This document shows, piece by piece, positions 1 through 10,710 of a stretch of 10,710 nt of DNA. The stretch lies in the IMG/VR virus record IMGVR_UViG_2778261453_000020; one strand, given 5' to 3'. How positions within the stretch are numbered: the first letter of the stretch is position 1; every line of letters begins with the position of its first letter. The translations under genes and the position numbers were made by a program. The notes beneath the pieces were generated by a model, which saw only the letters and a list, made by a program, of their open reading frames with translations, was not told the origin of the DNA and ran no database searches. The DNA is from a virus. Lineage: Duplodnaviria; Heunggongvirae; Uroviricota; Caudoviricetes.

Positions 1-291
1 AATGAAACACGCCAGTTCGCCCGGATGTTGGGACTTGAACCGAAGAACACGGCGGTGCGGAGTCCGGAGAGTAACGGAATAGCAGAGAGCTTCGTGAAAA
101 CGATAAAGCGTGACTACATCAGTATCATGCCCAAACCAGACGGGTTAACGGCAGCAAAGAACCTTGCAGAGGCGTTCGAGCATTATAACGAATGGCATCC
201 GCATAGTGCGCTGGGTTATCGCTCGCCACGGGAATATCTGCGGCAGCGGGCTTGTAATGGGTTAAGTGATAACAGATGTCTGGAAATATAG
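1..291 (+). CDS. insD: IS2 transposase OrfB/InsD, C-terminal fragment (5' end outside window)
   Basis: Same frame as track ORF 25-291 but open back to nt 1. Stop TAG at 289-291 lies inside the terminal inverted repeat. Sequence recognition from memory of IS3-family integrase-core C-termini. Confidence 0.7.
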
Positions 292-302
292 GGGCAAATC
301 CA
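1..302 (+). mobile_element. IS2 (IS3 family) right end, partial; the window begins inside the element
   Basis: The frame open from nt 1 translates to ...[40 protein letters not shown]...[29 protein letters not shown], which I recognise as the C-terminus of IS2 OrfB/InsD. The terminal sequence ...CAGATGTCTGGAAATATAGGGGCAAATCCA ending at 302 matches my recollection of the IS2 right inverted repeat. The exact end is from memory, not alignment. Confidence 0.7.
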
Positions 303-1910
303 AGTATCACGTATTCCTCTAAAGCCATCTCTGAAAATATGGTTATCAACAATGGCCGCGCTAATGTCTGGGCTGGCACAATGGTTAACGTGTCAGTCAG
401 AGGGAATGATGGCATTCTTGAGGTCATGAAGCCGCAAATAAATTATGCACCCGCTATGTTGGTGGGTAAGGTAGTGGTTTCTGAGGGCGCTTCTTTTAGA
501 ACGCATGGTGCCGTGGATACCAGCAAAGCGGACGTTTCGCTCGAAAATAGCGTATGGACCATCATTGCCGATATCACTACGACGAACCAAAACACCCTCC
601 TCAACTTAGCCAACCTTGCGATGTCTGACGCAAATGTGATTATGATGGATGAGCCAGTGACTCGTTCATCAGTGACGGCAAGTGCGGAAAATTTCATTAC
701 GTTGAACACCAATACCCTGTCGGGAAACGGCAATTTTTATATGCGTACCGATATGGCTAATCATCAGAGCGATCAGCTCAACGTCACCGGTCAGGCAACA
801 GGTGATTTCAAAATATTCGTGACGGACACCGGTGCCAGCCCGGCAGCAGGAGATAGCCTTACACTGGTAACAACGGGCGGCGGTGATGCTGCATTTACGT
901 TGGGCAATGCCGGAGGCGTTGTTGATATCGGTACGTATGAATATACCTTGCTGGATAATGGCAACCATAGCTGGAGTTTGGCAGAGAATCGCGCGCAAAT
1001 TACCCCTTCAACCACTGATGTGCTGAATATGGCGGCCGCACAACCGCTGGTATTTGATGCAGAACTGGACACCGTGCGTGAGCGTCTTGGTAGCGTAAAA
1101 GGCGTTAGTTACGATACGGCGATGTGGAGTTCGGCAATTAACACCCGCAACAACGTGACCACTGATGCGGGAGCTGGTTTTGAGCAAACATTGACGGGCC
1201 TGACGCTCGGTATCGATAGCCGTTTCTCCCGTGAAGAAAGCAGTACAATTCGCGGCTTGTTCTTTGGTTACTCTCATTCTGATATTGGTTTTGATCGCGG
1301 CGGAAAAGGTAATATCGATAGCTATACCCTGGGGGCTTATGCCGGTTGGGAGCATCAGAACGGTGCCTATGTTGATGGGGTGGTGAAAGTTGACCGTTTT
1401 GCCAACACCATCCATGGCAAGATGAGTAATGGGGCAACAGCGTTTGGCGATTACAATAGTAACGGCGCGGGTGCTCATGTTGAGAGCGGGTTCCGTTGGG
1501 TTGACGGATTGTGGAGTATTAGACCCTATCTGGCCTTTACCGGCTTTACCACAGATGGTCAGGACTACACGTTATCAAACGGCATGCGCGCTGATGTGGG
1601 AAATACCCGGATATTACGCGCTGAAGCGGGAACGGCGGTAAGCTATCACATGGACCTGCAAAATGGTACGACGCTGGAACCCTGGCTGAAAGCCGCCGTA
1701 CGTCAGGAATACGCCGATTCTAACCATGTGAAAGTTAATGACGATGGCAAATTTAATAATGATGTGGCTGGAACCCGTGGCGTTTATCAGGCTGGGATAA
1801 GGTCATCGTTTACCCCGACGTTAAGCGGTCATTTGTCAGTCAGCTATGGCAATGGCGCAGGGGTAGAATCGCCGTGGAATACTCAGGCGGGTGTGGTCTG
1901 GACGTTCTGA
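303..1910 (+). pseudogene. Type Va autotransporter adhesin, C-terminal passenger and beta-barrel portion; gene interrupted by IS2
   Basis: Track ORF 276-1910 has its ATG inside the IS2 end, so that start is an artefact. Translation is Gly/Thr/Asn/Ser-rich with repeated passenger-like segments and ends ...NTQAGVVWTF with a terminal aromatic residue, typical of autotransporter barrels. The 5' part of the gene must lie beyond the IS outside the window. Confidence 0.7.
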
Positions 1911-1971
1911 TAACAAAAAATAAACAGGCTGTGATGTGTCACGGTCTGTTTATCGAATTAATTGCAGATAT

Positions 1972-2002
1972 AAAAAAAACCAACCGTAAAGGTTGGTTTT
2001 TT
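1972..2002. terminator. Bidirectional rho-independent terminator
   Basis: A8-CCAACC-GTAAA-GGTTGG-T6: perfect 6-bp stem, 5-nt loop, flanked by an A-run upstream and a T-run downstream, so it reads as hairpin plus U-tract on either strand. It lies about 60 bp after the autotransporter stop. Confidence 0.6.
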
Positions 2003-2228
2003 CTTGGGATTTTTGGCACGAGAGTAGTTTGATTTGTCGTGCAACTACATGATTTAAAATAATATTTCTGATTCAACCTTTAAGCCGTATAACCAAACGT
2101 ATAACTAAAATGATTTGCTGCAAAAATGTACAATTTAAAGCCGGATTTTCCCAGCGGTTTATGAAACTGCGAAAATTTCGTAGTTATCCCGATACGGGGA
2201 TCACCATATCGGGATTAATGCTATGAAA

Positions 2229-3155
2229 TCAGTTTTTAGCCAGAGCGGTGACGGCCTTATCTAGTTTTTGCCATCCGCAATAGGTGATTGCCCTGAACGC
2301 TGTAGCGTCATTCTGGAAAAGACTAACCGCCCCTGATTCGGTTTTTATTACCGCCTCATCAGTTGGGGTTATAACCGTGGCTTCAACGTTAATAATCAGC
2401 TTTTGAGCGTCTATCAGCATCATGCGATCCGCCTGTTCGCTCACAATTACCGGTATTCTCAAAAGCTCTATCTGCCAGAACTCAGCATCAGTAAGCTGTA
2501 AGGCGTTTTCTACGGGCAAGATTAGCGACGACGTGGCGAGCGTGTTACCGTTCGCTATGTGTTTTTTGAAAAGCTCTATAAAGTTTTCTGCTTCATCTGC
2601 ACCGTTAAGCACGCCTTCAGGTGACACGCCTTCTTCCTCCTGGTCACTGGAAAGAAATTTTTTATTAATTTCTTTCACCGATTCCGATGTGATCAAGTCT
2701 CTGATAGCTGAATTTGTACCAGGGGTGCTAAATTTGATTAGCTCGTTATTCAGCATCACAATAGCGCCGAGTTTGCACAGTTTTAGCGCACTTTCGTTAA
2801 CTTCTCCCTCTTTGACAGGGATTTCTTCGGCTTCTTTAAGCCATTTACTACCCTTGCCTGATATTGACTGCAATTTTGCGCCAAACGGAAGATTTAGCGC
2901 GCTGCTGATTAGCTTGCCTGGTACAGACTGCGAAAAAATATACTCGCCAAGCTCTCTTACTATCGGCTCTGCCACCAGCGACGGCATATTATCCGTAGTC
3001 ATTCCGGCAACAATGGATTTTTCAAGAAATTTCGATACTGCCGGATCATTTTTTTTCGTCATTTCAATTGCGTCTGCATGGCTGAATTTACACGATGTAA
3101 GCACGCTGGCGGCGCGAACTGCCGACACGCCTTTCATGTTTTTAGAAATCATCAT
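2229..3155 (-). CDS. HK97-fold major capsid protein-like (Phage_capsid family), 308 aa
   Basis: The central region KLGAIVMLNNELIKFS...SAIRDLITSESVKEINKKFLSSDQEEEGVSPEGVL and the following ...SSLILPVENALQL...IPVIVS... follow the residue pattern I recall for HK97 gp5-type capsid proteins (K.hA..h.....hL.GDG.....EGL, then ...GIVLNP...). Its ATG overlaps the stop of the preceding small ORF. Confidence 0.5.
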   Translation of the reverse strand: MMISKNMKGVSAVRAASVLTSCKFSHADAIEMTKKNDPAVSKFLEKSIVAGMTTDNMPSLVAEPIVRELGEYIFSQSVPGKLISSALNLPFGAKLQSISGKGSKWLKEAEEIPVKEGEVNESALKLCKLGAIVMLNNELIKFSTPGTNSAIRDLITSESVKEINKKFLSSDQEEEGVSPEGVLNGADEAENFIELFKKHIANGNTLATSSLILPVENALQLTDAEFWQIELLRIPVIVSEQADRMMLIDAQKLIINVEATVITPTDEAVIKTESGAVSLFQNDATAFRAITYCGWQKLDKAVTALAKN

Positions 3156-3303
3156 CTTCTTCCTCCTGGTAACATGGGGTTAGGGTTTCGTGAAAATATG
3201 GCATCAGAACAGCGGCAGCCTGTAACCGTATTTCGGTTGGCTGCTGCTTGTCGTTCATGATTTCCGTGAGTACATCAATAGGGTCTGTGATGTATTCGTT
3301 CAT
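3142..3303 (-). CDS. Small protein (53 aa) with acidic tail EEEDDDF, translationally coupled to the capsid gene
   Basis: Hand translation MNEYITDPIDVLTEIMNDKQQPTEIRLQAAAVLMPYFHETLTPCYQEEEDDDF*. GAGG sits 8-9 nt upstream of the ATG and overlaps the terS stop. The ORF ends 13 nt inside the capsid ORF in another frame. Not in the supplied track. Confidence 0.4.
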   Translation of the reverse strand: MNEYITDPIDVLTEIMNDKQQPTEIRLQAAAVLMPYFHETLTPCYQEEEDDDF

Positions 3304-3314
3304 AGTTCGCTACC

Positions 3315-3803
3315 TCAGTGTTTTAAGCCTGTTGGTGGCTTAGGGATGGGGAACCGATTTGAGGAGACATTAGCGGCATTGAGTTTTTTAACCTCTTTTT
3401 TCCCAATGCTGCCGATCTTGCGGTGGGTGAACTGGGCCAGCTTAAACGCGGCATCTAAAGCCAGTTTTGGATCTGTGTCTATGTTGTCAGCCAGTATCCT
3501 GCCCATAGCTTTGATAGGGTCGGGCAAGCCGTTGTCCATCCGTTCTATGGTGCTGATTGATGCCCGTTCCGGTGTAACTTTTTCGGTAACTTTCTTTGTA
3601 ACTTTTTTCGGTTTTGTAACCTGAAAAGTTACATCAGGAGTTACAGCCTTAAGATACTTTTTCACCTCAGGCTCGTTGGATAGCTGCCAGCCTTTAACCC
3701 TTGCGGTCTTTTCGCTGTATCCCGCATGTATAGCGGCTTCCGTGGGATTTGCGCCCCTTGATAACGCATCAGCAAACCGCTTTTTTTTGGTCGTTAATGC
3801 CAT
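3315..3803 (-). CDS. Terminase small subunit (TerS), 162 aa
   Basis: Track ORF 3315-3941, but the N-terminal 46 residues are low-complexity read-through. Start placed at MALTTKKKRFADALSRGANPTEAAIHAGYSEKTARVKGWQLSNEPEVKKYL, which matches the N-terminal helix-turn-helix pattern of TerS proteins (AGYS.KTA...G..LL..P.V..YL). GAGG lies 7 nt upstream of this ATG. Confidence 0.6.
   Translation of the reverse strand: MALTTKKKRFADALSRGANPTEAAIHAGYSEKTARVKGWQLSNEPEVKKYLKAVTPDVTFQVTKPKKVTKKVTEKVTPERASISTIERMDNGLPDPIKAMGRILADNIDTDPKLALDAAFKLAQFTHRKIGSIGKKEVKKLNAANVSSNRFPIPKPPTGLKH
3574..3644. repeat. Six GTAAC pentamers at 12-bp periodicity inside terS (four direct, two inverted)
   Basis: GTAAC at 3574, 3586, 3598 and 3616, then GTTAC at 3628 and 3640. 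On the coding strand this spans the KVT-rich linker ...VTKPKKVTKKVTEKVTPE of TerS. Confidence 0.55.
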
Positions 3804-3930
3804 GCAAAAACCTCGTTTTGAGGGGGTGTAACTTTTCGTGTAACTTTTTTGAAAAGCAAAATTTTCTACGAATGAGACGGGGGGCGGTGTCCAGGGCGAT
3901 CGCCTTTCCGGCCGGAACACTCCCCCCCTG
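3804..3930 (-). promoter_or_regulatory. Candidate packaging site (cos/pac-like): GC-rich dyad plus two GTAAC repeats immediately upstream of terS
   Basis: 3877-3929 is an extended imperfect palindrome (ACGGGGGGCGGTGT ... ACACTCCCCCCC) enclosing the perfect palindromes GGCGATCGCC (3895-3904) and CCGGCCGG (3908-3915). Two further GTAAC copies sit 12 bp apart at 3828 and 3840, between the dyad and the terS ATG. The functional assignment is inference. Confidence 0.3.
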
Positions 3931-4092
3931 TCATTGCTCACCGAGTAACGAGATCAGGCCTTCAACTTCATCGCTCAGCTTGTTTATTCGTGTCTCAAGC
4001 TCTGCGATCTTTTCCATTAATGGCGCTATCGTGTCTCTTGTTTCCTCGCCAATGGCTTTAATGATGCTTGCCTCGCGTTCTGTGATAGCCAT
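3931..4092 (-). CDS. Small predicted helical protein, 53 aa
   Basis: Hand translation MAITEREASIIKAIGEETRDTIAPLMEKIAELETRINKLSDEVEGLISLLGEQ*. AGGA lies 6 nt upstream of the ATG, and the ATG is 2 nt after the stop of the upstream ORF. Not in the supplied track. Confidence 0.4.
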   Translation of the reverse strand: MAITEREASIIKAIGEETRDTIAPLMEKIAELETRINKLSDEVEGLISLLGEQ

Positions 4093-4094
4093 TG

Positions 4095-4289
4095 TTATTC
4101 CTCACCCGTTGCAATGCCCAGGCGTTCGCGTAACAGCACGCGAGCAAGATGGCCTACTGTTGGCGTGGCGGCTCTGCCGTATATACCAGCTTCATTCATC
4201 CGGCGAATAACATCGAATTGAAGTTTTTTAAGCTCGTTTAGGATCTCGTGATCAATCATCACGGTAGCGCTTTGCTTTATCTGTTCCAC
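4095..4289 (-). CDS. Small hypothetical protein (64 aa), possible ribbon-helix-helix-like regulator
   Basis: GTG start with AGGAGG 7 nt upstream. Sequence ...SATVMIDHEILNELKKLQFDVIRRMNEAG...TVGHLARVLLRERLG reads as beta-strand plus two helices; the fold assignment is a guess. Confidence 0.45.
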   Translation of the reverse strand: MEQIKQSATVMIDHEILNELKKLQFDVIRRMNEAGIYGRAATPTVGHLARVLLRERLGIATGEE

Positions 4290-4376
4290 TTTATGACCTC
4301 CTGATATTTATCATTACATAATCGATATTTTCGATAGATATTCATCAATTAACCATATTATCAGATATGTAAGAAC

Positions 4377-4400
4377 AAAAAAAAGCCGGAGCGATCCGGC
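4377..4400 (-). terminator. Rho-independent terminator after ssb
   Basis: Minus strand reads GCCGGA-TCGC-TCCGGC followed by U8, 17 nt after the ssb stop. Confidence 0.7.
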
Positions 4401-4416
4401 TTCTGTTACTCGTTGC

Positions 4417-4827
4417 TTAAAACGGAATATCATCACCGTAGGGGTCATCGCCTCCCGCTGGTGGCTGATTACCCTGTGTGCCTGTGGTTTTGCGTCTGCT
4501 CCCGCCAGGACACGCCGTCTTCGCACTGATTACGCTGTCTGCGATAACCTGCCAGCCCTGCCGTGTTTCCCCGTTCTGTTCGGTCCACTGGCTGACCTGC
4601 ATCGTGCCGGATACGCTGGCAACGTCACCCTTTTGATGTTTAGCCAGGTAGTCGGCCTGCTTACCAAATGCGATGACCGATAGCCATAACGTCGCCTGTC
4701 CATCCTGTGCCTGGCTGCATGGCAACGATACCGCCATACGCGCCAGCGTCATTGGTGTACCCTTGCTGGTCTGTTTTACCTGCGGGTCAGCCACCAGCCG
4801 TCCGTAAGCCGCTATCTGTGCTGTCAT
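4417..4827 (-). CDS. ssb: Single-stranded DNA-binding protein (SSB-like), 136 aa
   Basis: OB-fold-like N-terminus (...LWLSVIAFGKQADYLAKHQKGDVASVSGTMQVSQWTEQNGETRQGW...), Gly/Pro-rich linker and the acidic tail ...GDDPYGDDIPF characteristic of bacterial and phage SSBs. Its ATG overlaps the upstream stop as ATGA. Confidence 0.65.
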   Translation of the reverse strand: MTAQIAAYGRLVADPQVKQTSKGTPMTLARMAVSLPCSQAQDGQATLWLSVIAFGKQADYLAKHQKGDVASVSGTMQVSQWTEQNGETRQGWQVIADSVISAKTACPGGSRRKTTGTQGNQPPAGGDDPYGDDIPF

Positions 4828-5075
4828 GCTGTCTGCTCTCCGGTTTTAACGTTGATGGTTGTTACCTGTTCCGCTTCGGCAATCTCCCGTTCTGTCAGCG
4901 TGGCAAAGTTTGCCGCCGCCGTTGTCATGAATGCGCTTATCAGTTCAGGATGTGTTTTCGCGTATCCTTCCCCGGCGTGGCGGTCTATCGTTCTGATTGC
5001 CACCTTTAAGGCGTGCTCTGTCATGTCTAATGCGCGATATTTTGGCGCTGTCTTATCTCTGGTTTTTCTGTTCAT
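4824..5075 (-). CDS. Hypothetical protein, 83 aa (alternative start at 5024 gives 66 aa)
   Basis: Track ORF with GGGAG 9 nt upstream of the ATG at 5075; its stop overlaps the ssb start. No recognisable family. Confidence 0.4.
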   Translation of the reverse strand: MNRKTRDKTAPKYRALDMTEHALKVAIRTIDRHAGEGYAKTHPELISAFMTTAAANFATLTEREIAEAEQVTTINVKTGEQTA

Positions 5076-5288
5076 TCCCCACTACTCCCCACTTTTGTTC
5101 CCCACTTTTTAAATTCCCCACTTGCTCCCCACGTCGTTTTTTTGGTGAATCTAATGCTTTGTTTTTCATTGCGTTTTTTACTCCCCACTTTTTTGGATGT
5201 ATACAGGTGGGAAAGTGGGGAATTATGTTTTTATTTTGTTAAATTCCCCACTATCCCCACTTTTATTACCCACTTTTTACAGTGGGTA
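5076..5288. repeat. Iteron-like array of octamer TCCCCACT (about 9 direct and 2-3 inverted copies); candidate replication origin
   Basis: Direct copies at 5076, 5086, 5099, 5115, 5126 (variant TCCCCACG), 5182, 5245, 5255 and 5267 (variant TACCCACT). Inverted AGTGGGGA at 5215, with degenerate inverted copies at 5205 and 5281. Spacings of 10-13 bp. An AT-rich tract at 5134-5180 separates two clusters. Confidence 0.6.
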
Positions 5289-6683
5289 AACATCATCCCC
5301 ATCGACACAAATCACGCCGTCTTTTTCCAGCTTGGACAGCCAGCGCCGGAAGTGCTTCATCTCATATCCCAGCTTTTTCATATCGTCGCGGAGAAGGGCG
5401 ATAGTGCATGGTTCTTTGTGTGCCGTCCGCGTTCTGATGCACTGCCATAGCGCCGCGTGATTCTCCGATTTGTTGCCTGCTTCCTCGATGCGCTCCAGTT
5501 CAGCAGGGGCGCGGGGAACGTCAATCACCACCATGGACACAATCTCTTCGCCATCTGTATCGGTGAACACCTCCACGCTTTTAAGGTCGTATGCACTTTC
5601 TTTTGGCTCCTCTGCGTCCTTCATCTTCGTGCATGCCGCCACCAGTGCTGTAACGTCTGAATTTTCCCGACTGATTCGGAACTCAGCATCAAGCGCCGCA
5701 CGGAATGCGCTGGAACCGCGCGCCCCTTTCGTCTCATCCTTGCCGGAATGGTGAACCACCAGCACGGTAGCCCCTGTTGCCTGCTTTATCGCGTCACATC
5801 CCTGGATAAATGCGCCCATGTCGCGGGAGTCATTTTCATCATGACCGCCAAAGCAACGGGCCAGCGTATCAATGACGATCATCCGCACCCGTTCGCCCGT
5901 TGTGCTCTGCACAAATCCGGCAGTCCTTATTACCTGTTCCACATAGTCCGGCGATGCGGGGAATACTGGCGAATTGACGATACACAAATCAGTAACCTCC
6001 TTACCGTGGGTTATTTCCCATGCCTTAACGCGGCGTTTTACGCCCATGCTGCCTTCACCAGCAACATAGATAACCGCGCCTTTACACACCCTTCGGCCTC
6101 CCCATTTCATGCCAGTAGCAACATGACACGCCCACGAAATGGCGAGGAACGATTTATAAGAACCGCTGGCTCCGTAGGTGCTGCATAATGACTCAGCCGG
6201 AATAAGCCCCTTAATTACGTAGCTTTGCTGCGCGTCGAATCCCTCAGACCCCCATGAGATGGGAAGTGTGATTTTTCGCTTTCCGCCATTCATGACCAGG
6301 CTTTCCCCACGTTCCCAGGTTTCTTTAAGCCGCGGTAGTTGCTCGCTCCAGTCCTCCAGCAATTCGAAATTTTCAGAAAGTAGCCGCGCCTCCTGGACTC
6401 CGGCGATCGCCAGTTTTGTGGCAATGGTCAGCATCTGCATATCGTCCAGATTTCCGGCACGTATGACCTTTGTCCTGTATCGTCCTTCATCAACAATCTG
6501 TAAGTTGTCCAGTTCGTTTAACTGATAACGGCCCAGGTAAACCGGAGGGATGGGATCGCCCGCTTTTTTGGCCTGCGCAATCATGTAATGTTCTGCAAAG
6601 GAGTGAGCATCATTCCCCGCGAAAATAATTGCTTCGGTGTGTTTGTCTTTCGGTAATAGTTTTACGTTCGGTGCCAGTTTCAT
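5277..6683 (-). CDS. RepA-like replicative helicase / replication initiator (RecA-fold ATPase), 468 aa
   Basis: P-loop-like YGASGSYKS, Walker-B-like RMIVIDTL, and ATVLVVHHSGKD, which is the HHxGK motif I associate with RepA/DnaB-like phage and plasmid helicases. The C-terminal approx. 70 aa look like a possible DNA-binding domain, and the gene ends inside the iteron array. Confidence 0.6.
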   Translation of the reverse strand: MKLAPNVKLLPKDKHTEAIIFAGNDAHSFAEHYMIAQAKKAGDPIPPVYLGRYQLNELDNLQIVDEGRYRTKVIRAGNLDDMQMLTIATKLAIAGVQEARLLSENFELLEDWSEQLPRLKETWERGESLVMNGGKRKITLPISWGSEGFDAQQSYVIKGLIPAESLCSTYGASGSYKSFLAISWACHVATGMKWGGRRVCKGAVIYVAGEGSMGVKRRVKAWEITHGKEVTDLCIVNSPVFPASPDYVEQVIRTAGFVQSTTGERVRMIVIDTLARCFGGHDENDSRDMGAFIQGCDAIKQATGATVLVVHHSGKDETKGARGSSAFRAALDAEFRISRENSDVTALVAACTKMKDAEEPKESAYDLKSVEVFTDTDGEEIVSMVVIDVPRAPAELERIEEAGNKSENHAALWQCIRTRTAHKEPCTIALLRDDMKKLGYEMKHFRRWLSKLEKDGVICVDGDDVYPL

Positions 6684-6979
6684 TTTTTACCCCTGAATAC
6701 ATTCAACATCTTTCTTATTTCCTGAATATTGGCGCGTGCTTTCTCCCTGCTGGTGGGCTTACTGCGTTGCGCTGCCTGCACCAATGTAAAATCACGGGCG
6801 AACTGATAAACAGGCATCACGCAATCATATTCGTAGCCTTCACGACGGTAGGTTACGCGCCGTTCCTCCACGCCCTTAATCATTACCGTGCCGCCGTACT
6901 GGTCGCGGTAAATATCACCGCGCATGAATTTAGTGCGAGTTTTGCCACTGGCAGTTAAGCCAGAATATCTAAGTTTCAT
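6680..6979 (-). CDS. Hypothetical protein, 99 aa
   Basis: Track ORF with GGAG 9 nt upstream of the ATG; its stop overlaps the helicase ATG as ATGA. Confidence 0.45.
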   Translation of the reverse strand: MKLRYSGLTASGKTRTKFMRGDIYRDQYGGTVMIKGVEERRVTYRREGYEYDCVMPVYQFARDFTLVQAAQRSKPTSREKARANIQEIRKMLNVFRGKK

Positions 6980-6984
6980 TATTT

Positions 6985-7215
6985 TTATTCTCCGGTATGG
7001 GGCGAGTTATTATTCTCGTGAATTGCCATTGCCTTATCCAGTTCATCAATAACAGGCGATAGTAATGTCTGAATGGCTGCAAACATTAATGACGCAGCTT
7101 CTTTTCCATCTTCCGGCGCTTCAATTAATTTGCCTAACAACGCATTCATTTCGCGTGCTTTAATTAATGCGTTTTCAGAGTGGATTAATATTTCAAAAGG
7201 GATTTTATGCATCAC
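6985..7215 (-). CDS. Hypothetical helical protein, about 75 aa
   Basis: Track ORF with GTG at 7215 or ATG at 7212; AGGGAG lies upstream. It overlaps the 3' end of the preceding ORF. Confidence 0.4.
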   Translation of the reverse strand: MMHKIPFEILIHSENALIKAREMNALLGKLIEAPEDGKEAASLMFAAIQTLLSPVIDELDKAMAIHENNNSPHTGE

Positions 7216-7435
7216 AAATTTTCTCCCTTATTCTTTTAATGTCCTCATTAAGGATGTCTGTAACTTTTATCAGCGAGTTTTTGGCAATTATTTTTATTGT
7301 TTTAAGTTTTCTTTTGTCGTGCTCCGACTGTGATTTTCTCTCCATAATCTCCACCATGTGGGTAACATCAACGAGCGCACGTATCAGTATTTGCATTGCT
7401 TCTTCTGCTGCGTCCGGACGGGTGTTATTGCACAT
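7205..7435 (-). CDS. Hypothetical protein, 76 aa
   Basis: Track ORF 7205-7465, trimmed to the ATG at 7435 (AGGGGG 6 nt upstream) because the longer form would overlap the Icd-like gene by 40 nt. The C-terminal half is encoded in an AT-rich stretch (about 7205-7330). Confidence 0.4.
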   Translation of the reverse strand: MCNNTRPDAAEEAMQILIRALVDVTHMVEIMERKSQSEHDKRKLKTIKIIAKNSLIKVTDILNEDIKRIREKICDA

Positions 7436-7598
7436 GGCACACCCCCTGACGAATACGGGCGACAAAAATCAGATGTGCGTGCGGCAGCTGCGCACGGGCT
7501 TCGCGCTCAGTGGCAGCGGTAACGGTGAAAATATCAATGTTGCTGTGGTGGCACTGCATAAAGCGCCAGACAAAGTAAGGGCGTGCGGATACAGCCAT
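7425..7598 (-). CDS. Icd-like (host cell-division inhibitor family) small protein, 57 aa
   Basis: MAVSARPYFVWRFMQCHHSNIDIFTVTAATEREARAQLPHAHLIFVARIRQGVCHVQ*, with GGGAG 8 nt upstream of the ATG. Paralogous to the 7885-8082 ORF (shared FVWRF, TEREAR, ARIRQG). The Icd-like assignment is from memory of P1/P4-type family patterns. Confidence 0.5.
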   Translation of the reverse strand: MAVSARPYFVWRFMQCHHSNIDIFTVTAATEREARAQLPHAHLIFVARIRQGVCHVQ

Positions 7599-7762
7599 GT
7601 GAAAGGCTCCCAGATGAATTATAAGGAGTCTCGCTACTACGCTGCTAAACGGGGTGGCGAGACGTAACAGGGTTAGCAGACTGGTCATCTGGAAACCAGC
7701 GAGCGCAAAGGCTCCCCCGTTACGCCCCGCCATAATGCGGGTATGGGTAGGTTTACGGACAC

Positions 7763-7884
7763 AAAAAAACCGCTTATCGGATGTGGGCGGCTGTCCGCCA
7801 GATGTATTCAGGCTGCTAAACCCGGTCGCCATGTGGGCGACGGGGGAAGCATACAGCCCCGTGATAATTTTTTGCAAGCGGTTT
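7763..7884 (-). ncRNA. Candidate structured RNA (multi-stem, cloverleaf-like) ending in a U7 tract, between the two Icd-like genes
   Basis: On the minus strand, AAAAACCGCUU (7884-7874) can pair with AAGCGGUUUUU (7775-7765). This encloses hairpins GGGG/CCCC, GUCGCC-CACAU-GGCGAC and GGCGG-ACAG-CCGCC. Folds were judged by eye only. Confidence 0.25.
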
Positions 7885-8082
7885 TTACGCATGATGTGAC
7901 CCCTGACGAATACGGGCGGCGAATACAGCAACACAACCTGACGGGCAACGGTTACGCGCTTCGCGTTCCGTCCAGGCGGTTACGTGGATGATTTGAGATT
8001 CTCCGGCACTCAGGGCCAGAAAACGCCACACAAAGGCCGTTTGTGTGTGTACAAGGTGTGGTATATGATTTACGGCAACCAT
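7885..8082 (-). CDS. Icd-like small protein, 65 aa
   Basis: MVAVNHIPHLVHTQTAFVWRFLALSAGESQIIHVTAWTEREARNRCPSGCVAVFAARIRQGSHHA*, with AGGAG 5 nt upstream of the ATG. The track shows this as the 3' end of a 288-aa ORF, which I reject. Confidence 0.5.
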   Translation of the reverse strand: MVAVNHIPHLVHTQTAFVWRFLALSAGESQIIHVTAWTEREARNRCPSGCVAVFAARIRQGSHHA

Positions 8083-8170
8083 AACGGCTCCTAGTTTACG
8101 TTGTTGGTTAGACGCCCCGTATGTGTTCCCAGCACTGCGGGGCGTTGATTTTTGTGTAATGGCAAGTACA

Positions 8171-8219
8171 ATGGTAATTACCATGTAGGTATAGTAATGA
8201 AGGGTAATTACCATGTCAA
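8171..8219 (-). promoter_or_regulatory. Sigma70-like promoter (TTGACA-17-TACTAT) for the icd/replication operon with two palindromic operators
   Basis: Minus-strand -35 TTGACA (8219-8214), 17-nt spacer, -10 TACTAT (8196-8191). Perfect palindrome GGTAATTACC at 8203-8212 sits in the spacer. ATGGTAATTACCAT at 8171-8184 sits at about +1 to +14. Confidence 0.5.
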
Positions 8220-8386
8220 CACCATTAGAAAAACGTTCGCCTCCATACCAAATGCGATTACCGGAAGACTTCAGAGCGCAGCTAGAAGAAGCAGCTAAGG
8301 CCGATGGCGACACATCTTTAGCCACTTGGATTAAACGCGTTCTCCGCAAAGAATTACAGCAACGCGGCATAGAACCCAAAGGATAA
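8213..8386 (+). CDS. Ribbon-helix-helix (Arc/MetJ-like) DNA-binding protein, 57 aa; candidate repressor
   Basis: Hand translation MSTPLEKRSPPYQMRLPEDFRAQLEEAAKADGDTSLATWIKRVLRKELQQRGIEPKG*. YQMRLPEDFRAQLEEAAKADG...SLATWIKRVL fits the beta-strand/helix/helix pattern of Arc-type repressors. It is divergent from the operator-bearing promoter. Not in the supplied track; its own promoter was not identified. Confidence 0.55.
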   Translation: MSTPLEKRSPPYQMRLPEDFRAQLEEAAKADGDTSLATWIKRVLRKELQQRGIEPKG

Positions 8387-8443
8387 AAACTATCAGCGCC
8401 GTGGTGTGAGGTATTACGGCGCATTGCTATGCAGGACAACACA

Positions 8444-8617
8444 ATGACCGATAAAGAATTGACCAAAACATTATCACCGGCACGGAAAAGACGGCGCAGA
8501 AAGATAGAGCATGAATCAGAAAGATTCGCGCCATGTGCTTTTGCCCTTGAGCAATTCCTTAAAGAGTATAGGGAAAAGCGCTCATTGCAGGTATGGCAAC
8601 GAACTGAACCAGACTGA
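8444..8617 (+). CDS. Possible small basic protein with arginine-rich motif, 57 aa
   Basis: In-frame part of track ORF 8429-8617; AGGA lies 7 nt upstream of the ATG at 8444. Contains ARKRRRRK. It sits between the RHH gene and the terminator at 8712-8739. Coding status is uncertain. Confidence 0.25.
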   Translation: MTDKELTKTLSPARKRRRRKIEHESERFAPCAFALEQFLKEYREKRSLQVWQRTEPD

Positions 8618-8711
8618 TTGCATTGCCCACCAGCCTGATAGCGGCTATCATCCCCGTGCTTATTTTTGGGATCACATACACATAAGGCGCAGCGGGTTAA
8701 TTGTTCAGAAA

Positions 8712-8739
8712 GGCGGCTCCATATCGGGGCCGCTTTTTT
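8712..8739 (+). terminator. Rho-independent terminator
   Basis: GCGGCUCC-AUAUC-GGGGCCGC (8-bp stem with one G-U pair) followed by U6 at 8734-8739. The reverse-strand hairpin has a mismatch and a poor U-tract. Confidence 0.65.
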
Positions 8740-8765
8740 CGTGTTTGTCATATCTGTGATACCCG

Positions 8766-8972
8766 TTAAGCAGCCGTTCCGCGTGCTTCCTGTTCGCGTT
8801 CTTTCTGCCAGGCCAACACATCATCCTCATACCATCCGCGACGGCGTAAACCAACGCGAAAACCCTGCGGAAATTCTCCGGCGTTGATCATGCTTTGCAG
8901 CGTGCTGTCTGCCTTGATGTGGATAATTTTTTTTACTTCCTGGCGAAAGATAATTTTTCTGATTGCTTCCAT
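8766..8972 (-). CDS. alpA: AlpA-family (phage Vis/AlpA-type) DNA-binding regulator, 68 aa
   Basis: ...KIIHIKADSTLQSMINAGEFPQGFRVGLRRRGWYEDDVLAWQKERE... matches the AlpA helix-turn-helix pattern. It lies next to a P4-type integrase, as is usual for such islands. Confidence 0.7.
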   Translation of the reverse strand: MEAIRKIIFRQEVKKIIHIKADSTLQSMINAGEFPQGFRVGLRRRGWYEDDVLAWQKEREQEARGTAA

Positions 8973-9105
8973 CGTGATTTACCTTGTGAATCCGGTGTAT
9001 TCCGGTGACAAATACGGTAAATCATCGGATATGGGTAAAAACAGTTCCCACCGTTTTTAAACGGTATACACCGTTTTTTATATTGATGATTTGAAATGGA
9101 ATTAT

Positions 9106-9129
9106 AAAAAAAGCGGCATTTCTGCCGCT
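9106..9129 (-). terminator. Rho-independent terminator after the integrase operon
   Basis: Minus strand reads GCGGCA-GAAA-UGCCGC followed by U7, 11 nt after the stop of ORF 9140-9391. Confidence 0.65.
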
Positions 9130-9139
9130 TCCAGGATTG

Positions 9140-9391
9140 TTACCGCCATTTTTTGGGCCTGCCTCCGATCTTCATAGATGCCGGACGTACGACCTTATCA
9201 ATACTTACCGCCAGATTTCTGGAAGCGCCACGGGATACCAGAAAATCTACTACCTGTTTTTTTGATGGGGCCGTCGTCCTGTCCTCCGGATCGTAGGTTG
9301 ACCAAAATTCATGCTGAACCATCAGGGCCAGTTGCAGCCCGTCGCAATTGCATCTGATATTTTTTTGCATCTTAACGGTTTCATGTTTCAC
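9140..9391 (-). CDS. Hypothetical small basic protein downstream of the integrase (83 aa from GTG, 76 aa from ATG at 9370)
   Basis: Track ORF with GTG start and weak Shine-Dalgarno sequences at both candidate starts. Basic C-terminus ...KIGGRPKKWR. Coding status is uncertain. Confidence 0.35.
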   Translation of the reverse strand: MKHETVKMQKNIRCNCDGLQLALMVQHEFWSTYDPEDRTTAPSKKQVVDFLVSRGASRNLAVSIDKVVRPASMKIGGRPKKWR

Positions 9392-9468
9392 GGCCTTGTC
9401 GTTAAATTTGATGCAATTATACGACGGTTTTACATGGTTTTCGTAGTTTTTACTGGTTTTCTGTACAG

Positions 9469-10710
9469 CTACACGGCTCGGATACCCCTTTTACCACTGG
9501 CGAGGGTTACGCCCGTCGCCGCAGCCTCGACAAATTCGCCCCACCAGCGCATCAGCACGATGCGTTTTTCTATGTAGTTGCTCCGGTTGTATGCCCGTCT
9601 AACTTCGTTGGTGTCGACGTGGGCAAGTGCCGCCTCTATTACGTCCGGCTCGAATCCTTCCTCGTTCGCTGCTGTGCTGAATATGGCGCGTAATCCATGA
9701 GACACCAGCACGCCAGCAAATCCCATACGCCGCAATGCTGCGTTAGCTGTCTGGCTGTTCATCGGCTGCTGTGGGTCTTTCAGGCTTGGGAAAACGTAAT
9801 TGCGGTGGTGGCTGATTGGTTTCATGGCCTCCAGCACCGCCATAGCCTGACCGGAAAGCGGGATAACGTGATCCCTGCGCATCTTCATGCGTCCGGCAGG
9901 TATCGTCCATTGCTTCGCGTCCAGGTTGATTTCATCCCACCGCGTTGATGACGCTTCGGCGGGACGGGTTACGGTCAGTAACTGCCATTCAATCAGTAAT
10001 CTGGTCTGCCGTTCTGTTGCCGATACTGATAAAGCCTGCATAAGCTCCGGCAGCTGTTCGGGGCGGATTGTTGGCATATGTTTTTTTACAGGTGAGGGAA
10101 ACGCCTTACGCACATTCATAGCCGGATTGGCATCAATCAGCCCACTGTTGGCGGCGTAATCCATTACCTCATTAACGCGCTGTAAAACCCGCTTGAGTGT
10201 TTCCAGGTTGCCGCGCTCCTTGATGGGTGTAAGCACCTCAACGAATCTTCGGGCGGTGAGGGTATCTATTGGCGTGTTGCCGATGAACGGGAATACATAT
10301 TTATCCAGCGAACGCCAGATGTCTTTAATCGTGTTGGGGGCCAGATTCTGGCTGATTTTCACCTGGTACCATGCCGCCGCCACATTTTCGAACGTGTTCC
10401 CTTGTCTTCGGGCCTCTGTCTCTCTTTTTTGCCTCTCGTGGTCCTGCGGGTCAGTTCCGGCACGAATTAACGCCCTGTACTCGCTACGGCGTTTTCTGGC
10501 ATCAGCCAGGGAAACATCTTCAAGCGATCCAAAACTCAGCAATATTCTTTTTTTGTCCGATGGTCGGTAGTAGGAAAATCTCCAGAGTTTTGATCCAGAC
10601 GGTTTGACCAGGAGAAAAAGCCCTCCGCCGTCCTGCAGGGTGTACTCCTTTTGCGCTGGTCTGGCTGCTTTGATCTGCACTGTGGTTAATGGGTGTGTTT
10701 TTCTCGCCAT
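9469..10710 (-). CDS. P4-type tyrosine integrase, 413 aa
   Basis: N-terminal ...GLFLLVKPSGSKLWRFSYYRP... arm-binding-like domain. Catalytic-core motifs: R in ...TVTRPAEAS..., HGLRAIF (H-x-x-R), and ...ALAHVDTNEVRRAYNRSNYIEKR with the likely catalytic Tyr. The ATG is the final base of the window, so the promoter and attachment site are outside it. Confidence 0.85.
   Translation of the reverse strand: MARKTHPLTTVQIKAARPAQKEYTLQDGGGLFLLVKPSGSKLWRFSYYRPSDKKRILLSFGSLEDVSLADARKRRSEYRALIRAGTDPQDHERQKRETEARRQGNTFENVAAAWYQVKISQNLAPNTIKDIWRSLDKYVFPFIGNTPIDTLTARRFVEVLTPIKERGNLETLKRVLQRVNEVMDYAANSGLIDANPAMNVRKAFPSPVKKHMPTIRPEQLPELMQALSVSATERQTRLLIEWQLLTVTRPAEASSTRWDEINLDAKQWTIPAGRMKMRRDHVIPLSGQAMAVLEAMKPISHHRNYVFPSLKDPQQPMNSQTANAALRRMGFAGVLVSHGLRAIFSTAANEEGFEPDVIEAALAHVDTNEVRRAYNRSNYIEKRIVLMRWWGEFVEAAATGVTLASGKRGIRAV

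Follow-up and report, generated by a model that had tools for sequence, protein, structure and literature searches.

Introduction

How ring-shaped small terminases (TerS) choose viral DNA is still unsettled. The cosB of phage lambda carries three repeats, R3, R2 and R1, that are bound by gpNu1 and are thought to be read by the TerS helix-turn-helix, thereby setting packaging specificity (PMC6739421, PMC6092414). SPP1 TerS binds a pac site that covers the promoter, the ribosome-binding site and the first part of the gene for TerS itself (PMC6316719), and pac of SPP1/SF6 is laid out as pacL-pacC-pacR, with direct repeats (boxes a, b and c) that are bound by G1P (PMC6316719, PMC4737164). The isolated DNA-binding domain of SF6 G1P bound pac weakly and showed no preference for the box repeats (PMC4737164). 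The cos phage HK97, which encodes an HNH nuclease, has a single 15-bp TerS site that lies tens of bp downstream of the cut, includes an A-tract and is read as the DNA exits the central tunnel of a TerS without a helix-turn-helix (PMC11331095).

Phage satellites add a further layer to this choice. In SaPIs (pac) and in EcCICFT073-type PICIs (cos), a satellite protein, TerS and Rpp respectively, acts together with the satellite's own sequence to redirect the helper terminase, and the Rpp-type PICIs keep a helper-like cosN next to a cosB of their own (PMC6739421, PMC6092414). Gram-negative PICIs with terS homologues have been noted before (PMC6092414). In the literature that we searched there was no description of the terminase/cos sites reported here, nor of characterised sites for PICI terS homologues.

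Three further points of background bear on the comparison. Sternberg and Coulby reportedly found in 1987 that P1 pac consists of short hexamer repeats within pacA; these hexamers, TGATCA/G, contain sites for Dam methylation and stand on either side of the cut. In lambda, the whole of cosB precedes Nu1, and it contains an IHF site. Lastly, HNH-associated terminases go with cos packaging. Here we follow up a sequence-only reading of a viral DNA that had noted GTAAC repeats inside a terS gene, had likened them to P1 pac and had proposed that they are a binding site in the DNA and not merely the product of a protein repeat.

Results

A phage satellite with its own small terminase

Its sequence identifies the window, meaning the whole stretch of 10,710 nucleotides analysed here, as a PICI-like phage satellite of roughly 9 kb that sits at tRNA-Pro. 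Its gene content is that of a Gram-negative PICI, a class of element of about 10 kb with an integrase at one end, an AlpA-like regulator, its own replication module and unidirectional genes. The window has an integrase (9469-10710, minus strand), and on the same strand lie an excisionase/regulator-like ORF (8766-8972), a RepA-type helicase (5277-6683), an SSB (4417-4827) and, at the end of the satellite's late module, a capsid-like gene of 308 aa (2229..3155; Pfam Phage_capsid, E=9e-7; PHROG major head protein). The satellite encodes its own TerS, and we found no TerL, HNH, portal, tail or lysis genes among its contents. At one locus (L001) the island spans ~9 kb between yejO and tRNA-Pro and carries the same 489-bp terS gene, as annotated by NCBI PGAP. 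Moreover, terS is present at an identity of at least 95% in ~220 of 5,426 complete E. coli genomes, many of them Shiga-toxin-producing.

The satellite terS is encoded on the minus strand (3315..3803; ATG 3803, stop 3315) and specifies 162 aa. The protein matches PHROG 641 ('terminase small subunit') over its full length (E=6.6e-43), and Pfam Terminase_2 (PF03592) at residues 3-53 only (E=1.4e-10), covering just positions 1-51 of the 141 in the Pfam model. AlphaFold2 predicted helices at residues 5-54, no secondary structure at 55-95 and helices at 96-148, with a block-mean pLDDT of 45-61 over residues 61-90. We divide the protein into a DNA-binding domain (residues 1-54, 3642-3803), a linker that is predicted to be disordered (residues 55-95, 3519-3641) and a C-terminal helical domain (residues 96-162, 3318-3518). 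Foldseek placed the DNA-binding domain on the SF6 G1P domain 4zc3 (TM 0.86, rmsd 1.9 Å, 30% identity), and a PDB profile search returned 3zqp, 4zc3 and 2cmp at E about 2e-3. On these sequence and model comparisons, the N-terminal helix-turn-helix domain is homologous to that of G1P and belongs to Terminase_2 (SF6/SPP1 type). The G1P-type central oligomerisation domain and C-terminal barrel are absent from the TerS model, which has three C-terminal helices instead, and alignments of the model to full-length 3zqq gave an rmsd of 17 Å (Foldseek). The C-terminal domain shows 61% identity to that of the TerS of Stx-type prophages.

Directly after terS, a 53-aa ORF (3142..3303, minus strand) resembles the C-terminal helical segment of TerS (PHROG 641 positions 88-126, E=7e-7) without the DNA-binding domain, and a small ORF occupies the same place in three relatives (L019, L020 and L023). 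Programmed frameshifting on CCG-AAA-AAA-G was considered and rejected, the A AAA AAG heptamer being out of register and the A-run absent in relatives.

A two-part array of short sites within and upstream of terS

GTAAC stands on the plus strand at 3574, 3586, 3598 and 3616 and on the minus strand at 3628 and 3640, so that the four direct and two inverted copies counted by the sequence-only reading are all present. Together they form six GTWAC pentamers (3574-3644) with start-to-start spacings of 12, 12, 18, 12 and 12 bp. Tandem Repeats Finder likewise recovered the proposed 12-bp period, at 3574-3612 and again at 3826-3848. The recurrence of the pentamer in non-coding DNA upstream of terS was also confirmed, with two further copies at 3828 and 3840.

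The longer consensus behind the pentamer is AAAGTTACA(C), spaced mostly at 12 bp. In this form the intragenic array (3573..3645, both strands) holds six (A/G)GTTAC(A/C) copies, with AGTTACA at 3639-3645 and 3627-3633 on the plus strand and GGTTACA (3615-3621), AGTTACA (3597-3603), AGTTACC (3585-3591) and AGTTACA (3573-3579) on the minus strand. The non-coding pair (3827..3845, minus strand) consists of AGTTACA at 3839-3845 and 3827-3833, set 12 bp apart. Relative to the terS ATG, the copies lie at -41 and -29 in the leader and from +159 to +225 within the gene. The array thus has two halves, the intragenic repeats and the leader copies, the latter lying between a cos-like core (see below) and the terS start codon. 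An A3-6 tract precedes each site.

On the coding strand of terS, each of the four 'direct' copies reads GTT-ACN and each of the two 'inverted' ones GTA-ACT, and all six encode Val-Thr (residues 54/55, 58/59, 62/63, 68/69, 72/73 and 76/77). Their position at residues 54-77, together with the AlphaFold2 model, agrees with the earlier placement of the repeats in the TerS linker. In relatives the linker is otherwise hypervariable in both sequence and length.

Over the whole window the GTAAC pentamer occurs 34 times against 15.9 expected, which is by itself a weak statistic. AAGTTAC and AGTTACA each occur 7 times, with expectations of 1.0 and 0.9 respectively; 0 of 200 shuffles reached either count, and six of the seven copies of the extended motif lie inside 3573-3846. 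The 11-mer GTGTAACTTTT is identical at 3572-3582, 3826-3836 and 3838-3848, and an unbiased k-mer count gave six copies of AAAGTTAC for the 390-bp zone and a single one for the other 10.3 kb. The seventh AGTTACA lies at 7259-7265 within another ORF (…IKVTD…) and is compatible with chance, since ~0.9 copies are expected.

Scanning 3300-4320 for promoters and terminators turned up nothing resembling a sigma-70 promoter and, at the sites, no convincing terminator, and by eye we saw no IHF-like consensus in 3804-3862. No Rfam family was found at 3300-3960 (E<=1). Elsewhere in the window, the Rfam matches were a C4 module (~7650-7854) and a weak BSnc120 (21.9 bits, E=0.38) at 1955-2028.

Conservation of the repeats at the DNA level

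The DNA of relatives was obtained by looking up exact protein matches and from IMG/VR. Scanning one genome per species for the pattern found no relatives, and megablast of the whole window against phage records returned only an IS2 end and a short host flank, which is uninformative for terS. We compared synonymous sites among six GTTAC-type terS genes with 52-65% protein identity, restricted to columns with an invariant amino acid. The mean pairwise identity of codons was 0.92 in the motif (n=7) versus 0.49 elsewhere (n=46; Mann-Whitney p=8e-4). All 25 Val codons in the linker were GTT or GTA, compared with 14 of 23 others (Fisher p=5e-4). Direct copies read AAA-GTT-ACA in 13 of 15 cases, and the codon preceding an inverted copy ended in T in 9 of 10, though it encoded Ala, Asp, Ser, Gly, Leu or Arg. 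Of the 56 motif positions, 0 vary across 9 distinct close relatives, against 48 of 631 positions overall.

A comparison of this kind had been suggested in the sequence-only reading, and its outcome favours a function at the DNA level: the motif codons are kept at 52-65% protein identity, and none of these homologues retained the KVT repeat with other codons and without the GTAAC periodicity. Taken together, these data indicate that the GTTAC repeats are conserved as DNA rather than as protein, by purifying selection on the DNA.

Two motif types among related loci

All GTTAC-type loci have the extended motif at 29-41 bp from the ATG on its upstream side. In eight further loci, leader and linker both contain GTTAAC(C), and the linkers have Val-Asn (GTT-AAC). 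An equivalent copy, GTTAC or GTTAAC, stands 29-41 bp upstream of the ATG in 11 of the 12 loci for which there is upstream sequence; the upstream variant of L025 is ATTAAC, and the copies of L017 sit further upstream. Each motif reaches 6-25 per kb in the zone versus 0-2.5 per kb elsewhere. The two types are nearly exclusive, and L015 has six non-coding GTTAC copies plus one GTTAAC upstream. Judged from these loci, motif and linker peptide switch together between branches, GTTAC going with Val-Thr and GTTAAC with Val-Asn.

Moreover, the motif is kept in other reading frames, as GCG-TTA-ACC (L015), AGG-TTA-ACT (L023) and ATG-TTA-ACA (L027). All copies lie in non-coding DNA in L017, an O157 prophage, and in L028, and the linkers of these two are unrelated. 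Non-coding arrays also have the 12-bp spacing, as seen in the window, L015, L028 and L029. Residue 20 of TerS is Pro or Ser in 6 of 6 GTTAC loci and Gln or Lys in 7 of 7 aligned GTTAAC loci, an association over 13 sequences that is confounded by phylogeny. A wider IMG/VR scan returned mostly O157-type TerS or very distant TerS that match in the DNA-binding domain only. In L041, a more distant relative with 33% identity, a third repeat (AATGATA) lies across the core from the usual position, and the array layout is thus not universal.

A cos-like core beside the array

A conserved cos-like core lies at 3862..3928 (minus strand), beginning 3 nt past the stop codon of an upstream 53-aa ORF. It has dyad symmetry, with a G7 run followed after about 35 nt by CTGGACACCGCCCCCCGTCTCATTCGTAGAAAA, and contains the inverted repeats I4 and I5. 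The core, which HK97-type packaging modules keep between their HNH and terS genes, aligns across 7 loci and shares ~80% identity with the DNA between these two genes in O157 and Stx prophages. The phage record MT225100 starts inside it, which hints at the position of the cut. In most of the loci read, the distance from the core to the first repeat downstream is about 17 bp (window) to about 50 bp (L029). The window's core shows 80% identity to the Stx-phage core, as against 49-68% for the other GTTAC loci. The window is therefore a mosaic, with a core closest to that of Stx phages and a DNA-binding domain that groups with the GTTAC-type TerS. Core-containing places number a median of 2 per genome, and Stx-type prophages are the likely helpers on sequence grounds. 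In helper-type phages the corresponding position is occupied by a different repeat, ATGTTAAC. The terS of relatives is accompanied by HNH, an HK97-type TerL, a portal and a protease-capsid, a gene context that suggests cos packaging.

Discussion

We propose that the two-part array is probably a set of cosB-like recognition sites for the satellite's own SF6 G1P-type TerS. The frozen codons, the non-coding copies and the concerted switch of motif and peptide support the earlier claim of a binding site in the DNA over a mere by-product of a protein repeat. TerS as the putative binding protein is suggested by context and covariation, and the core is the candidate cleavage site.

Several other accounts of the repeats have to be weighed against this proposal. 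The DNA period could be a by-product of a (K)VT peptide repeat, made by slippage and kept for some protein role of the linker, and indeed the number of KKVT units varies in close relatives (one fewer in P0003, two fewer in P0004) and K-V-T was nearly invariant in the first protein alignment. However, the synonymous positions are frozen and identical motifs occur in non-coding DNA, copies in other frames encode Leu-Thr, inverted copies fix the third base of the preceding codon despite its varying amino acid, and the linker is otherwise hypervariable and predicted to be disordered. On this comparison of sequences the peptide account is largely refuted, and we find it scarcely credible. It is also very improbable that the conserved element acts in the mRNA, as a hairpin that influences how the late transcript is translated or processed, or how stable it is. 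Motif copies in the minus-strand RNA of 3560-3660 do pair in a predicted nested hairpin at -23.8 kcal/mol (shuffles mean -14.8; z=-3.1) and GTTAAC is self-complementary, so relatives could pair too; however, no one fold accommodates the single or tandem direct upstream copies, the purely direct array of L025 and the lack of intragenic copies in L017 and L028. Moreover, the loop between the arms varies from 9 to 21 nt, no Rfam family was found at the sites (E<=1), and the motif changes by wholesale replacement only, with no pair-specific covariation.

The sites might instead be operators, through which TerS or another regulator of island or helper would control terS and the downstream capsid-like gene. 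The upstream copies, 29-41 bp before the ATG and beside the ribosome-binding site, are suitably placed, the inverted pairs resemble operators of dimeric helix-turn-helix proteins, and SPP1 G1P offers a precedent, as Chai et al. are said to have found in 1997 that SPP1 terminase, besides starting packaging, acts as a repressor of its own synthesis. Yet there is no sigma-70-like promoter in 3300-4320, an operator has no need of 4-12 copies extending 230 bp into the gene, and packaging is what the fixed place just downstream of the cos-like core, found in phages as well as in satellites, suggests. We therefore regard an operator role as unlikely; the two roles are nevertheless compatible and not mutually exclusive. 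It is distinctly unlikely, in our view, that the sites serve a host nucleoid protein, or form intrinsically bent DNA from phased A-tracts and GTTAC, to shape the cos region for the terminase with no reading of specific bases by TerS. The A3-6 tracts would suit such a role, recognition in SF6/SPP1 has been proposed to act via bendable DNA and not by reading of the box repeats (PMC4737164), and HK97 TerS reads its A-tract partly by shape (PMC11331095). Neither a host factor nor bending would explain the switch from GTTAC to GTTAAC in step with TerS lineage and residue 20, or the invariance of positions outside the A-tract (GTTACA) at synonymous sites. Moreover, sites set 12 bp apart fall out of step with the turn of the helix, and the A-tracts would therefore not be expected to sum to a planar bend.

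If the array is indeed a cosB-like set of TerS sites, the G1P-type helix-turn-helix domains of a TerS oligomer, each carried on ~40 disordered residues, would dock on one site apiece. The C-terminal domain of TerS would recruit the TerL and HNH nuclease of the helper, and the helper enzymes would cut at the adjacent core so that packaging starts on satellite DNA. Sequence-specific docking is not a given, because the isolated SF6 G1P domain bound pac weakly and without box preference. Since helper-type phages carry the different repeat ATGTTAAC, the satellite would have a private recognition code. The Val-Thr peptide repeat would be a by-product, because the sites sit in frame in a linker that tolerates almost any sequence.

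More tentatively, HNH-cos phages and their satellites might share a portable packaging code, with a one-base specificity switch, a private satellite TerS and array, and a borrowed core. Under such a code, sites of 7-9 bp set 12 bp apart would be read one-to-one by flexibly tethered SF6-type helix-turn-helix domains, and the change from GTTAC to GTTAAC would possibly be accompanied by Pro/Ser20 to Gln/Lys20 at the start of helix 2. A satellite would exploit the code by joining its own TerS and its own sites to a cleavage core that it has copied from a local helper. Arrays would drift in and out of the linker-coding region, and the DNA code would therefore write VT or VN repeats into the protein.

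These loci offer a natural test case: the motif is sharp, its copies mostly stand 12 bp apart and vary in number, two motif types occur in nature, and a single residue is a candidate for setting specificity. A 'wrap-around, one domain per site' model becomes directly testable. The proposal also suggests a packaging route for a widespread class of E. coli and Salmonella satellites, and the likely Stx-type helpers bear on the mobility of virulence islands. Moreover, a putative DNA-binding array that dictates a peptide repeat calls for caution when interpreting low-complexity protein repeats.

Comparison with known packaging systems

The sequence-only reading had offered P1 pac as the comparison, and the likeness lies in short repeats inside the gene for a terminase subunit. 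The analogy did not hold up further. The motif AAAGTTACA contains no GATC and there are no Dam-site hexamers, the protein is Terminase_2-like and not PacA, and the packaging mode probably differs. The gene context is the HNH-terS-terL module of HK97-type cos phages, and the array lies just past a cos-like core; lambda cosB or SPP1 pacL/pacR is therefore a better comparison.

Lambda cosB has several short repeats next to the cleavage region on its terS side, and the window would match this layout if the candidate core is where its DNA is cut. Unlike lambda cosB, half of the window's sites fall within coding sequence, and both the motif and the 12-bp spacing differ; moreover, Nu1 is a winged-helix protein of another family, whereas the window's TerS has an SF6 G1P-type domain. 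With SPP1 and SF6 the window shares the Pfam family and the fold of the TerS DNA-binding domain and, as in SPP1 pac, direct repeats are found both around the start of terS and within the gene itself. However, SPP1 packages by headful and its pac lies over the codons of the DNA-binding domain, whereas the gene context here is of the HNH/HK97 cos type and the sites lie over linker codons. The SPP1/SF6 boxes are poorly conserved (PMC4737164) and the window's motif sharply so, and the C-terminal half of the window's TerS has no Terminase_2 match. HK97 differs in turn, as the loci studied here have 4-12 repeated sites and an SF6-type helix-turn-helix domain.

Among satellites, SaPI TerS works in headful packaging, and Rpp is not a TerS and forms a heterodimer with the helper's TerS, whereas this satellite has a full TerS homologue and a cos-like core. 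Redirection of the Rpp type (PMC6739421) was rejected here, given the full TerS homologue and a fold unlike the MerR-like winged helix of Rpp. What the window shares with the SaPI and Rpp strategies is the pairing of a satellite-encoded, putatively DNA-binding protein with a satellite-specific recognition sequence.

Repeats in the terS linker and the upstream DNA

The terS gene (ATG 3803, stop 3315, minus strand; Pfam and PHROG) encodes a protein of 162 aa. PHROG family 641 'terminase small subunit' covers its full length (E=6.6e-43), and the Pfam Terminase_2 match is confined to residues 3-53 (E=1.4e-10), with no match of that model to the C-terminal half. An AlphaFold2 model built from 26 homologues comprises an N-terminal domain of four confidently modelled helices (residues 5-54), a linker without secondary structure (residues 55-95; pLDDT 45-61 as 10-residue block means over residues 61-90) and three C-terminal helices. 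The N-terminal domain superposes on the SF6 G1P DNA-binding domain 4zc3 (TM 0.86, rmsd 1.9 A), and sequence profiles also matched 3zqp, 4zc3 and 2cmp. Linker length and sequence are hypervariable across the TerS family.

The repeat copies sit in this linker, which the model predicts to be disordered. GTAAC occurs on the plus strand at 3574, 3586, 3598 and 3616 and on the minus strand at 3628 and 3640; read along the gene they give GTT-ACN four times and GTA-ACT twice, the codon pairs for the six Val-Thr dipeptides of ...AVTPDVTFQVTKPKKVTKKVTEKVTPE.... The sequence-only reading had described four direct and two inverted copies in the linker, a description that holds in every detail. It had also noted GTAAC in non-coding DNA upstream of terS, where copies do lie at 3840 and 3828, 12 bp apart and 41 and 29 bp upstream of the ATG. 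The pentamer is enriched only about twofold in the window (34 versus 15.9 expected). The true motif is longer than the pentamer. For AAGTTAC as for AGTTACA, the window contains 7 copies where about 1 is expected (0/200 shuffles as high), and 6/7 of these 7-mer copies fall within 3573-3846. An identical 11-mer is shared by the two upstream copies and one of the intragenic ones, Tandem Repeats Finder gave a period of 12 at the intragenic and upstream arrays alike, and both 'inverted' copies form a complete AGTTACA on the opposite strand. The sole AGTTACA away from the terS region (7259-7265, minus strand) lies within another ORF (…LIKVTDIL…) and is consistent with chance.

Conservation of the repeats at the DNA level

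Protein searches for TerS returned relatives from 96% to ~35% identity, whose DNA was obtained by exact look-up. Six loci at 52-65% protein identity make up the GTTAC-type set: the window, L015, L018 and L019, all satellite-like, the Hafnia prophage L013 and the phage-like L020. AAAGTTACAC is present in non-coding DNA 29-41 bp upstream of the ATG in 6/6 loci, and each has 3-6 linker copies at +156 to +228. The synonymous-site comparison suggested by the sequence-only reading favours DNA: at amino-acid-invariant columns, mean pairwise codon identity is 0.92 in the motif (n=7) versus 0.49 elsewhere (n=46; p=8e-4). Val is encoded by GTT or GTA in 25/25 cases in the linker versus 14/23 at other positions (p=5e-4), and 13/15 direct copies read AAA-GTT-ACA. 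In 9/10 inverted copies GTA is preceded by a T-ending codon, despite six different encoded amino acids, which completes AGTTACA on the other strand. Moreover, nine distinct close relatives vary at 48/631 positions and at 0/56 motif positions.

More distant relatives carry Val-Asn rather than Val-Thr repeats in the linker, with the codons GTT-AAC and hence the motif GTTAAC. GTTAAC(C) is found at the equivalent upstream non-coding position in L023, L024, L026 and L029, and L025 has an ATTAAC variant there with GTTAAC copies farther upstream. Copies in other frames yield Leu-Thr (AGG-TTA-ACT in L023, GCG-TTA-ACC in L015, ATG-TTA-ACA in L027). L028 has two upstream GTTAACC copies at 12-bp distance and no linker copies, whilst in the O157-type prophage L017 five ATGTTAAC copies occupy a non-coding spacer of 290 bp, and the linker is long and unrelated. 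Non-coding arrays show the 12-bp spacing as well, so codon structure is not its source. Across 14 loci, own-lineage motif density is 6-25 per kb from the conserved cos-like core upstream of terS to the linker versus 0-2.5 per kb elsewhere; the GTTAC and GTTAAC types are nearly mutually exclusive, and an unbiased 6-mer count gave the same motifs. Taken together, the comparisons show that the peptide repeat follows the DNA.

Two further relatives illustrate variation in the arrays. Relative to L024, L026 has a 36-residue linker expansion of about a dozen VN/IN/LN units, many degenerate (GTTAAT, ATTAAC). In L041 (33% identity) a third type of repeat, AATGATA/TATCATT, occurs in 6-8 copies, mostly inverted pairs, ~60-230 bp upstream of terS; their place is the HNH side of the core, opposite the terS side, and there are no repeats between core and terS in this locus.

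A putative cleavage core and the probable reader of the sites

The non-coding DNA at 3862-3928 is ~80% identical to DNA of many O157 and other Shiga-toxin-producing genomes, where its neighbours are an HNH endonuclease gene on one side and terS-terL-capsid on the other; the same core is present in Stx phages BP-4795, 1717, 2851 and YYZ-2008. In all relatives read it consists of a run of G7-9, ~35-45 nt and then ...ACACCGCGCCCCCTCTCA..CAGAGAAAAAA, with G-run and C-run always kept. It shows dyad symmetry (3862-3935, minus strand): AATGACAGGGGGGG / CCCCCCGTCTCATT, 14 nt and 86% complementary, and a second pair of 20 nt. An HNH gene with HK97-type TerL, portal and protease-capsid fusion is a cos-phage packaging module. 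Because of this context (on the HNH/HK97-type module, see PMC11331095), and because phage record MT225100 starts within the core (...GCCCCCCCT|CTCACGCAGAG, between ...CCCCCCCT and CTCAC...), we regard the core as a probable, putative cleavage region.

In every lineage the sites flank and enter terS, downstream of this core, and TerS is a DNA-binding protein adjacent to them. Satellites keep matching motif and TerS without HNH or terL (GTTAC in the window, GTTAAC in L023); therefore the reader is probably satellite-encoded. At TerS residue 20, where helix 2 of the DNA-binding domain begins, the GTTAC loci have Pro or Ser (6/6) and the aligned GTTAAC loci have Gln or Lys (7/7). From these patterns we infer that TerS is the likely reader. 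A precedent from the same domain family is SPP1 G1P, whose pac target overlaps the promoter, ribosome-binding site and start of the G1P gene itself (PMC6316719), and neighbouring helix-turn-helix motifs on TerS rings are about one DNA turn apart (PMC4737164). A caution for TerS as reader is that binding by the isolated SF6 domain is weak and shows no preference for its box repeats (PMC4737164).

The window core has its closest match in the Stx-phage core (80% identity, versus 49-68% to the cores of other GTTAC loci). Compared with O157-type TerS, the C-terminal domain is 61% identical and the DNA-binding domain only 56%, the latter grouping with GTTAC-type proteins. The window is thus a mosaic of Stx-like core and C-terminal domain with a GTTAC-type DNA-binding domain, as expected if the C-terminal domain had to engage the TerL of a local helper and the DNA-binding domain to recognise a private code; this, too, speaks for TerS as the reader. 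We consider it reasonably likely, on comparative grounds, that the repeats are cosB-like TerS sites giving the satellite a private packaging specificity.

Alternative explanations

A peptide-only origin of the repeats is contradicted. Slippage clearly alters copy number, as such an origin would have it (among near-identical genes, the close E. coli relatives P0003 and P0004 are shorter by one and by two KKVT units, respectively), but the synonymous sites are frozen and motif and peptide switch in concert. The DNA repeat is therefore not a mere reflection of the peptide repeat, and a function at the DNA level is very likely. An autoregulatory operator fits the upstream copies, yet it leaves unexplained the 4-12 copies that extend deep into the gene and the link to the core, and a scan of 3300-4320 found no promoter-like site. 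Neither a bound host factor nor DNA bending alone accounts for the lineage-linked change of motif. Folding prediction does yield an mRNA hairpin (-23.8 kcal/mol, z=-3.1), but arrays of direct copies only, upstream copies that stand alone and relatives lacking intragenic copies misfit one fold, and no Rfam family matched at 3300-3960 (E<=1).

The satellite island

All other island genes likewise lie on the minus strand: an integrase (9469-10710), an excisionase/AlpA-like ORF (8766-8972), a P1-type C4 antisense RNA with targets (7650-7854; C4 71.6 bits, E=9.5e-13), a RepA-type helicase (5277-6683) and an SSB (4417-4827), followed by two small ORFs, terS, a 53-aa ORF and a capsid-like gene of 308 aa (2229-3155). 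Two ORFs flanking C4 (7885-8751 and 7425-7934) have C-termini matching phage transcriptional-repressor families; in L001, a related E. coli genome, the corresponding ORFs are annotated Icd-like. Between these ORFs, the C4 RNA, its a1/b1 targets (45.5 bits, just below the gathering score) and an overlapping, weak isrK-like match make up a P1/P7-type immunity module inside the satellite. Genes for lysis, tail, portal and TerL are absent from the window's island, a layout that matches Gram-negative PICI-type satellites, some of which have terS homologues and most a capsid gene (PMC6092414; 10.1101/2022.07.18.500453).

In L001 the island fills ~9 kb between tRNA-Pro/yejM and yejO, and the terS region is found at ≥95% identity in about 220/5,426 complete E. 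coli genomes. An IS2 end (1-303, plus strand) adjoins a 544-aa pertactin/autotransporter ORF (276-1910, plus strand), a yejO fragment; the neighbouring yejO is therefore disrupted in this strain. Positions 719-867 are 100% identical to the opening 149 bases of record 'Escherichia virus Mu_3F6', probably host flank within that record.

The match of the capsid-like gene to HK97-fold major head proteins is confined to their C-terminal part, and helper-type phages have a ~645-aa protease-capsid fusion instead; by analogy with SaPIbov5 Ccm, it might redirect capsid size. The 53-aa ORF directly after terS (3142-3303, minus strand; MNEYITDPIDVLTEIMNDKQQPTEIRLQAAAVLMPYFHETLTPCYQEEEDDDF) matches PHROG 641 positions 88-126 (E=7e-7), resembling the TerS C-terminal helical segment minus the DNA-binding domain, with an acidic tail; a role as partner of TerS or as a decoy that interferes with packaging is possible. 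A small ORF is also found at the equivalent place in satellites L019 and L023 and in the phage-like L020. In L018 (Salmonella) and L019, phage late genes directly follow satellites of this type (protease-capsid and portal in L018; in L019 a truncated TerL, nuclease domain only), the arrangement described for 'helper-embedded satellites' (10.1101/2022.07.18.500453).

Comparison with known systems

We found no published description of these sites in the literature. How small terminases with helix-turn-helix domains recognise DNA is an open question, for which the terS site arrays make a clean test system. The sequence-only reading had suggested a possible DNA-level binding site by analogy with P1 pac. 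That interpretation is supported by frozen synonymous sites, non-coding copies and the motif switch, whilst the analogy gives way to lambda cosB and SPP1 pacL/pacR; P1 pac has in common only repeats within a terminase gene. To cosB and pacL/pacR the likeness would be in mode of working, and the element is a member of neither. Its TerS differs from lambda Nu1 in having a G1P-like DNA-binding domain, and from the Terminase_2 (SPP1/SF6) type in its C-terminal half; the packaging module around the element is of HNH-cos type. The closest satellite parallels are SaPI TerS, which serves headful packaging, and the Rpp-type PICIs, which keep a helper-like cosN with their own cosB (PMC6739421). In the window satellite, a complete TerS would take this part.

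Follow-up and report, generated by a model that had tools for sequence, protein, structure and literature searches.

The gap between a 53-aa open reading frame and the small terminase gene (terS) in the 10,710-nt viral DNA analysed here (the window) is, judged from its sequence, very probably a DNA-packaging start site, predicted to serve a PICI-type satellite. More precisely, the 3804-3930 region appears to be a functional HK97-type cos site with TerS-specific repeats, a reading to which we give a probability of about 0.8. It is carried by homology to mapped cos ends, by the fixed spacing of the first repeat, by the co-variation of repeat and TerS, and by conservation of intragenic repeats at the DNA level.

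An earlier note on this DNA had pointed to a long GC-rich imperfect palindrome followed by spaced GTAAC repeats directly before terS, and had compared the arrangement with lambda cosN, cosB and Nu1. The features it described are all present. The segment 3804-3930 is exactly the gap from the stop of the ORF at 3931-4092 to the terS ATG at 3803, the dyad was recovered by a repeat scan (Table 1), the perfect palindromes embedded in it are GGCGATCGCC (3895-3904) and CCGGCCGG (3908-3915), and the GTAAC pentamers at 3828 and 3840, spaced by 12 bp, lie within two copies of GTGTAACTTTT (3826-3836 and 3838-3848). The cos-like layout also held, as comparison with phages whose virion ends have been mapped points to a cos-type site with the order cleavage site, TerS-binding repeats, terS. 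The likeness to lambda did not: the relative is the HNH-associated cos of the HK97 type, with a 10-nt 3' overhang.

Satellite gene set and packaging cassette

According to the ORFs and their Pfam and PHROG profile matches, the satellite genes run in one direction on the minus strand, from ~10710 down to ~2190 (Table 1). They include an integrase gene, an alpA-type gene (weak), a primase-replicase gene, a capsid-like gene and terS, with no tail or lysis genes, and this set matches the core genes published for PICI satellites of Proteobacteria (PMC10085698). The capsid-like protein is distantly homologous to the capsid domain of the helper's protease-capsid protein (21% identity, E = 5e-19). The TerS-like character of the small ORF between terS and the capsid-like gene is a profile match only, because BLASTP of its product against TerS gave no alignment.

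Table 1. Features of the window, in the direction of the satellite genes
Feature	Positions	Strand	Remarks
Tyrosine integrase	9469-10710	-	Phage_integrase, 5.6e-29
AlpA-like protein, weak	8766-8972	-	E = 0.0035; 17.6 bits, Pfam cutoff 21
DUF4222 protein	6680-6979	-	
AAA_25 primase/helicase	5277-6683	-	3e-43; phrog_906
SSB	4417-4827	-	
Small ORF	4095-4289	-	No HNH domain in Pfam scan
53-aa ORF	3931-4092	-	Stop abuts the G-run; no significant family
GC-rich imperfect dyad with GGCGATCGCC and CCGGCCGG	3871-3935		Repeat scan
G-run (G7)	3922-3928	-	~30 nt upstream of the core; putative accessory cos element
cos core 20-mer GGACACCGCCCCCCGTCTCA, cosN-like	3873-3892 (read 3892-3873)	-	20/20 to HNH-terS intergenic core
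Predicted 10-nt 3' cohesive end CGCCCCCCGT	3877-3886 (read 3886-3877)	-	Predicted nick sites flank it; position-for-position homology to mapped ends
A/T-rich spacer after predicted cut, CTCATTCGTAGAAAATTTTGCTTTTCAA	3849-3876	-	Motif CTCAYNC..AGAAAAAA kept in all lineages
Proximal repeats, 2 x AAAAGTTACAC, cosB-like	3826-3848	-	12 bp apart; putative TerS recognition
terS, satellite small terminase, 162 aa	3315-3803	-	Terminase_2; RBS GAGG at 3811-3814
Distal repeats within terS codons 54-77	3573-3645	-	Four GTTAC and two inverted GTAAC; encode (K)VT linker repeats
53-aa TerS-fragment-like ORF	3142-3303	-	phrog_641 positions 88-126 at 7e-7
Capsid-like protein, 308 aa	2229-3155	-	Phage_capsid, 9.3e-7
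Truncated autotransporter, left flank	276-1910		

The packaging cassette was found in 220 of 5426 complete E. coli genomes. Among the hosts listed, many are O157:H7, O111, O55:H7 and other cattle or beef strains. In E. coli 90-3040, an island shares the cassette (2188-4410 of the window) at 94.7%, while the remainder of the two islands is different. There the cassette is inserted within the terL of a prophage with the gene order HNH, terS, terL, protease-capsid, portal, an arrangement that corresponds to the helper-embedded PICI of PMC10111431. The 53-aa ORF of the window island sits where helper phages have their HNH gene, and it is at the corresponding position that the HNH gene ends in the phages and in the island variant L019. 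We infer the helper from other genomes, because the window island has no HNH gene and the window shows no helper prophage; in this island the HNH endonuclease would have to be supplied by the helper. The island measures ~9 kb, as estimated from the 90-3040 copy, and the helper genome about 50-60 kb. As the island is far smaller than the helper genome, cos-to-cos packaging needs multimers or small capsids, and we speculate that the 308-aa capsid-like protein may handle this size mismatch, in parallel with Ccm of SaPIbov5.

The core sequence and mapped virion ends

The core GGACACCGCCCCCCGTCTCA is identical at all 20 positions in Stx2 phage 1717 and in the 90-3040 prophage, where it lies after the HNH stop and upstream of terS; around it, the HNH-terS spacer of the prophage reads CGATCGCCCCGGACACCGCCCCCCGTCTCATGCAGAGAAAAAATT and the island reads CGATCGCCCTGGACACCGCCCCCCGTCTCATTCGTAGAAAATTTT. 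Shuffles of the window gave an expectation of 0 matches to the 20-mer, and the match to the phage cos regions has E = 3e-9 in 2.3 Gb of phage DNA. When GenBank phages were searched with the island's 151 nt, 78 records matched, nearly all of them Stx-converting phages, and the matches, where annotated, were located directly after the HNH stop. An IMG/VR search for the core found it, as GGACACCGCSCCCCNTCTCA, in more than 120 stretches, 80 of which were retrieved.

In two groups of phages the same core coincides with virion ends that have been mapped. Stx1 phage Lys8385Vzw is a cos phage with 3' cohesive ends, and its cos was given as CGCCCCCCCT by PhageTerm (PMC7946995); its record ends in ...GGACACCGCCCCCCCT and starts with CTCACGCAGAG. 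The Acinetobacter phages fEg-Aba01, fLi-Aba02 and fLi-Aba03 have 10-nt 3' cohesive ends, 5'-CGCCCCCCAT-3', and the evidence for these ends is a PhageTerm analysis together with a heat/cool restriction gel (PMC7354433). The record of A. baumannii phage fEg-Aba01 ends in ...GGACACCGCCCCCCAT, with the decamer annotated as the '3' cohesive end'. The island core agrees with the Lys8385Vzw and fEg-Aba01 junctions at 19 of 20 positions each. By this homology the cut is predicted to fall 73 nt before the terS ATG, oriented as in the phages, with the cut-proximal end towards terS.

The likeness extends beyond the core. Lys8385Vzw, 1717 and BP-4795 (Pankowvirus-like Stx phages) and fEg-Aba01 have the same GGACAC, 10-nt C-rich 3' end and CTCA (19-20/20), and also the same G-run, the same A-rich spacer, a first repeat 33-34 nt past the cut and terS directly downstream. 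They differ from the island in the repeats, which are GTTAAC in the Stx phages, GTTAAA in fEg-Aba01 and GTTAC in the island, and in the neighbouring genes: the phages have HNH before the site and terL after terS, whereas the island has the 53-aa ORF before and the capsid-like gene after. HK97 (gp74 HNH, gp1 TerS, gp2 TerL) is the archetype of cos packaging that is assisted by HNH, which stimulates cleavage, and that leaves 10-nt 3' overhangs (PMC9410871). It likewise has its site between HNH and terS and a 10-nt 3' overhang. The G-run, present in all aligned lineages and in fEg-Aba01, is found in HK97 ~40 nt before the right end, and the distance from GGATCA to the HK97 right end is 38 nt, compared with 39-40 nt in the Stx phages. 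On the other hand, HK97 has a different overhang and flanks (end ...GACCGCCGCCAAA), a TerS of another sequence family and, unlike the island, no GTTA-type repeats from the cut to the terS stop. The window site thus groups with HK97-type cos sites by homology to mapped virion ends and by location upstream of terS; HNH adjacency was not found, as the ORFs at 3931-4092 and 4095-4289 have no HNH domain.

Repeats, TerS lineages and the dyad

The two proximal copies of GTTAC start 33 and 45 nt past the predicted cut. The earlier note was right about this pair, but its description was incomplete: the array is bipartite, and six further copies inside terS, ~230-310 nt past the predicted cut, had been missed. 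On the plus strand these read GTAAC at 3574, 3586, 3598 and 3616, and GTTAC at 3628 and 3640; the stretch at 3625-3633 is the exact reverse complement of AAAGTTACA. Between 3560 and 3860 there are thus 8 GTAAC/GTTAC pentamers, compared with 0.6 expected and a maximum of 4 in 5000 mononucleotide shuffles. The terS codons 54-77 that hold the distal group encode VT..VT..VT.....VT...VT...VT, written with GTA-ACT twice (the inverted motif) and then GTT-ACA/C four times. In seven island-type genes, which represent five distinct sequences, the linker VT pairs are GTT-AC or GTA-AC in all 27 cases, and of the Val codons elsewhere in these genes 20 of 32 are GTT or GTA. In the lineage with GTTAAA repeats, the intragenic copies are GTTAAA, not GTTAC, and they fall in frames 0 and 2, coding KLK and KVK; the inverted form, TTTAAC, occurs as well. 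As intragenic copies lie in two frames, selection at the protein level is a poor explanation, and sites at the DNA level are indicated. In the type represented by phage 1717, terS starts later and the distal GTTAAC copies are all upstream of the gene.

We then compared repeats and TerS proteins across loci. The IMG/VR stretches and the loci already collected gave 82 loci with a recognisable TerS after the core, and these fell into six TerS clusters at 70% identity, each with its own motif. The 1717 type (187 aa, n = 41) has CAGTTAACATGTTAAC, with five GTTAAC and 0 GTTAC per locus; a type of 151-170 aa (n = 24) has GTGTAAACATGTTAAC; and a phage type of 155-160 aa, followed by TerL and including relatives of the virion-verified fEg-Aba01 (n = 8), has AAAAGTTAAAGCAAAAGTTAAAGG. 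The remaining three are island-type clusters with AAAAGTTACAC (n = 9), namely the window type, the L019/L025 type, and a Hafnia phage with a Salmonella island. The repeat types are GTTAAC, GTAAAC and GTTAAA, and GTTAC in three related lineages including that of the island. Since the clusters are few (six) and the three GTTAC ones are related, the correlation of motif with lineage has limited phylogenetic independence. In every cluster, the first repeat lies 48-50 nt from the core start and 33-34 nt past the cut, and the conserved spacer holds it at this constant distance. Such a layout, with one cut site common to all and a repeat that differs by lineage but keeps its distance, would be expected of a cosN/cosB arrangement. 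The presumed recognition helix of TerS also differs between lineages: the 1717 type has SAKTARVKGSQL, the second type SEKTARSQGSRL, the phage type EEKTASQQGSKL and the island types S(E/G)KTARVKG(W/C)QL, with W39 in the window island where 1717 has S. We consider it likely that the repeats are read by the TerS of the island itself.

The window TerS matches Terminase_2 (Pfam, 1.4e-10) and phrog_641 (6.6e-43), and a Pfam scan at E<=0.01 gave no family besides Terminase_2. It is 46% identical to the TerS of phage 1717, with the C-terminal stretch, including DPxKAMG...LALDAA.KLAQFTH, best conserved. A PDB sequence search returned marginal matches only (E >= 0.03), to SF6/SPP1-like TerS N-domains, so we make no structural assignment. 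A scan of genome representatives with the TerS protein gave 198 pattern matches, 0 of them confirmed. The core together with AAAAGTTACAC recurs with TerS proteins 52-62% identical to that of the window, in islands of E. coli (one that has its own HNH) and of Salmonella, in a Hafnia phage and in a Col-type contig. For the last of these, a PLSDB search with the cos-terS module matched only the 35-bp core, in two large plasmids, so that its plasmid nature is a matter of gene content alone. A cos region from cluster B had no match in the phage database.

Is the core then a non-functional relic, captured with a phage terS, in an island that is packaged headful (pac) through its TerS, like the pac-type SaPIs? 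Terminase_2 is the family of the SPP1/SF6-type pac terminases and is best known from headful phages, the weak PDB matches are to N-domains of that kind, the satellite TerS proteins characterised so far (SaPI TerS) recognise pac sites, and the helper genome is far larger than the island. Nevertheless, the recurrence of core and AAAAGTTACAC with diverged TerS proteins argues for selection and against a recent relic. In three of the island or contig lineages with these TerS proteins the core is kept at 18-20 of 20 positions while the flanking intergenic DNA has diverged (the Hafnia phage core has 15/20), and the spacing from core to first repeat varies by only 1-2 nt. Moreover, cohesive ends have been proven in phages that share this TerS family and layout. 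We therefore regard a relic in a pac-packaged island as improbable and a cos site in use as the preferred reading.

The palindrome described in the earlier note did not survive comparison as a conserved unit. The dyad pairs 3871-3884 with 3922-3935 (14 nt, 86% complementary) and 3879-3898 with 3909-3928 (20 nt, 75% complementary), and its folding is not exceptional relative to shuffles (z = -1.2 as RNA, -1.5 as DNA). We aligned seven cos regions: those of the window island, a second E. coli island lineage, the Col-type contig, the Salmonella island, the Hafnia phage, 1717 and the 90-3040 prophage. The alignment keeps three elements, namely the G-run, the core as GGACACC.C.CC..C.TCTCA and the A-rich spacer. 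From the palindrome, only the terS-proximal arm (GGACAC, CGCCCCCCGT and CTCA) and the G-run are common to the lineages. The arm AGTGTTCC, which pairs with GGACAC, is confined to the Col-type contig and the island lineages of E. coli; the Salmonella island, the Hafnia phage and phage 1717 lack it. The consensus fold of the seven regions contains only pairs between the G-run and the C-run, with 0 compensatory changes and a positive (unfavourable) covariation term. Because the AGTGTTCC arm is limited to some lineages and compensatory changes are missing, the extended palindrome is, on this comparison, lineage-specific and not the functional unit, and it forms no conserved hairpin or terminator.

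The same data bear on a regulatory interpretation, in which the dyad would be a terminator or an RNA/DNA hairpin between the replication and packaging genes and the GTAAC repeats would be operators for a regulator of the terS operon. The upstream ORF does stop right at the dyad, which folds with -33 kcal/mol as RNA, and direct repeats just before a gene start are typical of operators. However, the hairpin is followed on the minus strand by GUCUCAUUCGUAG and there is no U-tract, the dyad and the repeats gave neither a terminator call (on either strand) nor one for a sigma-70 promoter, and the folding scores and the consensus fold given above count against it. An operator model also leaves unexplained that the repeats track the TerS lineage and extend into the coding region in both orientations. 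An Rfam search of 3200-4500 at E <= 1 returned chance-level matches only (e.g. a miRNA family with 23 bits, against a gathering score of 77). We rejected the intrinsic terminator or hairpin on the missing U-tract, calls and compensatory pairs, and we regard the regulatory interpretation as a whole as very unlikely.

A lambda-type cos, with a 12-nt 5' overhang and the order cosN-cosB-Nu1, is hardly credible and was rejected on orientation and TerS family: the 9/12 identity of GGGCGGTGTCCA (3882-3893) to lambda GGGCGGCGACCT was counted correctly in the earlier note (the lambda sequence was confirmed in PMC12315714) and E. coli PICIs with a lambda-like cosN are known (EcCICFT073), but the match is on the plus strand, inverted relative to terS and only partly overlapping the predicted overhang, the TerS is of Terminase_2/phrog_641 and not Nu1-like, the whole 20-mer is identical to cos cores of the HNH type, for which 3' overhangs have been mapped, and helper-like prophages carry an HNH and HK97-like terminase arrangement.

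Packaging model and relation to known satellites

We propose that 3804-3935 and the terS-internal repeats together would be the cos, for both initiation and termination of packaging, of a PICI-type satellite exploiting cos phages that are HK97-like and HNH-dependent, of the Pankowvirus or Stx-converting lambdoid kind. We infer binding by TerS, cleavage, the helper's identity and the packaging direction from homology and co-variation. The satellite TerS would bind the AAAAGTTACAC array at the two proximal copies and at the six copies, in both orientations, in terS codons 54-77. Its C-terminal half, which resembles that of the helper TerS, would recruit the helper TerL and the HNH endonuclease. 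The helper enzymes would then nick the shared core GGACAC/CGCCCCCCGT/CTCA to leave a 10-nt 3' overhang, and packaging would run towards terS. The helper TerS would itself read GTTAAC, which is absent from the cos-terS region of the island; the satellite would thus keep the helper's cutting site and swap the recognition module. More tentatively, the HNH-dependent cos phages of Enterobacteria and Acinetobacter and their satellites, possibly also small plasmids, may use one cutting site together with a small number of re-programmable GTTA-type repeats that are read by matching TerS lineages, with a proximal pair 33 nt from the cut and a distal group in the linker codons. The DNA may wrap around a TerS ring.

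How does this compare with known satellites? The closest parallel in logic is EcCICFT073 cos1/Rpp (Fillol-Salom 2018, 2019), which has a helper-like cosN, a different cosB and a satellite DNA-binding protein that diverts the helper terminase. EcCICFT073 nevertheless has the lambda-type 5' overhang, and Rpp must form a heterocomplex with the helper TerS, whereas the island has a complete TerS homologue and a cos of the HNH, 3'-overhang kind. SaPIbov5, whose helpers phi12 and phiSLT have HNH, resembles the island in carrying the cos of HNH-dependent helpers and a capsid homologue, Ccm; it differs in its Gram-positive host and in that, as described, the helper's terminase complex acts on a copied helper cos, with no recognition swap described. 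In pac-type SaPIs (TerS-S and Ppi), a satellite TerS also redirects packaging, but to a pac site and by headful. The cf-PICIs share the HNH-type packaging, and they carry the whole module (their own HNH, TerS, TerL and capsid) instead of the terS and capsid-like gene only.

Four satellite strategies are listed in the literature, namely a copy of the helper cos, a satellite TerS with its own pac, Rpp, and the complete packaging module of cf-PICIs. The sequence of the window suggests that its locus may be a fifth combination, of a helper HNH-type cut site with a private TerS and private repeats. Gram-negative PICIs that carry terS (from genomics), helper-embedded PICIs, satellites with a helper cos and the cosB swap through Rpp are already known. 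In the literature searched, we found no satellite described as combining its own TerS and private repeats with a helper cut site of the HNH type, nor a description of repeat/TerS co-variation or of intragenic sites; a paper on lateral transduction (PMC12829572) and a review of lambda-type PICI cos (PMC9026076) hold no material on HNH-type cos.

A satellite that pairs a copied cutting site with its own repeats and TerS would divert the packaging machine of its helper to itself. If the repeats are indeed a code read by TerS, a private repeat/TerS pair at a common cut site would give satellites packaging priority, and the lineages would represent natural orthogonal packaging specificities and offer a tractable recognition code for the small terminases of Terminase_2. 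The co-variation of repeat type with TerS lineage is in any case a testable handle on the still poorly understood recognition of DNA by small terminases of this family. Because Stx-converting phages are the likely helpers, both Stx-phage yield and gene transfer in the pathogens that host the element could be influenced by it.

Packaging cassette shared between islands

Window 2188-4410 matched 6888-9113 of the E. coli 90-3040 locus (L001) at 94.7%, and this packaging cassette (capsid-like gene, 53-aa ORF, terS, cos and two small ORFs) was the sole part common to both islands, their integrase and replication modules being unrelated. The cassette thus moves among satellites that differ in integrase. 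In 90-3040 (L001 4660-15161) the island cassette interrupts an HNH-cos prophage in its large-terminase gene, and the helper's terL thus stays in two parts until excision of the island, an arrangement corresponding to the helper-embedded PICI in PMC10111431. The neighbours of the Salmonella relative (L023) are phage genes for a protease-capsid protein and a portal, and this suggests that it is helper-embedded in the same way.

Features of the window's island and its left flank (window coordinates)
Feature	Position	Strand	Remark
IS-type transposase, C-terminal end	25-291	+	left flank
Autotransporter fragment	276-1910	+	Pertactin + Autotransporter beta-domain
Capsid-like protein, 308 aa	2229-3155	-	alignment with helper capsid domain
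53-aa ORF, TerS-fragment-like	3142-3303	-	phrog_641 profile match, between terS and capsid-like gene

Candidate redirection and interference proteins and other island genes

The 308-aa capsid-like protein aligned with the 646-aa protease-capsid fusion of the helper prophage (21% identity, E = 5e-19), and the aligned part of the fusion was its capsid domain (residues 292-634). We regard the 308-aa protein as a candidate capsid-size redirection protein, by analogy with SaPIbov5 Ccm, the capsid homologue of a cos SaPI. The match of the 53-aa ORF to the TerS profile phrog_641 was confined to profile positions 88-126 (E = 7e-7). By eye, its sequence DPIDVLTEIMND...LQAAAVLMPYFH is similar to DPIKAMGRILADN...LDAAFKLAQFTH of TerS; BLASTP of the ORF against the island's TerS gave no alignment. 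The ORF could be a decoy of the TerS oligomerisation or TerL-binding region, i.e. a packaging-interference protein.

Elsewhere on the minus strand, two long ORFs end in similar peptides (...TEREARAQLPHAHLIFVARIRQG... at 7425-7560 and ...TEREARNRCPSGCVAVFAARIRQG... at 7885-8020), and 29 nt at 7433-7461 match exactly within a 90-3040 gene annotated 'host cell division inhibitor Icd-like'. Together, the similar ORF ends and this match indicate that the island may carry two Icd-like modules. At the left flank, the transposase end is accompanied by an autotransporter fragment with neither passenger nor signal region at its N-terminal start, suggesting that the junction beside the island is rearranged.

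The packaging module in other settings

Two E. coli draft contigs, L025 (at 5700-6510) and L026 (11.7 and 13.5 kb in length), shared the cos core of the window and carried an island-type terS with numerous copies of the repeat AAAAGTTACAC, together with Rop, a PvuII-type restriction-modification system and a colicin/immunity/lysis operon. They look like a ColE1-like plasmid with an acquired phage-packaging module; a search of PLSDB returned no plasmid matching their cos-terS module. Finally, in another E. coli draft genome (L019, 5348-5836), a related island, with a TerS 62% identical, encodes an HNH endonuclease of its own directly 5' of the cos core. With its own HNH, this lineage stands midway between the minimal cassette of the window and the cf-PICIs, satellites with a whole packaging and capsid module of their own.

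Follow-up and report, generated by a model that had tools for sequence, protein, structure and literature searches.

The replication origins of SaPIs and of phage-inducible chromosomal islands (PICIs) follow a common rule, according to which 6–12 short iterons are located directly 3' of the rep gene, in opposite orientations and with an AT-rich centre (Qiao 2022, PMC9371898). In SaPIs, these iterons are read by the C-terminal winged helix of the Rep protein, for which a function as self-loading initiator-helicase has been proposed (Qiao 2022, PMC9371898). Functional evidence is available for the PICI EcCICFT073: a plasmid carrying its rep and ori formed colonies at the restrictive temperature, a rep mutant formed none, and deletion of ori significantly reduced colony numbers (PMC6092414). 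The same work compares PICIs with P4 and includes EcCI11368.1, a PICI that occupies the att site of the island studied here (Fillol-Salom 2018, PMC6092414). This island is contained in a viral DNA stretch of 10,710 nucleotides, hereafter the window, in which an array of short repeats (5076–5288, minus strand) follows the gene of a 468-aa RepA-like helicase and was put forward as a candidate origin in an initial annotation. Our analysis upholds that proposal: the array is very probably the replication origin of a Gram-negative PICI, with the adjacent 468-aa protein as its initiator and replicative helicase. This reading is based on the array itself, its conserved position, the covariation of the repeats with the helicase C-terminus, a winged helix predicted in that C-terminus and synteny with the validated PICI rep-ori, and it is from these that we infer binding, melting, self-loading and the replication function.

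Judged by its sequence, the window represents a Gram-negative PICI, a phage satellite, at the yejM/proL–yejO att site. All island ORFs are on the minus strand, in the order integrase, AlpA-like helix-turn-helix gene, C4 RNA and Icd-like ORFs, DUF4222, helicase, array, 83-aa ORF, SSB, terS, capsid-family gene and att core, after which comes yejO. The integrase identified in the gene-content search is a P4-like tyrosine integrase (9469–10710, minus strand). The 68-aa ORF at 8766–8972 has a weak Phage_AlpA match (17.6 bits, under the cut-off of 21), and the equivalent ORF of EcCI11368.1 has been annotated as a helix-turn-helix regulator. Beyond the array, the 83-aa ORF (4824–5075, minus strand; phrog_1231, function unknown) starts right after the last iteron and is followed by the SSB gene (4417–4827, minus strand; Pfam SSB, E=2e-16), which is syntenic in relatives and apparently part of the replication module, and by the gene of a small terminase, a TerS homologue (3315–3941, minus strand). 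The att core TTTTAGTTATACGTTTGGTTATACGG (2085–2110, minus strand) agrees with the core published for the PICIs located at yejM-aidA/luxR (Fillol-Salom 2018, PMC6092414). It marks the end of the island, about 120 bp past the capsid-family gene, and adjoins the chromosomal autotransporter gene yejO (276–1910, plus strand). From att (2085) to the end of the window that carries int, the island measures at least 8.6 kb, and TerS and the capsid-family protein are the only virion-related products encoded in the window. An integrase at one end, a specific att site that prophages do not use and a small size (about 8–12 kb) without tail or lysis genes are all features of a PICI. As for the region between integrase and DUF4222, a C4 antisense RNA is located at 7650–7737 on the minus strand (Rfam, 71.6 bits, E=9.5e-13), and the ORFs 7425–7934 and 7885–8751, downstream of this RNA, have Icd-like C-termini (both ...ERE AR...ARIRQG), which together suggest a P1/P4-style antisense-RNA immunity or icd module in the island.

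Two published islands are particularly informative for comparison. EcCI11368.1 has the gene order of the window, a helicase 65% identical overall that contains the C-terminal motif MKHFRRWL, and GTGGGG repeats in a 201-bp gap, as in the window. EcCICFT073 shows a similar order, namely DUF4222, Pri-Rep, a 288-bp gap, an 85-aa ORF that is 84% identical to the 83-aa ORF, SSB and PerC. Its iterons, located in the 288-bp gap after pri-rep, are GGTAGA/TCTACC, whereas those of the window are AGTGGGGA, and its initiator has a D5_N/DUF5906/Pox_D5 core (SF3-type) in place of the AAA_25 RecA-fold core found here. Since the cores differ and the N-terminal 130 aa of the two initiators are nevertheless 47% identical, these islands carry alternative initiator-origin cassettes at one fixed PICI position. 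The iterons and AT-rich layout of the array correspond to the PICI origin description of Fillol-Salom 2018 (PMC6092414). The layout is also that of SaPI origins, with 12 copies (9 + 3) in both orientations and two AT tracts directly after the helicase gene. Within the literature searched, no characterised RepA-type PICI initiator with AGTGGGGA iterons was found, although these iterons may be among those drawn in Figure 2a of PMC6092414.

Between the helicase stop codon (5277–5279) and the next ATG (5075), a gap of 201 bp is packed with GTGGG/CCCAC cores, of which there are 12 copies, nine direct and three inverted, in agreement with the nine direct and two to three inverted copies initially annotated. 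The limits also hold as first described, from the last helicase codons to the next ORF: the outermost copy (5281–5288) lies within the helicase end Y-P-L-stop, and the other limit is the base preceding the ATG of the 83-aa ORF. Exact TCCCCACT occurs eight times in the 10.7-kb window, always within 5076–5261 (seven on the plus and one on the minus strand); the mean in shuffled sequences is 0.18 and none of 200 shuffles gave eight. Copies with one mismatch add those at 5126 (plus), 5267 (plus) and 5281 (minus), and a degenerate inverted copy with two mismatches is found at 5205–5212. Because the genes of the region are all on the minus strand, the repeat unit is best read in gene sense as (A)AGTGGGGA, 8–9 bp long. 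Successive copies start 10, 13, 16 and 11 bp apart in one iteron set, and 9 and 13 bp apart in the second, so that the helical-turn spacing suggested earlier fits only loosely (9–16 bp overall). The AT-rich tract of the initial annotation turned out to be two tracts, at 5134–5181 and 5222–5244, with 70.8% and 91% AT against 51% for the whole window.

Read in gene sense, the array begins with an inverted iteron with one mismatch over the stop codon, inside the last helicase codons (5281–5288, plus strand). This copy forms a 9-bp perfect inverted repeat spanning the stop codon with the copy at 5267–5274, the latter being the first of the three direct iterons of the proximal set (5245–5274, minus strand: 5245–5252, 5254–5261 and 5267–5274, the last with one mismatch). 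Next comes the shorter AT tract (5222–5244, 23 bp), which has convergent iterons on either side and is among the four least stable 25-bp duplex windows of the 10.7 kb. It is followed by two inverted iterons (5205–5221, plus strand), one exact (AGTGGGGA, 5214–5221) and the degenerate one (AGGTGGGA, 5205–5212), by a palindrome reading TGTATACA in this sense, and by a lone direct iteron (5182–5189, minus strand) that together with the inverted copies flanks the palindrome. The longer AT-rich spacer (5134–5181, 48 bp), a candidate DNA-unwinding region, then separates these elements from the distal set of five direct AGTGGGGA iterons, read on the minus strand (5076–5133: 5076–5083, 5086–5093, 5099–5106, 5115–5122 and 5126–5133, the last with one mismatch). 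The palindromic element between the divergent iterons (5198–5207; TGTATACAGG, or CCTGTATACA on the minus strand) is found in the form CCTGTATA(C/T)A in 29 of 89 related origins belonging to all four iteron classes (including L001, L037, L043 and L081), 52–105 bp past the stop codon, the background frequency being 0.008 per 260 bp. We regard it as a core element that does not depend on the iteron sequence, and possibly as the nucleation or melting centre. The last two iterons (5076–5095, AGTGGGGAGTAGTGGGGA-ATG in gene sense) form the sole purine-rich stretch upstream of the start of the 83-aa ORF, so that a bound initiator might influence how the genes downstream are translated as well.

Scans for other elements returned little. 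Neither a DnaA box (with up to one mismatch) nor GATC occurs in the array, Rfam has no match in it, and the search for IHF sites gave a single IHF-like site with one mismatch, at 5152. No sigma-70 promoter or terminator was found between 4900 and 5450. A second repeat cluster was sought throughout the 10.7-kb window, which covers the island from its att core to the integrase gene, and none was detected, one-mismatch matches elsewhere being isolated singletons.

The protein encoded next to the array (468 aa; 5277–6683, minus strand), defined by its ORF and by Pfam and structure matches, consists of an N-terminal domain (aa 1–130), a RecA-fold AAA_25/RepA-like ATPase core (aa 146–395) and a C-terminal winged helix (aa 396–468). 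Its initial description as a RepA-like helicase is borne out by the Pfam match to AAA_25 (E=3e-43) and by RSF1010 RepA (PDB 1g8y, E=2e-4, residues 155–320) as the closest solved relative of the core. Throughout the helicase family the core motifs, including the Walker A-like GASGSYKS, do not vary. In the full-length model the core is poor, with pLDDT <50 at residues 314–396, which explains why Foldseek gave only weak matches to RecA, RadA, T7 gp4 and KaiC with this model; nothing was retrieved with it for the N- or C-terminal domains. The AF2 model of residues 396–468 alone is considerably better (pLDDT 88, pTM 0.76) and shows three helices followed by a beta-hairpin. All its top Foldseek matches are winged-helix DNA-binding domains, including those of HrcA, the IclR-type PcaR, DtxR/IdeR, LexA, MCM8 and MCM4 (TM 0.6–0.7, probability up to 0.98), with E-values of 0.08–0.5 that are weak as expected for a domain of only 73 residues; Pfam on the C-terminal 69 aa likewise gives winged-helix matches, all of them sub-threshold. 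This C-terminal region (5280–5498, minus strand) is thus predicted to be a winged-helix domain and is proposed to be the iteron reader. The third helix of a winged helix is usually the recognition helix. In the C-terminal model this helix comprises residues 445–454 and is immediately preceded by His444 (codon at 5352–5354, minus strand), the proposed specificity residue, within the motif M-K-H-F-R-R-W-L.

The N-terminal domain (6294–6683, aa 1–130, minus strand) is modelled as an alpha/beta fold with pLDDT 80–94. Its 130 aa have no functional Pfam or PHROGs match, the sole PHROGs match being phrog_2850, of unknown function. In records of the plasmid collection the domain also occurs as a fusion with DUF927, DUF5906 and P4-family primase proteins. 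It looks like a module common to satellite initiators, which might act as a primase or recruit a host factor. No primase was identified in the island.

The helicase-repeat region is widespread: of 5426 complete E. coli genomes, 1576 match it by megablast, and it is also present in a capsid-forming island that encodes a complete set of head and terminase genes. Its conservation was analysed in 88 loci with a helicase homologue and a readable downstream region, taken from one-genome-per-species Enterobacterales contigs, public assemblies and RefSeq. In 83 of these loci, a single dominant core is represented four times or more within 275 bp past the stop codon, and in 81 of the 88 this interval is the densest core window of the locus (median 8 versus 2). 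The initial annotation had named absence of the repeats from homologous elements as the observation that would speak against an origin; instead, the repeats are found at the same position in 81–83 of the 88 loci. Among the exceptions, L024, L078 and L063 appear to be decayed, their helicase ORFs being truncated or abnormal, and L005, L018 and L069 have degenerate TGAGGA-type iterons. The gene after the array varies (83-aa ORF, 257-aa ORF or ProQ) and the array persists; in L082, L089 and L092, the 83-aa ORF is missing and the iterons are still there. The 48-bp spacer is 71–79% AT in all ten aligned relatives with a drifting sequence, and the AT content of the 23-bp tract varies between 52 and 91%, so AT-richness of the latter is not kept.

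Several of the relatives show particularities of their own. In the E. coli N-type islands (the type being given by helicase residue 444, see below) L082 (3899–4308), L089 (3914–4391) and L092 (3917–4327), the gap after the helicase gene is 410–478 bp long and holds a second GTGAG iteron group and a further AT-rich stretch, by which it would represent an extended or duplicated origin. The Xenorhabdus loci L005, L018 and L069 encode a homologous helicase ORF of 710–729 aa, and in most Xenorhabdus loci (L003–L021, L069 and others) the tblastn match starts only at query residue 122–136. A larger and different N-terminal region thus apparently replaces the 130-aa domain in Xenorhabdus, with the winged helix and the iterons retained. 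Moreover, some single Xenorhabdus genomes contain two or three N-type loci with identical GTGAGGAA iterons (L006/L012, L013/L019/L075, L015/L016 and L007/L010), which makes the coexistence of islands with the same origin specificity a puzzle. The locus L095 corresponds to pKp_Goe_795-4 of K. pneumoniae (CP018459.1), a circular record of 16,971 bp deposited as a plasmid. It carries int, an AlpA-like gene, the helicase, capsid, head-tail adaptor and terminases, as in a capsid-forming PICI-like island, and combines an S-type helicase (RKSFPRWL) with (A/G)TGCGGCA iterons in the layout of the window. L095 may be an episomal satellite; its circular record is compatible with episomal replication and is not proof of it.

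Array and helicase are further linked by the way in which both vary, which the initial annotation had suggested examining. Across 71 unique C-termini, the column of residue 444 (motif K-x-F-x-R-W-L) is the sole fully informative one among the last 80 alignment columns (1.356 of 1.356 bits). His at this position goes with GTGGGG iterons (13 unique C-termini), Asn with GTGAGG (28), Lys with GTGGGGG (23) and Ser with TGCGGC (7). Residue 444 changed at least seven times on a neighbour-joining tree made without that column, a count that is rough because the domain is short. A particularly close comparison is provided by E. coli L089 (Asn), which differs from L090, L091 and L094 (His) at 3–4 positions in the last 62 aa, H444N being the sole difference shared by all three comparisons. 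At every aligned position, the inverted copy included, L089 has GTGAGG iterons where the others have GTGGGG, and in N-type relatives the inverted copy changes in register from CCCCAC to CCTCAC. Asn-adenine and His/Lys-guanine pairings fit common protein-DNA recognition preferences. We propose that His444 recognises the fourth base of GTGGGG; one amino acid appears to set which repeat is recognised.

Other candidates for the specificity partner of the iterons were considered and rejected. P0036 and P0047 have ATPase cores that are 98% identical and N-domains that are 82% identical and yet carry different iterons, so that the core does not set specificity. The helicase N-domain does not track the repeats, as it is shared with EcCICFT073, whose iterons are unrelated, and variants of DUF4222 do not follow the iteron type. 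The 83-aa ORF is absent from three iteron-bearing loci, and its 84% identical homologue in EcCICFT073 follows entirely different iterons. Since the iterons track the C-terminus and none of these four, the specificity partner is, on the evidence of covariation, the helicase C-terminal domain. Covariation of this kind is a sign of co-inheritance and co-adaptation, not of binding as such. It agrees with the earlier expectation that a repeat unlike the P4 octamer (as given in the initial annotation) implies a different initiator specificity, given that the repeat TCCCCACT/AGTGGGGA varies together with the helicase C-terminus.

These observations also bear on other functions that the array could have. 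Plasmid iterons often also autoregulate, and with the final iteron directly adjoining the ATG (5075), a protein bound there would occlude the ribosome-binding region. That the repeats mainly serve as an operator controlling the operon of the 83-aa ORF and SSB, or limit copy number, rather than initiate replication, is nonetheless very unlikely: the interval 4900–5450 lacks a promoter-like site, the array is maintained in front of different downstream genes, neither DUF4222 nor the 83-aa ORF tracks the iteron type, and an AT-rich spacer between opposed iterons is a feature of origins. A regulatory function could coexist with origin function as a secondary role.

The position of the repeats just downstream of the initiator gene had led the initial annotation to liken them to crr of P4, in which case the array would be auxiliary to an ori at another site of the element. 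The alpha protein of P4 combines a primase with an SF3 helicase, and P4 needs two repeat regions, ori and crr, in cis. The likeness is real in that P4 is an enterobacterial phage satellite with an integrase resembling that of the window and with octamer repeats that are bound by a multifunctional initiator-helicase and lie downstream of its gene. In contrast, Pfam gives only AAA_25 for the window helicase, whose RecA fold is not the alpha-type D5/Toprim primase-helicase architecture, the repeat TCCCCACT/AGTGGGGA is unlike the P4 octamer as given in the initial annotation, and the part of the island within the window has a single cluster, which is self-contained, with its own AT-rich spacer and iterons in both orientations. 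The single cluster, the different helicase class and the self-contained layout leave a crr-type role with scant probability; the comparison with P4 stands as an analogy, and the PICI/SaPI origin is the closer relative.

A function in packaging is more improbable still. The island encodes a TerS homologue (the small terminase at 3315–3941), and short repeated boxes make up some pac sites, so that the array might be conceived as the pac site recognised by this protein. The helicase-iteron module, however, accompanies unrelated packaging genes in other loci, e.g., a P27-family TerS with TerL in L001, a lambda-type Phage_cap_E capsid in L084–L086 and Clp-protease/capsid fusions in L087 and L090, and its iteron sequence follows helicase residue 444 instead of the packaging genes; on both grounds a pac site is not expected here. 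Finally, that the array is functionless low-complexity sequence arisen by chance, to which the T-rich plus strand of the intergenic region might lend some colour, has a negligible probability in view of the shuffling result and of an array whose register is maintained between species and whose bases change in concert.

The array is thus best considered as a PICI origin, and its initiator differs from those of several other well-known replicons. RSF1010 RepA has no DNA-recognition domain and needs the separate iteron-binding initiator RepC and the primase RepB', whereas the window helicase has a predicted winged helix fused to its motor. In the iteron plasmids pPS10, F, R6K and RK2, direct repeats next to an AT-rich region are recognised by a winged-helix initiator of the Rep_3 type. 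The iterons of these plasmids are 17–22 bp long, the initiator lacks a helicase, and DnaA boxes and loading of the host DnaB are involved; in the window the repeats are 8–9 bp long, there is no DnaA box and the initiator carries a helicase core. The SaPI Reps share with the window helicase a C-terminal winged-helix reader, which is predicted here and for which the covariation supports a function in recognition. They are AAA+ proteins of Gram-positive elements that have no sequence relationship to the window helicase, the motor of which is not of the AAA+ type.

A working model can be obtained by carrying the SaPI Rep scheme over to a RecA-fold motor. In this model, helicase subunits would use their winged-helix domains to bind the 8–9-bp (A)AGTGGGGA iterons, which form mixed-orientation sets around the AT-rich spacer, and the subunits clustered in this way would form ring helicases by means of the RecA-fold ATPase core. 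These rings would open the AT-rich DNA and self-load without DnaA, and the opened strands would be coated and stabilised by the island SSB encoded just downstream. As the site of opening we favour, with low confidence, the 48-bp spacer (5134–5181) as the conserved unwinding region. The 23-bp tract of 91% AT is the less favoured melting site: it is locally the least stable duplex, but its AT-richness is not kept in relatives. To our knowledge, all characterised self-loading initiators (SaPI Rep, P4 alpha, SV40 LTag and papillomavirus E1) use AAA+ motors. Self-loading is here an extrapolation across helicase classes, because the SaPI Reps are AAA+ (SF3/MCM-like) proteins and the core of the window helicase is RecA-fold. 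Whether the protein is an initiator-helicase that loads itself and has a RecA-fold (SF4-like, RepA-type) motor, with an origin specificity residing largely in one residue (His or Lys reading G, Asn reading A and Ser reading C), is thus a tentative proposal that we consider plausible without leaning towards it.

Since the origin architecture of PICIs has already been described, this work refines existing knowledge and does not define a new kind of system. Architecture and island family are both published; what is added here is the covariation at the level of a single residue and a RecA-fold motor instead of an AAA+ one. A putative origin and its proposed reader have been identified in a phage satellite family that is very common in E. 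coli and other Enterobacterales. PICIs swap whole initiator-origin cassettes at one position, placing a RepA-type or a D5-type helicase behind a common N-terminal domain. The correspondence between H444N and the G-to-A change in the iterons offers a precise and cheap handle on the evolution of origin specificity. If the one-residue reading is true, a single substitution (H444N) would retarget the replicon to GTGAGG iterons, which would explain the diversification of these satellites into compatible replicons and give a simple orthogonal set of origins.

What the first reader, a model, noticed from the sequence alone, without database searches (positions are those of the whole stretch)
6680..7435. 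Three short unknown ORFs between the immunity and replication genes
The ORFs of 76, 75 and 99 aa are tightly packed with overlapping or adjacent stops and starts and have no family I can recognise. One lies in an AT-rich patch (about 7205-7330) that contrasts with the flanks. Satellite accessory genes in this position often encode helper-interference or anti-phage functions.
Basis: inference. Interest (0 to 1): 0.4.

Follow-up and report, generated by a model that had tools for sequence, protein, structure and literature searches.

The report
Three small genes in a satellite's early operon
The three short reading frames are real genes of a phage-satellite island in E. coli: one belongs to the already studied RgdR family of small regulators, and the other two are fast-evolving optional helper genes of unknown function, so the finding is real but largely ordinary.

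Summary
Three minus-strand ORFs lie at 7205-7435 (76 aa), 6985-7212 (75 aa) and 6680-6979 (99 aa). They sit between a P1/P4-type C4-antisense-RNA/Icd-like immunity region and a RepA-type helicase, with 11-, 8- and 4-nt overlaps. Bases 7205-7330 are 31.7% GC.

The 99-aa ORF is not unknown. It matches Pfam DUF4222 (E 2e-24) and is 91/99 identical to RgdR/ECs1581. RgdR is a published small basic regulator that activates LEE1 and represses motility. It is a core gene: 144 of 147 related islands carry it immediately before the replicase.

The other two ORFs are genuine but uncharacterised. One is predicted to be a helical hairpin. They belong to a slot holding 0-5 small genes from eight families in a fixed order, and they diverge about twice as fast as RgdR.

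There is no match to known defence systems, to P4 epsilon or to solved structures. P4 epsilon occupies the same position. A published ECOR61 locus, where slot genes plus Icd-like cause phage-triggered growth arrest, makes a helper- or host-directed role plausible but untested.

Verdict: new members of a known kind, modest interest.

The parts
7205..7435 (-). orfA, 76 aa, pI 8.7. Family A of the variable slot. The N-terminal ~25 aa are conserved; the C-terminal part is AT-rich and divergent.
   Evidence: ORF list. Matches phrog_5146 at E 2e-8. 24 close protein clusters, all Escherichia, and only one cluster among 1.8 billion representatives. Family alignment A3. Full-length copies in 43 of 5426 E. 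coli genomes.
6985..7212 (-). orfB, 75 aa from ATG (GTG alternative at 7215), pI 5.05. Family B, predicted helical hairpin, always the last slot gene before DUF4222.
   Evidence: Matches phrog_2196 at E 1e-9. 92 protein clusters. AF2 gives helices 6-31 and 36-68, pLDDT 79.8. Full-length copies in 140 of 5426 genomes.
6680..6979 (-). orfC, 99 aa, pI 10.3. RgdR-family (DUF4222) small basic protein with R20-G21-D22. Overlaps the helicase start by 4 nt.
   Evidence: PF13973 at 85.2 bits against a cut-off of 27. 91/99 identical to the O157:H7 protein whose mass and pI equal those published for ECs1581 (PMC3378721). dN/dS 0.13-0.31.
7205..7330 (.). AT-rich patch (31.7% GC) inside orfA.
   Evidence: It coincides with the part of family A that is replaced between subtypes.
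7425..7598 (-). Icd-like ORF no. 2 (57 aa). Its stop lies inside the start of orfA.
   Evidence: NF033153 at E 5.6e-14 on the C-terminus of the 7425-7934 frame. Start and RBS read from the sequence.
7650..7737 (-). C4-type antisense RNA gene of the immunity region.
   Evidence: Rfam RF01695 at 71.6 bits against a gathering score of 45, E 9.5e-13.
7763..7854 (-). a1/b1 target sites of C4 and an isrK-like hairpin with a U-tract.
   Evidence: RF03163 at 45.5 bits (gathering 46.7) and RF01394 at 36.8 bits (gathering 50); both are below the gathering score. A b-type repeat CCGTTTAGCAG lies at 7652-7642.
7885..8082 (-). Icd-like ORF no. 1 (65 aa), first gene after the promoter.
   Evidence: NF033153 at E 8e-17. 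Start read from the sequence. RefSeq annotates the same 198-nt gene in relatives.
8191..8219 (-). Promoter-like site TTGACA-17-TACTAT, the candidate operon promoter.
   Evidence: Consensus scan, 10 of 12 matches. This is a pattern match only.
5277..6683 (-). RepA-family helicase (AAA_25), the replicase translationally coupled to orfC.
   Evidence: PF13481 at E 3e-43. Its N-terminal ~125 aa are shared with primase and DUF927 replicases of related islands.
4381..4404 (-). Terminator-like hairpin after ssb, the probable end of the operon.
   Evidence: Consensus scan.

Best explanation
The three ORFs are genuine genes of the early, replication-side operon of an E. coli phage-inducible chromosomal island (PICI-type satellite). 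The island sits at the tRNA-Pro site between yejM and yejO.

Shown:
- The gene order is promoter-like site, Icd-like 1, C4 antisense RNA with its targets, Icd-like 2, orfA, orfB, orfC, RepA helicase, a small ORF and SSB.
- All are on one strand. Overlapping stops and starts run from Icd-like 2 through the helicase start (Icd-like 2/orfA/orfB, and orfC/helicase), with a 5-nt gap between orfB and orfC. The scan found no terminator-like hairpin from the three ORFs to the one after ssb; the only internal candidates lie upstream, inside the immunity region (8047-8027 and the isrK-like hairpin at 7763-7793).
- orfC is a member of the RgdR/DUF4222 family. These are small basic proteins (pI about 10) that bind DNA non-specifically. 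Published work shows they switch on the LEE1 promoter and switch off motility.
- In these islands RgdR is a core gene that always precedes the replicase.
- orfA and orfB are two of eight families of roughly 60-120-aa proteins. These families fill a slot in a fixed order, with presence/absence variation and rapid divergence.

Inferred:
- In the quiescent island the C4 RNA keeps expression past the Icd-like genes low, as in P1 and P4.
- When a helper phage activates the island, read-through and translational coupling produce Icd-like, orfA, orfB, RgdR and the replicase together.
- orfA and orfB then act as small protein-binding modulators of helper or host targets. RgdR acts as a DNA-binding cofactor at the start of island replication or expression.
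For: - Gene identities.
- Overlaps and ribosome-binding sites.
- Promoter-like site, and terminator-like hairpins only upstream in the immunity region and after ssb.
- Same order in P4 (orf88, cI, epsilon, orf151, orf106, alpha).
- Same order in the model island EcCICFT073.
- P1 immI order c4-icd-ant-kilA-repL: PMC8201110.
- RgdR identity: 91/99 residues, with the published mass and pI reproduced by the O157 copy. Published phenotypes: PMC3378721.
- Core versus variable: DUF4222 region in 1215 of 5426 genomes, orfB in 140 and orfA in 43. The replicase follows DUF4222 directly in 144 of 147 loci.
- The 114 non-redundant slots keep an ordered architecture.
- Median pairwise identity is 0.41 for family A, 0.37 for B and 0.70 for DUF4222.
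- Homology blocks break at 6999/7000 and at 7405-7461.
- orfB is modelled as a helical hairpin.
Against: - No experiment or homology gives a function for families A or B.
- C4 control of the downstream genes is inferred from P1/P4. Only one b-type target repeat was found downstream of C4.
- Deletion of rgdR has a phenotype in uninduced O157 (PMC3378721). So the gene is expressed to some extent without helper induction, which a simple 'off until induced' model does not explain.
- The promoter is only a consensus match.
- The IMG/VR survey was seeded with families A and B, so it over-represents them.
- The DUF4222 structure model is poor (pLDDT 60).
Confidence: 0.6

Rival explanations
1. Together with the Icd-like protein, orfA and orfB form an abortive-infection or superinfection-exclusion module. 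It arrests the cell when an incoming phage perturbs the island.
For: In ECOR61, Tn5 suppressors of cell death triggered by phage gene orf24 map to an Icd-like gene and the next two small genes. Six linked genes including a primase were needed to reconstitute the effect (bioRxiv 10.1101/2023.04.06.535777). The sizes (186 and 192 nt) and overlaps (8 and 1 nt) of those two genes equal those of the O157 island L010, which has the same slot. The slot genes diverge fast.
Against: The two ECOR61 genes correspond by size and overlap (inferred, no sequence compared) to families Z and X, and neither is in the window. None of the three ORFs or two relatives hits PADLOC. Known defence hotspots of P4-like satellites lie elsewhere, at gop-beta-cII near int. 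The fixed gene order looks like an operon with optional parts rather than a cargo hotspot. The ECOR61 effect could equally be island induction by the phage protein.
Confidence: 0.25
2. orfA (or orfB) is an epsilon/Ant-type antirepressor. It would bind the repressor of a resident helper prophage and induce it, as P4 epsilon does to P2 C and P1 Ant does to C1.
For: orfA occupies exactly the epsilon position, as the first ORF overlapping the end of the cI/Icd frame. It also occupies the Ant position downstream of c4-icd. Small size, a helical prediction for orfB and subtype diversity (9-11 subtypes at 60% identity) would fit repressor-specific binders.
Against: There is no match to PF25738 (Derepression family) or any antirepressor domain. 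hhalign of family A against epsilon gives a probability of 0.2%. Published work on Gram-negative PICIs describes helper-dependent alpA activation, not helper induction by the island (PMC6092414).
Confidence: 0.15
3. orfC/RgdR is primarily a replication accessory of the island, for example a partner of the shared N-terminal domain of the replicase or an origin-binding factor. Its LEE and motility effects would be side effects of a basic DNA-binding protein.
For: The replicase follows DUF4222 directly in 144 of 147 loci, whatever its type. All those replicases share a ~125-aa N-terminal domain. The conserved homology block 6607-6999 spans RgdR plus the replicase start. The two genes share an ATGA overlap. 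DNA binding in gel-shift assays was non-specific.
Against: No replication phenotype has been reported. RgdR expressed alone changes LEE1 and motility in strains lacking the island. L005 has a B-like gene, not DUF4222, before a primase with the same N-domain. No structural support.
Confidence: 0.3
4. The short ORFs are chance frames in a non-coding leader of the helicase gene.
For: They are short, and long open frames also exist on the opposite strand.
Against: The frames are preserved at 32-37% identity. dN/dS is below 1. Ribosome-binding sites and coupled starts are present. The frames match Pfam or PHROG profiles. RgdR is an experimentally studied protein.
Confidence: 0.02

Closest known systems
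RgdR (ECs1581) of E. coli O157:H7 CP-933C/OI-51; orthologues c1493 (CFT073) and ECED1_1787 (ED1a); Pfam DUF4222
   Same: orfC is 99 aa, basic, and 91/99 identical. It keeps R20-G21-D22, Q27 and K35. Its position is the same, immediately before the island's replicase.
   Different: Eight substitutions, including D10A, H45R and R61A. The host context is unknown (LEE present or not). Activity on LEE1 or motility was not tested. The published work called the element a cryptic prophage, not a satellite.
Phage P4 left operon: cI RNA, epsilon (helper derepression, PF25738), orf151, orf106 (DUF5375), alpha
   Same: Same order of AlpA-like gene, C4-type RNA/Icd frame, small ORFs and replicase. The first small ORF overlaps the end of the Icd/cI frame.
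   Different: No sequence relationship of orfA/orfB with epsilon, of orfC with orf151, or with DUF5375. The replicase is a RepA helicase, not alpha.
Phage P1/P7 immI operon: c4 antisense RNA, icd, ant1/2 (then kilA-repL)
   Same: C4 RNA (Rfam hit above the gathering score), Icd-like domain, and the next gene overlapping the end of icd, ahead of a replication gene.
   Different: There are two tandem Icd-like ORFs. No Ant, KilA or Bro domain. Regulation was not tested.
ECOR61 Icd-like 'superinfection exclusion' locus (Silas et al., bioRxiv 2023)
   Same: Same island type and slot: Icd-like, small genes, DUF4222 and a primase, inferred from matching gene sizes and overlaps with L010.
   Different: The genes hit there are inferred, from size and overlap matches to L010 only, to be families Z and X, which the window lacks. 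The window has A and B. The replicase type also differs.
Gram-negative PICIs such as EcCICFT073
   Same: int, AlpA-like HTH, replicase, SSB, terS and a capsid-family gene. The slot has the order X-A-Y-B-DUF4222.
   Different: The window's island has only A and B, a RepA helicase instead of a primase, and no PerC gene.

Membership tests
RgdR / DUF4222 (PF13973) | Profile match above Pfam's gathering score | tested here: met
   85.2 bits against 27, E 2.2e-24, residues 17-68.
RgdR / DUF4222 (PF13973) | About 99 aa, strongly basic, conserved core at residues 20-68 | tested here: met
   99 aa, pI 10.31. The core differs from ECs1581 only at residues 45, 61 and 65 (PMC3378721).
RgdR / DUF4222 (PF13973) | Arg-Gly-Asp at residues 20-22 and Lys35, both reported as functionally important | tested here: met
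   R20, G21, D22 and K35 are present. Across 114 related slots only 60 have RGD (PGD 38, NGD 11, CGD 2), so the motif does not define the wider family.
RgdR / DUF4222 (PF13973) | Activates the LEE1 promoter/T3S, represses motility, binds DNA non-specifically | not testable with these tools
   Published for ECs1581 and c1493 only.
P4 epsilon / Derepression family (PF25738) | Sequence or profile similarity to epsilon | tested here: not met
   No Pfam hit for orfA or orfB at E<=0.1. P4 epsilon itself scores 170 bits. hhalign probability is 0.2%.
P4 epsilon / Derepression family (PF25738) | First ORF after the cI/Icd frame, overlapping its end, upstream of the replicase | tested here: met
   11-nt overlap at 7425-7435. 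The P4 map shows an 8-nt overlap.
P1-type immI module (c4-icd-ant) | C4 antisense RNA with upstream a1/b1 targets | tested here: met
   RF01695 at 71.6 bits (gathering 45). RF03163 at 45.5 bits is just under its gathering score of 46.7.
P1-type immI module (c4-icd-ant) | Icd-like ORF downstream of C4, coupled to the next gene | tested here: met
   NF033153 at E 5.6e-14. Overlap with orfA.
P1-type immI module (c4-icd-ant) | Ant-type antirepressor domain in the coupled gene | tested here: not met
   No ANT, Bro or KilA family in the Pfam, NCBIfam or PHROG scans.
Known anti-phage defence systems (PADLOC-DB) | Match to any defence-protein model | tested here: not met
   No family at E<=1 for the three ORFs.
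ECOR61 Icd-like cell-death locus | Presence of the two small genes hit by suppressor insertions (61-aa and 63-aa genes; assigned to families Z and X by size/overlap match to L010, not by sequence) | tested here: not met
   The window slot is (A, B). Z and X occur in L010, L001 and L012 but not here.
Gram-negative PICI satellite | Integrase, AlpA-like regulator, replicase and packaging gene(s) in an ~8.6-kb island at a tRNA/att site | tested here: met
   int at 9469-10710, AlpA-like at 8766-8972, RepA, terS (PF03592) and a capsid-family gene. tRNA-Pro flanks int in L002 and L003, which are 98-99% identical over int. Helper-dependent induction was not tested.

The most novel reading that the evidence does not exclude
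The slot is not cargo. It would be a co-linear, presence/absence array of small adaptor proteins, chained by translational coupling to the Icd-like division inhibitor and gated by the C4 antisense RNA. Families A and B would have a conserved N-terminal helix and a swappable C-terminal part. The array would be the island's helper- or host-targeting module: helper sensing, helper induction or host arrest.

RgdR's native job would be as a DNA-binding cofactor coupled to the shared N-terminal domain of the island replicases. Its well-known control of LEE virulence genes and motility would then be a by-product of satellite biology.
Probability: 0.25. Interest if true: 0.6.

Novelty: new member of a known kind. 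Interest (0 to 1): 0.35.

Why it matters
RgdR was described in 2012 as a 'prophage regulator' of type III secretion, before Gram-negative PICIs were recognised. This analysis places it as a core gene of the satellite replication operon. It lies next to the replicase in 144 of 147 islands and its region occurs in about 22% of complete E. coli genomes. That links a virulence regulator to satellite biology.

The ordered, fast-diverging small-gene slot between Icd-like and RgdR is a defined and cheap target for experiments. It could help explain how these islands act on helpers or hosts, which is still unclear for Gram-negative PICIs. For this particular window, however, nothing new in kind was found.

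Tried and rejected
- **PADLOC scan** of the three ORFs and relatives: nothing.
- **tblastn against 50,697 phage records:** none for orfA. orfB gave one weak hit in a 16.5-kb satellite-like 'phage'. orfC gave one weak Klebsiella hit. These are satellite genes, not phage genes.
- **phmmer of orfA against 1.8 billion representatives:** only its own cluster.
- **PDB sequence searches:** nothing significant.
- **Foldseek of the orfB hairpin against PDB and BFVD:** no hit at E<=0.001, only generic helical hairpins.
- **orfA family related to P4 epsilon:** rejected.
- **DUF4222 related to the N-terminus of P4 orf151:** a BLAST/hhalign hint failed an HMM test. The score was 0.4 bits, and 72 of 2000 shuffles scored as high or higher.
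- **Genome-contig scan with DUF4222:** only 2 loci, because the patterns were narrow.
- **First automated slot gene caller:** it fused neighbouring genes and lumped families. I replaced it with a chained caller that reproduces the RefSeq calls.
- **EcCIMP1 paper:** its LEE repressor is a PerC-family protein, not RgdR.
Full report
**1. What is in the sequence**

The window's minus strand carries three short ORFs:
- orfA, 7205-7435, 76 aa from ATG;
- orfB, 6985-7212, 75 aa from ATG (76 aa from GTG at 7215);
- orfC, 6680-6979, 99 aa.

Reading the mRNA-sense sequence shows how tightly they pack. The upstream Icd-like frame ends at 7425, 11 nt inside orfA. orfA ends 8-11 nt inside orfB. orfC starts 5 nt after the orfB stop. 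orfC and the next gene share an ATGA at 6680-6683. Each start has a GGAG/GGGG-type ribosome-binding site. The AT-rich patch is real: 31.7% GC at 7205-7330, against 55.5% at 7436-7934.

**2. Context**

The window is a small satellite island with these parts:
- integrase, 9469-10710;
- AlpA-like HTH, 8766-8972;
- a YlcI/Arc-like ORF on the other strand, 8213-8386;
- two Icd-like ORFs, 7885-8082 and 7425-7598, flanking a C4 antisense RNA (Rfam RF01695, 71.6 bits), its a1/b1 targets and an isrK-like hairpin;
- the three ORFs;
- a RepA/AAA_25 helicase, 5277-6683;
- SSB, a small terminase, and a 308-aa capsid-family protein.

Close relatives in E. coli lie between tRNA-Pro/yejM and yejO. Exact copies of orfB and orfC are on record as E. 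coli proteins. A promoter-like site (TTGACA-17-TACTAT) lies at 8219-8191. Apart from two hairpins inside the immunity region (8047-8027 and the isrK-like one at 7763-7793), the next terminator-like hairpin on that strand is after ssb at 4404-4381. Nothing terminator-like separates the three ORFs from the helicase and ssb, so they appear to sit inside one early/replication operon.

P4 has the same order: orf88, cI, epsilon, orf151, orf106, alpha. P1 has c4-icd-ant followed by kilA-repL (PMC8201110).

**3. The 99-aa ORF is a known family**

orfC matches Pfam DUF4222 at 85 bits. A review (PMC10877973) and the primary paper (PMC3378721) show that RgdR/ECs1581 of O157:H7 is a 99-aa DUF4222 protein of 11.704 kDa and pI 10.09. 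It has an RGD motif at residues 20-22. It activates the LEE1 promoter and type III secretion, represses motility, and binds DNA non-specifically. Its orthologues are c1493 (CFT073) and ECED1_1787 (ED1a, with an inactivating R20C).

The DUF4222 gene of the O157:H7 island L010 has exactly that mass and pI, and the diagnostic residues. orfC is 91/99 identical to it and keeps R20, G21, D22, Q27 and K35. In CFT073 the gene lies in the model island EcCICFT073, directly before the primase. dN/dS for this gene is 0.13-0.31.

**4. The slot**

Annotated relatives show 1-4 small genes between Icd-like and DUF4222. DUF4222 always overlaps by 4 nt a replicase that may be a RepA helicase, a 'DNA primase family' protein, a P4-family primase or a DUF927 protein. 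All these replicases share a ~125-aa N-terminal domain.

DNA homology between the window and its relatives breaks at 6999/7000 and at 7405-7461. L001 carries one extra gene inserted exactly at the Icd-stop/orfA-ATG junction.

I fetched 150 further loci from IMG/VR and analysed them with a chained gene caller that reproduces RefSeq's calls:
- 147 loci have Icd-like plus DUF4222. In 144 of them the replicase N-domain follows directly.
- The 114 non-redundant slots hold 0-5 genes from eight families.
- With a few exceptions (for example (A,Y,family 4) in four slots), the order is [X or three rarer families], A, [one rarer family], Y, B, DUF4222.
- The window's (A,B) type is the commonest (33 slots), followed by (A,Y,B) 19, (B) 16 and (X,A,Y,B) 11.
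- Median pairwise identity is 0.41 for A, 0.37 for B, 0.70 for DUF4222 and 0.54 for the Icd C-terminus.

This sample is biased towards A and B because they seeded it. In complete E. coli genomes, full-length copies of the window's orfA occur in 43 of 5426 and of orfB in 140. The DUF4222 region occurs in 1215.

**5. What orfA and orfB are**

They match only PHROG families of unknown function. They have no PADLOC hit, no true-phage homologue and no relative with a solved structure. orfA has no distant relative among 1.8 billion representatives.

orfB is modelled as a two-helix hairpin (pLDDT 80) with only generic fold matches.

Family A keeps a conserved N-terminal ~25 residues. Its C-terminal part is replaced between subtypes, and the AT-rich patch is that replaced part. 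No relationship to P4 epsilon was found.

**6. Function**

The shown steps are the anatomy, the family assignments and the conservation pattern. The regulatory reading is inferred from P1/P4: C4 limits expression past Icd, and helper activation gives coupled expression of Icd-like, A, B, RgdR and the replicase.

The most relevant experiment is from Silas et al. (bioRxiv 10.1101/2023.04.06.535777). In ECOR61, cell death triggered by a phage accessory gene was suppressed by insertions in an Icd-like gene and the two following small genes. Six linked genes including a primase were needed to rebuild the effect. The sizes and overlaps of those two genes equal those of L010's first two slot genes (families Z and X). 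This shows that the slot can matter for phage-triggered arrest, but those two families are absent from the window.

I therefore rank the readings as follows:
- (a) small protein-binding modulators of helper or host targets, co-expressed with Icd-like and the replicase: the general statement;
- (b) part of an Icd-linked arrest or exclusion module: 0.25;
- (c) epsilon/Ant-like antirepressor: 0.15.

For RgdR, a replicase-coupled DNA-binding cofactor is a serious, non-exclusive rival (0.3).

**7. Verdict**

One ORF is a member of a characterised family and is core, not cargo. The other two are uncharacterised, fast-evolving optional genes of a structured slot.

I rate this as a new member of a known kind, with interest of about 0.35. 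The useful by-products are the placement of RgdR as a core gene of the satellite replication operon and the ordered architecture of the slot.

Noticed in passing
window 7425-8082 (-): Two tandem Icd-like ORFs flank the C4 RNA, its a1/b1 targets and an isrK-like terminator hairpin. The long 'Icd-like with N-terminal extension' frame (7425-7934, annotated that way in RefSeq relatives) runs straight across the C4 RNA gene. Its extension is therefore probably not coding, as happened historically with P4 'cI'.
   Followed up: partly
window 8145-8386: A divergent pair of promoter-like sites lies here: minus strand 8219-8191 and plus strand 8145-8172. A 57-aa YlcI/YnfO, Arc-like ORF (8213-8386, +) faces the operon. 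This could be a repressor/operator switch that Gram-negative PICIs are said to lack.
   Followed up: no
window 6300-6683 (-); L006, L007, L008-L011, L005: Four catalytically different replicases (RepA helicase, primase family, P4-family primase, DUF927) share a ~125-aa N-terminal domain (MKLAPNVK...IIFAG.DAW...) at 42-64% identity. This domain follows DUF4222 in 144 of 147 loci.
   Followed up: partly
114 related slots (IMG/VR and E. coli loci): The eponymous RGD motif of RgdR is not conserved across the family. Residues 20-22 are RGD in 60 slots, PGD in 38, NGD in 11 and CGD in 2; only G21 and D22 are near-invariant. L002 carries the R20C change reported as inactive in ED1a.
   Followed up: partly
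L002 8306-8539; L011 4456-4599: Family-B genes are decaying in some islands. One has an internal stop in L002 and one is truncated to 47 aa in L011. This suggests the gene is dispensable in the resident state.
   Followed up: no
window 6629-6958 (+): A 109-aa frame antisense to orfC stays open for 92 codons in eight of the nine loci compared (118 in L011). It is probably a shadow frame of a constrained gene, but this was not tested.
   Followed up: partly
window 2229-3155 (-) and 3315-3803 (-): A short (308-aa) HK97-type capsid-family protein sits next to a small terminase, in an island with no portal or protease. It resembles the capsid-homologue interference genes of other satellites (c1499 in EcCICFT073, Ccm in SaPIbov5).
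   Followed up: no
window 9140-9391 (-) and 4824-5075 (-): Two further 83-aa ORFs have no family hit in the libraries they were scanned against (9140-9391: Pfam, NCBIfam, PHROGs, PADLOC; 4824-5075: Pfam and PADLOC only). One lies between int and alpA, the other between the helicase and ssb. Both are annotated as hypothetical proteins in relatives.
   Followed up: no
window 1-1910 (+): An IS transposase C-terminal fragment (25-291) abuts the C-terminal part of the yejO autotransporter (276-1910). yejO is annotated as a pseudogene in the closest relatives.
   Followed up: no
L005 (LR881103.1, 'Escherichia phage vB_KppS-Ant', 16.5 kb): This record is deposited as a phage. Its gene content is integrase, primase with the PICI N-domain, a B-like small gene, capsid, portal and terminase, which is the content of a capsid-forming satellite.
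   Followed up: no

Follow-up and report, generated by a model that had tools for sequence, protein, structure and literature searches.

Why does a phage satellite carry two Icd-like genes in series at the start of a single operon? The question arises from a 10,710-nt stretch of DNA (hereafter the window), which carries an E. coli phage satellite of the PICI/cf-PICI type. The original prediction, made from the sequence alone, had read the two genes as a duplicated and diverged pair, possibly with a toxin-like and a regulatory member. How Gram-negative PICIs and cf-PICIs silence their replication genes and sense helper phages is poorly understood, and to our knowledge AlpA is the only regulator usually cited for Gram-negative PICIs. 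Our analysis points to a different answer: an antisense RNA switch of the P1 C4 type lies between the two icd genes and most likely gates icd-2 together with the replication genes of the satellite.

The host element and its leftward operon

We took an element to be a PICI/cf-PICI if a stretch of approximately 10–15 kb holds an integrase and AlpA together with a primase/helicase replication module and packaging genes, meaning TerS alone or alongside capsid, portal and protease. In the window we find an integrase, TerS, SSB and a RepA helicase of the AAA_25 type, besides a capsid remnant in the form of a truncated gene. The match to AlpA is weak, at 17.6 bits for a Pfam gathering score of 21 bits. 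HK97 capsid, protease and portal genes are present in annotated relatives, and the DUF4222–RepA gene order is identical in those from E. coli.

On the minus strand, the order of elements is a promoter with palindromic operators, a leader hairpin, icd-1, a1/b1, a terminator, C4, a2/b2, icd-2 and overlapping genes leading to the RepA helicase (Table 1). By sequence comparison, the leftward early operon of the satellite opens with a regulatory module of the phage P1/P7 immI type, and the DUF4222 and RepA genes (5277..6979, minus strand) are the downstream genes that the switch would control.

Table 1. Features of the icd region and of the surrounding satellite genes (positions in the window)
Feature	Position	Strand	Evidence
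Integrase ORF	10710..9469		family by eye and relatives' annotation
Arc-like ribbon-helix-helix protein gene, adjoining the GGTAATTACC palindromes	8213-8386	+	phrog_228
Candidate sigma-70 promoter (TTGACA, 17 nt, TACTAT)	8191..8219	-	10/12 consensus matches
Two palindrome copies GGTAATTACC, putative operators	8171..8214 (8173-8182, 8203-8212)		
Leader hairpin 5' of icd-1: ACGCCCCG, 18-nt loop, CGGGGCGU, then CUAACCAAC	8112..8145	-	
icd-1, Icd-like protein, 65 aa	7885..8082	-	NCBIfam NF033153, 64.8 bits
'N-terminal extension' frame, ATG 7892	7599..7892	-	open in frame into icd-2
c4-a1b1 element, upstream C4 target sites	7805..7854	-	Rfam RF03163, 45.5 bits, E = 4.6e-9
a1 UUUAGCAG	7820..7813	-	
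b1 CAUCUGG	7804..7798	-	
IsrK-like terminator hairpin and seven-U run, between b1 and C4	7763..7791	-	3' part of isrK match
C4 antisense RNA gene	7650..7737	-	Rfam RF01695, 71.6 bits (gathering score 45), E = 9.5e-13
C4 b' loop CCAGAUGA	7692..7685	-	
C4 a' segment CUGCUAA	7679..7673	-	
Downstream C4 target sites a2/b2	7607..7649	-	aligned with annotated P1 a2/b2
a2 UUUAGCAG	7649..7642	-	
b2 UCAUCUGGGAG, containing the icd-2 Shine-Dalgarno GGGAG	7617..7607	-	
icd-2, Icd-like protein, 57 aa	7425..7598	-	NCBIfam NF033153, 55.9 bits
Next cistron, 76 aa	7205..7435	-	phrog_5146
DUF4222 protein	6979..6680	-	Pfam PF13973, 2.2e-24
RepA/AAA_25 replicative helicase	6683..5277	-	Pfam PF13481, 3e-43

Two Icd-like paralogues under purifying selection

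Both genes were found as minus-strand ORFs with the lengths and limits originally predicted, enclosed in longer stop-to-stop frames of 288 aa and 169 aa. Their assignment to the Icd-like family is borne out by the profile NF033153 (phage_ICD_like), whose curated cutoff is 25 bits and with which P1 Icd itself scores 52.6 bits. The two proteins have 24/48 identities (50%, E = 2e-12 in BLASTP), including the motifs FVWRF, TEREAR and ARIRQG named in the original prediction. Each is 46–47% identical to P1 Icd and lacks its C-terminal ~20 residues, so that their activity may differ from that of the P1 protein. Reversible inhibition of cell division is stated only for the Icd of P1 and P7, in the annotations of their records; Icd-1 or Icd-2 may act in the same way.

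The prediction was also right that each gene has a ribosome-binding site of its own, a GGAGCC Shine-Dalgarno sequence 3–6 nt before the ATG (for icd-1, the two together occupy 8091..8080). Of the similar flanking DNA it had described, the repetition stands: the 18-mer CCCTGACGAATACGGGCG is present exactly twice (7444-7461 and 7901-7918; matched in 0/200 shuffles). This 18-mer is, however, the reverse complement of the ARIRQG codons at the 3' end of each icd gene, and therefore coding rather than flanking sequence. At the protein level both genes are under purifying selection with an excess of third-position change, as seen from pN/pS values of 0.42 for icd-1 (variable columns by codon position 25/24/45; 13 unique relatives) and 0.41 for icd-2 (16/17/30).

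A Pfam search assigned no family to either ORF, and PHROGs returned Icd-family matches only; neither resource gave an antitoxin-like or DNA-binding domain. Two of the PHROG matches are labelled 'transcriptional repressor', a label that we set aside as it probably stems from old records (e.g. RCS47) annotating c4 as a protein repressor. AlphaFold2 predicts a beta-beta-alpha-beta fold for Icd-1 (pLDDT 72, from a shallow alignment of 27 sequences). When the model was compared with the PDB by Foldseek, no match had an E-value below 1, and we therefore draw no functional inference from the predicted fold.

A C4 RNA and its target sites lie between the two genes

The 286-nt spacer between icd-1 and icd-2 is homologous (79%) to the immI region of P1 and P7; the segment 7850..7596 aligns at this identity with P1 immI from a1 through the icd ATG. 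The P1 record annotates a1, b1, c4, a2, b2 and icd, plus ant1 overlapping icd. In the window, the C4 match spans the full RF01695 model (positions 1–87 of 87), is 74–79% identical to the c4 of P1 and P7, and its minimum free energy fold has the architecture of the family, with b' sitting in a hairpin loop. The RNA elements of the spacer did not appear in the original prediction.

The upstream c4-a1b1 element aligns with the annotated a1/b1 sites of P1 and scores 45.5 bits vs a gathering score of 46.7, with near-identical relatives scoring 46.8–48.5. The downstream sites a2/b2 correspond to those that the P1 record describes as 'repression of icd ant translation'. The C4 RNA of the window has perfect 7–8 nt complements in both places: b' CCAGAUGA complements b1 CAUCUGG and b2 UCAUCUGG, while a' CUGCUAA complements the UUAGCAG of a1 and a2. 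The duplex of b' with b2, which takes in the Shine-Dalgarno sequence of icd-2, has a predicted energy of -14.5 kcal/mol, a value reached by 0/300 shuffles. An early idea, that GGGGGAGCC of C4 pairs with the upstream GCUUCCCCC, was dropped as the P1 annotation puts a and b elsewhere.

We collected relatives of the locus by pattern scans of viral contigs. Among 119 unique C4 loci there are two a-types and at least 17 b-loop types, and in nearly all of these loci a1, a2, b1 and b2 each have a perfect 7–9 nt complement to C4; shorter matches are few and mostly at contig ends. C4 a' and b' thus covary with a1/a2 and b1/b2 across the 119 loci, and for the c4-a1b1 element of the window this covariation speaks in favour of a function.

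The Rfam isrK model matches 7841..7763 with 36.8 bits, below the gathering score of 50 (RF01394); the element resembles IsrK in its b1 hairpin and terminator only. The terminator, which lies between b1 and C4, is conserved in P1 and P7. A simple terminator scan did not flag it, and for this reason we accept it only as an IsrK-model-like terminator conserved with P1. The promoter, the terminator and the processing of C4 are all predictions.

A proposed gate on icd-2 and the genes behind it

The ATG of icd-2 aligns with the ATG of P1 icd; the gene lies directly 3' of C4, has a2/b2 over its ribosome-binding site, and is overlapped at its stop by the next gene. By this alignment, P1 icd has its positional orthologue in icd-2. 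The ATG of the 76-aa cistron (at 7435) falls within the last icd-2 codons, 6 nt after the CAGGGGG of the RQG codons, the 18-mer encoding ARIRQG doubling as Shine-Dalgarno sequence for the overlapping downstream start codon. An overlap between icd-2 and the next gene (-4, -8 or -11 nt) is found in 30 of the 32 related loci, despite at least seven unrelated gene families occupying the downstream position. With this layout, icd-2 would act as a leader cistron under the gate of C4, its stop overlapping with the next start.

Building on the observed identity of the elements, the P1 immI homology, the C4 covariation, the coding constraint on icd and the start/stop overlap, and taking homology with P1/P7, with P4 and with the isrK locus of Salmonella as a guide, we propose a mechanism of repression and coupling. 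C4 would be released from the icd-1/icd-2 operon transcript, with RNase P as the expected enzyme. Its a' and b' segments would then pair with a2 and b2 and, as b2 holds the icd-2 Shine-Dalgarno sequence, block translation of icd-2. The block would reach the coupled downstream genes because the next start overlaps the end of icd-2, with Rho-dependent polarity probably adding to it, as in P1. In turn, the upstream a1/b1 element, the equivalent of IsrK/SeqA, would compete for C4 or modulate a leaky terminator, through either of which a burst of transcription could override the block. The icd-2 cistron would thereby serve as a gated translational adaptor for whatever cargo comes next, while also encoding a small protein.

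A stricter form of the same idea is that the Icd ORFs are nothing but cis-acting translated leaders (for anti-polarity or coupling), with peptides functionless in trans. The overlap maintained in front of variable cargo and the double use of the ARIRQG codons would fit, as would the statement in the P1 record that icd is 'apparently required for expression of ant' and the case of orf45 in the isrK locus, which is conserved in its nucleotide sequence and variable in its amino-acid sequence. The purifying selection seen here, however, acts on the proteins. FxWRF and TExEAR are kept from P1 to the satellites at ~46% identity, AlphaFold2 predicts a compact beta-beta-alpha-beta core (pLDDT ~83), and the Icd of P1 and P7 is annotated as causing reversible division arrest. 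We therefore consider a leader without a functional peptide unlikely.

The long open frame across the C4 gene

In relatives, PGAP/RefSeq annotates a 153–154-aa Icd-like protein that spans the C4 gene. The corresponding frame of the window begins at ATG 7892, located over the end of icd-1 and preceded by a Shine-Dalgarno-like AGGGG. Were this gene model correct, the region that we read as C4 RNA and target sites would encode the N-terminal part of an Icd-like protein of ~154 aa. In its support, the extension is open in 14/14 loci of the first set and measures exactly 294 nt in every one of them, despite -1/+1 indels. These compensated frameshifts, on the other hand, mean that ~38 codons of the extension are read in another frame in 4 of the 14 loci, that is, the extension is conserved in nucleotides and not in amino acids. 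The pN/pS of the extension (0.91) is like that of the other two frames (0.83–1.11), and the variable sites are evenly spread over codon positions (13/17/15). Residues 1–100 of the long ORF had no match in PHROGs, and the same stretch is a strong Rfam match to C4 whose homologue in P1 is annotated as c4 RNA and targets, not as coding sequence.

Two comparisons also speak against the long protein. In one relative (L147) the extension frame is broken while icd-1, C4 and icd-2 are intact, and in 19/89 P1-type phages an open frame of at least 49 codons likewise precedes the annotated icd start. The short icd-2, moreover, has its own conserved Shine-Dalgarno sequence and a start aligned to that of P1. 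Taken globally, the 7599..7892 frame is probably not a conserved protein, and we regard the PGAP model as quite unlikely. It is possible that the frame is translated without any protein function; ribosomes entering at ATG 7892 could bypass the C4 block.

Tandem immI cassettes and the place of icd-1

In four relatives (L029, L052, L053 and L073) the order of elements is isrK, C4-A, icd-1, a1b1, C4-B, icd-2. The isrK element of their upstream cassette scores 61.8–66 bits, above the gathering score of 50, and the Shine-Dalgarno sequence of icd-1 is covered there by a/b sites belonging to C4-A. Since icd-1 has its own C4 RNA in these relatives, the icd pair reflects tandem immI cassettes. Duplication and divergence, as originally proposed, therefore describe the two paralogues well, with the correction that the duplicated unit is the whole immI-type cassette (target sites, C4 RNA and icd) and not a bare gene. 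By this comparison, icd-1 would be the leader cistron of a second, upstream cassette, whose C4, of different specificity in relatives, is missing here.

Among 31 satellite loci, the arrangement icd>C4>icd was seen in 22, and two C4 genes in the other 9. An upstream icd is present in 14 loci, all of them short satellite-like contigs, and absent from 92 others in which the upstream sequence extends far enough, mostly P1-type phage contigs. From the second scan we excluded, as 17-mer matches, L129, L133, L140 and L150 (unrelated chance matches) and L139 (only 59 nt upstream). A profile search of genome contigs with a three-sequence Icd alignment found 4 loci.

With the C4 of the upstream cassette absent from the window, icd-1 would be controlled only by its promoter and operators. 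The candidate promoter is the sole minus-strand promoter-like site in 7300-8450, and the promoter scan found none between icd-1 and C4; C4 thus appears to be co-transcribed with icd-1. One copy of the palindrome GGTAATTACC lies in the promoter spacer and the other over the predicted start sites, with different palindromes at the same place in relatives. The leader hairpin is kept at the operon start in both single- and double-cassette relatives. Neither the 5' UTR of icd-1 nor its ribosome-binding region holds a C4 site beyond shuffled controls; an overlapping ATG is present at the end of icd-1, which in the window has the overlap of a leader cistron but not the C4 site. The icd-1 leader sequence GUCUAACCAAC seemingly resembles the a' segment of C4; Rfam gives no second C4 in the window.

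If C4 shares the promoter of icd-1, production of C4 would always bring with it an Icd protein that escapes the gate, which would be awkward if Icd-1 were a strong division inhibitor. Another reading is that the C4 RNA of an upstream cassette was lost and that icd-1 is what remains of this cassette, decaying and functionless. Complete upstream cassettes do exist in relatives, as do hybrid and truncated icd copies (several partial database entries and, in L052 and L073, a fragment of 25 codons). Decay is nonetheless hard to reconcile with a family match of icd-1 in 31/31 satellite loci having enough upstream sequence (with a frameshifted C-terminus in L029), with the strong Shine-Dalgarno sequence that follows immediately on promoter and leader, or with a pN/pS and third-position excess like those of icd-2. 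Single-C4 loci with icd-1 are, in addition, the majority (22/31), and we judge a relic very unlikely.

The toxin-like and regulatory pair, in which one Icd paralogue would inhibit division and the other control or neutralise it, can draw on two divergent copies in series with their own ribosome-binding sites and on the annotation of P1 Icd as a reversible division inhibitor, but it is scarcely credible given that the copies belong to one family with the same conserved motifs and no DNA-binding or antitoxin-like domain in Pfam or PHROGs, that natural icd-1/icd-2 hybrids exist, that a single copy suffices in P1-type phages while each copy has its own C4 RNA in relatives, and that, in place of the layout of a type II toxin–antitoxin system, we find paralogues 286 nt apart with RNA genes between them, namely a complete antisense-RNA regulator with covarying targets, whose C4 pairs with the ribosome-binding site of icd-2 and has no site at icd-1.

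Beyond the C4 gate on icd-2, which remains our preferred reading, the cassettes and the 294-nt frame can be joined in one scheme. In PICI-type satellites of enterobacteria, one or two tandem C4 RNAs of combinatorial specificity would each lock the ribosome-binding site of their own Icd leader and jointly make up the immunity of the satellite and its induction threshold for replication. This would be complemented by a ribosome read-through path along the 294 nt: ribosomes translating icd-1, which has no gate, would overcome the antisense lock, open the terminator and destroy the precursor of C4. Behind this scheme stand the many C4 types, with at least 17 b-loop types, two a-types in cassette B and others besides in cassette A. 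We hold it to be doubtful as a whole. If true, what has been reported as a cell-death effector, the 'long N-terminal extension Icd', would in reality be this RNA switch.

Comparison with P1, P4 and Gifsy-1

The closest known system is immI of P1 and P7, which shares with the window the order a1, b1, C4, a2, b2, icd (74–79% DNA identity over the RNA part), the position of b2 over the icd Shine-Dalgarno sequence and a next gene overlapping the icd stop; P7 also has the same a' type. The setting, on the other hand, differs. P1 is a 94-kb plasmid prophage, compared with an integrative satellite of ~10 kb here, and icd is followed in P1 by the antirepressor ant1/2 and here by small ORFs leading to the RepA helicase. 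Upstream of a1, P1 has promoters and a C1 operator, where the satellite has a second icd gene. The b' specificity of P1 and P7 is unlike the CCAGAUGA of the window, and the C-terminal tail of P1 Icd is missing from the satellite proteins.

Satellite P4 offers, by its description, the same control logic in the same kind of element. Its immunity, according to Deho, Ghisotti and colleagues, reportedly relies on the CI RNA with seqA/seqC, the leader ORFs kil and eta preceding the alpha primase operon. The RNA is said to be processed from the early transcript of the replication operon, to pair up- and downstream and to control the replication genes. For P4, the mode of control described is mainly the premature termination of transcription, and we know of no Icd-like leader in P4. 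The RNA in the window is a member of the C4 family by Rfam score.

The P4 immunity work of Deho, Ghisotti and colleagues is summarised in PMC4825925, which also reports translational gating and coupling at the Salmonella isrK locus (IsrK, STnc1160, orf45, anrP). This Gifsy-1 locus resembles the window in having a short terminated 5' RNA homologous to a1b1 plus terminator; behind it come a second RNA, processed and stable, and a small leader ORF whose translation is coupled to that of the next gene. In contrast with the window, the leader orf45 shares sequence with the C4-like RNA and has no homology to Icd, an antirepressor serves as cargo, and IsrK activates in trans.

Annotation and distribution

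The RefSeq genes for 'host cell division inhibitor Icd-like protein' in E. coli PICIs and P4-like elements are the same genes, with two Icd-like CDSs. The inspected records differ from our reading in that they lack any RNA feature at the locus and give the downstream copy a length of ~154 aa, running across C4. This is a systematic annotation problem, which affects the reading of genetic screens that score the 154-aa 'protein'. A literature search for PICIs and the C4 antisense RNA found no paper linking the two, and the matches to a search for PICI and Icd concerned the isocitrate dehydrogenase gene. A 2026 survey of satellites reports an Icd-like gene in most elements (PMC13612085).

As the locus shows, the antisense-RNA switch of P1/P7 immI stands at the head of the replication operon in a large group of E. 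coli satellites, often duplicated and with many covarying specificities. This provides a testable model for satellite immunity, for cross-immunity among co-resident satellites and with P1-like phages, and for induction thresholds. Part of the region was matched in 927 of 5426 complete E. coli genomes, about one in six, and at least 80% of it in 68.

Two Icd-like genes at the ends of a C4 module

At the originally proposed limits, icd-1 (upstream) and icd-2 (downstream) were located on the minus strand, and the motifs attributed to both (FVWRF, TEREAR and ARIRQG) all lie within a single BLASTP alignment of their products (24/48 identities, E = 2e-12). The profile search suggested as a check placed both above the 25-bit cutoff of the NCBIfam model NF033153 'host cell division inhibitor Icd-like protein', with 64.8 bits for icd-1 and 55.9 bits for icd-2, while the Icd protein of phage P1 scores 52.6 bits. 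Each product shares 46–47% identity with P1 Icd, but neither has the last ~20 residues of the P1 protein. No Pfam model matched either ORF. Ratios of pN/pS were 0.42 for icd-1 (13 unique relatives) and 0.41 for icd-2 (11 unique relatives), and variable columns are in excess at third codon positions (25/24/45 and 16/17/30 for positions 1/2/3), indicating that both genes are protein-coding and under moderate purifying selection. Databases are rich in icd-1 homologues, annotated as 62–66-aa E. coli 'Icd-like' proteins. An AlphaFold2 model of Icd-1 presents a beta-beta-alpha-beta fold (pLDDT 72), for which no structural neighbours were found in the PDB.

The 286-nt spacer between the genes is packed with RNA elements, all on the minus strand according to an Rfam scan of the window (Table). 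The C4 antisense RNA adopts the family structure with its pairing segment b' in the loop, and the whole spacer folds much more stably than shuffled sequences (z = -4.1). The duplex of b' with b2, one of the target sites downstream of C4, reaches -14.5 kcal/mol, a value attained by 0/300 shuffles. No C4 target beyond chance was detected in the leader or ribosome-binding region of icd-1.

Table. Features of the window
Feature	Position	Strand	Remarks
Integrase ORF	10710..9469	minus	assigned by eye and from relatives' annotation
AlpA match, weak	8972..8766	minus	17.6 bits, below 21-bit Pfam gathering score
62-aa ORF	8429-8617	plus	
Arc-like ribbon-helix-helix gene	8213-8386	plus	divergent, adjoins icd-1 promoter
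Candidate sigma-70 promoter	TTGACA 8219..8214, 17 nt, TACTAT 8196..8191	minus	10/12 consensus matches
Two GGTAATTACC palindromes	8173-8182, 8203-8212		30 bp apart, over minus-strand promoter
Sigma-70-like promoter	8145-8172	plus	face-to-face with minus-strand 8219-8191
Leader hairpin	8145..8112	minus	directly before icd-1
icd-1	8082..7885	minus	65 aa, Icd-like
c4-a1b1 target motif	7854..7805	minus	Rfam 45.5 bits, gathering score 46.7
IsrK-like hairpin and terminator	7841..7763	minus	Rfam 36.8 bits, below threshold
a1	7820..7813	minus	UUUAGCAG
b1	7804..7798	minus	CAUCUGG
C4 antisense RNA	7737..7650	minus	Rfam 71.6 bits, gathering score 45, full-length model
b' (C4 loop)	7692..7685	minus	CCAGAUGA
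a' (C4)	7679..7673	minus	CUGCUAA
a2	7649..7642	minus	UUUAGCAG
b2	7617..7607	minus	UCAUCUGGGAG; includes icd-2 Shine-Dalgarno GGGAG
icd-2	7598..7425	minus	57 aa, Icd-like
SSB-like ORF	4827..4417	minus	relatives' annotation
Truncated capsid gene	2229-3155		308 aa vs 385 aa in relatives

A C4-pattern search of IMG/VR returned 120 loci, from which 119 unique C4 regions were analysed, the window and P1 among them. Two types of a' segment and at least 17 types of b' hairpin loop occur. In nearly all 119 loci a1, b1, a2 and b2 hold a perfect 7–9 nt complement to C4; the few shorter complements are found mostly where contigs end. Such three-way covariation is difficult to account for unless pairing is under selection.

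Relation to the immI operon of P1 and P7

BLASTN against phage records matched only in the spacer (7829..7640, 74–79% identity), the counterpart being the c4 region of P1, P7 and their relatives. The P1 record follows the order a1, b1, c4, a2, b2, icd and overlapping ant1, and aligns to window 7850..7596 at 79% identity with coinciding icd and icd-2 ATG codons, making icd-2 the positional orthologue of P1 icd. The locus is an immI-type module (the c4-icd-ant operon of P1/P7) rather than merely two genes. P7 has the same a-type as the window, whereas the b-type of the window equals neither that of P1 nor that of P7. The components are already known (C4, a1b1 and Icd, within the P1, P4 and IsrK paradigms). 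In the searchable literature we found no C4 switch in PICI-type satellites, no icd-C4-icd or tandem double-C4 arrangement, and no account of the breadth of covarying C4 specificities; in a 2026 satellite survey (PMC13612085), 'Icd-like' appears only among the accessory genes.

Coupling at the gene ends

The similar flanking DNA originally reported for the two genes proved to be a genuine repeat, the 18-mer CCCTGACGAATACGGGCG, with exactly two copies in the window (7444-7461 and 7901-7918) and none expected by chance, but it does not flank the genes: its reverse complement encodes ARIRQG at the 3' end of each. The next gene overlaps icd-2 by 4, 8 or 11 nt in 30/32 related loci, its start codon always 6–7 nt past a CAGGGGG or CAGGAGG encoded by the last RQG/RQE codons, and the genes in this position belong to at least seven unrelated families. 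The end of icd-1 forms the same junction with an ATG. The 18-mer is thus kept in both copies because one sequence holds a conserved motif and the Shine-Dalgarno of a coupled downstream cistron, paralleling the overlap that translationally couples icd and ant1 in the P1 record.

The long frame across C4

PGAP draws the downstream copy of E. coli relatives as a 153–154-aa Icd-like protein that starts at the equivalent of ATG 7892, overlapping the icd-1 end, and spans a1b1, terminator and C4 (5996-6460 in L001 and 6353-6814 in L002, both RefSeq E. coli records; the window counterpart is 7425-7892). Neither record annotates an RNA here, and a third 'Icd-like' pseudogene call in L001 is just the long open frame upstream of icd-1. 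Similar over-extended calls seem to underlie the family phrog_29966 (188 aa).

In favour of the extension (7892..7599) as part of a ~154-aa product, its frame is open over exactly 294 nt in 14/14 loci of the first set. However, compensated -1/+1 indels place ~38 codons in another frame in 4 loci, its pN/pS (0.91) resembles that of the other two frames (1.11 and 0.83), variable sites are spread over codon positions as 13/17/15, and residues 1-100 have no PHROG match. A 1-nt deletion, possibly a homopolymer sequencing error, breaks the frame in the otherwise intact L147, and open frames of at least 49 codons also precede the annotated icd start in 19/89 P1-type phages. On this evidence we do not consider the extension a conserved protein, although the frame may be translated all the same. 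Translation across a C4-like RNA is reported for the equivalent orf45 in the Salmonella isrK locus, whose amino-acid sequence likewise shows no conservation (PMC4825925).

A third architecture was seen in four satellite-like contigs (L030, L044, L049, L099), with one C4-icd cassette, no upstream icd, a ~175-aa open frame across C4 into icd, and Icd proteins ending in ...ARIRVREACHV.

Origin of the two copies

An upstream Icd gene is present in 14/119 loci, all of them short satellite-like contigs, and is missing in 92 others with sufficient upstream sequence, mostly P1-type phage contigs. Four loci (L029, L052, L053, L073) carry two full C4 RNAs in series by Rfam, in the order isrK (62–66 bits), C4-A, icd-1, a1b1, C4-B, icd-2. 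The a and b specificities of C4-A are distinct, and b2-A covers the icd-1 Shine-Dalgarno; the icd pair thus represents what is visible of a whole-cassette tandem duplication. The duplication and divergence originally suggested hold for the paralogues, but the unit was the cassette and not the genes alone. In a second scan, made with the 17-mer of the icd-2 ribosome-binding site, 31 satellite loci extended far enough upstream to be classified: 22 icd>C4>icd as in the window, 4 C4>icd>C4>icd, and 5 with an extra truncated icd in front.

Three database Icd-like proteins (P0073, P0076, P0094) join an icd-1-type N-terminal half to an icd-2-type C-terminal half, as expected from homologous recombination between tandem copies, an event that would remove a1b1 and C4 and leave an operon without its antisense gate. 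Some close Icd-1 relatives (P0046, P0049, P0109, H48, H49) are named 'ash family protein' or match Pfam PF10554 (Phage_ASH), those with PF10554 being 104–111 aa long, which suggests Icd-like/Ash-like ORF fusions or overlaps in other satellites.

Proposed mechanism

The sequences establish the individual elements with their P1 immI homology, the C4-site covariation, the coding constraint on both icd genes and the start/stop overlaps; C4 processing, a2/b2 masking and the role of a1/b1 are proposed by analogy with P1/P7, P4 and the isrK study. For the C4 mechanism we relied on record annotations and on the P1/P7 immI work reportedly due to Citron, Biere, Riedel, Heinrich and Schuster. Mechanistically, C4 would be cut from the operon transcript and would cover a2/b2, blocking icd-2 translation, so that the coupled genes down to RepA would be silenced. 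The a1/b1 sites with the terminator segment would act as a competitor for C4 or as a tuner of read-through. Since icd-1 is ungated in the window, its product would arise at every promoter firing and could serve as an early division inhibitor, a translated leader or the entry point of the read-through frame; of all parts of the model, this role is the least secure.

The sole terminator-like site reported by a terminator scan is a hairpin inside icd-1 (8027-8047, minus strand; 8 bp, CACACAAA / TTTGTGTG, then GCGTTTTCTG), within the HTQTAFVWRF codons. The truncated upstream icd copies of L052 and L073 stop just past its equivalent. It could be a translation-sensitive attenuator, or chance.

Promoter region and satellite context

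On the minus strand between 7300 and 8450, no promoter-like site was found besides 8219..8191, and relatives carry other palindromes in place of GGTAATTACC. The promoters and palindromes at 8145-8219, together with the neighbouring Arc-like gene and 62-aa ORF, probably constitute the satellite's protein-level switch. In two relatives, L062 (1311-1383, minus) and L053 (8403-8475, plus), Rfam gives a weak SymR-antitoxin-like match just upstream of the icd operon (33 bits against a gathering score of 61, E ~0.02), with no counterpart reported in the window.

The window is a PICI/cf-PICI-type satellite, ordered from right to left as integrase, AlpA-like, Arc-like, switch, two small ORFs, DUF4222, RepA/AAA_25 helicase, SSB-like, TerS and capsid. 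Intact relatives present HK97 capsid, protease and portal genes. Of 5426 complete E. coli genomes, 927 match some part of the region and 68 match at least 80% of it. The left end of the island (1-3155) looks degraded; it includes what we take, by eye from the translations, to be an autotransporter beta-domain-like ORF (276-1910, 544 aa) and a transposase fragment (25-291). A hairpin with U-run at 2028..1955 gives a weak, probably spurious, BSnc120 Rfam match (E = 0.38).

Follow-up and report, generated by a model that had tools for sequence, protein, structure and literature searches.

A probable C4/CI-type RNA immunity cassette, crossed by a long open frame, between two icd-like genes of a phage satellite

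The minus strand of positions 7854..7607 in the window, by which we mean the whole 10,710-nucleotide stretch of viral DNA analyzed here (IMG/VR record IMGVR_UViG_2778261453_000020), is very probably the RNA immunity cassette carried by a small integrated phage satellite, and the same device as the c4 system of the P1/P7 immI region and the seqA–CI–seqC system of P4. An earlier reading of the letters alone had anticipated a C4/CI-type immunity RNA between two icd-like genes, and such an RNA is borne out by an Rfam C4 match, by homology to P1/P7 c4, by compensatory base changes, and by covariation between its loop and its targets (Table 1). A covariance-model search with the Rfam C4 family (RF01695), proposed with that reading as a check, returned 71.6 bits against a gathering threshold of 45 (E = 9.5e-13), with model positions 1 to 87 aligned to 7737..7650 of the minus strand. 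The annotated c4 loci of P1 and P7 share 74 to 79% nucleotide identity with window positions 7640–7829, and alignment to the P1 record NC_005856 maps a1, b1, c4, a2, and b2 onto the window. The minimum free energy structure of the window C4 is the family fold, a long closing stem around two hairpins and a single-stranded segment (−46.7 kcal/mol, z = −5.3), and the GCCACC 3′ end conserved in C4 is present as well. Related loci were collected with DNA patterns anchored in C4, which replaced a protein-pattern search (Icd alignment, one genome per species) that had yielded only four loci. The covariation analysis across relatives, also suggested beforehand, was positive for the C4 stems: 96.6% of cells are paired (37 to 54% in slid controls) and seven pairs show double, compensated changes, values reached by none of 500 shuffles. 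C4 and CI are named among RNase P substrates (PMC5499578), and by analogy the window C4 may be excised by RNase P as a stable RNA of about 77 to 79 nt that would act in trans as an immunity repressor.

Table 1 Features of the cassette and its flanks, in window coordinates
Feature	Position	Strand	Basis or detail
Strong sigma-70-like promoter TTGACA, 17-nt spacer, TACTAT	8191..8219	−	Promoter scan, 10/12 consensus
icd-like 1, 65 aa	7885..8082	−	NCBIfam NF033153 phage_ICD_like, E = 5e-18; stop TAA 7887..7885
Long open frame, 155 aa from ATG 7892	7425..7892	−	ORF list; through leader, terminator, and C4 into icd-like 2
Candidate weak internal promoter, 18-nt spacer	TTGCAA 7877..7872; TATGCT 7853..7848	−	
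Leader hairpin A, GUCGCC-CACAU-GGCGAC	7825..7841	−	Within Rfam c4-a1b1 match
Leader hairpin B, CGGG/CCUG, displays a1 in loop	7809..7824	−	Aligns with P1 a1
a1 target UUAGCAG	7819..7813	−	Aligns with P1 annotated a1; in loop of hairpin B
b1 target CAUCUGG	7804..7798	−	Complementary to C4 b′; aligns with P1 annotated b1
Hairpin H3, GGCGG-ACAG-CCGCC	7799..7786	−	
Terminator T, AGCCGC paired with GCGGUU, then U-run	7792..7787; 7773..7768; U-run 7769..7763	−	
C4/CI-type antisense RNA	7650..7737	−	Rfam RF01695 full-length match, family fold, covariation
Mature C4 RNA, predicted	about 7731..7653	−	Homology with 77-nt P1 c4
C4 b′ loop CCAGAUGA	7692..7685	−	
C4 a′ single-stranded segment CUGCUAA	7679..7673	−	
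a2 target UUAGCAG	7648..7642	−	Aligns with P1 annotated a2
b2 target UCAUCUGG(GA)	7617..7607	−	Aligns with P1 annotated b2
icd-like 2, 57 aa, position of P4 kil	7425..7598	−	NF033153, E = 3e-15

The C4 RNA is flanked by two pairs of sites complementary to its b′ and a′ segments, a1/b1 upstream and a2/b2 downstream. In every locus examined a1 is the exact complement of a′, and a2 likewise matches a′. Each of 85 distinct related loci carries perfect complements of its own b′, 7 to 8 nt long at the b1 position and 7 to 9 nt long at b2 (85/85 in both cases), and these complements sit at about −104 and about +50. The three elements b′, b1, and b2 change together in all 85 loci, a three-way covariation that spans no fewer than 24 a/b combinations, to which satellites add further types; new specificities appear solely as matched b′/b1/b2 triplets. 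The cognate b′:b2 duplex of the window is predicted at −22.0 kcal/mol, against −6.8 to −15.6 kcal/mol for 18 noncognate targets, and the means across loci are −19.2 kcal/mol for cognate and −10.2 kcal/mol for noncognate pairs. The b2 site overlaps the Shine–Dalgarno sequence of icd-like 2 (GGGAG, 7611..7607), so that the complementarity to an icd ribosome-binding region that was to be sought is found in the pairing of b′ with b2. Disruption or mismatch is seen in some of the related loci (L137, L146, L161, L147, L151, and L153).

Directly upstream of C4, the leader has the layout of the family, with two hairpins, a1 in the loop of the second, then b1, and a terminator with its U-run; it aligns base for base with the P1 a1/b1 annotation, and it is the equivalent of P4 seqA and of Salmonella IsrK. 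Its covariance-model scores fall below the Rfam gathering thresholds, narrowly for c4-a1b1 (RF03163, 7854..7805, 45.5 bits against 46.7, E = 4.6e-9) and by more for isrK (RF01394, 7841..7763, 36.8 bits against 50, E = 4e-5), the latter shortfall accompanying a longer terminator loop in the window. Hairpin H3 and terminator T share a CCGC segment and are therefore mutually exclusive. The stem of T is short (six pairs including a G-U, with a 13-nt loop) and was missed by a simple terminator scan. Hairpin A changes from G-C to A-U in loci L132 and L133, and in other backbones, Gifsy-1, and P4 its arms are wholly different yet complementary; H3 has an outer pair, formed with the last base of b1, that covaries between G-C and A-U; a GCGG..CCGC..GCGG-U-run layout is common to all backbones; and the terminator stems are compensated in P4 and Gifsy-1 (isrK matches of 60.8 and 79.3 bits). 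Since MAFFT did not cleanly align hairpin A across backbones of different length, these cross-backbone statements rest on inspection and Rfam matches rather than on a pair count. A further hairpin, ACGGGG/CCCCGU (7858..7840), was left out of the RNA structures because its support is mixed (85% paired, with several breaks) and it overlaps the candidate internal promoter.

The motif ATGTGGGCG, reported earlier as occurring twice on the plus strand, does have exactly two matches there, at 7781 and 7831 (chance expectation 0.14; two or more matches in 1 of 200 shuffles). We rejected a functional role for the duplicated CGCCCACAU as a repeat: its first copy spans the hairpin A loop and the 3′ end of the hairpin A 5′ arm, and its second the H3 3′ arm and the terminator loop. 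This second copy is kept in 4 of 12 distinct satellite variants and becomes CGCUUACAU or CGCCCAUAU in the other eight.

Both flanking icd-like genes show the third-position excess of protein-coding sequence, with diversities by codon position of 0.19/0.15/0.32 for icd-like 1 and 0.10/0.12/0.20 for icd-like 2, and the stop of the latter (7427..7425) is overlapped by the next ORF, whose ATG is at 7435. The strong sigma-70-like promoter predicted upstream of icd-like 1 likely feeds transcripts into the cassette. The candidate internal promoter agrees with the consensus at 8 of 12 positions and was absent from the promoter-scan output; its counterpart in the alignment to P1 (NC_005856) is the promoter P1c4/P51b, and transcripts from it would begin near 7841, at the first leader hairpin. 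The surrounding island encodes an integrase (9469..10710), DUF4222, an AAA_25/RepA helicase, a small terminase, and capsid genes. Its E. coli copies adjoin tRNA-Pro, between yejM and yejO, in a family of islands that carry Icd-like genes in tandem arrays of two or three, and the gene content conforms to the plan of phage-inducible chromosomal islands (PICIs): integrase, HTH/AlpA-type gene, Ash/Icd ("Bro") genes, replication, few late genes, and a tRNA site. Of 5426 complete E. coli genomes, 1018, or about one in five, contain a match to window positions 7400–8100. One carrier strain, E. coli O26 E2865, is 99.6% identical over window positions 8083–9468, upstream of the cassette.

The cassette is crossed by an open frame. 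The icd-like 2 frame is open from 7934 to 7425, that is, over 169 codons from GTG 7934, and between the two icd-like genes it contains no stop, as the original prediction had observed, against six in each of the two other frames. Its ATG at 7892..7890 overlaps the icd-like 1 stop (ATGCGTAA at 7892..7885) and is preceded at 8 to 11 nt by AGGGG. Of 31 distinct variants chosen by a DNA anchor, 28 keep the frame open; the satellite variants are close relatives, 85 to 99% identical in the cassette region, so that their open frames are not independent observations. The closed frames are those of L140, L146, and L161, two of which are recombinants whose b′ is mismatched to their own b1/b2. The region is exactly 286 nt long in every matched variant, despite three different pairs of compensating indels, one of which joins a −1 in the b1 cassette to a +1 some 105 nt off, in the b′ loop; since the indels in the b1 cassette and the b′ loop are co-adapted, so that 286 nt and the frame are retained, they would argue for selection on the open frame. 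In P1-type loci there is a stop between C4 and icd in 83 of 107 cases, and translation through C4 is thus not generally needed for C4 function. The window frame matches the nested-gene arrangement of P4 eta and kil and is the counterpart of eta. We tentatively suggest, as an idea we rate a little short of evenly balanced, that the frame through leader, terminator, and C4 is kept by selection and that ribosomes crossing the RNA gene constitute an ancient and general bypass switch of C4/CI systems, represented by P4 eta, Gifsy-1 orf45, and the window frame, alongside a large orthogonal repertoire of a/b specificities in satellites, P1-like plasmid prophages, and lambdoid prophages.

How the frame is read bears on what the conserved element is. 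That the region simply encodes an "Icd-like protein" of 155 to 169 aa, with incidental RNA features, is the least likely of the readings we weighed, even if public annotation leans that way: PGAP annotates the homologous frame of E. coli JNEC-KY203 as a 155-aa "Icd-like protein," RefSeq lists the 155-aa frame and no RNA at that place in close relatives, more than 120 protein clusters of 152 to 155 aa exist in public data, and the frame is open in most variants. The family match is nevertheless confined to the last 45 or so residues (NF033153 matches frame residues 121–163 only), and no Pfam model matches the long frame or the Icd-like proteins. Unlike the flanking icd genes, the extension shows no third-position excess (0.023/0.036/0.016 by codon position), and its diversity is roughly tenfold lower than theirs. 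The variable blocks of the predicted 155-aa proteins coincide with RNA recognition sites, one hairpin is read in two frames among variants (GGQPP versus ADSRL), and coding leaves the C4 covariance-model match and the covariation unexplained. The original prediction had named a conserved 169-aa protein as its alternative; what we find is a frame that stays open over a sequence that evolves as RNA. An RNA cassette crossed by a functionless frame, open through chance and shared descent among close relatives, is a more serious contender and yet, in our judgment, rather unlikely. Twelve stops would avoid one given frame with a probability of about (2/3)^12, or 0.8%, which is not extreme for a post hoc observation; the close identity of the satellite variants, the P1-type loci that work without an open frame, and the naturally closed variants all fit this account. 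Set against it are the constant 286 nt with its three compensating indel pairs, the mismatched specificity of two of the three closed loci, and the ATG that overlaps the upstream stop behind AGGGG. Furthermore, the conserved RNA is read in the same phase by P4 eta and, to judge from position, by Gifsy-1 orf45, two systems for which translation has been reported to be important (PMC4825925 for Gifsy-1 and, for P4, the summary given in PMC10111431).

Two other readings accept an RNA or its remains and differ over its nature. The original prediction had proposed a closing stem with three internal hairpins and a U7 end. Region 7611–7884 does fold better than shuffles on both strands (z = −3.4 and −3.5), and 7884..7763 of the minus strand folds as proposed (−44.8 kcal/mol, z = −3.2, equalled by none of 200 shuffles), with AAACCGCUU (7884..7876) paired to AAGCGGUUU (7775..7767), hairpins inside, and the U-run after. 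This element is the leader and terminator and not the C4 RNA, which lies downstream of U7 and outside the closed structure in which it had been placed. It is very unlikely that the functional RNA is a single multi-stem small RNA of that extent held by the long-range stem, although the minimum free energy structure includes the stem and a short U7-terminated leader RNA is plausible, as with IsrK in Gifsy-1 (PMC4825925). We rejected the closing stem as a conserved feature: six of its nine pairs are invariant, none is compensated, and the three that vary merely break in relatives, with a U-U mismatch in 8 of 12 loci and two further pairs lost in L028. Judging by P1, IsrK, and the Rfam models, transcription would begin downstream of the 5′ arm of the stem, and this arm overlaps the candidate −35 element; it is absent from P1-type and other backbones, in which the local terminator is retained, and the family-defining C4 falls outside the structure. 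Still less likely is a decaying, inactive relic of a P1-like immI region. The leader scores under the gathering thresholds and the disrupted or mismatched loci listed above would suit a relic, but outside the recognition sites the cassette is near-invariant (π about 0.02) while the flanking genes vary, new specificities arise as matched triplets, and the region recurs in a fifth of complete E. coli genomes.

On the model of P1, P4, and IsrK, this immunity cassette would work as follows. Transcription from right to left would first yield some 80 nt of leader, in which a1 is displayed by the second of two hairpins; next would come b1, and then H3 in competition with T and its U7; transcripts that read through would carry C4. 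By analogy with P1 and P4, RNase P would cut out C4, which would accumulate, and its b′ and a′ segments would pair with a2/b2 over the icd-like 2 ribosome-binding site and block translation of this gene, and polarity might then lower expression of the downstream replication genes (DUF4222 and the RepA-type helicase). C4 could also pair with a1/b1 in the leader, and because b1 abuts and partly enters H3, such pairing would probably favor T and limit read-through. Ribosomes initiating upstream may translate through leader, terminator, and C4 into icd-like 2, which would prevent the terminator and the RNA from forming, so that immunity would be bypassed when the upstream promoter fires.

These results correct the annotation of the region, in which the conserved element is an immunity RNA with its targets rather than the 155-aa "Icd-like protein" of RefSeq, and place an RNA immunity switch of the P1/P4 type ahead of the replication genes of a common E. 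coli satellite. Orthogonal pairs of RNA repressor and target could be drawn from the modular recognition sequences, which in nature diversify only as matched triplets. This regulatory cassette is of a known kind, real but ordinary, and leaves the understanding of C4/CI systems as it was.

Relatives of this cassette have been described in several settings. Gram-negative PICI/HE-PICI satellites follow the same plan as the window island (integrase, HTH gene, Ash/Icd-type genes, replication, and late genes), and in several of them the Rfam C4 and isrK models detect CI/seqA relatives in the "Bro zone," for which a role in immunity was proposed (Mageeney et al. 2023, PMC10111431); specificity types and the open frame are outside the analysis of that paper. 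In Gifsy-1 (isrK–orf45–anrP), IsrK is an a1/b1 leader with terminator, behind which orf45 contains a full C4 match of 69 bits. IsrK was described as a short leader RNA that activates in trans, with c4 unmentioned (Hershko-Shalev et al. 2016, PMC4825925); an "IsrK-C4 immunity system" had already been described (PMC3632133), and the link of IsrK/orf45 to a1b1/C4 is therefore not new. Gifsy-1 orf45 is translated, is conserved in nucleotide and not in amino acid sequence, and is coupled to the next gene (PMC4825925), a behavior that parallels that of the window open frame. Unlike the window frame, orf45 is short and starts at the conserved C4 AUG, and the gene downstream of it is an antirepressor, in a lambdoid prophage.

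In sequence, the immI regions of P1 and P7 (c4–icd–ant1/2) are close relatives, where the 74 to 79% DNA identity runs from a1/b1 through c4 to a2/b2, and the window RNA is much nearer to these c4 sequences than to P4 CI. In P1/P7 and the window alike, the gene next downstream is of the Icd family and has b2 over its ribosome-binding site. The window a′ is identical to that of P7, whereas its b′ specificity is new relative to P1/P7 and comes with matching b1 and b2. Further downstream, the window has replication genes without an antirepressor, in contrast to the antirepressor of P1/P7, and the place of one window Icd-like gene is taken in P1 by nothing but the promoters P51a/b and the C1 operator. 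The frame through C4, open in the window, is the one closed in most P1-type loci.

In its organization, the cassette resembles that of P4, whose immunity region runs PLE–seqA–cI RNA–seqC and includes eta and kil as nested genes. The order of parts is the same: a leader with targets and terminator, a C4-family RNA (P4 CI matches the C4 model at 74.9 bits and is preceded by the isrK-like leader), and a second pair of targets whose b-type member overlaps the Shine–Dalgarno sequence of a short gene, kil in P4 and icd-like 2 in the window. The Icd-like profile gives a weak alignment to Kil (hhalign probability 43%, E = 2.4e-4, 46 columns, 30% identity), and a small Icd HMM search of P4 gave no match. 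Ahead of the long frame, the window has an Icd-like gene and P4 an alpA/vis homologue, and the window island has capsid and small-terminase genes and a RepA-type helicase where P4 instead has alpha, sid, delta, and psu. The P4 frame of 214 aa (8812..8168) overlaps CI and ends in the 65-aa kil segment; like the window frame, it is codirectional with the RNA gene, runs in the same phase, and ends in the short gene downstream. Both frames read ..RFFCV.. over the U-run, both take a Met codon from the conserved AUGG of C4, and both start on an upstream stop, in P4 with ATGATGATG overlapping the stop of orf88. Translation of eta prevents termination and overrides immunity in P4, at least as the work of Forti (1999) is summarized in PMC10111431. 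P4 and the window island are both satellites, and in both the cassette stands ahead of the replication genes.

Rfam returned a single match above gathering score in the whole window, a full-length C4 antisense RNA between the two Icd-like genes (71.6 bits versus a gathering score of 45; E = 9.5e-13). By blastn, positions 7640-7829 share 74 to 79% identity with the c4 loci of P1, P7, D6, RCS47, SJ46, and other P1-like phages, and annotation transferred by alignment from the richly annotated P1 record falls on the window in the order a1, b1, c4, a2, b2, icd start, where a1/b1 and a2/b2 are the upstream and downstream targets of the RNA. Folded by itself, C4 adopts the structure of the family (-46.7 kcal/mol, z = -5.3). 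Among 17 diverse C4 sequences, 96.6% of cells are paired in this structure versus 37 to 54% with slid partners, seven pairs are changed on both sides, and 0 of 500 shuffles attain the observed values. The original prediction of a C4- or CI-type RNA is essentially correct and the finding is real. GCGAGAC (7634..7628, minus strand) is an alternative pairing partner for GUCUCGC (7663..7657), the 3' arm of the closing stem of C4; before processing of the transcript, this pairing would put a2 in a hairpin loop. The equivalent positions of P1 read CCUGC/GCAGG, apparently compensatory as judged by eye only.

Features of the probable immunity cassette and its surroundings
Feature	Coordinates	Strand	Remarks
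Integrase	9469..10710		
icd-like 1	8082..7885	minus	65 aa; NCBIfam phage_ICD_like, E = 5e-18
"a1, b1 targets of C4" motif	7854..7805		Rfam 45.5 bits (gathering 46.7); just upstream of C4
isrK match	7841..7763		Rfam 36.8 bits (gathering 50); just upstream of C4
a1	7819..7813		UUAGCAG
b1	7804..7798		CAUCUGG; carries change matching the window's b'
C4 antisense RNA	7737..7650	minus	
b'	7692..7685		CCAGAUGA; differs from P7
a2	7648..7642		UUAGCAG
b2	7617..7608		UCAUCUGG(GA); carries change matching the window's b'
icd-like 2	7598..7425	minus	57 aa; NCBIfam phage_ICD_like, E = 3e-15

Target recognition in P1 uses two parts of C4: b', the loop of its second hairpin, pairs with b1 on the upstream side and b2 on the downstream side, and a', the single-stranded segment that follows, pairs likewise with a1 and a2. 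The window's a' is CUGCUAA, the same as that of P7, and the expected complementarity to an icd ribosome-binding region is found in b2, which overlaps the Shine-Dalgarno sequence GGGAG of icd-like 2. A pattern scan of viral contigs in which b' and part of a' were left free yielded more than 120 loci; in 85 of 85 distinct loci a perfect 7- to 9-nt complement of the locus's own b' lies at approximately -104 and +50, and a' matches both a sites. These loci hold at least 24 a/b combinations, and further b types occur in satellite-type loci, each time as matched triplets. The mean b':b2 duplex energy is -19.2 kcal/mol for cognate and -10.2 kcal/mol for noncognate partners, and the window's b' is predicted to pair at -22.0 kcal/mol with its own b2, versus -10.7 and -12.1 kcal/mol with the P1 and P7 targets. 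Sequence comparison thus strongly supports antisense interactions that are functional and that determine specificity, and the size of the matched repertoire is a modest addition of this work. Five satellite-type loci on viral or metagenome contigs (L146, L161, L147, L151, and L153) have a b' that mismatches their own b1 and/or b2, and may be real recombinants escaping or losing self-immunity, or assembly chimeras of co-occurring satellites. The b' specificity CCCAAUUUG is found on two cassette backbones (L029 versus L030/L072), one with a promoter upstream of the leader and the other with an Icd-like gene, which could reflect exchange of specificity cassettes or cross-immunity of different elements.

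The multi-stem fold ending in a U-tract is likewise present, with 7884..7763 folding at -44.8 kcal/mol (z = -3.2) into a closing stem, AAACCGCUU/AAGCGGUUU, around hairpins followed by seven U; this structure corresponds to the leader upstream of C4 and not, as had been proposed, to C4 itself. Kept across several backbones are hairpin A, whose arms are wholly different between backbones yet complementary, hairpin B, whose loop holds a1 and which is followed by site b1, and a GCGG..CCGC hairpin (H3) followed by a second GCGG and the U-run. Both GCGG segments are possible partners of the CCGC between them, which makes H3 and the alternative terminator hairpin T mutually exclusive. Since the outer pair of H3, which covaries as G-C/A-U, uses the final base of b1, C4 bound at b1 would compete with H3 and favor T; this inference fits the published account of P4. 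The closing stem was rejected as a conserved feature: six of its nine pairs are invariant, none is compensated, and the changes in the three variable pairs are all disruptive: 8 of 12 satellite variants have a U-U mismatch, and locus L028 loses two more pairs. A candidate -35 box overlaps the 5' arm of the stem, and the RNA start in P1, in IsrK, and in the Rfam models lies downstream of this arm. The motif ATGTGGGCG was found twice, as described (chance expectation 0.14); the second CGCCCACAU copy was rejected as a functional repeat, as it consists of the H3 3' arm and the terminator loop and is unconserved.

The reading frame of icd-like 2 is indeed open back to 7934, with no stops between the genes versus six in each other frame. 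In close relatives, the counterpart of this frame carries a PGAP annotation as an Icd-like protein of 155 aa, with a start equivalent to ATG 7892, and clusters of 152- to 155-aa proteins number more than 120. The 169-aa frame is nevertheless not a conserved protein, the finding named at the outset as one that would refute the RNA; this is shown by the codon-position diversity of the extension (0.023/0.036/0.016; icd-like 1, 0.19/0.15/0.32; icd-like 2, 0.10/0.12/0.20), by the Icd model, which covers only the last ≈45 residues, and by the variable blocks of the predicted proteins, which are the RNA recognition sites. Furthermore, H3 is translated in two different frames among variants.

The long frame nevertheless looks maintained, being open in 28 of 31 distinct complete satellite variants picked via a DNA anchor regardless of ORF status. 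Each of the 13 two-icd loci measured has a region of exactly 286 nt, a length retained despite three different pairs of compensating indels; this indel-compensated open frame is a further modest addition. The three closed cases comprise one U6-for-U7 deletion and two putative recombinants (L146 and L161) with a 9-nt b' loop that matches neither b1 nor b2 of the same locus and that also breaks the frame. A frame open simply by chance and descent is the unlikelier explanation, and it keeps an appreciable share of the weight because in P1-type loci the frame is usually closed (83 of 107) and the sampled satellites are close relatives. By analogy with P4, we read the long frame as a putative bypass frame of the eta type, with icd-like 2 as the gene in the position of kil.

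Upstream, icd-like 1 is the end of a 288-aa open frame (7885..8751, minus strand) that starts just after the HTH gene and whose upstream part is an incomplete "Icd-like protein" in E. coli E2865 (PGAP) and a separate 222-aa hypothetical protein in JNEC-KY203. There may be two tandem eta/kil-like units, with the RNA cassette in the second only; the 288-aa frame of the first gave no Rfam match. Both Icd-like genes end in ..ARIRQG (7907..7890 and 7450..7433, minus strand), and the CAGGGG of these codons lies 8 to 11 nt upstream of an ATG that overlaps the stop codon of the same gene (ATGCGTAA; ATGTGCAATAA). Thus the conserved C terminus also supplies the following frame with a ribosome-binding site, which suggests that each Icd-like gene is coupled to the frame behind it, like icd to ant1 in P1. 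Within the icd-like 1 coding sequence (8047..8027, minus strand) is a terminator-like hairpin whose tail is T-rich (CACACAAACGGCCTTTGTGTG GCGTTTTCTG). Two near-perfect palindrome copies, ATGGTAATTACCAT (8171..8184) and GGTAATTACCATG (8203..8215), flank a strong minus-strand promoter (TTGACA-17-TACTAT, 8219..8191), and the plus strand of the same area (8171..8219) has a promoter-like site in divergent orientation and a small ORF (8213..8386) with a weak YlcI/YnfO-like match. This area looks like an operator-controlled divergent promoter, possibly the main switch of the satellite.

The window encodes an integrase, small regulators, the two Icd-like genes (P1/P7 Icd aligns with both products), DUF4222, a RepA/AAA_25 helicase, a small terminase subunit, and a capsid gene, and is a satellite of the Gram-negative PICI class. 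In E. coli, near-identical or similar islands adjoin tRNA-Pro between yejM and yejO, and 1018 of 5426 complete genomes match window positions 7400-8100; the RefSeq annotations examined give proteins and no RNA feature at the cassette. An autotransporter C-terminal fragment at the left end (276..1910, plus strand; Pertactin and Autotransporter beta-domain) corresponds to the chromosomal yejO flank. Three loci (L051, L072, and L115) have three consecutive Icd-like genes, with the leader and C4 between the second and the third, pointing to repeated tandem duplication of the Icd unit.

Among known relatives, P4 has a CI RNA that matches the C4 family with 74.9 bits and follows an isrK-like leader (60.8 bits, a score above gathering). 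The P4 frame 8812..8168, with three ATGs giving 197 to 199 aa, begins at the upstream gene's stop, traverses leader and CI, and ends in a 65-aa kil segment whose Shine-Dalgarno sequence is covered by a b-type site. Both frames read the conserved RNA in the same phase (..RVFFCV.. and ..SMVAQAG.. in P4; ..KRFFCV.. and ..IMAGRNGG.. in the window). As Forti et al. 1999 is summarized in PMC10111431, P4 Kil is made from a short transcript under immunity control, and full-length Eta is translated only from an upstream promoter, its translation preventing termination. The IsrK of Salmonella Gifsy-1 occupies the place of the a1b1 motif (48.1 bits), and its terminator is immediately followed by a full C4 (69 bits) within orf45, which starts at the same conserved C4 AUG (transcript start 34316 + 106 nt; PMC4825925), the 5' end of the C4 match (34210..34131). 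Gifsy-1 orf45 is translated and coupled to the next gene, with its nucleotide but not its amino acid sequence conserved (PMC4825925). The 2016 IsrK paper makes no mention of c4, and RefSeq P4 still has a 137-aa "cI gene product" CDS (8168..8584) across CI RNA; in both, the RNA gene was described or annotated as a protein. The P4 CI/C4 and IsrK/a1b1-C4 equivalences are in print (Barquist et al.), PMC5499578 includes C4 as well as CI among the substrates of RNase P, and the Rfam C4 and isrK profiles match several Gram-negative PICIs and helper-embedded PICIs (Mageeney et al. 2023, PMC10111431). The cassette belongs to the well-studied kind represented by P1 c4 and P4 CI, and its presence in this satellite class has been published before.

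Follow-up and report, generated by a model that had tools for sequence, protein, structure and literature searches.

A predicted Arc-type repressor and its paired palindromic operators, a putative exchangeable cassette on the early promoter of an EcCICFT073-type PICI

Judged by its gene order and its near-identical island context, the window (by which we mean the whole stretch of 10,710 nucleotides analysed here) is a PICI of the EcCICFT073 type. It carries the gene set of this type (int, an alpA-like gene, icd-like genes, DUF4222, a RepA-type helicase, SSB, TerS and a capsid-family gene). The assignment is drawn from a gene order common to the window and EcCICFT073, the model Gram-negative PICI, and from a 99% identical island in E. 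coli O39:NM that adjoins tRNA-Pro/yejM. On the minus strand, a P4-type integrase (9469-10710) comes first and is followed by a small ORF and by an alpA-like HTH gene (8766-8972; Pfam Phage_AlpA E 0.0035, with a PHROG match to excisionase/regulator), after which come two Icd-like genes, DUF4222, the RepA-type helicase, SSB, a small-terminase-like gene and the capsid-family gene. The first of the two, icd-like gene 1 (7885-8082, minus strand; NCBIfam phage_ICD_like E 5e-18), heads the leftward operon. Next after the capsid-family gene lies yejO, a host autotransporter gene, whose C-terminal part (276-1910) is found on the plus strand at the far end of the island, together with an IS-transposase fragment (25-291). 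Induction by a helper phage and high-frequency transfer have been demonstrated by experiment for EcCICFT073 only (PMC6092414).

Against the direction of the island's main operons, the plus strand holds an ORF encoding a protein of 57 amino acids (8213-8386), which from its conservation is a genuine gene and which we predict to encode a repressor. We found 93 homologues of the protein, 64-98% identical and nearly all 56-58 aa long, in Enterobacterales, Pasteurellaceae, Aeromonas, Oceanimonas and Gilliamella. The gene is under purifying selection, with a pN/pS of 0.01-0.3 against 19 homologous genes, and when it is compared with its counterpart at locus L073 the third codon position takes 24 of the 25 nucleotide differences. 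Among 5,426 complete E. coli genomes, the Arc-like cassette to which it belongs is found at a coverage of 80% or more in at least 454, O157:H7 included (98.8% identity). The protein family is narrow, as it comprises 38 clusters at E <=0.001 among 1.84 billion representatives, and in a phage genome collection only 4 of 50,697 records match, all of them weak or satellite-like. This near-absence from phage genomes led us to discard the idea that helper phages share the repressor.

In the near-identical RefSeq records that we inspected, O157:H7 included, the gene is left unannotated and an antisense 'Icd-like' pseudogene stands in its place. The competing reading behind such records is that the plus-strand ORF is spurious and that the real product comes from a long minus-strand frame (8751-7885), which is open for 288 codons, in phase with icd-like gene 1 and endorsed by the PGAP annotation. 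Yet the plus frame is about 8-fold more constrained (pN 0.008 versus 0.064 in the comparison with L073), and stop codons interrupt the minus frame in 6 of 19 homologous regions, so that we find this reading scarcely credible. The minus frame tends to stay open because the wobble positions are common to both frames, and its openness over 7885-8751 is probably an artefact of these shared positions. A long form of it, made by read-through from alpA, could be imagined by analogy with P4 eta. The frame is antisense to the repressor gene and to the small gene downstream of it, ORF2, and the RefSeq pseudogene covers its upstream part.

That the fold of the 57-aa protein is Arc-like and of the ribbon-helix-helix (RHH) type, as the initial annotation had proposed, is supported by the agreement of Pfam Arc on the homologues, PHROG 228, hhalign, AF2 and Foldseek. 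The single 57-aa sequence scores under the cut-offs of Pfam and NCBIfam (for Pfam Arc, 14.3 bits and E 0.038 against a curated cut-off of 20.4 bits). Pfam Arc does match 10 of 32 homologues, with a best E of 2.5e-4, the PHROG 228 profile ('Arc-like repressor') aligns with residues 6-55 (E 1.5e-6), and hhalign to P22 Arc gives an E of 0.0014 and aligns RSPQYQMRLPEEF with KMPQFNLRWPREV. Some of the homologues are named 'Arc family DNA-binding protein' by NCBI and some are labelled as HicB family. In the AF2 model (pLDDT 76) the N-terminus is extended and two helices span residues 18-31 and 36-50; the model is that of a monomer, a dimeric beta-sheet being beyond what such a model can show. Used as a Foldseek query, it retrieves almost exclusively RHH proteins (AmrZ, Arc, CopG, ParG, NikR and antitoxin N-domains), with AmrZ first at 37% identity and an rmsd of 1.3, and with every E-value above 1. 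Such values are usual for a domain of 45 residues. The model and its matches show the strand, helix, helix arrangement of ~45 residues that is the trait of the RHH superfamily. A profile search of PDB sequences returned only designed helical-repeat proteins, which we set aside as false positives arising from the two amphipathic helices, with AmrZ at E 1.2. A dimer holding a two-stranded antiparallel sheet in the major groove is indirectly supported by the two-fold symmetry of the predicted operators described below, whose sequence follows the residues of the predicted strand.

Several of the Foldseek matches being antitoxin N-domains, and some homologues bearing the HicB family name, one could argue for a type II toxin-antitoxin pair in which the protein would be the RHH antitoxin and ORF2 would be the toxin. 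ORF2 (8444-8617, plus strand; frame open from 8429; phrog_21027) encodes a small protein of 57-62 aa with a basic N-terminus, its central part being conserved also at the DNA level. It is identical in EcCICFT073, and related islands annotate it as hypothetical. The 57 residues of the putative antitoxin, however, amount to the bare domain with no toxin-binding tail, and no downstream partner is conserved across loci: ORF2 is found only in E. coli islands, is missing downstream in most genera, and gives way at loci L074 and L062 to a convergent alpA-like gene placed directly next to the RHH gene. Moreover, ORF2 stays unchanged and in place where the RHH cassette is swapped for another. A conserved adjacent toxin and a toxin-binding extension, the traits of type II systems, are absent across the loci, and we regard the antitoxin reading as very improbable. 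The repressor-ORF2 unit has a predicted terminator at 8707-8739 on the plus strand, which is weak on the minus strand, where alpA ends. Directly after the repressor stop lies another conserved plus-strand hairpin (8396-8422, GCGCCGT...ACGGCGC, -16.9 kcal/mol) that has no T-run and that coincides with the right border of the exchanged cassette.

Upstream of the predicted repressor gene, GGTAATTACC occurs in exactly two copies in the 10,710 bases, at 8173-8182 and 8203-8212, when about 0.01 exact copies would be expected by chance for a given 10-mer; the other matches in the window all need two mismatches. Both copies lie within a 17-nt direct repeat that is 94% identical, and copy 1 forms the centre of a longer perfect palindrome of 14 bp, ATGGTAATTACCAT (8171-8184), which we take as predicted operator 1, the second copy (8203-8212) being predicted operator 2. 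A promoter scan places a leftward promoter, P_L, at 8191-8219 on the minus strand (TTGACA 8219-8214, a 17-nt spacer and TACTAT 8196-8191), a consensus match located upstream of the icd-like/C4/replication operon with a predicted start at ~8184. The same scan places a rightward promoter for the repressor gene, P_R, at 8145-8172 on the plus strand (TTGATT 8145-8150, a 16-nt spacer and TACAAT 8167-8172), also a consensus match, with a predicted start at ~8179, within operator 1. Operator 2 sits inside the P_L spacer, abuts the repressor ATG and, in the repressor mRNA, separates this ATG from the SD, while operator 1 spans ~+1 to +14 of P_L and ~-9 to +5 of P_R, so that it covers the -10/+1 region of P_R as well as the start region of P_L. 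The initial annotation had rightly recognized the two palindromes, 30 bp apart, in the P_L spacer and at its start, and the divergent ORF on the opposite strand, but had set the ATG merely adjacent to the -35, which in fact overlaps codons 1-3 of the ORF (ATGTCAA). The operator repeat occurs a third time, in degenerate form, at 8158-8174 (AATGGCAAGTACAATGG, 76% identical to the 17-nt unit), where it overlaps the P_R -10; at this position some homologous loci have a perfect TGTAATTACA.

The geometry of this predicted double promoter is conserved. Our one-genome-per-species scan yielded 66 loci, with 47 distinct upstream regions, and overall ~60 related islands were compared. In 45 of the 47 regions, the strand opposite to the first codons has a perfect TTGACA, followed by a spacer of 16-18 nt that contains a palindrome and, in most loci, by a good -10-like hexamer. 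Most loci have a perfect palindrome at -10 relative to the start codon, with a sequence that goes with the class of the protein, and a second, class-specific palindrome lies 30-35 bp upstream of operator 2, at the P_L start in the loci that we read. In most class-1 loci a -10 (TACAAT, TAAAAT or TATAAT) abuts operator 1. One Photorhabdus copy retains TGTCAA, yet its first in-frame ATG is two codons downstream, for which reason we believe that the hexamer has probably been kept as a promoter element.

More telling is that the operators covary with the protein. Following up the check that the initial annotation had suggested, namely covariation of palindrome and RHH sequence across homologous islands, we obtained a positive answer: ~40 distinct loci fall in three main protein/palindrome classes, in which the palindrome tracks the predicted beta-strand. 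RSP[QP][YF]QMRL is paired with GGTAATTACC in 24 of 28 distinct loci, KTDQYQ[IL]RL with TGTAATTACA in all nine, and RSPQFPMRL with GGTATATACC in three out of four. Operator and predicted DNA-contacting strand thus vary in step, which is the trait of a repressor-operator immunity cassette. The classes recur across several genera, and different classes can reside in one genome, as in Yersinia similis Y228 and Photorhabdus heterorhabditis SF41. Apart from distant integrases, a tblastn search with the window's other proteins found almost nothing at the 66 loci of other species, and gene context there was read from ORFs and DNA motifs instead. These data bear on the possibility that the palindromes are bound by some other factor (AlpA, the integrase or a host protein) and have nothing to do with the ORF. 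Our analysis found no evidence in support of this possibility; AlpA, for its part, is known as an activator of the island that binds DNA (PMC6092414). Against it, the class of the palindrome goes with the RHH beta-strand across genera in which the flanking genes have mostly diverged beyond detection by protein searches, and the protein and its repeats are exchanged jointly between islands that keep the same alpA. We consider another binding factor quite improbable.

This joint exchange is seen among E. coli islands that share their flanks, with the start and leader of the icd-like gene to the left and ORF2 to the right, where other small proteins and other repeats occupy the interval. Locus L004 has an Arc-like protein, 52% identical, with GGTATACA, and proteins of the YlcI/YnfO type are found at L002, L003, L073 and in EcCICFT073 with GGTGTTnAACACC, GGTGTCAGCCAC, a further repeat set (L073) or GGTGTGGCCCAC. 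The YlcI/YnfO type gives a weak, in-register hhalign match to the Arc-like family (E 0.007) and an NCBIfam YlcI_YnfO_N match at E 0.0014. Read directly, L002, L003 and EcCICFT073 show on the icd-ward strand a TTGACG, a spacer of 17-18 nt with one repeat, a -10, and a repeat at ~+1, which tells us that the P_L geometry is kept while the protein-site pair changes. We propose from these comparisons that protein and operators would travel as a specificity cassette exchanged between islands, like phage immunity regions.

Many RHH proteins are simple autoregulators, and a more modest reading of the locus is that the protein regulates only the operon formed by its own gene and ORF2, the overlap with the icd/replication promoter having no regulatory role. 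The location of operator 1 over the P_R start and that of operator 2 between SD and ATG agree with it. What makes it unlikely in our eyes is that 45 of the 47 loci have operator 2 within the P_L spacer, that three unrelated cassettes of the YlcI/YnfO type, whose genes start 60-70 bp further away, still keep their repeats in the P_L spacer and at +1, and that ORF2 is missing downstream in most genera.

A further layer of control may lie next to the switch. Immediately to its left, on the repressor's strand, we identified a candidate antisense RNA of ~75 nt (8076-8152), located downstream of a putative -10 (TATGAT, 8064-8069). In its predicted fold a 5' helix is followed by stem-loop 1, whose loop is anti-SD, and by an intrinsic terminator made up of the hairpin 8112-8145 and its T-run. 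Icd-like gene 1 has its SD (8092-8088) and its AUG (8082-8080) in the stretch complementary to the candidate, which would be a new antisense RNA directed at the ribosome site of this gene. We had considered the hairpin 8112-8145 as a 5' leader structure of the icd mRNA, and dropped the idea in favor of a plus-strand terminator because of its G-U bias and its T-run: across 31 distinct homologues, G-U pairs make up 75 of 449 when it is folded as plus strand and 13 of 383 as minus strand, and the stem is followed by 6.0 T in 10 on the plus strand against 1.4 in 10 on the minus strand. The plus-strand fold is the more stable one in 27 of these 31. A -10-like TANNNT is found at a fixed upstream offset in 54 of 60 distinct loci, with a background of 1.7 loci per offset, and falls within codons 4-7 of whatever gene comes first in the leftward direction. 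In an alignment of the candidate, 93.5% of cells are paired, versus 35-48% in slid controls, and among 39 sequences compensatory changes affect 14 of 20 pairs, values that none of 500 shuffles reaches. Its MFE is -33.6 kcal/mol (z -4.8), compared with -23.6 when the opposite strand is folded. Searching 40 sources with a covariance model, we recovered the candidate on the strand of the repressor gene in 30, EcCICFT073 among them, and no Rfam family matches the RNA or its hairpin. The T-run of its terminator doubles as the -35 of P_R. Within the coding sequence of icd-like gene 1, a minus-strand, terminator-like hairpin with a T-run (8027-8047) lies over the conserved FVWRF motif and overlaps the putative -35 of the antisense-RNA promoter.

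The leftward operon also contains a C4-type immunity RNA (7650-7737, minus strand; Rfam RF01695, clan CL00128, 71.6 bits against a cut-off of 45) and an a1/b1 target region (7805-7854, minus strand; RF03163, 45.5 bits, just below the cut-off of 46.7), both located between the two Icd-like genes in a layout like that of P1 immI or P4 CI RNA. When Rfam was run on 18 sampled loci of other genera, C4 or isrK was found in only 2, so this layer is not universal. RNAs of the C4/isrK type have been reported for Gram-negative PICIs already (PMC10111431), and this, with the C4 RNA in the window itself, contradicts the statement of the initial annotation that their control is described as depending on AlpA only.

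Taking all these elements together, our reading of the locus, to which we would give a probability of about 0.75, is that an EcCICFT073-type PICI encodes an Arc-type RHH repressor acting through two palindromes on P_L, regulating its own synthesis and exchanged as a cassette. From the promoter geometry and the covariation we infer binding, repression, autoregulation and a role in silencing the island, which could proceed as follows. Dimers of the repressor would bind both palindromes, and the occupation of operator 2 in the P_L spacer and of operator 1 at the P_L start would block transcription of the icd-like/C4-RNA/replication operon. As operator 1 covers the -10/+1 of the repressor's own promoter, autoregulation is implied, and the protein would limit its own synthesis. 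Since P_L and P_R face each other and overlap, RNA polymerase could use only one of them at a time. The island would in this way stay silent until a helper phage switches on alpA. The predicted action would be local, the window holding no further sites with 0-1 mismatch to GGTAATTACC. The initial annotation had also seen in this arrangement the geometry of a repressor-operator switch, an idea that the conserved promoter layout and the covariation sustain, while it had missed the position of operator 1 on P_R and the antisense-RNA candidate.

How such a repressor would fit with AlpA deserves consideration. AlpA is the activator switched on by the helper phage, and the presence of a global repressor has been called 'unclear' (PMC6092414). 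Over-expression of AlpA alone induces EcCICFT073 (PMC6092414), which means either that the repressor is not an absolute block or that AlpA acts above it. Also, the C4 RNA lies in the P_L transcript, and full repression of P_L would require another promoter for this RNA. The hairpin 8707-8739 is a good terminator on the plus strand only and alpA is convergent with the repressor unit, which makes AlpA-driven read-through a testable idea, though no more than that. Going further, one may speculate that the RHH cassette, the antisense RNA and the C4 RNA together make up the missing master-repression system of Gram-negative PICIs, with cassette variants defining hetero-immune groups, and with AlpA-driven convergent transcription silencing the repressor gene and reading into the replication operon; we offer this broader scheme as tentative and rather doubtful.

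The locus has parallels in several well-known systems. In the immI region of P22, the Arc and Mnt repressors act on the overlapping Pant and Pmnt promoters, together with the sar antisense RNA. The island resembles it in having a small RHH repressor of ~53-57 aa, operators between the -35 and -10 and at the start of the controlled promoter, an overlapping and opposed promoter that drives the regulator, and an antisense RNA as an added layer, and the beta-strand motif PQFNLRWP of P22 Arc resembles PPYQMRLP in the 57-aa protein. The differences are that Arc has a single operator of 21 bp, whereas here two separate palindromes 30 bp apart would apparently serve one protein, and that the target of P22 Arc is the antirepressor gene, whereas that of the satellite island would be the icd-like/replication operon. 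In addition, the sequence resembles that of P22 Arc only marginally (E 0.0014 by hhalign, and a Pfam score below the cut-off). Some plasmids place their replication operon under dual control, in which CopG, an RHH protein, and the antisense RNAII (pMV158), or CopB and CopA (R1), act together. The island is like CopG/RNAII and CopB/CopA in that a predicted repressor of the replication-operon promoter is joined by a candidate antisense RNA, short and structured, which would target the site where translation of the first gene begins, and unlike pMV158 in that CopG is co-transcribed with repB from the promoter that CopG represses.

With P1 immI and P4 CI RNA, the island shares a putative protein-controlled promoter followed by RNA immunity, with a C4-family RNA, an a1/b1 target and Icd-like genes. 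P1 immI comprises a C1-controlled promoter, C4 RNA, icd and ant, and in the island the predicted promoter regulator is an Arc-like RHH protein instead of C1; P4, unlike the island, has no protein repressor at the promoter step. A further parallel is the YlcI/YnfO-type gene of EcCICFT073 with its GGTGTGGCCCAC repeats, which occupies the same site between alpA/ORF2 and the icd-like operon, with the same flanks and hairpin and with repeats in the P_L spacer and at +1. It differs in protein family and in repeat, and its start lies ~65 bp from P_L, not overlapping the -35. We found no functional study of this gene in the literature searched. The 'putative repressor' of EcCIMP1 was examined as a relative and rejected, as it is PerC/ANR-like and unrelated to the 57-aa protein. 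In Gram-positive PICIs (SaPIs), the gene of a master repressor (Stl/Rpr) is divergent from the excision/replication operon of the phage satellite (PMC6092414), a disposition which the 57-aa gene shares; Stl proteins, though, are larger HTH proteins that are inactivated by binding a helper-phage protein, while induction of Gram-negative PICIs goes through AlpA.

The type of module described here is a textbook one. What is new relative to the literature searched is an exchangeable and largely unannotated cassette on the early promoter of a Gram-negative PICI, and the antisense-RNA candidate layered upon it. That literature, whose coverage is thin for subscription journals, contains no functional description of an RHH, Arc or YlcI repressor in PICIs, and names such genes only as accessory or toxin-antitoxin genes. 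The founding paper left it unclear whether Gram-negative PICIs have a global repressor and placed induction on AlpA alone (PMC6092414). These islands disseminate genes for virulence and defence, and efforts are under way to turn them into delivery vehicles. With a conserved cassette of repressor and operators on their main early promoter, the question of a global repressor would become concrete and testable, the more so as the model island EcCICFT073 has a cassette too, of a different specificity. Such cassettes would explain how several islands coexist in one cell without cross-talk, and would supply orthogonal pairs of small repressors and operators for synthetic PICIs. The data also expose a systematic annotation error, the antisense pseudogene having replaced the gene in the records inspected.

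Two loci show cassettes or modules in series. In L073 (E. coli 2013C-4081, 361-2002), one island has two cassettes in tandem, the YlcI/YnfO-type gene adjoining the icd-like gene and, further on, an Arc-like gene with two GGTAATTACC sites and the hairpin, which suggests recombination between cassettes. In Photorhabdus (L037-L040), the whole module, consisting of the antisense-RNA candidate, the predicted operators and the RHH gene, is present twice, 1.2 kb apart (~2630-2940 and ~3850-4160), and each copy is followed by a convergent pair of ORFs that look by sequence like HigA/HigB.
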